From Microcystis aeruginosa NIES-843 (GTDB lineage Bacteria; Cyanobacteriota; Cyanobacteriia; Cyanobacteriales; Microcystaceae), in contig NC_010296.1 in the NCBI RefSeq assembly GCF_000010625.1, positions 5,810,796 through 5,842,795 on the forward strand: a DNA stretch of 32,000 nucleotides. The letters are read 5' to 3'. Shown piece by piece: positions 1 to 32,000 of the stretch (the first letter of the stretch is position 1; every line of letters starts with the position of its first letter). Both the position numbers and the translations under genes were made by a program. The notes beneath the pieces were generated by a model. That model made no database searches. It was not told the origin of the DNA and saw only the letters and a list, made by a program, of their open reading frames with translations.

Positions 1-102
1 TTTTTCATGTCGGCCGTCGAAGCCAAAGAATATGGGTTAATCGATCTGGTGATTTCCCGTCCCGAACTGCCCGATCCTACCGTTCCCGTTACTTCCCTGT
101 AA
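1..102 (+). CDS. clpP: ATP-dependent Clp protease proteolytic subunit, C-terminal 33 codons (5' part outside window)
   Basis: Frame 1 is open from base 1 to TAA at 100-102 and reads FFMSAVEAKEYGLIDLVISRPELPDPTVPVTSL. The EAKEYGLID stretch is the conserved ClpP C-terminus. It lies 7 nt upstream of clpX, as in the classic clpP-clpX operon. Confidence 0.8.
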   Translation, partial: FFMSAVEAKEYGLIDLVISRPELPDPTVPVTSL

Positions 103-109
103 ATAAACT

Positions 110-1444
110 ATGTCTAAGTACGACTCCCACCTCAAGTGTTCATTTTGCGGCAAATCCCAGGAACAAGTGCGAAAATTAATCGCCGGGCCGGGGGTCTATA
201 TCTGTGACGAGTGTGTGGAACTGTGTAACGAAATTCTCGATGAGGAATTGATGGAACCGCCCAGTCCGGTCGCCCCAGTGGAGGAACGTCCCAACAAACG
301 GCGATCGGGCCAAAACAAAACCACTTGGGAACAAATTCCCAAACCAAGAGAGATTAAAAAACACCTCGATGACTACGTTATTGGTCAAAATGAGGCGAAA
401 AAAGTGCTTTCGGTGGCCGTTTATAACCATTACAAACGCCTCAAAGATATCCAAACCCAAAAAGCCGGTGGCGGTAGTCCAGAAGATAGCATCGAACTGC
501 AAAAATCTAATATTCTGTTAATTGGTCCCACAGGATCGGGAAAAACCCTTCTAGCTCAAACTCTGGCCAAAATCCTCGATGTACCTTTTGCCGTCGCCGA
601 TGCCACCACTTTAACCGAGGCCGGTTATGTGGGGGAAGATGTGGAAAATATTCTCTTGCGTCTGTTACAAGTGGCAGATTTAGACGTGGAAGAAGCGCAG
701 CGGGGCATTATCTACATCGATGAAATCGATAAAATTGCCCGCAAGAGCGAAAATACCTCGATTACCCGGGATGTGTCCGGAGAAGGGGTACAGCAAGCTT
801 TACTGAAAATGTTAGAGGGAACGATCGCCAATGTTCCCCCCCAAGGCGGCCGCAAACACCCCTATCAGGATTGTATTCAGATCGACACCAGCAATATCCT
901 GTTTATCTGCGGTGGGGCGTTTGTCGGTTTAGATAAGGTGATCGATCAGCGTCTCGGTAAAAAATCCATGGGCTTTATTCAACCGGGAGATGGCCAAGCT
1001 AGTAAGGATAAGGTAGCGGCAGGGTTATTAAAACAAATGACTCCCGATGATTTAGTCAAATTTGGCATGATTCCAGAGTTTGTCGGTCGGATTCCCATCC
1101 TAGCGGCACTGTCACCCCTGGATGAGGAAGCTTTAATCGCTATCCTGACGCAACCCCGCAACGCTTTGGTGAAACAGTATCAAAAACTGTTGAAGATGGA
1201 CAATGTACAGTTAGAGTTTAAATCTGATGCCGTCCTAGCGATCGCCCAAGAGGCCTATCGTCGCAAAACTGGGGCCCGGGCCCTGCGGGGTATTGTCGAG
1301 GAATTAATGCTCGATGTCATGTACGAATTGCCCTCGCGCAAAGACGTGAAACGATGTTTAATCACCCGCGAAATGGTGGAAAAACGTTCCACGGCAGAGC
1401 TATTGGTTCATCCTTCCTCTCTACCTAGTCAAGAATCCGCTTAA
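110..1444 (+). CDS. clpX: ATP-dependent Clp protease ATP-binding subunit ClpX
   Basis: 444-aa ORF. N-terminal C4 zinc ribbon (CSFCGK...CDEC), Walker A GPTGSGKT, Walker [16 protein letters not shown] sensor motif. Full-length ClpX architecture. Confidence 0.97.
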
Positions 1445-1465
1445 GGGGAAAAATCGAGGTTAACC

Positions 1466-1672
1466 ATGCTGAACACCGTTCCTGCGATCATCAAAGAAGG
1501 CCGGATCGAACTCCTCGAATCCGTGCCGATTCCAGAGGGTACTAGGGTTTTAGTCACCCTCATCCCGGAGGAGACAAACTCGGATTTCTGGCAAAAAGTC
1601 AGCGAAACTGCACTGGCTAAGATTTGGGATAATCTGGAAGACGACATCTATGAACGATTACTCGAAGCTTGA
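1466..1672 (+). CDS. Putative antitoxin of a MazF/PemK-type TA pair
   Basis: 68-aa ORF that overlaps the downstream toxin-like ORF by 23 nt (1650-1672). Size, position and acidic C-terminus fit a cognate antitoxin. No family recognised by eye. Confidence 0.55.
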   Translation: MLNTVPAIIKEGRIELLESVPIPEGTRVLVTLIPEETNSDFWQKVSETALAKIWDNLEDDIYERLLEA

Positions 1673-1979
1673 AATCGTTCTCGTTCGTTATCCTTTTTCA
1701 GATTTAGCGGACGCTAAAATCAGACCGGTTATCATTGTTAGTTCTCCTCACCGTTCACGGGATGTTTTTCTGGTTCCCCTTACCAGTCGCATCAATAATT
1801 TACTGGAGGGCGAGTTTTTGCTGGAAGATTGGGAGAACGAGGGATTGAATGTACCGACGGCCGTTAAGCGGGGGATATACACAATCCAACAAGATTTACT
1901 CCTTAAGAGAATCGGACGACTATCGGAGACAGATGCGCGACGTTTGCAAAACTCTTTACGAGGATGGCTAGGTATCTAA
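1650..1979 (+). CDS. PemK/MazF-family type II toxin (mRNA interferase)
   Basis: 109-aa ORF. The N-terminal segment VLVRYPFSDLADAKIRPVIIVS followed by LVPLTSR matches the MazF/PemK (CcdB-fold) signature. Translationally coupled to the upstream small ORF. Confidence 0.8.
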   Translation: MNDYSKLEIVLVRYPFSDLADAKIRPVIIVSSPHRSRDVFLVPLTSRINNLLEGEFLLEDWENEGLNVPTAVKRGIYTIQQDLLLKRIGRLSETDARRLQNSLRGWLGI

Positions 1980-1984
1980 CTATC

Positions 1985-2842
1985 ATGAAAACTCAAATAA
2001 TCGATAAAACAATCACTGTTCGCGGTGTTCCCCACTATTACGAGTGGATTCGACAGTCGGAATCTGCCCAGAAAAAGCCAGTCATGGTGTTTATTCATGG
2101 TTGGGGAGGATCGGGACGCTATTGGCGATCGACTGCTGCGGCAGTTTGCGATCGCTTTGATTGTTTATTGTACGATATGCGGGGTTTTGGTCGGTCTAAA
2201 TTGCCGGAAAAATCCCCCGATCTTTCCTACGATTTAGAAGAATATGCCCTTGATCTAGCATTGTTTTTAGATAGTTTGGAAATTGAAAAAATCTATCTCA
2301 ATAGTCACTCTATGGGGGCATCGGTGGCGACTTTTTTTATTACTATGTACCCCGAAAGAGTGGTCAAAGCAGTTTTAACCTGTAATGGCATTTTTGAGTA
2401 TAATAAAGCGGCTTTTGCTGCCTTCCATAAATTCGGTAAGTATGTGGTACAGTTTCGTTATGATTGGTTTTTAAAAGTACCTTTTGCCGATCAATTATTT
2501 ATGGCGAGATTTTTGCATCGATCGATCCCAAAATCAGAAAGAATTGCTTTTTTAGAAGATTTTTTAGCGGCAGATTACGAGGCCGCCCTAGGCACAATTT
2601 ATACATCTGTGAGTAAAAAGGCAGTGGAAATTATGCCTGGTAAATTTGCTGAGATTAAGGTACCAACTCTTTTAGTATCAGGGGAAAAAGACATTATTAT
2701 TCCTGCCAAAATGGGCAAAATGGCGGCGGATTTGAATAATAATATCCAGTATGTGGAGATGGCTAATACTGCTCACTTTCCCATGTTAGAAGATGCCCCT
2801 ACTTATCTAAGAAAATTGCAAGATTTTTTAGAAATTAATTAG
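1985..2842 (+). CDS. Alpha/beta-fold hydrolase
   Basis: HGWGGSGRYW oxyanion region, nucleophile elbow NSHSMGA (G/S-x-S-x-G), C-terminal catalytic His in NTAHFPMLE. ATG 1985 is preferred to the ORF-track ATG 1964, which overlaps the toxin gene end at 1979. Confidence 0.85.
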   Translation: MKTQIIDKTITVRGVPHYYEWIRQSESAQKKPVMVFIHGWGGSGRYWRSTAAAVCDRFDCLLYDMRGFGRSKLPEKSPDLSYDLEEYALDLALFLDSLEIEKIYLNSHSMGASVATFFITMYPERVVKAVLTCNGIFEYNKAAFAAFHKFGKYVVQFRYDWFLKVPFADQLFMARFLHRSIPKSERIAFLEDFLAADYEAALGTIYTSVSKKAVEIMPGKFAEIKVPTLLVSGEKDIIIPAKMGKMAADLNNNIQYVEMANTAHFPMLEDAPTYLRKLQDFLEIN

Positions 2843-2993
2843 AATTGGCTGAATAAATCTAAAAACCTTGTTGGGTAAGACTTTTAGACTTTTTGTCAAT
2901 CAAAAAGTACCATATCTGGGAGTGATCGGGGGGAAAATTCAGGGACTTTTTCCCTAAAAATTAGGTAATTGACCAGATGAAAATCTGTAAAAA

Positions 2994-3066
2994 CCTACAC
3001 CCCACACCCCACCTGCCCCCCCGATGTCGGGGGGGTTGGGGGGGCCACACCCTGTCCCCACCAACA
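2994..3066. repeat. C/G-rich low-complexity block with 9-bp C7GA/TCG7 hairpin (3016-3035), between convergent genes
   Basis: Reads cctacaccccacaccccacctg CCCCCCCGA tg TCGGGGGGG ttgggggggccacaccctgtccccaccaac. CACCCCA heptamer repeats flank a perfect G/C stem. It probably acts as a bidirectional terminator for the hydrolase (+) and uppP (-). Confidence 0.6.
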
Positions 3067-3103
3067 AACTTTTTCAGCATACCCTAATTAGAATGCCAAA
3101 AGG

Positions 3104-4054
3104 TCAGGAAAAACGCCCCAAGGCGACACCAATCAGGATAGTAACCCCGAAAAAGAGACGATACCAGACAAAAACCCAGGTACTCTGTTTTTTGAGATAA
3201 TCTAATAACCAAGCGATCGAAAGATAGGAAAATATCCCCGAGGAAATTACCCCAATACCCAGGGGAATTAATTCACTGGTGTTAATCTGGTCGAGAACGC
3301 CTTTAAATTCCACTAAACCGGCTAAAGTTATCGCCGGAATCCCCAACAGAAAGGAAAATCGCGCCGCTACGGCCCTTTCTAAACCCATGAATAACCCGGC
3401 AGTTAAGGTGGACCCAGAACGAGATACCCCCGGTATGAGGGCTAAAGCTTGGGCTAATCCCATTAAAACCCCGTCTTTTTGTCGCAAAGTCTCGAAACTG
3501 CGTTTATGTTTCCCGATTTTTTCGGCCGTACCTAAGAGTAAAGCCATGACTATGGAGGCACAGGCGATCGCTGTCATGCTTCTCAGGGGGGAATTATCTA
3601 AATCGGGAATGAAAAGTTTCATTAACAAACCGAAGAAAACGATCGGAATTGTGCCTAGGATAATCCCCACGGCTAAACGAAAATCCTGGGAACGATAATC
3701 GGAACTAGCCACCGCTTTCACCATTCCCGTGGATATTTGCCTTAAATCCTGCCAAAAATAGGACAATACCGCCGCAATACTGCCCAATTGAATCACTGCT
3801 GTATAGGTGACACCGGGATCTCCCCAACCCAAAAAGACGGGAATCGCTTTTAGATGAGCGGTACTGCTAATCGGCAAAAATTCCGTCACTCCCTGCACAA
3901 ATCCCAAAAAAATTGCCTGTAACCAGTTAATTTTTGCCAGAGGTATGGCGCTAGTGGTTGATTGGGCAATGACGGCGGGTGTAATCGCCAAAATTACCGT
4001 TATTATCGCTAGTCCTAGCCATTTATAGCTTTTTTTCAGTAAGGAAAACATCAT
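3104..4054 (-). CDS. uppP: Undecaprenyl-diphosphate phosphatase (BacA/UppP)
   Basis: 316-aa polytopic membrane ORF carrying the conserved UppP motifs EFLPISSTAHL and PGVSRSGSTL. Confidence 0.92.
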   Translation of the reverse strand: MMFSLLKKSYKWLGLAIITVILAITPAVIAQSTTSAIPLAKINWLQAIFLGFVQGVTEFLPISSTAHLKAIPVFLGWGDPGVTYTAVIQLGSIAAVLSYFWQDLRQISTGMVKAVASSDYRSQDFRLAVGIILGTIPIVFFGLLMKLFIPDLDNSPLRSMTAIACASIVMALLLGTAEKIGKHKRSFETLRQKDGVLMGLAQALALIPGVSRSGSTLTAGLFMGLERAVAARFSFLLGIPAITLAGLVEFKGVLDQINTSELIPLGIGVISSGIFSYLSIAWLLDYLKKQSTWVFVWYRLFFGVTILIGVALGRFS

Positions 4055-4069
4055 TTTTCAGTAAAAAAA

Positions 4070-4165
4070 GGGGTTGGGTGTGGGGTGTGGGGAAATTAAC
4101 TAATCAATATTACTGCCTTTTGTCTATTTCCCATTCTCCTGTCTCCTGTCTCCTATCTCCTGATT
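4070..4165. repeat. Composite intergenic microsatellite block (GGGGT/GTGGGGT repeats ... TCTCCTG repeats)
   Basis: Reads ggggttgggtgtggggtgtgggg-aaattaacta-...-ctcctgtctcctgtctcctatctcctga. Same ordered architecture as the blocks at 14161-14303 and 31776-31912. Confidence 0.7.
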
Positions 4166-4264
4166 TAAGTATAAATACTTGTTGACAACTCATAGTCGTT
4201 ATGAGTACACTTAATTTAGACAAACTCAAAATGAGTACGACTTAGCAATTAGGAGTTGACGATT

Positions 4265-4996
4265 ATGCTACCAAACCGAGAAGGGCAGAGAGTTCCCGAT
4301 GTCACCTTTCCTGTACGTCAAAATAATCAATGGGTGAACATCACCAGCGAGGAATTATTCAAAGGAAAAACCGTTGTTCTTTTTGCCTTACCCGGGGCAT
4401 TCACTCCCACCTGTTCCACCTCCCATTTACCCGGATATAACGAATTAGCCCCAGTTTTTCGGGAAAATGGCGTAGATAGTATTGTTTGCTTGTCGGTGAA
4501 TGATACCTTTGTCATGAACGAGTGGGCAAAAGATCAAGAATGTGATAATGTCGTCTTGATTCCCGACGGCAACGGCGAATTTAGCGCAGGGATGGGGATG
4601 TTAGTCGATAAAGCTGACTTAGGTTTCGGTCAACGTTCTTGGCGCTATTCGATGCTAGTCAAAGATGGTGTTATCGAGAAAATGTTCATCGAACCAGAAG
4701 AACCGGGAGATCCTTTCAAAGTCTCCGATGCGGAAACGATGTTAAACTACATCAACCCAGAAGCCAAAAAACCGCCTTTAGTCTCTCTTTTCTCGAAAGT
4801 CGGCTGTCCCTACTGCCTCCGGGCTAAGAAAATGTTAGAAGAAAAAGGGCTACAATACGAAGAAATTATCCTCGGACGCGATGCCACCAGTCGTTCTCTG
4901 CGGGCCATGAGTGGCAATACCACCACCCCGCAAGTCTTCATTAACGGGCAATTAATTGGCGGTTCGGAAGAATTAGCGGCTTATTTGGGAGCATAA
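4265..4996 (+). CDS. Hybrid peroxiredoxin-glutaredoxin (Prx5-type peroxiredoxin fused to Grx)
   Basis: N-terminal Prx5 motif [10 protein letters not shown] (peroxidatic Cys). C-terminal glutaredoxin with CPYC active site and [14 protein letters not shown]. The ORF-track start at 4256 is TTG; the first ATG is at 4265. Confidence 0.9.
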
Positions 4997-5204
4997 TCAA
5001 TCAGTTAGACCTCAAGTTATCTTTCCATTGCAACTGGAGAGATATCTGTGAGAGGTTTTGCCCGGGCAAGTTAGAGCTTTTTTGTTGGGTGTGATTGTAG
5101 TCTGATGTATTTCGTTAATCATTTATAGCGTTTCTCAGTCTTATAAAGTACACCATCTGTTGCCTGTTCCCTAACTAAAACCAGAAACTTTGTGCCTCAC
5201 AAGT

Positions 5205-5555
5205 ATGAGAATTGCTGATTTTGTGAAAGCCCGTGACTTCATAAAGCCAAATGAAAAGGTAGTCGTTATCTTTACAGAGGGAAAACACTTTGTTCTCCAC
5301 GATGACAACACTGGTTCAACGGGTCAGTGGAAGATCGATCCCAATCGTGAAGTTGACCGTATTATTCTTTATCATCGTGATGATGAGAATAATGCGAATA
5401 ATTTGTACATAGCGAACCATGCTGGTGCAGAGCCAGCAGACAGGGAAGGTCGATACGACATTCGATTAACTCATGTTCAGTACATAGGGGCAACATCCGT
5501 AAATTGGGTTGAGTTTGCTGAAGGTGGGCAAAACCCAATTCGGTATCTTCCTTGA
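5205..5555 (+). CDS. Hypothetical protein (116 aa from first ATG), no recognisable family
   Basis: Open frame 5190-5555. The ORF-track start is TTG; the first ATG is at 5205 (MRIADFVKARDF...). It ends a few tens of nt before the left-end hairpin of the adjacent tnpB element. No motif recognised by eye. Confidence 0.4.
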   Translation: MRIADFVKARDFIKPNEKVVVIFTEGKHFVLHDDNTGSTGQWKIDPNREVDRIILYHRDDENNANNLYIANHAGAEPADREGRYDIRLTHVQYIGATSVNWVEFAEGGQNPIRYLP

Positions 5556-5733
5556 TGTAGCTTTGATTACCTAAAATGTCGGATGAATGCCCCCGCTAGA
5601 TTTTTCGACAAGATACTCACCTTTGCGGGGGATGAAATCCGACCAGAATATCAACCGCGAAGCACGATTTTAATTCTACCATTTGTAGGTAAACTGTGTT
5701 ATACTTAATTTATCCAGGGTCGAAGATTAATCA

Positions 5734-7020
5734 ATGCTAGTCGTAGAAGCCAAGTTAAAAAACGGGACACCAGAACAATACCAAAAACTTGATGAAGCTA
5801 TTAGAACTTCTCAGTTTGTGCGTAACTCTTGTGTTCGTTATTGGATGGACAATCAAGGGACAAACCGCAATGATCTCCAAAAACTTTGTGCGGTACTAGC
5901 TAACAATAAAGAGACCCCTTGGGTTAATAAATTAAACTCACAAGCACGTCAATCGGCTGCTGATAGAGCCTGGCAATCAATTAGTAAGTTTTACCAGAAT
6001 TGTCATGCTAAGATACCGGGAAAAAAGGGGTTTCCTCGGTTCAAAAAGCATAGTCGTTCGGTTGAATACAAACTAACAGGCTACAAACTATCTGATGAGC
6101 GACGTCAAATTAAGTTTACTGACGGTTTTAAAGCAGGAGAATTTGATTTATGGTGTAGTCAAAAAACCTTAGTTTATTATTCAGAGCAACAGATTAAACG
6201 GGTAAGAGTTGTTAGACGTGCTGACGGTTATTATTGTCAGTTTTTGATTGACGTAGAACGGCAAGAATACCATAAACCAACGGGACAAATAACAGGAATT
6301 GACTTAGGGTTAAAAGAGTTTTATACCGACGCTCAAGGTAATACTGTAGAGAATCCACGTTATTTAAGCAAGTCAGAAAAACGACTTAAAAAAGCACAAA
6401 GGAGATTATCAAAACGATTTCGTCAAGGAAAGAAACAGTCTAAAAACTATCACAAGCAACGGATAAAAGTAGCTAGGCTTCATCTTAAAGTATCAAGACA
6501 ACGTAAAGACAAAGCAATTAAAGACGCTTTGGCGTTAGTCCAGTCTAATGATCTGGTAGTCTATGAAGCTTTAAAGGTAAGAAACTTAGTCAAAAACCGT
6601 AAGCTGTCTAAGTCGATTTCTGATGCTTCTTGGTATCAATTCACTGAATGGTTGAATTATTTTGCTAAGATTTATCGGATTGTCTGTGTTGCTGTTCCTC
6701 CCCATTTTACTAGCCAAGATTGTTCAGTTTGTGGGACGAGAGTTCAAAAAACATTAAGCACTAGAACTCACCAATGTCCTAACTGTAAAACAATCTTAGA
6801 TAGGGATCATAATGCAGCAATAAATATTCTTAAAAAAGGGTTGAAATATTTGGGAAATTATCTCAACGGTACTGTTGGGCAAACAGAAACCGACCCAAAC
6901 GCCTTGGGAGAGTCCGACCTCTGGGTTTTTAATGGAGACATTGAGAATCTAAGCTGTCTCGTTGAACAAGGAATTTCCGATAGTGATAGGTCAAGAATCC
7001 CCCGTCACAGCGTAGCTTGA
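5734..7020 (+). CDS. tnpB: RNA-guided endonuclease TnpB (IS200/IS605 OrfB)
   Basis: 428 aa. RuvC-I ITGIDLGLKEF, RuvC-II VVYEALKVRN, zinc finger CSVCGT...CPNCKT, RuvC-III DRDHNAAINI. Confidence 0.9.
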   Translation: MLVVEAKLKNGTPEQYQKLDEAIRTSQFVRNSCVRYWMDNQGTNRNDLQKLCAVLANNKETPWVNKLNSQARQSAADRAWQSISKFYQNCHAKIPGKKGFPRFKKHSRSVEYKLTGYKLSDERRQIKFTDGFKAGEFDLWCSQKTLVYYSEQQIKRVRVVRRADGYYCQFLIDVERQEYHKPTGQITGIDLGLKEFYTDAQGNTVENPRYLSKSEKRLKKAQRRLSKRFRQGKKQSKNYHKQRIKVARLHLKVSRQRKDKAIKDALALVQSNDLVVYEALKVRNLVKNRKLSKSISDASWYQFTEWLNYFAKIYRIVCVAVPPHFTSQDCSVCGTRVQKTLSTRTHQCPNCKTILDRDHNAAINILKKGLKYLGNYLNGTVGQTETDPNALGESDLWVFNGDIENLSCLVEQGISDSDRSRIPRHSVA

Positions 7021-7038
7021 CGGTGGGAGTATGTCAAT
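6810..7038 (+). ncRNA. Predicted omega-RNA (reRNA) scaffold overlapping the tnpB 3' end and right end
   Basis: In characterised IS605 elements the TnpB guide RNA derives from the 3' end of tnpB plus the right end. This exact 229-nt segment is also the only part of the element kept in the solo copy at 17899-18127. No experimental ends are available. Confidence 0.45.
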
Positions 7039-7151
7039 GAAGGTTCTTGTCATCCACTAATAGGTAGGTGAGAACACGAGGTAAACTATAAGCTGGGAGA
7101 TTGTGGTGAAAACTTAAGTAGTCGTGCAAAATTAATTTCCTAGTGAAGATA

Positions 7152-7179
7152 GGCAAGAGGCAAGAGGCAAGAGGCAAGA
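7152..7179. repeat. Tandem heptamer (GGCAAGA)x4
   Basis: Direct reading: ggcaaga ggcaaga ggcaaga ggcaaga gg, located 40 nt upstream of hicB. Confidence 0.9.
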
Positions 7180-7218
7180 GGTGGTTAGATATGTGTAATT
7201 AATTTTGCTTAGGTACTT

Positions 7219-7425
7219 ATGAAGTTGACTGTAACACTTGACCGTGACGAAGATGGAGTTTGGGTTGTAGAATGCCCCAGCATTCCGGGTTGTGTCAGCC
7301 AAGGTAAAACGAGAGCAGAAGCTCTTGAAAATATCAGAGATGCAATTATCGCCTGCCTTCAAGTTCGTGCAGAACGTGGGCTACCCCTAACGATTGAAAC
7401 TCACCAAGTAGAGGTAATGGCATAA
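7219..7425 (+). CDS. hicB: HicB-family antitoxin
   Basis: 68 aa. DEDGVWVVECPSIPGCVSQGKTRAEALENIRDAI is the HicB/UPF0150 N-terminal fold signature. Immediately followed (2-nt gap) by a HicA-like ORF. Confidence 0.85.
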   Translation: MKLTVTLDRDEDGVWVVECPSIPGCVSQGKTRAEALENIRDAIIACLQVRAERGLPLTIETHQVEVMA

Positions 7426-7427
7426 TC

Positions 7428-7655
7428 ATGTCCTCTGCTCTTCCTGTTCTCAGCGGACGTGAGGTAGTCCGAGTATTTGAAACCTTCGGCTGGCAAGTTG
7501 CGCGTCAAAGTGTAAGCCATATTATCATGGTTAAGGAGGGCGAACAGGTAACACTCTCTGTTCCTGATCATCGTGAAGTGGCAAAGGGTACGCTTCGTAG
7601 TCTTATTCGTACTGCTGGAATTACGGTACAAGAATTTGTTTCTGGCATGAGATGA
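7428..7655 (+). CDS. hicA: HicA-family toxin (mRNA interferase)
   Basis: 75 aa. LSGREVVRVFETFGWQVARQSVSHIIM...VPDHREVAKGTLRSLIRTAGI matches the HicA/YcfA dsRBD-like signature, including the conserved His. Confidence 0.85.
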   Translation: MSSALPVLSGREVVRVFETFGWQVARQSVSHIIMVKEGEQVTLSVPDHREVAKGTLRSLIRTAGITVQEFVSGMR

Positions 7656-7913
7656 GCGATAAGAGAGGTCTAACAATTCGAGTGCAGCGGACGGACGAAG
7701 GCTGCTGATGCTCAGTTCAAGGTTGTCTGATGCCGCTGATTCGAGCCGTTACTTGTACTGAGCGCATTGGAAGTATCAGTTATCAGCTACTTGTTTTCCG
7801 AATTAATTGGCCGTTTTTCAGTTTATTATCAACGTCCAATAGGATCAAAATCAGTCCCTTATGCACCCACAAAAATTATCGAGTATTCTGTTAACTGATC
7901 AAGGAGAAAGATT

Positions 7914-8447
7914 ATGGTAGCCACTCCAGTCAAAACCAAAACCACGGGACAATACTACGCCACCCGCATCGATTTAGCATTAGATATCCGCAAAGCTATT
8001 GTTGAAATCTTAAGCCAAACCCTTGCCGCTAGTTTAGACCTAAAAACTCAGGTTAAACAGGCCCACTGGAATGTAAAAGGTTTAAATTTCTACCAATTGC
8101 ACAGCCTCTTCGACGAAATGGCCACGGAATTAGAAGGCTATGGGGACATGGTAGCAGAACGGATTACCGCTTTAGGTGGAACCGCTTTAGGAACAGCGCG
8201 CATCGCTGCCGCTAACTCGATTCTGCCGGAATATCCGGCTGATATCGTCGATGGTAGTGAACATATCGTTGCTTTAGCCGAACGTTATGCCTTATACGCC
8301 GCCCATCTTCGTTCTGCTATTGATACTACTGGCAATCAAGGGGATGCCGACACAGCAGATCTCTATACGGAAATCTCCCGGGACATCGATAAACGTCTCT
8401 GGTTCCTAGAAGCGCATCTGATTAAATCGGAAGATGTTATCAGATAA
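7914..8447 (+). CDS. dps: DNA starvation/stationary-phase protection protein (Dps ferritin-like)
   Basis: 177 aa. QAHWNVKGLNFYQLHSLFDE ferroxidase-centre motif and DTADLYTEI...DKRLWFLEAHL are typical of Dps. Confidence 0.9.
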   Translation: MVATPVKTKTTGQYYATRIDLALDIRKAIVEILSQTLAASLDLKTQVKQAHWNVKGLNFYQLHSLFDEMATELEGYGDMVAERITALGGTALGTARIAAANSILPEYPADIVDGSEHIVALAERYALYAAHLRSAIDTTGNQGDADTADLYTEISRDIDKRLWFLEAHLIKSEDVIR

Positions 8448-8479
8448 ATTTGGGGTGTATTAACTTAGCTTAATACACC

Positions 8480-9763
8480 TTAAATTCTCGTAATCGGTAA
8501 ACGTAGCCAATCACTTAACTGTTGTGCCAACCAATCTAATTCCGCTTCGCTAACATCTTCACTGGCAGTGATAACATATTCTCGATGGTTGGCAACGAGA
8601 ACCAGAGAAGGAGGAATAATATTAACATTTTCTCCCTGCATAGTGACGGTGACATTGCGACGAATGAGACTATAAATTTCGCAACTAGCAGCATGGGCAG
8701 TTAGTTTAAATTTCAGCCCCCAGAGTTTTTGGTAGAGAGAAACTTTTTTGGGGGTAATTTTTAACTCTAGTTCCCCCTGCCAAAAAGATTTCCATAACTG
8801 CCAAGATAAACTAGAGGAGATTAAATTGAGCAGAAAAATTAGGATAATCGGGATTAAAAAAGCGACCAGTTTGAGATCATAAATACCGACTATGGTTAAG
8901 AGAATGATCGTAAAAAATAGGGATGGTAAAAACTGTCTTAACTGGGTTTTGAGATTGTTGAAAAACTTTTGTTTGGTTTTACTAGCGATTTTTATTTGCA
9001 GGAGATTATCTTTTTTATAAACAGTAACTTCGCTGCCGTAGGGTTTGGTCAGATTGCCAATAGATACTAAGATCAATTGACAACTATATAAGCTGGCTAA
9101 AGCTTCTGTCACCGAACGAAAATGAGGGTCTGGGGGGGAGTTTGATAATCTTTTTAACCAATAGATGAAAAAAGCACTTAGATTAGTTTTTTGCTCAAAG
9201 TTTTCGGGTATGTAACGATGCTTAATCCCCGTGGCTAAACTGATTAAAGTTTTGCCTATATCCTCTAAGTCGGTGGTGGGAGAATCGGAATCAAAGGCAA
9301 AATCAACTAGATAAAAACGATGGGACTGGGTATCAAAGAGGATATTACTAAGTTTAATATTGCCGTGGTTAATGGGGACATCCTGCTGATGGAGATAGGA
9401 GAGAATCTCCAAAAGATATTTGGCAATTTGTTTGAGATCTTGTTCTGCTAACAAATAACTGGAGTTAAGATAGTTTTCTAAAGGCTGCGCTGATAAATAA
9501 GGTCGGACAATAGCGATGATTTGTTCTTGGGATGAATCTATCTCAAAGCTATCGAGGTATTTGGGGAGAGATGGGTGGGAGAGTTGTCGCAATAGGGCAA
9601 TTTTACCGGTTATTTCTCCGATAAACTGACTACCTTGCCCACTAGGAACAGAAATAAGTTTAATGATAACTAACTGGGTGGTCTGTCTGTCCCTCGCTAA
9701 GATAGTTTTTTTTCCCAGCACCTGTTGGACTTGATAACGACTATGGAGAACTCGATCGAGCAT
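8480..9763 (-). CDS. Membrane-anchored Ser/Thr-kinase-like protein, predicted pseudokinase
   Basis: 427 aa. Hanks-type kinase fold is recognisable (VIIKL lysine, HGNIKLSNIL, LVDFAF). The glycine loop is missing (LGKKTILARD), the catalytic Asp is Asn (HGN for HGD/HRD) and DFG is DFA. Two hydrophobic helices (LPSLFFTIILLTIVGIY, LVAFLIPIILIFLLNLI) are followed by a ~110-aa C-terminal domain. Confidence 0.75.
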   Translation of the reverse strand: MLDRVLHSRYQVQQVLGKKTILARDRQTTQLVIIKLISVPSGQGSQFIGEITGKIALLRQLSHPSLPKYLDSFEIDSSQEQIIAIVRPYLSAQPLENYLNSSYLLAEQDLKQIAKYLLEILSYLHQQDVPINHGNIKLSNILFDTQSHRFYLVDFAFDSDSPTTDLEDIGKTLISLATGIKHRYIPENFEQKTNLSAFFIYWLKRLSNSPPDPHFRSVTEALASLYSCQLILVSIGNLTKPYGSEVTVYKKDNLLQIKIASKTKQKFFNNLKTQLRQFLPSLFFTIILLTIVGIYDLKLVAFLIPIILIFLLNLISSSLSWQLWKSFWQGELELKITPKKVSLYQKLWGLKFKLTAHAASCEIYSLIRRNVTVTMQGENVNIIPPSLVLVANHREYVITASEDVSEAELDWLAQQLSDWLRLPITRI

Positions 9764-9905
9764 GGGGGAGGATGGAGTAAGGAGTATTTCTAGGATAGCT
9801 CACTCTGGAAACTCTAGCCGCCATCTTTAGCATCCTTTTAATATTTTAACCCATATTCCCCACTTCAGTTTGAAGCATAAAAAACTACAGGTCTTTTCAA
9901 AAGAC

Positions 9906-11115
9906 CTCTTGCATAATTTTTTTATGGTATAATATAAGGTTTTGCTTTTTTCTCAATTCTTAGATTGAAGTGGAAAAAAGAATAAAATGTGATCTTAGGT
10001 CAGGAAATCATCTATAATTTTGCTATGTTTATTAGCAAAATTATGGATTATCAAAACTTATCAGATGAACAATTCAAACGCCGTTTCGGTGTGTATAAAC
10101 AAACCTATAGAAAGATGGTAGAATCAGTAAAAAGTGTTGAAGCCGACTCTAATTCACCATCTAAAAGGGGACCGAAACCTAAACTATCTATAGAAGAACA
10201 AGTTTTAGTAACGTTAGAATATTGGCGAGAATATAGAACATATTTTCACATTGGTACAAGCTGGGAACTATCAGAATCAACTATATGTCGGATTGTAAAT
10301 AAGACGGAAAAAATGCTTTTACAATCGGGAAACTTCCGTTTAAAAGGAAAAAAAGCTTTACTCAATCAAGCAGAGATACCGGTCATAACGGTAATGGATG
10401 TAACGGAAACTCCCATTGAACGCCCCCAAAAGAAACAGAAAGATTTTTTGGGGGGTAAAAGAGGTTATCATACTTTAAAATCCCAATTAGTAGCTGATCA
10501 AAATACCGAGGAAATTATCTGTGTCTTTTGTGGGAAAGGTAGAGGTCATGATTTTAGTTTATTTAAAAAAAGTCGAGTTCGTTTTCATCCTTTAACTACC
10601 AGCATAGAAGACAGTGGTTATCAGGGAATAGCTGCATACCATAGTAATAGTTATACACCGAAAAAGAAATCGAAAAATAGAAAATTAACAGAGTTAGAAA
10701 AAGAGTATAACAAGGCTTTAGCCAAAGAAAGGATTATCATTGAACATATAAATAGGAAACTCAAAATCTTTAAAATCTTATCCTGTAAATATCGGAATCG
10801 TCGTCGAAGATATAGTTTAAGAGTTAACTTGTTGGCGGCTATTTATAACGGTGAGTTAGGGATAGGTATAGCAGCTTCTTAAAAGTTGCCTAAAGATTAA
10901 TCAAGTCAAGGAGAATTTATTCTCAATTTTTATAATTGAGATAGTTTGTGCCGCTTAAATAAAGAGGTTTTGATAACCAAATTAAAGCATATCTAAAGAG
11001 TTTTGAGTTAAAAGTTAAACTTCAAGTTTTCATTCAGGACGAATGTACTGGTTAACTAATTTTTTGGGGAAAATTAGTTAACCCATCATTATAACATATA
11101 ATTAATTTGCAAGAG
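9906..11115 (+). mobile_element. IS5/Harbinger-type (DDE_Tnp_4-like) insertion sequence, ~1.2 kb
   Basis: Imperfect ~28-bp terminal inverted repeats. The left one starts CTCTTGCATAATTTTTTTATGGTATAAT at 9906. The right one ends ...ATTATAACATATAATTAATTTGCAAGAG at 11115. The outer 8 nt are identical and about 21 of 28 match by eye. A perfect 14-bp hairpin lies near the right end (11050-11063 / 11070-11083). Family call is tentative. Confidence 0.65.
10043..10882 (+). CDS. DDE transposase (IS5/Harbinger-like)
   Basis: HTH-like N-terminus, then DDE triad context VMDVTETPIERP, RGHDFSLFKKS, DSGYQGI and ERIIIEHINRKLKIFKIL. ATG 10043 (MDYQNLSDEQF) is preferred to the ORF-track GTG at 9989. Confidence 0.85.
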   Translation: MDYQNLSDEQFKRRFGVYKQTYRKMVESVKSVEADSNSPSKRGPKPKLSIEEQVLVTLEYWREYRTYFHIGTSWELSESTICRIVNKTEKMLLQSGNFRLKGKKALLNQAEIPVITVMDVTETPIERPQKKQKDFLGGKRGYHTLKSQLVADQNTEEIICVFCGKGRGHDFSLFKKSRVRFHPLTTSIEDSGYQGIAAYHSNSYTPKKKSKNRKLTELEKEYNKALAKERIIIEHINRKLKIFKILSCKYRNRRRRYSLRVNLLAAIYNGELGIGIAAS

Positions 11116-11205
11116 TTCTAATAATGGTCAAGAGGGAAAATTTCAAAAACTTTGGCCGAAATAATCCCGTTTATAGTTAAGTACCTAAGCAAAATTAATT
11201 ACACA

Positions 11206-11453
11206 TTAGGATTAGTTGGAAACTAAAAAAATAAGGCTAATTTATTAATTAGCCTTACTCTTATTCCTTACCTATTAGGTCAAATAGGATTAGTTGGAAA
11301 CATAAAGTTTTGAGCGGTGCGCTCAGACCAGTCAAATTCCCTTACCTATTAGGTCAAATAGGATTAGTTGGAAACTGAGTTAACTGATACTTCTTAATCG
11401 AAGCTTGTCCACCGAGACCTTACCTATTAGGTCAAATAGGATTAGTTGGAAAG
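11206..11453 (+). CRISPR. Orphan CRISPR mini-array: three 36-nt repeats, two spacers, plus a detached 3' half-repeat
   Basis: Repeat CCTTACCTATTAGGTCAAATAGGATTAGTTGGAAAC at 11266-11301 and 11340-11375, and at 11418-11453 with last base G. Spacers are 38 nt (11302-11339) and 42 nt (11376-11417). Internal 6-bp palindrome CCTATT/AATAGG and a GAAAC 3' end suggest + strand transcription. An 18-nt repeat 3' half (ttaggattagttggaaac) lies at 11206-11223. No cas gene in the window. Confidence 0.75.
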
Positions 11454-11456
11454 CAG

Positions 11457-11485
11457 AAAAAGGGTTTCTTTTAGAAACCCTTTTT
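11457..11485. terminator. Bidirectional intrinsic terminator
   Basis: aaaaa GGGTTTC ttt(t)a GAAACCC ttttt: 7-bp G/C-containing stem flanked by an A-run and a T-run. Located directly after the last CRISPR repeat and downstream of the minus-strand transglutaminase-like gene. Confidence 0.7.
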
Positions 11486-11573
11486 CTAATAAATTGTGTC
11501 AAATATATCTTGACAAAAATCGATAAAAATGCTAAAACCTAACGGGAATATTCGCTTTAAATTACGAACACCT

Positions 11574-11639
11574 TAGCAGTTATCCTAATAGTGAAGTAGT
11601 AAGTTTTCCTTTGGGGGAGTCAGAAACCGATCGCCGGTC
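11574..11639 (+). repeat. Interspersed ~50-70-nt intergenic element, copy A
   Basis: tagcagttatcctaatagtgaagtagtaagtttt...gggggag...gccggtc. Shares the core TAGCAGyTATCyTmATrGTGArGTAsKAAGT and a downstream GCCGGTC with the copies at 14840 and 20283. Confidence 0.6.
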
Positions 11640-11661
11640 AAGGAAAAACCCGAAATTCAAC

Positions 11662-12570
11662 CTATTCCCTCGGATCAAAATCTGGCAGCGTCCCCAGCTT
11701 GCGAATGGTCACTTTAACATCCATAGATAAATAGTCATCGGCATCACCAAACCAAGAACCAGAAAGAGGTATGATTTGACCGGGATGACGAGCGATCGCC
11801 ACTCGAATTAAATCAAAGCCGGCGGTAATTTGATTAGTCGGATCATAATTACGCCAACCGGCCCCCGGTAGATAAACCTGTAACCAAGCATGGGTAGCAC
11901 CAGAGCCAGTCATCCCCACTTCACCACCGTCGAGGGCAGCATCGTAGAGATAGCCACTGACAAAACGACAGGCTAAACCCAATCTTCGCAAAGCTTCGAT
12001 CATCAACCAAGCATAATCGCGACAAGTTCCCGACTTTAGCCGCAGGGTTTCTCCGGGGGATTGAGTTCCTTCACTCTCCCGGGATTGGTAGGTAAAATTA
12101 TCTTTGATAGCCGCCATCATTCTTGCCATGACATCGAGGGTATCATCTTGATCCCCCGCTACAAAACTTTTGGCCCAAGCTGCCAAGCTGCCGTCGGCAT
12201 CCTCAGCGTGGGGACGCATAAACACCACCAGGTCTAACCATTCATCGGGGGTGTACTGGATGGGAATTTCGATCGCCCGTTGATCGAGGGGAAAATCAGC
12301 GATCGCTTTTAAGCCAAAATGTTCCGCCCGTAATCGACAGGTAACGATTAATTCTGACGCTGCTTGAGCGAATTCAATCCCTACCACGTTGTTAGATAGA
12401 GTATCCATAGTCCAGCGCGTTTTGGCGGCAATATTCGCCTCTACAGAATAACTGATAATTCTTTCACCGTGACCGGCGCTGGGCAAAAAAATCGCCCGAT
12501 GTTCCCCAAAAGTTACCAGTTTACGATAATGATAGCTGGTGATGTGTTCCAAGTCGTAGATGACACTCAT
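11662..12570 (-). CDS. Transglutaminase-family protein (Bact_transglu_N + transglutaminase core)
   Basis: 302 aa. Catalytic Cys context LKSGTCRDYAWLMIEALR, His in GATHAWLQVYLPGAGW and Asp in YDPTN are typical of bacterial transglutaminase-like cysteine proteases. Confidence 0.85.
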   Translation of the reverse strand: MSVIYDLEHITSYHYRKLVTFGEHRAIFLPSAGHGERIISYSVEANIAAKTRWTMDTLSNNVVGIEFAQAASELIVTCRLRAEHFGLKAIADFPLDQRAIEIPIQYTPDEWLDLVVFMRPHAEDADGSLAAWAKSFVAGDQDDTLDVMARMMAAIKDNFTYQSRESEGTQSPGETLRLKSGTCRDYAWLMIEALRRLGLACRFVSGYLYDAALDGGEVGMTGSGATHAWLQVYLPGAGWRNYDPTNQITAGFDLIRVAIARHPGQIIPLSGSWFGDADDYLSMDVKVTIRKLGTLPDFDPRE

Positions 12571-12612
12571 CCTGATTATCCTTAATAAAGTAGCTGGTTA
12601 TAATTGAAGATA

Positions 12613-12724
12613 AATCCCCCCTTGATCCCCCCTTAATCCCCCCTTGATAAGGGGGGTATCTGACAATTTTTAACACCCACCCACTTAATCACTGACAACT
12701 GATAACCGATAACTGATAACTGAA
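12613..12724. repeat. Composite low-complexity block: (TCCCCCCTTRA)x3 + GGGGGG hairpin partner, then CTGATAAC-type repeats
   Basis: aaatccccccttgatccccccttaatccccccttgataagggggg ... cactgacaactgataaccgataactgataactga. One hairpin arm is tandemly repeated and the other is single. Confidence 0.7.
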
Positions 12725-14161
12725 ATGACCTCTGACCCGTTCCTCGATCGAGCTTGGAATACCGAAGACCTAGAACAAGCGCTTCGAGGTGTCGGCACTA
12801 TTCAAGAAGAACTCAACTATAATCAGGCACGCAATTCTCTGAGCAAACTTGTCGATCGTCTGGATCTTACCTCGATCGAGAAAATTGGTCTAGAAGCGGA
12901 GATTGATCGCCTAGTGGCCCTGCTAGAAAAACTCGATCGATCCCTGATTCAAATTGCCGCTTTTGGCCTGGTGGGCCGGGGAAAATCCTCGATTTTAAAT
13001 GCTCTGGTCGGTCAAGAAATCTTTACAACCGGTCCTCTACACGGAGTTACCCGCACCATTAAAGGGGTAAATTGGCAGTTAAGCAGCGATGATACTTTCC
13101 CTCATCTAGCGCGTCTGACCCTGAACGGCCAGGGTAATGCTCAGGTGCAATTGCTTGATACTCCCGGTATTGATGAGGTAGATGGGCAAACGAGGGAAAT
13201 TCTCGCCTGTCAGGTGGCGCAGCAGGTGGATTTAATCCTTTTTATCATCTCTGGTGATATGACCAAAGTGGAATTTTCCGCCTTGGCCAAGTTACGCGAA
13301 GCAGGAAAACCGATGATTTTGGTCTTTAATAAAATCGATCAGTATCCGGAAGTCGATCGCCTCGCTATCTATGAAAAAATCGCCTCAGAACGGGTGAAAG
13401 AATTACTCTCCCCCGATGAGATTGTTATGGTGGCGGCCTCTCCCCTCCTGGCGGAGACGGTTAAAGGGCAGGATGGTCGGCTAAAAATGCAACGATTTTG
13501 CGGAAAACCACAGATAGAAGCCCTGAAACTCAAAATTTTGGAAATTCTAGAGCGAGAGGGTAAATCGCTGGTAGCACTCAATTCTATGCTGTATGCGGAC
13601 GAGGTAAACGAGCAAATTGTCGCCCGCAAAATGGCTATCCGTGATCGCGGGGCTAATCAATTGATTCAAAAAGCAGTGATGATCAAAGCATCGGCGATCG
13701 CTCTGAATCCGGTGACGGTGTTGGATCTGTTTACGGGGGCAGTTATCGATCTAGCCATGATTCTCGCTCTTTCTCGCTTATACGGCATCGATTTAACTCG
13801 TCAGGGGGCGATCGCTCTTTTACAAAAAATTGCCCTCAATATGGGTGGCATTAGTGCCAGCGAATTTTTAGCGGTTTTGGGTTTAAGTTCCCTAAAAGGA
13901 TTACTCGGTCTCTCGATTCCTGCCACTGGCGGCATTTCTCTCCTTCCCTATACTTCGATCGCCCTGACTCAAGCGGGGGTTGCCGGTGTATCCTGTTACG
14001 CGATCGGCCAAGTGACGAAAACCTATCTCGCTAATGGGGCCACCTGGGGACCCGATGGCCCGAAGGCAGTGGTGGCCAGCATTCTCGATTCCCTCGATGA
14101 AACCTCGATTCTCAACCGGATTAAGCGGGAATTAGGCTCAAAATTGGGGGTTGGGGGTTAG
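12725..14161 (+). CDS. GTP-binding protein with C-terminal DUF697-like membrane domain
   Basis: 478 aa. G1 GLVGRGKSS, G3 DTPGIDE, G4 NKID. The C-terminal ~170 aa are hydrophobic and Gly/Ala-rich, like the YcjF/DUF697 family. Confidence 0.8.
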   Translation: MTSDPFLDRAWNTEDLEQALRGVGTIQEELNYNQARNSLSKLVDRLDLTSIEKIGLEAEIDRLVALLEKLDRSLIQIAAFGLVGRGKSSILNALVGQEIFTTGPLHGVTRTIKGVNWQLSSDDTFPHLARLTLNGQGNAQVQLLDTPGIDEVDGQTREILACQVAQQVDLILFIISGDMTKVEFSALAKLREAGKPMILVFNKIDQYPEVDRLAIYEKIASERVKELLSPDEIVMVAASPLLAETVKGQDGRLKMQRFCGKPQIEALKLKILEILEREGKSLVALNSMLYADEVNEQIVARKMAIRDRGANQLIQKAVMIKASAIALNPVTVLDLFTGAVIDLAMILALSRLYGIDLTRQGAIALLQKIALNMGGISASEFLAVLGLSSLKGLLGLSIPATGGISLLPYTSIALTQAGVAGVSCYAIGQVTKTYLANGATWGPDGPKAVVASILDSLDETSILNRIKRELGSKLGVGG

Positions 14162-14303
14162 GGGAAGTGGGGAAGTGGGGAAGCGGGGAAATTGAACTAA
14201 AACCCCAAAACCCCAAAACCCCAACCTCCAACACCTAAAACCTGTCTCCTATCTCCTGACTCCTAACTCCTAACTCCTAACGGTTGATCACTGATCACTG
14301 ACT
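14161..14303. repeat. Composite intergenic microsatellite block (GGGGAAGT)n-(AAAACCCC)n-(CTCCTAA)n-(TGATCAC)n
   Basis: ggggaagtggggaagtggggaagcgggg aaattgaacta aaaccccaaaaccccaaaacccc ... tctcctatctcctgactcctaactcctaactcctaa cggttgatcactgatcactga. Four GGGG runs at 14161-14188. Confidence 0.85.
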
Positions 14304-14306
14304 CGA

Positions 14307-14603
14307 TCAATCCAAGAAATGCTTACTATGGACGATCGCCGCTATAATAACTACTGCTCCTTGAATTTGATAGATCAGACGGTAGGCATAGGCAGACTTT
14401 TCTCGGATGGTATCATCACTAAATTCGGCGCATTTTTTCGCTTCTAGGGGACAATTTTCTAAAGAATAGCTTATATCAAGAATTCGACGCACGACGGCCG
14501 CCGCGTAGGACGGGGAATCTCGACTAATATAAGATGCGATCGCATCCACGTCTTCAATTGCTTTGGGCGACCAGACAAGGCGATAATTCACTCGATCAGC
14601 CAT
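14307..14603 (-). CDS. RelE/ParE-family type II toxin
   Basis: 98 aa. YRLVWSPKAIEDVDAIASYI...YRLIYQIQGAVVIIAAIVHSK matches the ParE/RelE plasmid-stabilisation-toxin pattern. Overlaps the upstream small ORF by 16 nt. Confidence 0.8.
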   Translation of the reverse strand: MADRVNYRLVWSPKAIEDVDAIASYISRDSPSYAAAVVRRILDISYSLENCPLEAKKCAEFSDDTIREKSAYAYRLIYQIQGAVVIIAAIVHSKHFLD

Positions 14604-14776
14604 TTGTTTAAAAGACCCTCAACTTCTTCTTGGGGGATTGTATTCTCCAGAGAGGCAGCGTTCAAACTTTGACGCACCTTCTCCAGAACGTATAAATGAT
14701 ACTGAATATCTTCAATTGAACAATCATCTGGTAATTGATTCAAGAGGGATTCCACTTTTTGTCTAATGCTATTCAT
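14588..14776 (-). CDS. Putative antitoxin partner of the RelE/ParE-like toxin
   Basis: 62-aa ORF immediately upstream of, and overlapping, the toxin gene. No family recognised by eye. Confidence 0.55.
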   Translation of the reverse strand: MNSIRQKVESLLNQLPDDCSIEDIQYHLYVLEKVRQSLNAASLENTIPQEEVEGLLNKWLIE

Positions 14777-14839
14777 ACAAGTTTGACCGAAGTTTTTAAG
14801 GAAAAGTATAAATTTAAATTATCTATCAACTATAATCTA

Positions 14840-14912
14840 TAGCAGTTATCTTAATAGTGAGGTACGAAGTATCTGGTTTTAGGGAACAGGGAACGGTTAA
14901 CAGTAGCCGGTC
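14840..14912 (+). repeat. Interspersed intergenic element, copy B
   Basis: tagcagttatcttaatagtgaggtacgaagtatctggttttagggaac...gccggtc. See copies A and C. Confidence 0.6.
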
Positions 14913-15249
14913 GCCAAGAGATAATGCCAAATTTCTTTATACTTCATCTTTAAGAGAAACGCTATATCATAGATAGAAAACTAATAGTCACGCATCCTAT
15001 CTTATGCCATAGTCCCCAGAAAAGCGAGAAAAAGTTAAGAATAGATAAGGTGATTATCTCGCTTTTGTAACATTGGGGCGGGTATTCTGTTAAGAATACT
15101 TAATAATTCTCCTATCTGCTCAATCCCCGCAACTTTTAGGGATTATTGACCAATAACCATCTAGCGGCCACAAGACCCCCCCAATCACAGAAATTTTTTG
15201 TTACATTAGTTTACAGTTCCCTCAACGCCCCAGTGGGTTATTAATTTTA

Positions 15250-15942
15250 ATGTCTTCTTCGGTTCCTTCGTCGGATTTTATACCCTTAATCGGTCAAGAA
15301 ACAGAAATCTTTAACTGGGCAAAATCCCATTATCGTAACCATACCTTTGCCAAAGATGAAAAAGTAGCCACGCGCCCCGGGCTATTATACTTTGTGGAAT
15401 CTGGGGCGATTCGTATTGTTGGTAAGGCACAAGTTAACGTTATTGACCAAAAATCCTCCCGTCAACTACCTATGGCCGATAGTGAGGAAGTATTTCTCGG
15501 TTTTGTGGGTGCAGGTCAACCTTTTGAGATTGTTTCTCAATTTCCCTTTCAATTACAAGCCCAAGCTCATCTAGACGGAACCGAGTTAGTCTGGTTATAC
15601 TGGGAAGATATAGAAAAATGGCCGCAATTGCGAGCGGCTGTTATGGAAACTTTTCGCCATCAATACCAGCGTAAGTTATTTTGGTTGAGTATTCTCGGTC
15701 AAAAACGCTCCCTCGATCGATTAATGGGGTTCTTGGTTCTATTATTGGAAGAATACGGTCAACCCTGTGTGGAAGGCTATTATCTCCCCTATCCCCTAAC
15801 TCACGCTCAAATTGCCAGCGCCATCGGCACTACCAGAGTAACAGTAACAAGATTAATCGGTAAATTGCGACAACAAAATTCGATCTTTTTTAAGCAGGAT
15901 AATCTTATCGGATTGCCCAGTTTATTTTTGAGTCAGAATTAA
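15250..15942 (+). CDS. Crp/Fnr-family transcriptional regulator
   Basis: 230 aa. N-terminal cNMP-binding-like beta-barrel and C-terminal HTH LTHAQIASAIGTTRVTVTRLIGKLRQ, typical of the Crp/Fnr/NtcA family. Confidence 0.85.
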   Translation: MSSSVPSSDFIPLIGQETEIFNWAKSHYRNHTFAKDEKVATRPGLLYFVESGAIRIVGKAQVNVIDQKSSRQLPMADSEEVFLGFVGAGQPFEIVSQFPFQLQAQAHLDGTELVWLYWEDIEKWPQLRAAVMETFRHQYQRKLFWLSILGQKRSLDRLMGFLVLLLEEYGQPCVEGYYLPYPLTHAQIASAIGTTRVTVTRLIGKLRQQNSIFFKQDNLIGLPSLFLSQN

Positions 15943-16032
15943 TTTTTCTGCTGCTGGTGTTGCTGACTCAAGGTATTGTAAAGTTTCAATACAAATATAG
16001 TCAGATATAGTCAAGCATGGTAATATATAGAT

Positions 16033-16602
16033 ATGAAACTATCAGACTATGCAAAAAAAACAGGAATAAGTTATCGAACGGCTTGGAGGTGGTGGAAACA
16101 AGGGAATTTAACAGGTTATCAATTGCCTTCTGGTACAATTATCATAACGGATGACAACCATTCAAAACCCGACTTGATAGCCTGCATTTATGCAAGAGTT
16201 TCCAGTGCCGAAAATAAAGACAATCTAGATAGACAAGCTGACCGATTAAAAGATTATGCTGTTGCCAGAGGCTACAAAATCTACAAAGTTGTCAAAGAAG
16301 TAGGCAGTGGATTAAACGATAATCGCCAACAATTAGCCAAAATTCTAGTTGACCCCAATTATAATGTTTTAATTGTTGAACACAAAGACCGTCTAGCCAG
16401 ATTTGGGACTAATTATCTAGAAATCTTGTTAAAAGAACTAGATAAAAAAGTGGAGATTGTCAATCAAAGTGAGGATAATCAGGATGAGTTGATGTCAGAT
16501 TTAATAGCCATTATAACCTCTTTTTGTTCTCGAATTTACGGATTAAGAAGGTCGAAAAGAAAGACAGAAAAGATTATAGCTGAGTTAAAAGACAACGGAT
16601 AA
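16033..16602 (+). CDS. tnpA: IS607-family serine recombinase transposase TnpA
   Basis: 189 aa. MerR-like HTH (YAKKTGISYRTAWRWWKQG) followed by a resolvase catalytic domain with YARVSS nucleophile-Ser motif. Confidence 0.9.
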   Translation: MKLSDYAKKTGISYRTAWRWWKQGNLTGYQLPSGTIIITDDNHSKPDLIACIYARVSSAENKDNLDRQADRLKDYAVARGYKIYKVVKEVGSGLNDNRQQLAKILVDPNYNVLIVEHKDRLARFGTNYLEILLKELDKKVEIVNQSEDNQDELMSDLIAIITSFCSRIYGLRRSKRKTEKIIAELKDNG

Positions 16603-16604
16603 TA

Positions 16605-17828
16605 ATGTTAGTAGCAGAAAGACACATTATCAAGAAAGGACATAGATTTTGGGCTGAGATAGATAATTTATCTTGGCAGTCTAAAAATCTCTACAACTCA
16701 GCCAATTATTTAATCCGACAAAACTTCATTTATGGTCATGGCTATTTGACCTATAATCAGATGGCCTCTCTGAGGTCAAAGACAGAACAGTATCAAGCTT
16801 TACCCGCTAAAGTTTCCCAACAAGTTTTGAGAGGATTAGACAAAAACTGGCCATCATTTTTTGCCGCTTCATCGGAGTTTAAAAGTCACCCCGATAAATT
16901 TCTGGTCAAACCCAAAATCCCTAGCTATAAGGAGCCAAAAAAAGGACGAAATCTCTTAGTTTACACGATTCAATCCCTAAGCAAAGTAGGTCTTAGGCAA
17001 GGAATAGTCAAATTATCAGGTACTTCAATTGCCTTGCCGACGAGAGTAGCCGAGCGCATAGCAGAAGTCAGAATAGTTCCTAAATGTGATTGTTATGTAA
17101 TCGAGGTAATTTATGAGAAAACTGAACAGTTCTTAGCTCCTAATGAAAAGATAGCTGCGCTAGATTTAGGCATAGATAATTTGATGGCTGTAACTTCAAA
17201 TCAACCGGACTTTATCCCTTTGTTGATTAATGGCAGACCGTTAAAAAGCCTGAATCAATTTTATAACCAACGTCGGGCTAAGTTACAATCTCTGTTAAAA
17301 GGCAATCGTCAAAGTTCCCAGAGGATGCGCCGTTTGACTCGCTGTCGTAATCAGAAAGTAGATGATTATCTTCATCAGGCTAGTCGTTATTTAGTCAATC
17401 TCTTAGTTGACCAAGAGATAACAACTTTAGTAATTGGGAAAAATGACGGTTGGAAACAAGAAGTAAACTTAGGAAAAGTCAACAATCAAAAATTTGTGAC
17501 CATCCCTCATGCTCGATTAATTGAGATGATTAGTTATAAATGTCAATTAGAAGGAATCTCTGTGATTCTTCAAGAAGAATCCTATACCTCAGCTTCTAAT
17601 TTTTTGAATGACGATCCTCTCCCCGTTTATGGACAGATAACTGAAAAGCCAGTGTTTTCAGGAAACTGAATTTTACGAGGGTTATATCGTACAGATAAGG
17701 GGATTCTGGTTCAATCTGATGTCATGGGTTCCTACAATATTTTACGAAAAGCATTCCCAAATGCGTTTAACTGCTATGGGATAGAGAGGTGCGTAGTTCA
17801 CCCAAGGAGAATCAATCTCTCGAAGTAA
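16605..17828 (+). pseudogene. tnpB: IS607-associated tnpB interrupted by an in-frame TGA at 17667-17669
   Basis: The 354-aa ORF has RuvC-I AALDLGIDN and RuvC-II ILQEESYTS. After TGA the same frame continues for 52 codons (ILRGLYRTDKGILVQSDVMGSYNILRKAFPNAF...HPRRINLSK, stop 17826-17828) and contains the RuvC-III Asp motif. The stop codon therefore removes the third catalytic residue. Confidence 0.8.
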
Positions 17829-17898
17829 AAGTGAAGGGAATTTCTGAAATGGAATTCAGTCTGTCTATATTTGACTATACTGTTACTAACTATGAATA

Positions 17899-18127
17899 AT
17901 TGACATACTCCCACCGTCAAGCTACGCTGTGACGGGAGATTCTTTCCAGATCACTATCGGAAATTCCTTGTTCAACGAGACAGCTTAGATTCTCAATGTC
18001 TCCACTGAAAACCCAGAGACCGGACTCTGCCAAGGCGTTTGGGTCGGTTTCTGTTTGCCCAACAGTACCGTTGAGATGATTTCCCAAATATTTCAACCCT
18101 TTTTTAAGAATGTTGATGGCTGCATTA
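17899..18127 (-). mobile_element. Solo 3' fragment (tnpB 3' end + right end = omega-RNA region) of the IS605-type element seen at 5572-7038
   Basis: The reverse complement aligns base-for-base with 6810-7038, with roughly 15 mismatches in 229 nt by eye and no gaps. Homology starts at the NAAINI codons and ends at ...GTATGTCAAT, the right-end boundary. Confidence 0.85.
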
Positions 18128-18151
18128 GGTAAAAATCAGAGCTATCGCCCC

Positions 18152-19228
18152 TTAGATTGGCCGATCATGGCTATTTGCCACCGGTTCGGGGCTATCCTCG
18201 CCAATCCAAGCCCTAACTAACTCGTAGCAAAGACCGAGCAGAACTGGCCCGACGAATAAACCAATAATCCCGTAGGCGATCACTCCCCCGAACACCCCTA
18301 GCAGAATCACCACCATGGGAATGGGCAGACCGCGCCCCATTAAGATCGGTTTGAGGAAATTATCCACCAAGGTGGCGGGAATCATCCAGAGGGTAAATAA
18401 TAGGGCGATAGAATTGGGTAGTGTTACCCAAGCGTGAATGAGCGCCCCCAAGACAATCAAACCGGGGCCAATTTGGAGAATGCCCAAAATTAGGGTGAGG
18501 AGAGTTAATAAACCGGCCGCAGGCGTTCCCACCGTTACTAAACCGATGCCGATCAAAAGACTCTGGATAATAGCAACGCCAATAATACCGCGGCTAACAT
18601 TGCGGACGGTAGAGGCGGTCAGACCGGCCAGCGCGATTCCTCGACCCGGGGCGATCTTTTCCGCTAACCGGTTCATCGGGCGAGTCAGATTTTTAGCGGA
18701 GAGGGTGAGGGCCGCCGCAATCAGAATCGAGGCGATAAATTTCAGCACCGTCAGACCGGTACTGGTGGCCAGAGAAAGGGAGATTTTCCCCAGTTCTTTT
18801 AATTGTGGCTCGAAGCGTTGAAGAAATTGACCCGTGTTATCTGATGCCTGCTGCCAGAGACCGGCAATCCTTTCGCCGATCAGCGGCCAGGTGGCCACAT
18901 CGGCGGGGGGAGGGGGAATCAGCACCGCACCAGTATCGATATATTCGGCCATCGTTCGCAGATTACCCGCCAGAACCGCTGCAATGCCACTCACCGGACC
19001 GATAATAATCCCTAGACAAAGTAGGGTGAGGAGAACTGTGGCCAGTTTCGCCCGGCCAGCGAGTAACTTTTTTAACCAGAGAAAGAGCGGATACCAAGCG
19101 ATCGCTAGAATTGCTCCCCAGAGGATCATGGTTAGGAAGGGACGCAGCAGGGTGAACCCAGCAAATAACAACAGGCCGAGAAAAAACAGCCGGATGACGA
19201 GATCGATAATTTTAGCGTCATTTTTCAT
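18152..19228 (-). CDS. AI-2E family transporter (PerM-like permease)
   Basis: Polytopic membrane ORF with the long hydrophobic pattern and PILMGRGL...P motif of the AI-2E/PerM family. ATG at 19228 (MKNDAKIIDLV) is preferred to the upstream ATG at 19270. Confidence 0.8.
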   Translation of the reverse strand: MKNDAKIIDLVIRLFFLGLLLFAGFTLLRPFLTMILWGAILAIAWYPLFLWLKKLLAGRAKLATVLLTLLCLGIIIGPVSGIAAVLAGNLRTMAEYIDTGAVLIPPPPADVATWPLIGERIAGLWQQASDNTGQFLQRFEPQLKELGKISLSLATSTGLTVLKFIASILIAAALTLSAKNLTRPMNRLAEKIAPGRGIALAGLTASTVRNVSRGIIGVAIIQSLLIGIGLVTVGTPAAGLLTLLTLILGILQIGPGLIVLGALIHAWVTLPNSIALLFTLWMIPATLVDNFLKPILMGRGLPIPMVVILLGVFGGVIAYGIIGLFVGPVLLGLCYELVRAWIGEDSPEPVANSHDRPI

Positions 19229-19502
19229 CAATAGCGATCGCCTTTTGGCTAGATGAGGACATTTCTGCAATTATGGCAGTTTTTCGTTATCGGTAGTGAT
19301 TCGCTAGTAGTGGTGAGCCGTTTTGCTTATCTGGTCGGGATTGTGTAAAATATTTCCTAATCAAAATAATTGCCCGATAAATCTTGATAACTGATTCTTT
19401 CAGGGTAAATCTCCTGACAAATATCTTTTTTTTGGTCGGTGCAATGCTTACTTGCAATCGTCTTGATCGAGTAAAATCGACTAATTTAATCTGTTAACAA
19501 GG

Positions 19503-20270
19503 ATGCCAGCAAATTTATTAGAAGTGCGGGGAGCCACCCGTCGATTTGGGGGATTAGTCGCCGTCGATGGGGTTTCCTTTCAGGTACAAAAAAACGAGAT
19601 TTTTGGCTTAATTGGACCCAATGGGGCGGGAAAAACGACTTTATTTAATCTGATCACCGGTTTAATTCCCCTATCCAGCGGTGATTTAATTTATCAAGGC
19701 GACAGTTTGGCTAATTATCGTCCTCACCAGATCGCTCAGGCGGGAATTGCCCGGACTTTCCAGAATTTGCGCTTATTTGGTGAATTATCGGCTTTAGAAA
19801 ATGTGGCGATCGCTGGTAACATTCACAATAGCTCCAATCTCTGGACGGGAATTTTCGGTTTACCGGTTTCGAGAAGGGAGGAGGAAAAAACCTATAAAAG
19901 AGCAGCGGAATTATTAGATTTAGTCGGATTAACTGACCAAAGCAATCGGAAAGCCTCTAATTTAGCCTATGGTGATCAAAGACGCTTGGAAATCGCCCGC
20001 GCTTTAGCTTTGCAACCCCAGTTATTACTCCTCGATGAACCGGCAGCCGGGATGAATCCCAGCGAAAAGGGGTCATTAAGTCAGCTAATTCGACAAATTC
20101 GTGATAATTTAGCTTTAACTGTCCTGTTAATCGAACATCATGTGCCTTTAGTGATGGGATTATGCGATCGCATTGCCGTGTTAGATTTCGGTAAGTTAAT
20201 CGCTTTGGGAGAGCCAGCTACAGTCAGGGAGAATCCCGCGGTGATTGAAGCTTATTTAGGGGATGAATAA
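19503..20270 (+). CDS. ABC transporter ATP-binding protein, LivG/BraF type (branched-chain/neutral amino acid or urea class)
   Basis: 255 aa. Walker A GPNGAGKTT, signature AYGDQRRLEIARAL, Walker B LLLLDEPAAG, and the LivG-specific insertion. No permease partner in the window. Confidence 0.88.
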   Translation: MPANLLEVRGATRRFGGLVAVDGVSFQVQKNEIFGLIGPNGAGKTTLFNLITGLIPLSSGDLIYQGDSLANYRPHQIAQAGIARTFQNLRLFGELSALENVAIAGNIHNSSNLWTGIFGLPVSRREEEKTYKRAAELLDLVGLTDQSNRKASNLAYGDQRRLEIARALALQPQLLLLDEPAAGMNPSEKGSLSQLIRQIRDNLALTVLLIEHHVPLVMGLCDRIAVLDFGKLIALGEPATVRENPAVIEAYLGDE

Positions 20271-20282
20271 GGATTTTAGATA

Positions 20283-20334
20283 TAGCAGCTATCTTCATGG
20301 TGAGGTACGAAGTTTTCGTTTTGGGGAGCCGGTC
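20283..20334 (+). repeat. Interspersed intergenic element, copy C
   Basis: tagcagctatcttcatggtgaggtacgaagttttcgttttggggagccggtc. See copies A and B. Confidence 0.6.
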
Positions 20335-20434
20335 GTCAGTTATCAGTTAACAGCCTTTTTCTCCCTTCTCCCCACTCTCCTACTGCACTAAAGCGACGGA
20401 GAATGTCATACCTGAGCTTATTTTTTTAGACAAA

Positions 20435-20791
20435 TTACTGCATTTTTAGCATCCATTCTACTGTGCGTTCATACAGTTCTAAATTACCAGTTTTTATCAA
20501 AGCATTAGCGGCTTTTTGCAAAGAGTTAAGGCTCGCTACTCGGCTACTAGGATTTTTATCATCGTAGGTAGCAAGAGCCAAATTATAATAAGCTTCGCCA
20601 TAATTAGGCTGATAACTAATTGCTAATTGATAATCCGCAATCGCTTCTTTCTTCTCGCCCATTTTTTCCTTAACTAAACCTCGATTATAGTAAGCTTCAG
20701 CATAGTTAGACTGGAGAGAAATAGCCATATTTAAATCCTCCAAAGCACCAGTATTATCTCCCAAATCAAAGCGAATAACTCCTCTTTTTTC
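20435..20791 (-). pseudogene. TPR-repeat protein gene, 5'-truncated by the cassette array
   Basis: TPR consensus repeats (AEAYYNRGLVKEKMGEKKEAIADYQLAISYQPNYGEAYYNLA). There is no ATG: the ORF-track start is TTG at 20764. The frame stays open upstream (..RGVIRFDLGDNTGALEDL, itself mid-TPR) only until it enters cassette sequence at about 20785, with a stop at 20792-20794. Confidence 0.65.
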
Positions 20792-20800
20792 TCAAAACCC

Positions 20801-21133
20801 TTGACAAATGGCGAGACTTGCTTTAGACTTTATGTATAATGGGAATCCGTGCGCAAATATATATATAGTTTTTGAGCAAAGATAAGAGAGAAAAAAATAG
20901 CCTCAAAAATCGGGATGGGTAGGAATAGGGATATAAGGTATGAAGACTGAAATTTTCTCTCCCCGACAAGCATTAAACAAAGCATTCCTGAGTAGGGATA
21001 ATTCATGAATTATCCCTACGGAATTATCCCTACGGAATTATCCCTACGGAATTATCCCTACGGAATTATCCCTACGATAGGAATTGTTGTTACAGTGATT
21101 ATAAAATCGGCTCGATTTTTTTTCTAAAAACCC
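20801..21133 (+). repeat. Cassette 1 (333 bp; palindrome + 14-mer tract 20992-21075, 5 arm copies)
   Basis: TTGACA-N17-TAGACT, leader, ATGAAGACTGAAATT..., TGA, GTAGGGATAATTCatGAATTATCCCTAC + 4x GGAATTATCCCTAC, then aaaatcggctcgatttttttt. It has a 1-nt insertion between the two candidate ATGs relative to the other units. Confidence 0.9.
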
Positions 21134-21451
21134 TTGACAAATGGCGAGACTTGCTTTAGACTTTTTATATAATGGGAATCCGTGCGCAAATATATATAGG
21201 GTTTTTGAGGGAAGATAAGAGAGAAAAAAATAGACTCCAAAACCGGGATGGGTAGGAATAGGGATAAAGGTATGAAGACAGAAAATTTCTCTCCCCGACA
21301 AGCATTAAACAAAGCATTCCTGAGTAGGGATAATTCATGAATTATCCCTACGGAATTATCCCTACGGAATTATCCCTACGGAATTATCCCTACGATAGGA
21401 ATTGTTGTTACAGTGATTATAAAATCGGCTCGATTTTTTTTCTAAAAACCC
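21134..21451 (+). repeat. Cassette 2 (318 bp; palindrome + 14-mer tract 21324-21393, 4 arm copies)
   Basis: Same organisation. Variant leader ...gggtttttgagggaagataag... is shared only with cassette 3. Confidence 0.9.
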
Positions 21452-21740
21452 TTGACAAATGGCGAGACTTGCTTTAGACTTTTTATATAATGGGAATCCG
21501 TGCGCAAATATATATAGGGTTTTTGAGGGAAGATAAGAGAGAAAAAAATAGACTCCAAAACCGGGATGGGTAGGAATAGGGATAAAGGTATGAAGACAGA
21601 AAATTTCTCTCCCCGACAAGCATTAAACAAAGCATTCCTGAGTAGGGATAATTCATGAATTATCCCTACGGAATTATCCCTACGGAATTATCCCTACGGA
21701 ATTATCCCTACGATAGGAATTGTTGTTACAGTGATTATAA
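21452..21740 (+). repeat. Cassette 3, tail interrupted by RAYT insertion (palindrome + 14-mer tract 21642-21711, 4 arm copies)
   Basis: Identical by eye to cassette 2 up to ...gtgattataaa. There the expected atcggctc is replaced by ~770 bp, and cassette-type sequence resumes at gattttctcaaaaccc (~22512). Confidence 0.85.
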
Positions 21741-22313
21741 ATCCTTTCTACCGAAGCTTTGCCAAAACTGAACTTCCTCCTGACTAGGTTTGACTTGCTG
21801 ATTTTCGATATCTTGATGCCATTTTAAAGGATTATTAACAATATATTCTCTAATTTTCGTTAAGGAAACCTCATCACGGATAATATGTTCATAATAATTC
21901 TTTTGCCAAACCGATTGACCTTGAGTACTCTGCAATTGATTAATCAGTTTAGCACTATTCATTTTAAAATAACCAACCACTTTAGGTAACAACATTTTTC
22001 GCCTTTCCTCTGGTAGAGATAATTCATGAATTATCTCTAATGGGTTATCAATAAATATTATTCCGTGAATATGATTAGGCATAATCACAAATTCATCTAA
22101 AATAACTTCTTTATAACGAGTATCTAAACTATGCCAAATATCCTTAACAACTTGACCAAATTGATTAAGATTCATGACGTTATCTTGTATGTCCCCTAAT
22201 AAATTTTCACTATTTTTAATACAGATTGTCACAAAATATGCAGCCGATTGAGAATAATCATAGTGAGATAATCTTAAGGAACGACGATGGGGTTTATCAG
22301 AAAAGTTATTCAT
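21735..22313 (-). CDS. REP-associated tyrosine transposase-like protein (RAYT / TnpA_REP, HUH-Y1 superfamily)
   Basis: 192 aa. HUH motif MPNHIHGIIFI and catalytic Tyr context WQKNYYEHIIRDE. N-terminal RRSLRLSHYDYSQSAAYFVTICIKN is typical of COG1943/RAYT proteins. The last sense codon and the stop lie in cassette sequence. Confidence 0.8.
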   Translation of the reverse strand: MNNFSDKPHRRSLRLSHYDYSQSAAYFVTICIKNSENLLGDIQDNVMNLNQFGQVVKDIWHSLDTRYKEVILDEFVIMPNHIHGIIFIDNPLEIIHELSLPEERRKMLLPKVVGYFKMNSAKLINQLQSTQGQSVWQKNYYEHIIRDEVSLTKIREYIVNNPLKWHQDIENQQVKPSQEEVQFWQSFGRKDL

Positions 22314-22527
22314 TTATTCATCTCCTTGTCAGGACAATAAATAGGAATCTCATTTTAGTTTTTGGCTATTTAGTAAAATAAGATTAAGCTGAATATAACA
22401 ATAATTGTAACTGCTCGGTCTCGCGTAGCGAGCGCGTTGCGACCGCTTCCTTTAACCTTTCTACCCCTGCAAACTTACTGGCAATTTCCCTCACATCTTG
22501 GGAAGTGGGGAGATTTTCTCAAAACCC

Positions 22528-22873
22528 TTGACAAATGGCGAGACTTGCTTTAGACTTTTTATATAATGGGAATCCGTGCGCAAATATATATATAGTTTTT
22601 GAGCAAAGATAAGAGAGAAAAAAATAGACTCCAAAACCGGGATGGGTAGGAATAGGGATAAAGGGATGAAGACGGAAAATTTCTCTCCCCGACAAGCATT
22701 AAACAAAGCATTCCTGAGTAGGGATAATTCATGAATTATCCCTACGGAATTATCCCTACGGAATTATCCCTACGGAATTATCCCTACGGAATTATCCCTA
22801 CGGAATTATCCCTACGATCTGAATTGTTGTTACGGTGATTATAAAATCGGCTCGATTTTTTTTCTAAAAACCC
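22528..22873 (+). repeat. Cassette 4 (346 bp; palindrome + 14-mer tract 22718-22815, 6 arm copies)
   Basis: Same organisation. Tail variant gatctgaattgttgttacggtg is shared with cassette 5. Confidence 0.9.
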
Positions 22874-23233
22874 TTGACAAATGGCGAGACTTGCTTTAGA
22901 CTTTTTATATAATGGGAATCCGTGCGCAAATATATATATAGTTTTTGAGCAAAGATAAGAGAGAAAAAAATAGACTCCAAAACCGGGATGGGTAGGAATA
23001 GGGATAAAGGTATGAAGACAGAAAATTTCTCTCCCCGACAAGCATTAAACAAAGCATTCCTGAGTAGGGATAATTCATGAATTATCCCTACGGAATTATC
23101 CCTACGGAATTATCCCTACGGAATTATCCCTACGGAATTATCCCTACGGAATTATCCCTACGGAATTATCCCTACGATCTGAATTGTTGTTACGGTGATT
23201 ATAAAATCGGCTCGATTTTTTTTCTCAAAACCC
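22874..23233 (+). repeat. Cassette 5 (360 bp; palindrome + 14-mer tract 23064-23175, 7 arm copies)
   Basis: Same organisation, with the largest 14-mer copy number. Confidence 0.9.
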
Positions 23234-23273
23234 TTGACAAATGGCGAGACTTGCTTTAGACTTTTTATATAAT
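23234..23273 (+). promoter_or_regulatory. Cassette 6 promoter, the one physically attached to the R-M gene: TTGACA-N17-TAGACT plus TATAAT 5 nt further
   Basis: TTGACA 23234-23239, 17-nt spacer, TAGACT 23257-23262, TATAAT 23268-23273. The same hexamers and spacing are conserved in all six cassettes. In the diverged copy at 27300 the -10 is TATACT. Confidence 0.6.
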
Positions 23274-23347
23274 GGGAATCCGTGCGCAAATATATATATA
23301 GTTTTTGAGCAAAGATAAGAGAGAAAAAAATAGACTCCAAAATCGGG

Positions 23348-26300
23348 ATGGGTAGGAATAGGGATAAAGGTATGAAGACAGAAAATTTCTCTCCCCGACA
23401 AGCATTAAACAAAGCATTCCTGAGAGTCAAACCGAATCGTAGTCAGGTGGAGAAGTTTCAAACCCACCTAGAACAACTTTTGGGGAGTATAAACGAGACA
23501 GAATCGGAGGAGTTCCACAAAAACCTGCTTGCAGACTTTCTCAAACACAGCTACTATAGTCCCCAACATTTCATCAACACCAAGGGAAGGAATGATTTAG
23601 TCATCCATAATGGGAAAGAGTCGCGGGATTCCGTGGGGGTAATATTGGAAGTCAAGAAACCCAGCAATAAAAGCGAGATGCTGCGGAGAGACAAACTCAA
23701 CTGTAAAGCATTACAAGAATTACTCCTCTACTTCCTTCGGGAAAGAATAACCGAGAAAAACCTAGAGATAAAACACCTGATTGCTACCAATATATATGAG
23801 TGGTTTATCTTCGATGGGAATATCTTCGAGAGACTATTCGCACAAAATCAGGAACTTGTCAGACAGTTTAATGACTTTGAGACGGGGAGACTAACGGGAA
23901 AAACCACCGACTTCTTCTACAAACAGATAGGGGAACCCTTCCTTAACTCCATACTCAATTCCCTGACATACACCTATTTTGACTTGCGGGAATACACCCA
24001 AACCATCCGGGAGGACGAACATAACCTCATCAGTCTCTATAAAATCTTTTCTCCCGAACACCTGTTAAAACTCCCCTTTGCGAACGATAGCAACAGTCTC
24101 GACAAAAACTTTTATAGTGAACTGCTGCATATCATCGGATTGACAGAGATAAAAGAGGGAGGAAAAAAACTCATCCAACGTCTGCAACCGGCAGCGCGAC
24201 AACCCGGTTCGCTGCTAGAGAACGCTATCAGTCAAGTAGAGAGTTTAGATAAAATCTCTCGTTTACCCAATCCCGAGGAATTTGGGGAGACGGAGGAGGA
24301 GAGACTATTGAATATCGGTTTAGAGTTAGGGATAACCTGGATAAATAGAATCCTCTTCCTCAAACTATTAGAAGCGCAGATAATTAGGTATCATCGGGGG
24401 GATAAATCCCTAGGGTTTCTCAATTTAGGCAAAATTGCCAACTATGACGACTTAAATCGCTTATTTTTCAGCGTCTTAGCAAAAAAACAGTCAGAAAGAA
24501 GCAAAGACATCCAGAATACCCATACTCAGGTTCCCTATCTCAACAGTTCCCTATTTGAACCGACGGAATTAGAACAATCAACCATAGTTATCAGTAACCT
24601 GTGTTCGGAGAATATAGAGATTTTTGCAGGAACAGTCTTAAAGGATAGTCAGGGGAAAAAGCGAACAGGAGAAATCAACGCTCTAGCATACCTATTCGAG
24701 TTTCTCAATGCCTACGATTTTAGCAGCGAAGGTGGGGAAGCGATACAGGAGGATAACAAGACTCTTATCAATGCGTCGGTGTTGGGATTAATCTTCGAGA
24801 AAATCAACGGATATAAGGATGGTTCCTTTTTCACCCCCGGTTTCATCACTATGTATATGTGTCGGGAAACGATTCGACGCGCAGTGATAGAGAAATTTAA
24901 CCAGAGTCAGGGATGGGATTGTCAGACAATCGAGGATGTATATAACCGCATCAAAGATAAAACGGCAGCCAATGCTATTATCAATAGTCTCAAAATTTGT
25001 GATCCTGCGGTGGGTTCGGGACATTTTCTTGTTTCTGCTTTGAACGAGATAATCGCAATTAAGAGTGAGTTACAGATTTTAGTGGATAAAGAGGGGAAAA
25101 CTCTCAGGGATTATCGGGTTGAGGTGGTGAACGATGAGTTAATCGTCACCGATGATGACGGTAATCTGTTTGAGTATAATCCCCGCAACCGAGAAAGTCA
25201 GCGAGTACAGGAGACTTTATTTCAGGAAAAACAGCGTCTGATTGAGGGGTGTCTCTTTGGAGTCGATATCAATCCCAACTCGGTGAAAATCTGTCGGTTG
25301 CGTTTATGGATTGAGTTACTCAAGAATGCTTACTACAAAGCAGATAACGAGTTAGAGACGCTACCGAATATCGATATTAATATCAAGGTTGGCAATTCTC
25401 TGATTAGTCGCTTTGGGTTATCCAATGATTTACAAGTCTTTTCCCGCAAAAATCGTTTAAGTATCGAGAGTTATAAGGATGCGGTGAGAGTCTATCGCAA
25501 CGCGGAGGATAAATCGCAAAAGCGCGAGATGGAGAGATTGATAAGTGAGATTAAGAGTAGTTTTCGTCAGACTTTACAGGGAGATAATCCTCTGAAAAAG
25601 CGCTTGCGGGGTTTGGAAACGGATTTATATAGTCTAGAGAATCAAATTTTGTTATTTGAGGAGTCACCCAAGGAAAAGAAAGCGCGGGAAAGGAAGATTA
25701 GTCAGTTAAGGAATGAGATTGATAAGTTACGTCCGCAACTAGAGGAGATTGAAAGCGGTAAGATTTATCATAATGCTTTTGAATGGCGCTTCGAGTTCCC
25801 CGAAGTTCTAGACGATAAGGGGAATTTTATCGGTTTTGATGTGGTAATTGGCAATCCTCCTTATATTCAATTATCTAAAATAGACTCAACAACAGTTAAA
25901 TACAAGAATTATTTACTAATGCGTTATGAAACATCTGGCGGCAGATTAAATACATTTATTTTTTTCACTCATTTATCATTTCAAATACTAAAACAAAACG
26001 GAATTTTAAGTTATATCATTCCAAACACTATATTAACTCAAGAATATTATGTATTTACACGTCAATTCTTACTCAATAAAGTAACGCTATCAGAGGTTAT
26101 CAATTTTCTGAATTTACCGTTTGAAGACGCAGTAGTAGAAACAGTGATTATTCAATATTTGAAATCACAAAATTTAGATTATGCTGTGAATTATGGTGAG
26201 CTTGCTGAAAGTGGATTTAATTTCAAATTTAATATAAGTTCATCCGAAATAAGAAGCAATATCGGCTATTCATTTTTAGTTCAGCGTAATTCTATTTTGC

Positions 26301-26962
26301 TTAAAGTTTTTGAATCTAAAAATTGTCCGCTTGACGAAATTTGTAATATTAATCAAGCAATAGCCTTGAAGGGAGATAAATCACTATCTTTAAAAACACA
26401 AAACCCTGAAGGGAAATATAAAAAACTTCTTGATGGAAGAAATATAAATAAATACTCAATTAGCTGGGATGGTTTTTATTTAGATTATGATATTACCAAG
26501 ATTCATAGTTGTAAACGCAGAGACATTTTTGAAACAAAAGAAAAACTTTTATTTAGAAGAGTTTCGAGAACGTTAATTTTTACCTACGACAATTCTCAAT
26601 ATTATGCTCTTAATACATTGGTAGTTGTAAATCTAAAAAAAGGGATTAACTTTGATATAAAGTTTCTTCTTGGAATAATGAATTCTTCATTAATGAATTA
26701 TATTTATAACAACAAATTTAAATCAACTAAAACAGTTTTCTCTGAAATTCAAACTCGTTCTATTTCACAGCTTCCAATACCCAAAATTAGTCAAGAACAA
26801 CAGCAACCTATAATTGTACTTGTAGATCAAATTCTCACGGCTAAAAAATCTAATCCCAAAGCTGACACCAGCGAGTTAGAAAAAGAGATTGACAAAATAG
26901 TGTATGAATTGTATGGATTAAGCGAGGAGGAAATCAGGATAATAGAGGGGGAAATAAAATAA
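23348..26962 (+). CDS. Type IIG (Eco57I/MmeI-like) restriction-modification enzyme: N-terminal PD-(D/E)xK-like nuclease, gamma-class N6-adenine methyltransferase, C-terminal target-recognition domain
   Basis: 1204-aa ORF. SAM motif I DPAVGSGHFLV, catalytic motif IV VIGNPPYI (NPPY codons 25853-25864), coiled-coil insertion before NPPY, N-terminal NDLVIHNG...VILEVKKP resembling D...ExK, and a TaqI-like C-terminal specificity region. The true start may be ATG 23372 (MKTENFSPRQ), because cassette 1 has a frameshifting 1-nt insertion between the two ATGs. Confidence 0.88.
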   Translation: MGRNRDKGMKTENFSPRQALNKAFLRVKPNRSQVEKFQTHLEQLLGSINETESEEFHKNLLADFLKHSYYSPQHFINTKGRNDLVIHNGKESRDSVGVILEVKKPSNKSEMLRRDKLNCKALQELLLYFLRERITEKNLEIKHLIATNIYEWFIFDGNIFERLFAQNQELVRQFNDFETGRLTGKTTDFFYKQIGEPFLNSILNSLTYTYFDLREYTQTIREDEHNLISLYKIFSPEHLLKLPFANDSNSLDKNFYSELLHIIGLTEIKEGGKKLIQRLQPAARQPGSLLENAISQVESLDKISRLPNPEEFGETEEERLLNIGLELGITWINRILFLKLLEAQIIRYHRGDKSLGFLNLGKIANYDDLNRLFFSVLAKKQSERSKDIQNTHTQVPYLNSSLFEPTELEQSTIVISNLCSENIEIFAGTVLKDSQGKKRTGEINALAYLFEFLNAYDFSSEGGEAIQEDNKTLINASVLGLIFEKINGYKDGSFFTPGFITMYMCRETIRRAVIEKFNQSQGWDCQTIEDVYNRIKDKTAANAIINSLKICDPAVGSGHFLVSALNEIIAIKSELQILVDKEGKTLRDYRVEVVNDELIVTDDDGNLFEYNPRNRESQRVQETLFQEKQRLIEGCLFGVDINPNSVKICRLRLWIELLKNAYYKADNELETLPNIDINIKVGNSLISRFGLSNDLQVFSRKNRLSIESYKDAVRVYRNAEDKSQKREMERLISEIKSSFRQTLQGDNPLKKRLRGLETDLYSLENQILLFEESPKEKKARERKISQLRNEIDKLRPQLEEIESGKIYHNAFEWRFEFPEVLDDKGNFIGFDVVIGNPPYIQLSKIDSTTVKYKNYLLMRYETSGGRLNTFIFFTHLSFQILKQNGILSYIIPNTILTQEYYVFTRQFLLNKVTLSEVINFLNLPFEDAVVETVIIQYLKSQNLDYAVNYGELAESGFNFKFNISSSEIRSNIGYSFLVQRNSILLKVFESKNCPLDEICNINQAIALKGDKSLSLKTQNPEGKYKKLLDGRNINKYSISWDGFYLDYDITKIHSCKRRDIFETKEKLLFRRVSRTLIFTYDNSQYYALNTLVVVNLKKGINFDIKFLLGIMNSSLMNYIYNNKFKSTKTVFSEIQTRSISQLPIPKISQEQQQPIIVLVDQILTAKKSNPKADTSELEKEIDKIVYELYGLSEEEIRIIEGEIK

Positions 26963-27023
26963 ATATAAATGTAGTAACGCACCCAAAAGCATCCCAAAGG
27001 ACTGACAAAAATTTGATCCCCCT

Positions 27024-27048
27024 AAATCCCCCTTTTTAAGGGGGATTT
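27024..27048. terminator. Hairpin downstream of the R-M gene (AAATCCCCC / GGGGGATTT, 9-bp stem)
   Basis: aaatccccc tttttaa gggggattt, located 62 nt after the R-M stop. Belongs to the same CCCCC/GGGGG hairpin family as 12613-12660. No clean T-tract follows, so terminator function is uncertain. Confidence 0.45.
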
Positions 27049-27299
27049 AAATTTAATACATTTGTTCTAATGAACTCCCAATCGAACTTTAAAACCCATC
27101 TCCGCGCTTCCCCTATACCTTCCTCTTACCTATTGCAAGAGTGCCTTATCTCAACAAGTAATTTAAATTCAGTACAGCTTACACCCAAAAGAATCTCATA
27201 CCAAATTTCTAAATCCATGACAGACATCCACGCTCGAATGCTTGCCAAGCCGGTGTTCGTTGTGACGCGAATAAAGAAAAATGGTGTCAACCAAAATGC

Positions 27300-27400
27300 T
27301 TGACAAAAGCCAAGACTTGACTTATACTTTTTATATAATGGGAATCCGTGCCTAAATATATATAGGTGTTTTCAGAGAAATTAACGAGCGAAAGAAATAG
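27300..27400 (+). promoter_or_regulatory. Diverged seventh copy of the cassette promoter and leader start
   Basis: TTGACAaaagccaagacttgactTATACTttttaTATAATgggaatccgtgcctaaatatatag... aligns with cassette TTGACAaatggcgagacttgcttTAGACTttttaTATAATgggaatccgtgcgcaaatatatatag.... Both hexamers and the 17-nt spacing are kept. Similarity fades after about 27400. Confidence 0.6.
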
Positions 27401-27487
27401 GGACGAAAAGGAAAGCTTTGCGGCAAGGATTAAAGCTGGTTTGGTTAGACTAACTTTATCGAAAATTTGGGTTAAAACCCCGTCGTT

Positions 27488-27895
27488 TTACGACGGCTTT
27501 TCCTGATTTTTGATGTAGCACTTAAGAACTTCCAGTGGCGCACCTCCTACAGAAGATACAAAATAACTGGGCGACCAAAGAGCGTCTTTCCCGTATGGCT
27601 TAGGATATCCAGCTTGTCCATACCTACGACTAGAGACTCCTTTTAAAGAATTGACCATTACAGAAATAGATAGTTTCGGCGGGTATTCAATCAATGCGTG
27701 TACATGATCGGACTCCCCGTTAAATTCCAATATCTGAAAATTCATCTTTTCCGCAACTTCCCTAAAAGACTTTTCAATCAAAGTCAGACTTTTACCAGTA
27801 AAAACCTTACTTCTGTATTTTGTCACACAGACCAAGTGTATCTTTAGATCGGAAACAGAGTTTCTTTCTTTTCGCAACTGACTTGACATTATCAA
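27488..27895 (-). CDS. tnpA: IS200/IS605-family Y1 (HUH) transposase TnpA
   Basis: 135 aa. HUH motif DHVHALIEY and catalytic Tyr context WSPSYFVSSVGG. Confidence 0.9.
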   Translation of the reverse strand: MIMSSQLRKERNSVSDLKIHLVCVTKYRSKVFTGKSLTLIEKSFREVAEKMNFQILEFNGESDHVHALIEYPPKLSISVMVNSLKGVSSRRYGQAGYPKPYGKDALWSPSYFVSSVGGAPLEVLKCYIKNQEKPS

Positions 27896-27939
27896 CAGAC
27901 CTAGTTAGAATAGACTACAGACACACACATCTTAACCCA

Positions 27940-29184
27940 ATGAAAGCGAGGTATCAATACCGTATTTACCCAACAGACCAACAAAAGAGGCTTTTGTCTC
28001 AGTTGTTCGGGTGTGTGCGTGTTGTCTGGAACGATACCTTAGCTTACTGTCAAGAACTTTATCGACAAGGGGAGAAAAAGCCAAAATATACAGAGTTATC
28101 TAAAAGACTAACTCAAGTCAAAAAAACAGAAGAAAGACGGTGGTTAACCGAGGTCTCTTCTATTCCTTTACAACAGTCTTTGAGAGACTTAGAGACTGCT
28201 TACTCTAACTTCTTTACATCTTGTAAGGGCGAGAGAAAAGGAAAGAAAGTCAAACCTCCCAAGTTTAAAAAACGTAAATCTAAACAATCAGCAAGATTTA
28301 CCGACAATGGTTTTACCGTTAACCAACACTGCGTTACTTTAGCAAAAATCGGTGATTTAAGAATCGTTTGGAGTCGTCCATTACCTTCTAAACCTTCTAG
28401 TGTCACCGTGATTAAAGATGCAGCAGATCGCTATTTTCTTAGTTTTGTCGTCGAGGTTCAGCCCGAAATACTTCCTAATAACGGGGAGTCCGTGGGAATC
28501 GATCTAGGGATTGCTACCTTTGCTACCCTCTCAACAGGGGAAAAGATAGACGCACCGAAACCGTTAAAGAAACGATTAAAACGACTAAGAAAAGCACAGA
28601 AAAACCTTTCTAGAAAACAGAAAGGAAGTAACCGACGGGAAAAAGCTAGGAAACGAGTAGCTAAAATCCATGCAAAGATTAAAGACACTCGCACTGATTT
28701 CTTGCATAAACTATCCACTAGAGTTGTTCGTGAAAATCAAACGATAATTTTAGAGGATTTAAACACATCGGGAATGGTTAAAAATCGTAAGTTATCCCGT
28801 GCCATATCAGACTTAGGATGGCGTTCTTTCCGAGATATGCTATCGGCAAAATCTGATAAATATGGGCGTGATTTTCGGATAATTTCCCGATGGGAGCCAA
28901 CGTCTCAAAGGTGTTCCTGTTGTGGGAATATCGGCGGGAAAAAAGCGTTAAATATCCGTGAGTGGGAATGTCTTTTCTGTGGGACTTTTCATGATAGGGA
29001 TGTAAACGCTGCAATTAATATCAAGGTCGCCGGTGGGCAATCGGAGACCTCAAAAAACGGACGTGGAGGAAAGTGTAAGACTACCGATAAGGTAGCAGCA
29101 TCCTGTGAAGCGTCAACCCAGCGGTCGGTCGTTCAATTAAGTTTGTTTGATCTGCCGGGAATCACCGTCCGGCCCCGGCGGTGA
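27940..29184 (+). CDS. tnpB: RNA-guided endonuclease TnpB
   Basis: Starts MKARYQYRIYPT at ATG 27940; the ORF-track start at 27820 overlaps tnpA. RuvC-I SVGIDLGIATF, RuvC-II IILEDLNTSG, zinc finger CSCCGN...CLFCGT, RuvC-III DRDVNAAINI. Confidence 0.9.
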   Translation: MKARYQYRIYPTDQQKRLLSQLFGCVRVVWNDTLAYCQELYRQGEKKPKYTELSKRLTQVKKTEERRWLTEVSSIPLQQSLRDLETAYSNFFTSCKGERKGKKVKPPKFKKRKSKQSARFTDNGFTVNQHCVTLAKIGDLRIVWSRPLPSKPSSVTVIKDAADRYFLSFVVEVQPEILPNNGESVGIDLGIATFATLSTGEKIDAPKPLKKRLKRLRKAQKNLSRKQKGSNRREKARKRVAKIHAKIKDTRTDFLHKLSTRVVRENQTIILEDLNTSGMVKNRKLSRAISDLGWRSFRDMLSAKSDKYGRDFRIISRWEPTSQRCSCCGNIGGKKALNIREWECLFCGTFHDRDVNAAINIKVAGGQSETSKNGRGGKCKTTDKVAASCEASTQRSVVQLSLFDLPGITVRPRR

Positions 29185-29219
29185 GGATGTCAACAGTACC
29201 TTTTGAGGAGAGAAAAGTT

Positions 29220-30281
29220 ATGGCTGAGTCAAAAAGCTGGGATTTTCAGAGATTTTGGCAAACTCTAGACTATTTTGATAGTATTCCCCTGTGGAGTTGT
29301 CTGCAAAAGCTGCTCGGTTTCGGGGAAGATAAAAAAAATCAGCTAACAAATGAGCAAGGGATGAAGACCATTTTAGTCATTGGTGGGGAAAATGCGATCG
29401 GTAGAAAAGTAATCACCCAACTACAGCAGCAAAACTATCAAATCCGCGCTTTAGTCGATAATATCGAGTCTGCACGTCAATTATTGGCTGAAAATGTCGA
29501 TTTATTTGCTCTGCAAACCCCGCAATTATTCACAGGGATTGAGAGAATTATCTACTGTCAAGGGGAGAATAACCGCCATAGTTTAGCTAATTTACTCGAT
29601 TTATTGAAAAATGCTGGGATAACCGCCGAAAAAACCCTCTTTGACTTTAGCAATCCCAGCAGTGATATCAAAGAAATCTGGGGTGCGGTGGATGATGTGG
29701 TAATGGGAGGAGTGAGTGAGAGTCAGATAACCCTAACCGGAGGACGAGCGCTCTTTTCCGGTATCGTTAGAACTGAAAATAACGGCGGTTTTGCCTCAGT
29801 TCGTACCAGAAACCTGAATCCTCCCCTAAATTTATCTAACTACGAGGGAATAGAATTACAGGTACAAGGGGACGGAAAACGCTATAAATTAATTCTGCGC
29901 TGTGAAGGACGTTGGGATGGCATCGGTTACTGTTATTCTTTTGATACATTTGATCGCACCTGGCAAACGATTTCTATTCCTTTTGGCGATTTAATCCCGG
30001 TGGTGCGGGCCAAAACGATGAGAGAGGCAGCACCCTTTGATAGCAGTAGCGTCTATGCTTTGCAGTTAATGCAGAGTAAATTCGAGTACGATGGGGCGAT
30101 AAATCCCCGTTTCTCCCCGGGGTTATTTGCTTTAGAAATTGTCACAATTAAAGCCTACGGGGGCAAAAACCGCTTAATTATCGTTAAAGAAGGAGAAATC
30201 GCCGAAAAAAGCCTTTTAGATGCCAGTGGTTATCCCTACGAAGCGATCGATTCTGCCCAGATTTTCGCTAAACTTAATTAA
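29220..30281 (+). CDS. CIA30-domain protein with short N-terminal Rossmann-like segment
   Basis: WGAVDDVVMGGVSESQI...GGFASVRTRN...YKLILR is the complex-I intermediate-associated protein 30 (CIA30) signature. ILVIGGENAIGRKV is a dinucleotide-binding-like start. ATG 29220 is preceded by GAGGAG. The ORF-track start at 29181 lies inside the IS right end. Confidence 0.8.
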   Translation: MAESKSWDFQRFWQTLDYFDSIPLWSCLQKLLGFGEDKKNQLTNEQGMKTILVIGGENAIGRKVITQLQQQNYQIRALVDNIESARQLLAENVDLFALQTPQLFTGIERIIYCQGENNRHSLANLLDLLKNAGITAEKTLFDFSNPSSDIKEIWGAVDDVVMGGVSESQITLTGGRALFSGIVRTENNGGFASVRTRNLNPPLNLSNYEGIELQVQGDGKRYKLILRCEGRWDGIGYCYSFDTFDRTWQTISIPFGDLIPVVRAKTMREAAPFDSSSVYALQLMQSKFEYDGAINPRFSPGLFALEIVTIKAYGGKNRLIIVKEGEIAEKSLLDASGYPYEAIDSAQIFAKLN

Positions 30282-30367
30282 TTTAAATAAGCTTGGATCT
30301 CAAGTTAAACTACAGAACATCGGGTTAAGATCATGACTATCGGGAGCATAATTAAGGAGGTATGTTC

Positions 30368-30988
30368 ATGAGTGAACAGAATCCCTACGAACAACTTGGG
30401 GTTACTGAAGAATCCTCTTTTGAAGAAATTCAAGAGGCCAAACAAAGACTGGTGCAACAGTATCAAAATGATAGCAAAATTGTCGAATTGATCGAGTCGG
30501 CCTACGATTCCGTCCTCATGGATCGACTGCGGATGCGACAGGAGGGTAGAATTAAAGTTCCCGATCGCATTCGTTTTCCTGAACGTCTGACGATTCCGGT
30601 GGAAAGTAAACCAGTTACTAGCAGCAAATCTCCTCACTGGTGGCAAAGCTTAATCGATACACCTTCTGCACGGGATATCGGTGTACCAGCAGTGATTTAC
30701 GCTTGTTTAGGAGCAATAACGCTGTTAGTTCCCGATCCCAGTGGCTCCCTCTTACCGCTGCTCTTAGCTTTTGGCGTTTTCGTTAATATCTATTTTTTCA
30801 ACCGCAAGGAAAAACGTTTTGGCCGCGCCTTACTATTCACTCTCGCTGGTTTAGTGCTAGGAGTCGCTCTGGGAGCGGGATTAGCCAGTTTAGCGGCCAA
30901 GGCTGATTTGCATATCTTCGGCGATCGCCAAATTTATGCGCTCGTCACTTTTCTGATCTTTTGGGTGATTAGTAGTTTTTTCCGTTAA
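30368..30988 (+). CDS. J-like-domain membrane protein (CPP1/DUF3353-type)
   Basis: NPYEQLGVTEESSFEEIQEAKQRL is a DnaJ J-domain-like N-terminus lacking a clear HPD. The C-terminal half has three hydrophobic helices. The second ATG (30368) sits 7 nt after AAGGAGG. Confidence 0.7.
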   Translation: MSEQNPYEQLGVTEESSFEEIQEAKQRLVQQYQNDSKIVELIESAYDSVLMDRLRMRQEGRIKVPDRIRFPERLTIPVESKPVTSSKSPHWWQSLIDTPSARDIGVPAVIYACLGAITLLVPDPSGSLLPLLLAFGVFVNIYFFNRKEKRFGRALLFTLAGLVLGVALGAGLASLAAKADLHIFGDRQIYALVTFLIFWVISSFFR

Positions 30989-31680
30989 CCAATCGCTCGT
31001 AGGGAGCCTAAGATCACGTCCACTGCTTCCCCAAGGTTATTGACGATATAATCAGGCTCGTAGCTCTCTAAACGGGAACGGCTGCGAATCCCCGATAATA
31101 CGCCAATAACCTTAATATTTTGGCTTTTAGCGGCGGCAATATCCGCTTCCGTATCCCCCACCATCCAAGTATCGGCAGCCGCCGGCAGTTCTTTAGCGGC
31201 CTTAGCCATAAGCAGGGTTTTGTCGCGCACGTCGTTGGTTTTGGTGTAATTGTTATTTAGACAATAACGACGATTAGCGGCGAAAAAACGACCGATATCG
31301 TGGCGATTAAAGGCATGATCTAGCTCGGATACCCGCCGCATCGTCATCACGACTAAATCGATCTTTAACTCTTGGATTTTCTGGAGAGTTTCCAAAGAAC
31401 CAACCACCGGGCGATCGTGGACAAGATAGGGTAAAGTATGGACAGTTTGACGACGAAGATGGGCAAATTTACGCGCTTGATCTTCATCTAATCCTGACAT
31501 TTCCCCGATACGCTTCTCAGAAACCTGATCCCGTTTTAACTGCCAGAATTCCGCTTTCGATAATTCCCCGATAATTTGACCTTTATAGGCGGTTTTCTGT
31601 AAACAGTCTTGATAAACTTGGTAATATCGCTCCGATACGTCCATTATCGGGCCGTCAAAGTCGCTAATTAGTCTCAACAT
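30985..31680 (-). CDS. HAD-superfamily hydrolase (phosphoglycolate-phosphatase-like)
   Basis: Motif I ISDFDGPIMD, motif III/IV ...MVGDTEADIAAA. ATG 31680 (MLRLISDFDG) is preferred to the upstream TTG at 31719. Its 3' end overlaps the convergent J-domain gene by 4 nt. Confidence 0.85.
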   Translation of the reverse strand: MLRLISDFDGPIMDVSERYYQVYQDCLQKTAYKGQIIGELSKAEFWQLKRDQVSEKRIGEMSGLDEDQARKFAHLRRQTVHTLPYLVHDRPVVGSLETLQKIQELKIDLVVMTMRRVSELDHAFNRHDIGRFFAANRRYCLNNNYTKTNDVRDKTLLMAKAAKELPAAADTWMVGDTEADIAAAKSQNIKVIGVLSGIRSRSRLESYEPDYIVNNLGEAVDVILGSLRAIG

Positions 31681-31775
31681 CGTTCTAATACTTCTCGCTT
31701 TATTAATTTTTATATACAAGTTACCCTAGAGTCTTGACAATGACAAGAGTTTTGTCGGGAAAAAGATTAGGGACC

Positions 31776-31912
31776 AGGGAAGTGGGGTGTGGGAAGTGGG
31801 GTGTGGGGAAGTGGGGAGGTGGGGAAGTGGGGAAGTGGGGAGGTGGGGAAGTGGGGGAATTTCAACTAAAACCCTAAAACCCTAAAACCCCAACCCCTCA
31901 CTGATTACTGAT
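31776..31912. repeat. Composite intergenic microsatellite block (GGGGAAGT/GGGGTGT/GGGGAGGT)n-(AAAACCCT)n-CTGATTACTGATG
   Basis: gggaagtggggtgtgggaagtggggtgtggggaagtggggaggtggggaagtggggaagtggggaggtggggaagtggggg aatttcaacta aaaccctaaaaccctaaaacccc ... ctgattactgatg. More than ten GGGG runs. Confidence 0.85.
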
Positions 31913-32000
31913 GCTTCCCCTTCCCTAGTCTGGACGGTTAGCTTAAAATAAATGTAAGGATATGTAAACTTTCGTAACTATCTCGCCAATTGGCTAACCA

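Follow-up and report, generated by a model that had tools for sequence, protein, structure and literature searches.

Why should a restriction-modification (R-M) gene be preceded by five truncated copies of its own beginning? The question is raised by Microcystis aeruginosa NIES-843, where six cassettes of promoter, leader and gene start lie within the 32,000-nucleotide stretch analysed here (the window) and only the last continues into an R-M gene. The first-pass annotation, which described this arrangement, remarked that no R-M control system with such an architecture had been described; this is true, and the array is best read as a REP cluster rather than as a dedicated R-M control system. 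Specifically, it is probably (roughly 75 %) a Microcystis ordered REP cluster of a subclass 2.4 RAYT (REP-associated tyrosine transposase) that has copied the adjoining R-M promoter together with 17 codons.

The succession of six cassettes, the last of them leading into the gene, was confirmed by coordinates. Each begins with a segment of ~207 bp (D) comprising a TTGACA-17-TAGACT promoter, a leader and the R-M gene start, and five of the six are continued by a second segment (X) made up of a 28-nt perfect palindrome (identified below as a REP), a 14-mer repeated three to six times, and a tail. D1 (20785-20992, plus strand; -35 hexamer at 20801, ATG at 20940, 17 R-M codons plus 2 nt) adjoins the TPR-gene flank and has its last G in common with the REP of X1 (20992-21117), whose palindrome (20992-21019) is followed by four 14-mers (21020-21075), the tail and a hairpin with T run from 21103. 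D2 (21118-21324, plus strand; -35 at 21134, mini-ORF ATG at 21272) leads into X2 (21324-21435), with the REP at 21324-21351, three 14-mers at 21352-21393, a tail and the hairpin with T run from 21421. The third pair consists of D3 (21436-21642, plus strand; -35 at 21452, ATG at 21590) and X3 (21642-21742; REP 21642-21669, three 14-mers at 21670-21711, tail), which lacks the hairpin and joins a 771-bp segment (21743-22513). Further downstream follow D4 (22514-22718, plus strand; -35 at 22528, ATG at 22666) with X4 (22718-22857; REP 22718-22745, five 14-mers at 22746-22815, tail, hairpin with T run from 22843) and D5 (22858-23064, plus strand; -35 at 22874, ATG at 23012) with X5 (23064-23217; REP 23064-23091, six 14-mers at 23092-23175, tail, hairpin with T run from 23203). 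D6 (23218-23424, plus strand; -35 at 23234) is the sole copy continuous with the intact 1196/1204-aa Type IIG-like gene.

All six promoters match 10/12 positions of the consensus. Cassette starts are spaced by 333, 318, 1076, 346 and 360 bp, with tandem repeat periods (TRF) of 318 (score 1695) and 360 (score 1674), and two unit types can be told apart, a short one of ~320-360 bp and a long one of 1076 bp that contains the RAYT gene. Leader variants group cassettes 2/3 versus 1/4/5/6 and tail variants 1/2/3 versus 4/5. These groupings had been noted before, as had the palindrome, the 14-mer runs, the unit spacings and the peptide tail S-R-D-N-S-stop, and all were recovered here.

The extent of the copied gene share required revision. 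R-M homologues from many phyla begin with M-x(4-8)-PR(K/Q)ALNKAFL(K/R)VKPNR, and the gene (Type IIG-like fused R-M; DUF7149 + DUF7814 + Eco57I methylase + TaqI_C) therefore almost certainly starts, as judged from these N-termini, at the ATG at 23372 (23372-26962, plus strand) and not at 23348, the mechanical ORF start adopted in the first-pass annotation. The gene's share of each cassette is accordingly 17 codons plus 2 nt instead of the 25 codons claimed, and of the 22-30 codons proposed for the mini-ORF the lower figure of 22 stands while the longer versions fall away. Judged by the conservation of the motif PRxALNKAFL|(K/R)VKPNR across phyla, D is genuine R-M sequence. In cassettes 1-5, the match to the gene ends past TTCCTGAG, after which the frame continues into S-R-D-N-S-stop.

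The palindrome GTAGGGATAATTCATGAATTATCCCTAC, present five times in the window (20992, 21324, 21642, 22718 and 23064), has a GTAG foot at its 5' end and CTAC at its 3' end ("double-foot" type) and is the double-foot REP of the array's RAYT; as single-stranded DNA it folds into a 12-bp hairpin (dG -10.2 kcal/mol, z = -5). The 14-mers are tandem half-REPs, with 4, 3, 3, 5 and 6 exact GGAATTATCCCTAC units behind palindromes 1-5; allowing up to two mismatches, 32 matches occur in the window against a chance expectation of 0.34, all of them within the array. The 771-bp "interruption" of cassette 3 carries the intact RAYT gene on the minus strand (21735-22313, 192 aa; HuH motif PNHIHG, then WQKNYYEHIIRD...YIVNNP) as well as its upstream spacer (22314-22513). 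A short GC-rich repeat was also seen in this spacer (~22414-22459). Judged by its sequence, the encoded protein belongs to the RAYTs of TnpA_REP subclass 2.4 (Bertels group 4). It scores 31.1 bits against Pfam Y1_Tnp (cut-off 23) and 61 bits (E = 1e-16) against NCBIfam REP_Tyr_transpos, which lies under the curated cut-off of 80; a search of the protein against the PDB gave no sequence-level match. Its motifs NHIH / WQ / YIVNNP fit the published subclass signature NH[IFV]H / WQ / YIxNNP, and the spacing W-Q-x4-E-H-x2-R equals that of the GTAG-recognition residues W94, Q95, E100, H101 and R104 of E. coli TnpA_REP. Moreover, a variant REP copy lies in frame inside the gene (22013-22039, encoding ..LEIIHELSL..), and such an in-frame REP between HuH and Y is a hallmark of subclass 2.4 (PMC6006769).

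Ordered REP/REPIN clusters that reiterate a REP plus flanking DNA, often beside a RAYT gene, have been described before (PMC3116915, PMC3733652), and three of them adjoin RAYT genes (PMC3116915). Like those described by Bertels & Rainey (2011) and Di Nocera et al. (2013), the present array consists of head-to-tail, near-identical units of REP and flank, is sited at a RAYT gene and uses REPs with a GTAG foot. It differs in that the copied flank comprises the whole promoter, the 5' UTR and 17 codons of a neighbouring R-M gene, that the RAYT gene lies inside one unit, which can itself be duplicated (two long units in tandem at locus L008), and that a run of tandem half-REPs stands behind each REP. 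With subclass 2.4 (RAYT group 4; Quentin et al. 2018, PMC6006769), which is reportedly abundant in cyanobacteria, it shares not only the motifs and the in-frame REP but also a length of ~194 aa and REPs whose 5' end bears GT[AG]G and whose 3' end bears the complement; tandem copies of a neighbouring gene's promoter and 5' coding sequence are not described there. E. coli BIMEs and their TnpA_REP (structure 4ER8) likewise combine an HUH/Y1 nuclease with GTAG-tagged hairpins and higher-order REP arrays, and the recognition residues are conserved; however, the E. coli enzyme is of subclass 2.2 and its REPs are bulged, imperfect palindromes, and BIME arrays lack promoter or coding sequence copies. 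Whereas other REP families are reported to comprise tens to hundreds of dispersed copies, the Microcystis REP was found in the cluster only among the matches listed, an unusually small population for a REP/RAYT system on that count. The identical 28-mer does occur in many phyla, mostly in intergenic DNA and once within another RAYT gene (L061).

The array is present in many Microcystis assemblies, and at all Microcystis loci D meets X at the same junction, CTGAG|TAGGG. As to cassette number, for which a comparison between strains had been proposed, D copies vary from 2 to 6 between loci (14-mers from 0 to 9) and carry strain-specific variants in a mosaic pattern indicative of concerted evolution. 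A diverged R-M allele (L132) has a single D-like promoter and leader, without REP and without RAYT. These observations fit a scheme in which the native upstream region, a single copy as in the diverged allele, would have comprised the weak hairpin with T run, a sigma-70-type promoter, a leader of ~110 nt and the first 17 codons. One founding event would then have fused CCTGAG in codons 17-18 to a double-foot REP at its GTAG foot and at the same time doubled the promoter-to-codon-17 segment, so that an intact R-M gene was kept downstream. The leftmost D has no preceding REP in any context, and the founding event is therefore not reconstructable as a simple REP-to-REP duplication. Afterwards, units of D and REP would have been expanded, contracted and homogenised, presumably by unequal recombination or replication slippage between direct repeats, with the half-REPs slipping on their own and RAYT nicking at REP hairpins plausibly stimulating rearrangement. 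Of the three options in the first-pass annotation, (c), a by-product of HUH-transposase/REP-driven amplification, is the one supported, by the RAYT of subclass 2.4, the double-foot REP and the published tandem clusters.

Conceivably, the array is instead a passive minisatellite, a tandem duplication maintained by homologous recombination and slippage in which REP and RAYT were bystanders at the first junction and play no catalytic part. At L002 (AP019314.1, a 5.87-Mb single-contig Microcystis assembly with the same array architecture), D is duplicated together with 81 nt of the R-M gene but without a REP, from which it follows that duplications arise here without a junction REP; furthermore, arrays outlast insertions that break the RAYT gene (L137, L140 and L141), and concerted evolution is the expected outcome of RecA-type recombination. 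This explanation is nonetheless unlikely: the junction falls exactly at the GTAG foot in all units and all strains, the cluster sits at a RAYT gene like the published ordered clusters, and the REP of this array is also tandem in an unrelated phylum (216-bp unit x 3 in a Chloroflexota MAG, L127).

Less probable still is a selected regulatory device, in which cassettes tune R-M dosage and their number acts as a heritable rheostat, either by promoters stacked via leaky terminators or by decoy transcripts or 22-aa peptides titrating away some factor that acts on the leader or on the ribosome-binding region. The variation in copy number between strains would suit such a device, as would the promoters, since TTGACA-17-TA(G/T)ACT is intact in 39/39 internal D copies examined and the -35 hexamer is unchanged in 47 distinct D sequences. 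Intact internal promoters are, however, equally consistent with young homogenised copies as with selection for function; with 70/207 variable columns, invariance of six is not significant (~0.08), and gene conversion from the functional copy would suffice. The absence of a strong terminator between cassettes would also agree with stacking: the sequence aaaatcg-gct-cgatttt plus T run does stand behind cassettes 1, 2, 4 and 5 and behind 3-6 14-mers as first described, but its reading as a terminator does not hold, given that the standard terminator rule returned no terminator-like site between 20400 and 23700 and the hairpin plus T8 folds with only -4.3 kcal/mol. On the other hand, an Rfam search of the window found no known RNA family, cassette transcript folding is ordinary (z = -0.9), the mini-ORF tail SRDNS* is nothing more than an in-frame translation of the REP, one promoter suffices in the diverged allele, and similar arrays of unrelated flanking DNA exist in other organisms. 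Phase-variable and C-protein-controlled R-M systems are similarly repeat-rich at the R-M 5' end with strain-variable copy number, but here the functional ORF contains none of the repeats, which precludes a frame shift, the unit measures hundreds of bp rather than 1-7 bp, and there is neither a controller ORF nor a C-box. Under the REP-cluster reading, the enzyme would be expressed from the last cassette only and the upstream cassettes would be by-products that probably still fire, yielding short RNAs that end in or after the REP hairpin, with some read-through towards the R-M gene. The D3 promoter aims into the RAYT 3' end and is therefore predicted to drive convergent transcription, with antisense RNA across the RAYT gene. 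Promoter stacking and decoy RNA are possible side-effects, and nothing requires them; antisense to RAYT would be a further putative regulatory effect.

That RAYT, REPs and R-M gene transpose jointly as a composite mobile element, with D copies as ends or by-products, is very improbable. The RAYT and R-M pair does lie between differing flanks (TPR/ABC or a 482-aa gene on the left, CIA30 or DUF433/DUF5615 on the right), but all four combinations are seen, a pattern suggestive of island shuffling more than of transposition. At L007, D-X-RAYT-D occupies an unrelated site together with 37-40 nt of R-M sequence, yet the R-M gene itself is absent; with that exception, loci with an identical RAYT carry the R-M gene and/or the common TPR/ABC flank. 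Furthermore, no REP or other defined end was found downstream of the R-M gene, and RAYTs as a class are reported to be typically single-copy (PMC5581495). A generic dispersed MITE, a possibility raised earlier, does not fit either, since X was never found apart from D in the data searched, and D adjoins the palindrome in 12/12 metagenome stretches with a 14-mer dimer. Finally, an assembly artefact with repeats mis-joined or over-expanded, of which the earlier concern about collapse was one form, can be dismissed: although short-read assemblies break or collapse in the array, with contigs ending within it at L001 and L009-L011 and an N run interrupting the 14-mers of L004, independent assemblies including AP019314.1 and several metagenomes agree on the architecture at other copy numbers with non-identical units, and the six D copies of the window are themselves distinguishable at diagnostic sites.

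Beyond the array, a D-like paralogue was observed at 27293-27400 (plus strand), with 80 % identity to D positions 8-114 (promoter and early leader); in other strains, it corresponds to the region upstream of the CIA30 gene.

Between 20785 and 23424, six copies of a promoter, leader, and gene-start segment of about 207 bp each (D1-D6) precede the restriction-modification (R-M) gene, as the first-pass annotation had described. Each D comprises TTGACA-N17-TAGACT, a purine-rich leader, and ATGAAGAC...GCATTCCTGAG, with 10/12 consensus matches in the promoter of every copy, and the start-to-start distances are 333, 318, 1076, 346, and 360 bp. Copies 1-5 are followed by a second segment (X1-X5) composed of a perfect 28-nt REP palindrome (GTAGGGATAATTCATGAATTATCCCTAC), exact GGAATTATCCCTAC units (4, 3, 3, 5, and 6 in X1 to X5, respectively), a tail of about 30 nt, and, in every X save that of unit 3, a weak hairpin with a T run; the five D+X units are 95-96% matching. 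Copy 6 runs on into the intact ORF that ends at 26962, and the groupings proposed for the leader variants (copies 2 and 3 versus 1, 4, 5, and 6) and tail variants (1-3 versus 4 and 5) hold. At up to two mismatches, the 14-mer gave 32 matches in the window as compared to 0.34 expected, with zero outside the array, and since it equals the right palindrome arm plus one base, it represents a tandem half-REP.

The hairpin with its T8 tract, which had been described as a weak terminator, is indeed present and weak, but it fails the standard terminator rule, being too weak to call, and a terminator scan across the array found no site. An Rfam search of the whole window returned no family, that is, no known riboswitch, leader, or sRNA; the folded whole cassette transcript scored z = -0.9, and the REP hairpin alone is robust. 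The notion that the X tail of about 30 nt is native upstream DNA was rejected by alignment with REP-free contexts (alignment A1), as the hairpin and T run alone, perhaps with about 8 nt before it, are common to both. Minus-strand ORFs of 85-90 aa (21044-21301, 21362-21619, 22784-23041, and 23158-23430) are reading-frame artefacts of the repeat.

The third unit carries a gene for a REP-associated tyrosine transposase (RAYT; 21735-22313, minus strand, 192 aa), whose product matches Pfam Y1_Tnp with 31.1 bits (cut-off 23) and NCBIfam REP_Tyr_transpos with E = 9.8e-17 and 61.2 bits, under the equivalog cut-off of 80; a sequence search against the PDB gave no match. The assembly collection lists the exact protein in 226 blocks. 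Its translation contains PNHIHG, VWQKNYYEHIIRD, and REYIVNNP and thereby displays, as PNHIHG, WQ, and YIVNNP, the signature of TnpA_REP subclass 2.4 (Bertels group 4), namely NH[IFV]H, a conserved WQ, and YIxNNP (PMC6006769, Table 1). Members of this subclass average 194 aa and are abundant among cyanobacteria (PMC6006769). The spacing of the residues with which E. coli TnpA_REP recognizes GTAG (W94, Q95, E100, H101, and R104; PMC6006769) is reproduced here by W-Q-x4-E-H-x2-R. The palindrome begins with GTAG and ends with CTAC, corresponding to the "double foot" REP type assigned to subclass 2.4 (PMC6006769), and as ssDNA either strand folds into a hairpin of 12 bp (dG about -10 kcal/mol, z about -5). 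Copies lie about 65 nt downstream of the RAYT stop (21642-21669) and about 405 nt upstream of its start (22718-22745), well inside the +/-1000 nt within which a GT[AG]G foot is expected for this double-foot subclass. A REP is also found in frame inside the RAYT gene, between HuH and Y, as are two further copies inside RAYT genes among the matches listed (L013 and L061). Judged by these motifs, the 28-nt palindrome is the predicted cognate REP of the RAYT. The spacer upstream of the RAYT gene contains a GC-rich sequence of about 45 nt (ctcggtctcgcgtagcgagcgcgttgcgaccg..., 22414-22459) that recurs in another Microcystis locus (L003, 8969-9014 and 10157-10188) and seems to represent a distinct short dispersed repeat.

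Ordered REP/REPIN clusters, in which near-identical REP units including flanking sequence are repeated in tandem, have been described before (PMC3116915, PMC3733652), and three of them adjoin RAYT genes (PMC3116915). The five D+X units form such a cluster; similarly, a Chloroflexota MAG (L127) has a 216-bp x 3 tandem that includes the identical REP. Every component falls into a known family: the RAYT is of subclass 2.4, the REP is of the double-foot type and has a copy inside the RAYT gene, and the tandem cluster is ordered and takes in flanking DNA. What is unusual is that the reiterated flank takes in the whole promoter of a Type IIG-like R-M gene along with its 5' UTR and 5' CDS, that the RAYT gene is one of the tandem units, and that a half-REP microsatellite accompanies each REP.

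In cyanobacteria, Bacteroidota, and others, the enzyme's homologues all begin with M-x(4-8)-PR(K/Q)ALNKAFL(K/R)VKPNR, so that the real start of the gene (23372-26962, plus strand) is almost certainly ATG 23372. Consequently, each D carries 17 codons plus 2 nt and not the 25 codons initially counted, and the mini-ORF of each cassette, while present, has 22 codons (MKTENFSPRQALNKAFLSRDNS and a stop) rather than 22-30. Because the cassettes break off within AFL|RVK, a conserved motif, D is a true part of the gene rather than a module of foreign origin attached to it. Enzyme gene calls of 1252-1254 aa in three other loci (L002, L003, and L005) exceed the 1204-aa mechanical ORF by about 50 aa and presumably start upstream of the true ATG. 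The protein contains DUF7149 and DUF7814, which sources name type II restriction endonuclease, followed by Eco57I methylase and TaqI_C domains; since nuclease region, gamma-class N6-adenine methylase, and target-recognition domain are united in one polypeptide, the predicted product is a Type IIG (fused endonuclease-methyltransferase) enzyme.

Recognized R-M control involves either a controller ORF with its operator or short repeats in the ORF or promoter spacer that act as a switch. No HTH ORF lies between the TPR and R-M genes, which speaks against C-protein control, and whereas the short repeats of phase-variable systems reside in the ORF or promoter spacer and switch expression, the repeats here sit upstream of an intact promoter+ORF copy and cannot alter its frame. 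The array corresponds to no recognized R-M control architecture, in agreement with the earlier statement that no such system has been described. Downstream of the R-M gene, an older D-like paralogue (27293-27400, 80% identity) comprises the promoter and the first ~100 nt of the leader, so that direct repeats of a single promoter module stand on both sides of the gene, a hint of some earlier duplication or insertion here. In strains without the IS insertion described next, this paralogue lies about 90 nt upstream of a CIA30-domain gene (e.g., L003, 1152-1260). Between the R-M and CIA30 genes of the window, an IS200/IS605-type element encodes a Y1 TnpA (27488-27895, minus strand) and a TnpB/OrfB (27820-29184, plus strand); it is missing at the same spot in four other loci (L003, L004, L006, and L008) and is unrelated to the RAYT/REP array.

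In a scan of the genome collection, the 20-nt REP core was found at no fewer than 120 loci, which, among the matches listed, span cyanobacteria, Bacteroidota, Balneola, Chloroflexota, CPR bacteria, and Nitrospirota. Most of these listed loci contain the 28-mer verbatim and intergenically, and many dispersed copies of the same REP per genome are seen in Symploca, Tolypothrix, Floridaenema, and a Bacteroidetes MAG. For Microcystis, array copies alone were recovered among the listed matches and metagenome stretches, and its REP population appears confined to one locus, a further unusual feature of the system. In all 12 metagenome stretches with two adjacent 14-mers, D adjoins the palindrome, and X never occurs there apart from D. 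The same REP also occurs in frame inside long ORFs (L057 at position 1923, from Anabaena catenula, as well as L027, L029, and L100), one of which (552 aa, ending in ...GWSLNPGRYV) resembles an N6-adenine DNA methyltransferase; insertion of the REP into genes of the R-M type may recur. A second palindrome family shares the 16-nt centre (GGATAATTCATGAATTATCC) with other outer arms (TAGCCCGGATAATTCATGAATTATCCGGGCTAG) and was seen in Gammaproteobacteria and Desulfobacterota MAGs (L015, L022, L023, L032, L035, L053, L068, L072, L074, and others).

Across every Microcystis locus analysed, the D|X junction reads CTGAG|TAGGG, which points to one founding event. Arrays hold 2-6 D copies and 0-9 14-mers, and the 771-bp RAYT segment (21743-22513 in the window) always takes the place of the hairpin within one unit, giving a long unit of 1076 bp, two of which stand in tandem in L008. 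The D copies have strain-specific substitutions in common, distributed as a mosaic, a sign of concerted evolution. What lies left of the first D varies with context: a TPR gene, a 482-aa gene with a native hairpin and T run, or remnants of the RAYT spacer. In AP019314.1 (L002, a 5.87-Mb contig), D together with 81 nt of the gene has additionally been duplicated without a REP. Insertions split the RAYT gene in L137 (about 2184-2319, ~136 bp with an apparent 8-bp duplication), L140 (~400 bp), and L141 (859-2143, ~1.3 kb). A diverged R-M allele beside a Cu-oxidase_4 gene (L132, 3230-3560; 87% aa identity in the N-terminal region) has a single D-like promoter and leader after a hairpin-like T run, with REP and RAYT absent, and is the un-amplified state. 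At an unrelated site, L007 contains D-X-RAYT-D plus 37-40 nt of the R-M gene, the enzyme gene itself being absent; its neighbourhood (Cu-oxidase_4, formyltransferase, and cNMP-binding genes) is that of the L132 allele. Short-read assemblies break or collapse at the array, so copy numbers in drafts are uncertain; this does not make the array an artefact.

We infer that in one event a REP foot was joined to CCTGAG inside codons 17-18, and that this event duplicated the promoter-to-codon-17 segment, so that an intact gene would have persisted. The counterpart of the junction in the gene is CATTCCTGAG|AGTC, and a Floridaenema copy (L099) has its REP foot in the same CTGAG|TAGGG context, so the gene site CCTGAG may have acted as a pseudo-site or microhomology. 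Unequal recombination or slippage between the 207-360-bp direct repeats would then alter the number of units and homogenize the copies, an effect that is evident from the comparison, and the 14-nt half-REPs probably slip on their own, independently of the larger units. Nicking of the hairpins by the RAYT may drive such changes or may only accompany them; the REP-less duplication in L002 and the arrays beside disrupted RAYT genes argue that the putative RAYT activity is not needed for maintenance.

Among the alternatives, the array might be the record of an undescribed replicative RAYT reaction, the promoter stack having since been kept as a rheostat or decoy, with antisense transcription on the RAYT gene; we consider this improbable. 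In such a reaction, a REP would join at CCTGAG|AG, a pseudo-cleavage site similar to the REP-foot context CTGAG|TAGGG of this array and of a Floridaenema copy (L099), and generate a target duplication of ~210-230 bp; the stack of live promoters, variable in copy number, may then act as rheostat or decoy for a Type IIG enzyme that is potentially self-toxic, with one cassette exerting antisense control over the RAYT gene. The array need not be R-M control, and the rheostat or decoy idea has a low probability. For the founding event itself, four models were weighed: duplication from REP to REP, integration of a circular X-D molecule by the Campbell route, insertion in the manner of IS608 on the 3' side of the element's own end sequence, and duplication of a long target site. 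None accounts for all junctions; no REP ever precedes the leftmost D, and the point |TTTTCT(C/A)AAAACCC is bordered by three different sequences. A generic dispersed MITE, which the first-pass annotation had named among the findings that would undo its account, or a non-autonomous IS200-IS605-type element should have copies with defined ends at many unrelated loci; there is no copy in the window outside the array, and D lies beside the palindrome in 12/12 metagenome stretches. The IS200/IS605 copy at 27488-29184 was rejected as REP source, as it inserted separately and is missing from other strains; readings of the array as an integron, a CRISPR, a retron, or a DGR-like system fail for lack of any integrase, Cas, or RT gene and of spacer-separated repeats.

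In this ordered REP cluster at the start of an R-M gene, the enzyme is attached to D6 only. The promoters of D1-D5 are consensus-like and all 39 internal D copies of the comparative set are intact, although, in a test for selection, this intactness was statistically inseparable from homogenization. D1-D5 would yield short REP-containing RNAs with some read-through, and D3 would give antisense transcription over the RAYT gene. Microcystis is a bloom-forming cyanobacterium with heavy R-M loads, and with up to five extra consensus promoters before the restriction enzyme gene and one directed against the RAYT gene, the array could affect restriction levels in the host. For REP-cluster formation and the roles of RAYTs in cells, the locus is an unusually legible case, as it combines what appears to be a tiny one-place REP population, a base-precise junction common to all strains, and long (RAYT-bearing) together with short units, and natural material is at hand in public data in the form of many copy-number variants, a REP-free allele, and RAYT-disrupted strains. 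It is therefore a good natural system for asking whether duplications at REP feet are the work of a subclass 2.4 RAYT. In practical terms, short-read assemblies break at the array and ORF calls come out inflated, as with the 1252-1254-aa enzyme versions and the spurious ORFs of 85-90 aa.

Elsewhere in the window, a serine-resolvase ORF (189 aa) is directly followed by an OrfB_IS605/TnpB-like ORF (354 aa) at 16033-17669, also in L002, a gene pair typical of IS607-family elements. Intergenic short tandem repeats with units of 7-14 nt occur at 7151-7181, 12614-12723, 14161-14281, and 31777-31890, for example, GGGAAGTG x 10 at 31777-31856.

What the first reader, a model, noticed from the sequence alone, without database searches (positions are those of the whole stretch)
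21642..22745. A RAYT-type HUH transposase gene sits inside the array, and the cassette tails look like its REP substrates
Seen:
- ORF 21735-22313 (-) has the HUH motif (HIHGII) and the NYYEHII Tyr motif of REP-associated tyrosine transposases.
- It is inserted in the tail of cassette 3. The cassette reads ...gtgattataaa, then ~770 bp of foreign sequence replace the expected atcggctc, then gattttctcaaaaccc resumes.
- Every cassette tail starts with GTAGGGATAATTC-at-GAATTATCCCTAC, a perfect palindrome with 13-nt arms that begins GTAG and ends CTAC. It is followed by tandem extra right arms (GGAATTATCCCTAC).
- The RAYT gene is bracketed by such clusters. One ends at 21711, 24 nt from its stop. 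The next starts at 22718.

Established knowledge: enterobacterial and pseudomonad REPs are GTAG-headed imperfect palindromes. RAYT genes are characteristically flanked by their cognate REPs or REPINs, which they cleave and rejoin as ssDNA hairpins.

Inference: these palindrome/14-mer tracts are the REP equivalents of this RAYT. RAYT nicking plus replication slippage may have driven both the 14-mer expansion and the cassette amplification. A REP/RAYT module physically fused to the promoter region of a defence gene would be unusual.
Basis: partly seen in the sequence, partly recalled or inferred. Interest (0 to 1): 0.75.

Follow-up and report, generated by a model that had tools for sequence, protein, structure and literature searches.

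The report
REP transposase beside a restriction gene
The gene is an intact member of a known class of domesticated hairpin-cutting transposases (RAYT/TnpA_REP, subclass 2.4), sitting with its own palindromic repeats upstream of a restriction enzyme gene in Microcystis. This is ordinary for its class, but relatives of this gene turn out to lie inside restriction-modification loci unexpectedly often.

Summary
ORF 21735-22313(-) is an intact Y1 HUH protein. Every cassette tail starts with the perfect 28-nt palindrome GTAGGGATAATTCATGAATTATCCCTAC, followed by 3-6 tandem 14-mers.

The protein fits TnpA_REP subclass 2.4 (Bertels Group 4) on every published signature. These are NHIH, WQ, YIVNNP, about 194 aa, "double-foot" GTAG...CTAC REPs flanking the gene, and one REP in frame inside it (22013-22040). 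This class is already described (PMC6006769).

The palindrome is very probably its cognate REP. The Stanieria orthologue is flanked on both sides by the identical 28-mer. In 80 metagenomic homologues, internal and flanking palindromes co-vary locus by locus.

Two parts of the interpretation do not hold:
- The RAYT was not inserted into cassette 3. The tail is its own 3' flank. The short cassettes still carry its last codons, so they are RAYT-deleted derivatives of a 1.08-kb unit.
- The palindrome was not found dispersed in Microcystis. It occurs at one locus per genome.

RAYT-driven amplification is untested; unequal recombination is enough to explain the array.

A new lead: 14 of 76 homologue loci, and 5 of 10 homologues looked up individually, lie inside restriction-modification operons.

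The parts
21735..22313 (-). RAYT / TnpA_REP gene, subclass 2.4 (192 aa). Motifs: HUH H81/H83; W136-Q137..E142-H143..R146; Tyr motif Y157-IVNNP.
   Evidence: dN/dS is 0.23 against the M. novacekii copy.
22013..22040 (.). REP copy in frame inside the RAYT gene (GTAGAGATAATTCATGAATTATCTCTAA, encoding LEIIHELSLP, residues 92-101). It differs from the flanking REP by a compensated G:C to A:T pair.
   Evidence: This is the low-pLDDT loop between the HUH strand and the next helix. It is a known trait of subclass 2.4.
21642..21712 (.). REP cluster at the 3' flank of the RAYT: the double-foot palindrome 21642-21669 plus three further tandem 14-nt half-REPs.
21713..21741 (-). Tail GATAGGAATTGTTGTTACAGTGATTATAAA. 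It is the RAYT's native 3' flank and overlaps its stop codon and last two codons.
   Evidence: It accompanies the RAYT in all strains. The C-terminus ...GRKDL* is conserved in homologues.
22314..22508 (-). RAYT 5' flank (presumed promoter region). It contains a 24-nt GC-rich insert at 22424-22447 that is a separate small dispersed repeat.
20992..21076 (.). REP cluster of cassette 1 (palindrome plus 4 half-REPs).
21324..21394 (.). REP cluster of cassette 2 (palindrome plus 3 half-REPs).
22718..22816 (.). REP cluster of cassette 4 (palindrome plus 5 half-REPs).
23064..23176 (.). REP cluster of cassette 5 (palindrome plus 6 half-REPs).
20782..23424 (+). Array of six copies of the RM gene's promoter, 5'UTR and first codons. 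Copies start at 20782, 21115, 21433, 22509, 22855 and 23215. Each ends at ...TTCCTGA joined to GTAG of a REP, except the last, which continues into the RM gene.
23348..26962 (+). Type IIG restriction-modification enzyme gene (DUF7149, DUF7814, Eco57I methylase, TaqI_C). The probable true start is the ATG at 23372.
   Evidence: 1196-aa product in L006.

Best explanation
This is a REPtron. It comprises an intact, selectively maintained RAYT (TnpA_REP) of subclass 2.4 / Bertels Group 4 together with its cognate 'double-foot' REP, GTAG-GGATAATTC-AT-GAATTATCC-CTAC.

As is typical for the subclass, one REP sits in frame inside the gene, in a loop after the HUH strand, and REPs lie next to the gene. 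Here they form a cluster 23 nt beyond the stop codon.

Inferred by analogy with E. coli TnpA_REP: the protein binds the REP hairpin in single-stranded DNA, reads the GTAG foot with its conserved W-Q..E-H..R residues, and cuts and rejoins DNA with HUH-bound metal and Tyr157.

The extra 14-mers are half-REPs (GTAG foot plus one stem arm). They were multiplied by slippage on the hairpin-prone tract, or possibly by RAYT cutting and rejoining.

The RAYT lies divergently upstream of a type IIG restriction-modification gene. A 1.08-kb unit was duplicated in tandem. It consists of the RM promoter and first codons, the REP cluster, the RAYT and the RAYT's 5' flank. Loss of the RAYT from some units gave the 318-360-bp short cassettes. 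Unequal recombination between the roughly 210-bp promoter copies then varied their number. The RAYT was therefore not inserted into a pre-existing array; the array grew around it.

Shown: family membership, gene integrity, REP identity by comparative evidence, architecture across strains. Inferred: catalytic mechanism, order of events, recombination as the driver of amplification.
For: Family:
- NHIH, WQ, YIVNNP and 192 aa match the published subclass 2.4 signature.
- NCBIfam gives REP_Tyr 61 bits against IS200 21 bits. The window's true IS200 TnpA gives 28 against 128.
- The AF2 model (pLDDT 85) has E. coli TnpA_REP 4ER8 as best fold hit, ahead of the IS200/IS605 TnpAs by only about 2-fold in E-value.
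- The W-Q..E-H..R and Y..NP residues align with 4ER8.

Functional gene:
- The protein is identical in 226 sample blocks.
- dN/dS is 0.23 against M. novacekii.

Cognate REP:
- The Stanieria PCC 7437 orthologue (60% identity) has the identical 28-mer 17 nt upstream and 42 nt downstream.
- A Nitrospiraceae homologue (56% identity) has it upstream and inside the CDS at the same position.
- A 62%-identical homologue (L118; its host is probably also Microcystis, inferred only from contig length) and the Nostocales homologues carry their own palindrome variants on both sides and inside.
- Of 80 metagenomic homologues, 58 have an internal palindrome. In 23 of the 29 with both internal and flanking copies, the cores agree within 2 mismatches, against 16% for cross-locus pairs.
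- The Microcystis internal copy differs from the flanking one by a compensated base pair.

Array history:
- RAYT-tail-REP-(5'CDS)-(promoter) is constant in 10 Microcystis loci.
- L006 has two RAYT-bearing units in tandem and no short cassette.
- 14-mer counts vary from 2 to 9, and cassette counts vary between strains.
- Short cassettes keep GATTT(T)ATAA, the RAYT's last codons K-D-L-stop, which are conserved in distant homologues.
- Half-REP tandem arrays recur in other homologue loci, for example L134 (period 14, downstream of the gene).
Against: - In Microcystis the palindrome core was found at only one locus per genome, including a complete 4.9-Mb chromosome. The defining 'repetitive, dispersed' property of REPs is therefore not met in this host.
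- The score for NCBI's REP_Tyr_transpos equivalog model is below its cut-off (61 against 80).
- No biochemical data exist for any subclass 2.4 protein, so the cleavage site and activity are inferred.
- The 5-nt filler (GGCTC) at the deletion joint of the short cassettes is unexplained.
- The leftmost promoter copy next to the TPR gene is not accounted for by a single simple duplication.
- The genome scan missed a known positive (Stanieria), so its negatives are soft.
Confidence: 0.75

Rival explanations
1. RAYT-catalysed amplification. Cutting at the REP foot and strand transfer by the RAYT created the join between the RM 5' coding sequence and the REP, multiplied the 14-mers, and built the cassette array.
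For: - Every cassette junction lies exactly at the REP foot (..TTCCTGA|GTAG).
- M. novacekii has a second, different junction between the RM 5' copy and a REP (L047 7385).
- The same REP plus flanking DNA is tandemly reiterated in an unrelated Chloroflexota genome (216 bp x 3).
- REP clusters reiterated with flanking DNA are described in the literature.
- Half-REP arrays recur in the family.
Against: - All junctions within and between strains are identical. That fits one ancestral event followed by homologous unequal crossing-over between 210-bp repeats.
- Perfectly identical 14-mers with strain-variable number are what plain slippage gives.
- No excision or strand-transfer footprint can be read from sequence.
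- No activity has been shown for this subclass.
Confidence: 0.2
2. An autonomous IS200/IS605-type insertion sequence carrying its own TnpA landed in cassette 3 of a pre-existing array.
For: - The 770 bp interrupt an otherwise regular cassette.
- The protein has the Y1 HUH fold shared with IS200 TnpA.
- Microcystis is rich in IS elements, and a real IS605 lies 5 kb away.
Against: - The IS200 model score is 21 bits (cut-off 55), against 128 for the true IS200 TnpA in the window.
- The same position next to the RM gene is found in all strains, with one locus type per genome.
- There are no distinct subterminal hairpins at both ends. The only GC-rich hairpin in the 5' flank is a separate 24-nt insert, absent in M. 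novacekii and present elsewhere.
- The short cassettes retain RAYT codons.
Confidence: 0.04
3. The palindrome is a regulatory element of the restriction gene (operator, terminator or mRNA stabiliser), unrelated to the RAYT.
For: - It lies between repeated RM promoters.
- In Balneola the same palindrome forms the tip of terminator-like hairpins flanked by A and T runs.
- REPs are known to act as RNA elements.
Against: - The same 28-mer flanks the Stanieria orthologue, where there is no RM gene.
- The palindrome co-varies with the RAYT's internal copy across the family.
- No terminator-like site was detected in 20700-23500.
- A regulatory side-effect is not excluded, but it cannot explain the association with the RAYT.
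Confidence: 0.05

Closest known systems
TnpA_REP subclass 2.4 of Quentin et al. 2018 (PMC6006769) = RAYT Group 4 of Bertels et al. 2017 (PMC5581495)
   Same: - HuH motif NH[IFV]H, WQ, Y motif YIxNNP, about 194 aa.
- Abundant in Cyanobacteria.
- Long REPs with three G-C pairs at the stem bottom, and 'double-foot' GT[AG]G...C[TC]AC REPs.
[quoted passage not shown]
- Variable insert with short repeats.
- Low copy number per genome.
   Different: - Here the REPs are confined to the REPtron locus.
- Only the 3' side has an adjacent cluster.
- The REP is extended by perfect tandem half-REPs.
- The whole unit is tandemly amplified together with the 5' end of a type IIG RM gene.
E. coli REPtron: TnpA_REP (YafM) with REP/BIME, PDB 4ER8
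   Same: - Y1 HUH fold.
- GTAG-footed hairpin substrate.
- Conserved W-Q..E-H..R guide-recognition residues and Y..NP motif.
- Single-copy domesticated gene flanked by its REPs.
   Different: - Only about 16% identity.
- E. coli REPs are imperfect, bulged, present in hundreds of dispersed copies, and not inside the gene.
- The E. coli protein belongs to subclass 2.2, with DHLH and WE motifs.
IS200/IS605 TnpA (IS608, ISDra2)
   Same: Same fold and HUH/Tyr chemistry on single-stranded hairpins.
   Different: - IS elements are multicopy with distinct left-end and right-end hairpins, often with TnpB.
- The focal ORF scores far below the IS200 model and occupies one conserved locus.
REPIN-RAYT systems of Pseudomonas (Bertels and Rainey 2011, PMC3116915)
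   Same: A single RAYT associated with GTAG palindromes. A double-foot REP may be a collapsed inverted REP pair, as suggested in PMC6006769.
   Different: REPINs are inverted REP doublets present in tens to hundreds of dispersed copies. Here there are single perfect palindromes with tandem half-units at one locus.

Membership tests
TnpA_REP subclass 2.4 / RAYT Group 4 | HuH motif NH[IFV]H | tested here: met
   N80-H81-I82-H83. N79, H80 and H82 in alignment numbering are invariant or nearly so in 29 homologues.
TnpA_REP subclass 2.4 / RAYT Group 4 | W motif WQ and Y motif YIxNNP | tested here: met
   W136-Q137 and Y157-IVNNP, conserved in the family alignment.
TnpA_REP subclass 2.4 / RAYT Group 4 | Variable insertion between the HuH strand (beta3) and helix alphaC that carries an in-frame REP | tested here: met
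   Palindrome at 22013-22040 encodes residues 92-101. Low-pLDDT loop between strand 80-87 and helix 107-127. 58 of 80 homologues have one.
TnpA_REP subclass 2.4 / RAYT Group 4 | Canonical or double-foot REP with a 5' GT[AG]G foot within 1 kb of the gene | tested here: met
   GTAG...CTAC palindromes 23 nt downstream of the stop and 405 nt upstream of the start.
TnpA_REP subclass 2.4 / RAYT Group 4 | Placement in that clade in a phylogeny with the published reference sequences | not tested
Placement rests on motif signatures, HMM scores and the fold match.
NCBIfam NF047646 REP_Tyr_transpos (equivalog) | Score at or above the curated cut-off (80 bits) | tested here: not met
   61.2 bits. Homologues P0012, P0026 and P0087 also score 61-66, so the whole subclass falls below this model's cut-off.
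REP (repetitive extragenic palindrome) | GTAG-footed palindrome able to form a stable hairpin | tested here: met
   12 nested pairs in the fold of the 13-nt-arm palindrome, -9.2 kcal/mol, z = -6.3.
REP (repetitive extragenic palindrome) | Many dispersed copies in the host genome | tested here: not met
   One locus per Microcystis genome at exact 20-nt core, and none elsewhere in the 32-kb window. It is dispersed in other genomes (Symploca 7 stretches; Tolypothrix, Crocosphaera and Chloroflexota 4 each). The scan is not exhaustive, because Stanieria was missed.
REP (repetitive extragenic palindrome) | Bound and cleaved by its RAYT | not testable with these tools
   Needs purified protein and single-stranded oligonucleotides.
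REPIN | Two REPs in inverted orientation forming a longer hairpin, as the replicating unit | tested here: not met
   Single perfect palindromes followed by direct tandem half-units.
IS200/IS605 insertion sequence | TnpA matching the IS200 model; multiple copies; distinct subterminal hairpins at both ends | tested here: not met
   IS200 model 21 bits against a cut-off of 55. One locus type. No end hairpins of its own.

The most novel reading that the evidence does not exclude
Subclass 2.4 RAYTs are not randomly placed domesticated transposases. They are functionally tied to restriction-modification and other defence loci. They typically sit in the same orientation between the hsdR and hsdM/hsdS genes of type I systems, or next to type IIG enzymes. 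The RAYT-REP module may recombine, amplify, mobilise or tune these loci, and the Microcystis promoter/REP array would be a footprint of that activity. This would give RAYTs, whose host function is an open question, a concrete biological context.
Probability: 0.25. Interest if true: 0.7.

Novelty: new member of a known kind. Interest (0 to 1): 0.4.

Why it matters
As found, this is a textbook-like example of an already described class, and it mainly corrects the reading of the locus: the array grew around the RAYT, not the reverse. It is useful in two ways.

First, it is a natural system in which a RAYT, its REP, half-REP expansions and kilobase-scale tandem amplification vary between closely related strains. 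RAYT-dependent instability could therefore be measured directly.

Second, the neighbourhood survey it prompted suggests that this RAYT subclass is strongly enriched inside restriction-modification operons. I found no paper reporting this. If it holds in a systematic analysis, it would point to what these domesticated transposases are for.

Tried and rejected
- **Rfam, whole window:** no RNA family.
- **Literature search for the palindrome sequence:** no paper.
- **GC-rich hairpin in the RAYT 5' flank as the RAYT's own end structure:** rejected. It is a 24-nt insert absent in M. novacekii and present at two unrelated sites in L002. Folding of the whole flank is unremarkable (z = -1.4 and -2.1).
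- **Short-cassette linker ATCGGCTCG as a piece of the RM coding sequence:** not found in the RM gene.
- **L009 as evidence of RAYT transposition to a new site:** rejected. The locus carries a remnant of the RM gene 5' end, so it is a rearranged copy of the same locus.
- **Assembly artefact:** rejected. The same architecture, with different copy numbers, appears in independent assemblies, including a complete chromosome.
- **Genome-wide count:** only an exact-core scan of one representative genome per species was possible. It missed Stanieria PCC 7437, a known positive, so absence elsewhere in Microcystis is provisional.
- **8-nt TTCCTGAG as microhomology for the first duplication:** it is shared by the RM coding sequence at the junction and by the flank of the same REP in Floridaenema (L069). 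This was seen post hoc and is kept only as a lead.
Full report
**1. What is in the sequence**

The window comes from a Microcystis genome. The 192-aa product of ORF 21735-22313(-) is encoded identically in M. viridis NIES-102 and in many other Microcystis assemblies and bloom metagenomes (226 sample blocks).

The ORF has the HUH motif at N80-H81-I-H83. It passes Pfam Y1_Tnp at 31 bits against a cut-off of 23.

The arm GTAGGGATAATTC (one mismatch allowed) occurs 32 times, against 0.09 expected. All copies lie in 20992-23175, except one inside the ORF.

Six copies of a roughly 210-bp segment start at 20782, 21115, 21433, 22509, 22855 and 23215. This segment is the promoter-like region (TTGACA-17-TAGACT), the 5'UTR and the first codons of the downstream 1204-aa gene.

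That gene is a type IIG restriction-modification enzyme with DUF7149, DUF7814, Eco57I methylase and TaqI_C domains.

In the first five copies, the coding sequence stops at ...TTCCTGA. It is joined there to the perfect 28-nt palindrome GTAGGGATAATTCATGAATTATCCCTAC. After the palindrome come 4, 3, 3, 5 and 6 perfect GGAATTATCCCTAC units and a 29-nt tail.

In the third copy, 770 bp containing the ORF lie between the tail and the next copy. The exception is the 'NYYEHII Tyr motif', which is really part of the W-Q..E-H..R stretch. The catalytic-type Tyr motif is Y157-IVNNP.

**2. What the protein is**

- NCBIfam scores it 61 bits on REP_Tyr_transpos and 21 bits on IS200.
- The genuine IS200 TnpA of an IS605 element 5 kb away (27488-27895) scores the reverse, 28 and 128.
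- The only PDB sequence hit is E. coli TnpA_REP, 4ER8. Its W-Q, E-H, R and Y..NP residues align.
- An AlphaFold model built on 29 homologues (pLDDT 85, pTM 0.81) has 4ER8 as its best fold match. The IS608 and ISDra2 transposases follow closely, within about 2-fold in E-value, so the fold result alone does not separate RAYTs from IS200 TnpAs.
- Comparison with the M. novacekii copy gives dN/dS of 0.23, so the gene is under purifying selection.

Quentin et al. 2018 (PMC6006769) define TnpA_REP subclass 2.4, equal to Group 4 of Bertels et al. 2017, by these features:
- HuH motif NH[IFV]H, WQ and YIxNNP;
- mean length 194 aa;
- abundance in Cyanobacteria;
- long REPs with three G-C pairs at the stem bottom, or 'double-foot' REPs (GT[AG]G...C[TC]AC);

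The Microcystis protein and its palindromes meet every one of these features.

The in-gene copy is at 22013-22040 and encodes LEIIHELSLP, residues 92-101. It falls in the one low-confidence loop of the model. It differs from the flanking REP by a compensated G:C to A:T change. In M. novacekii it keeps both feet (GTAGAGATAATTCATGAATTATCTCTAC).

**3. Is the palindrome this RAYT's REP?**

Comparative evidence says yes.

- The Stanieria cyanosphaera PCC 7437 orthologue (60% identity) has the identical 28-mer 17 nt before its start and 42 nt after its stop.
- A Nitrospiraceae homologue (56% identity) has the 28-mer upstream and inside its coding sequence at the same position.
- Another homologue (P0009, 62% identity) is flanked on both sides by its own variant, GGGACAATTCATGAATTGTCCC. 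I judge its host to be Microcystis only from contig length (5,874,184 against 5,874,197 bp).
- Nostocales homologues carry further variants.

I also examined 80 metagenomic homologues at 36-55% identity:

| Measure | Result |
|---|---|
| Perfect internal palindrome | 58 of 80 |
| Palindrome within 300 nt of the gene | 42 of 80 |
| Both internal and flanking copies | 29 of 80 |
| Cores agreeing within 2 of 16 positions, same locus | 23 of 29 |
| Cores agreeing within 2 of 16 positions, cross-locus pairs | 16% |

The peptide encoded by the palindrome also shows the expected coupled changes: VGAIHELPL, VGTIHELSL and VGIIHELSL.

Tandem half-REP arrays like the 14-mers recur in five of the 80 loci. 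One of them lies downstream of the gene with period 14.

**4.

(a) *Dispersal.* I scanned one genome per species for GGGATAATTC-N(0-8)-GAATTATCCC. This returned 107 stretches.
- In Microcystis the hits fall at one locus per genome. That includes a single 8-kb stretch in the complete M. ichthyoblabe chromosome.
- The exact 28-mer is dispersed in other genomes and phyla: Symploca in 7 stretches; Tolypothrix, Crocosphaera and a Chloroflexota MAG in 4 each; also Balneola, Floridaenema and Sphingobacteriales.
- In those genomes it is often nested inside longer site-specific palindromes, as described for cyanobacterial REPs.
- The scan missed Stanieria, so its negatives are provisional.

(b) *Insertion.* The evidence points to the opposite order of events.
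- In all ten Microcystis loci the order RAYT-tail-REP cluster-5'CDS copy-promoter copy is constant.
- L006 has two complete RAYT-bearing units in tandem and no short cassette.
- 14-mer numbers range from 2 to 9, and cassette numbers differ by strain.
- The RAYT stop and last codons (GAT TTA TAA, for ...GRKDL*, conserved in distant homologues) lie in the 'tail'.
- The short cassettes still read GATTTTATAA at that place.

The short cassettes are therefore RAYT-deleted derivatives of the 1.08-kb unit.

L009 is a rearranged remnant of the same locus, not a transposition. In M. ichthyoblabe the RAYT is lost and one REP remains.

(c) *Mechanism of amplification.* All junctions are identical, and the repeats share about 210 bp of homology. 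One founding event followed by unequal crossing-over and slippage therefore suffices. RAYT involvement remains possible, given a second distinct REP junction in M. novacekii and the REP-plus-flank arrays elsewhere. It cannot be tested from sequence.

**5. An unexpected pattern**

The position next to a defence gene is not unusual for this subclass.

Among the 121 nearest ORFs of the 80 metagenomic homologues, the commonest Pfam families are Methylase_S (8), N6_Mtase (4), HSDR_N (4), Eco57I (4) and MmeI_Mtase (3). PADLOC gives Specificity_I 9 and MTase_I 7.

Fourteen of 76 loci have an RM gene as immediate neighbour. It is on the same strand, mostly within about 15-165 nt and in three cases about 350 nt away. 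The arrangements are:
- hsdS-RAYT-hsdR;
- hsdM-RAYT-hsdS;
- type IIG-RAYT.

These RAYTs are only 42-80% identical to each other, so they are not one clade.

As a control I took 142 random ORFs from the other genome stretches fetched here. No RM family had more than one member. Fisher p is about 1e-5 to 6e-5.

An independent sample of ten homologues, looked up one by one, gave these contexts:

| Context | Homologues |
|---|---|
| Type I RM operon | P0018; P0026 (Cylindrospermum PCC 7417, hsdR-RAYT-hsdM-Uma2-hsdS); P0025; P0087; P0101 |
| NurA-RAYT-SIR2-HerA | P0075 |
| Next to a toxin-antitoxin cluster | P0078 |
| No defence gene nearby | P0009, P0012, P0072 |

I found no paper reporting this. 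It may only reflect defence islands acting as sinks for mobile DNA. However, the operon-like placement suggests more than that.

**6. Verdict**

The finding is real, and its core interpretation (a RAYT with cognate REPs) is right. It is a new member of an already described kind. The claims of insertion and of RAYT-driven amplification are, respectively, contradicted and untested. The most interesting outcome is the side observation that this RAYT subclass is enriched in restriction-modification loci.

Noticed in passing
L120-L199, L119, L201, L203, L205, L207, L208 (RAYT homologue loci): Subclass 2.4 RAYT genes are strongly enriched inside or beside restriction-modification operons. Arrangements seen are type I hsdR-RAYT-hsdM-hsdS and hsdS-RAYT-hsdR, and type IIG. 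One case is NurA-RAYT-SIR2-HerA. Counts are 14 of 76 metagenomic loci and 5 of 10 individually looked-up homologues, against at most 3 of 142 control ORFs.
   Followed up: partly
window 22424-22447; L002 12986-13008 and 14162-14184: A 24-30-nt GC-rich element (GGTCTCGCGTAGCGAGCGCGTTGCGACC) sits in the RAYT 5' flank. It is absent from the same place in M. novacekii (L012) and present at two unrelated sites in L002. It looks like a separate tiny dispersed or inserted repeat.
   Followed up: partly
window 27488-29184: A separate IS605-type element. It has a genuine IS200 TnpA (27488-27895, minus strand; 128 bits on the IS200 model) overlapping divergently with a TnpB (27820-29184; OrfB_IS605 and Cas12f1-like TNB domains). 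It served as an internal control.
   Followed up: partly
L013, L060, L061, L064, L065, L074 (Balneola); L029, L051, L056, L078, L116 (Symploca) and others: The identical 28-nt REP occurs across phyla, nested at the centre of longer palindromes that differ from site to site. In Balneola these look like bidirectional terminators with flanking A and T runs. In several cyanobacteria the outer inverted repeat is AGGACTTACGCA...TGCGTAAGTCCT.
   Followed up: no
L086 2958-3598 (Chloroflexota MAG): The same REP plus 190 bp of flanking DNA is repeated three times in tandem (period 216, 99% identical), downstream of a prolyl-tRNA synthetase gene. This parallels the Microcystis cassette array.
   Followed up: no
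window 23350-23370 and equivalent positions in every cassette: The RM 5'UTR reads GGTAGGAATAGGGATAAAGG and shares the 9-mer TAGGGATAA with the REP arm. It could be a degenerate old half-REP or chance.
   Followed up: no
window 21635-21642 and L069 6719-6756 (Floridaenema): The 8 nt TTCCTGAG at the RM-CDS/REP junction also flank the same REP, as an extended palindrome, in Floridaenema. This may be microhomology used in the founding duplication, or coincidence.
   Followed up: no
L006 10001-11655; L109 1500-1930: Strain differences at the locus. One M. aeruginosa assembly has two complete RAYT units in tandem. M. ichthyoblabe has lost the RAYT, with the tail fused to the 3' end of another gene and a single REP left.
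   Followed up: partly
L200 (Stanieria PCC 7437): The genome contigs pattern scan did not report Stanieria PCC 7437, although its chromosome holds two exact matches. Negative results of that scan should be treated as soft.
   Followed up: no
window 7151-7181, 12614-12723, 14161-14281, 31777-31890: Several short tandem repeat tracts with 7-, 8-, 11- and 14-nt units (for example GGGAAGTG x 10 at 31777-31856) lie in intergenic regions of the window. They resemble cyanobacterial short tandem repeats.
   Followed up: no
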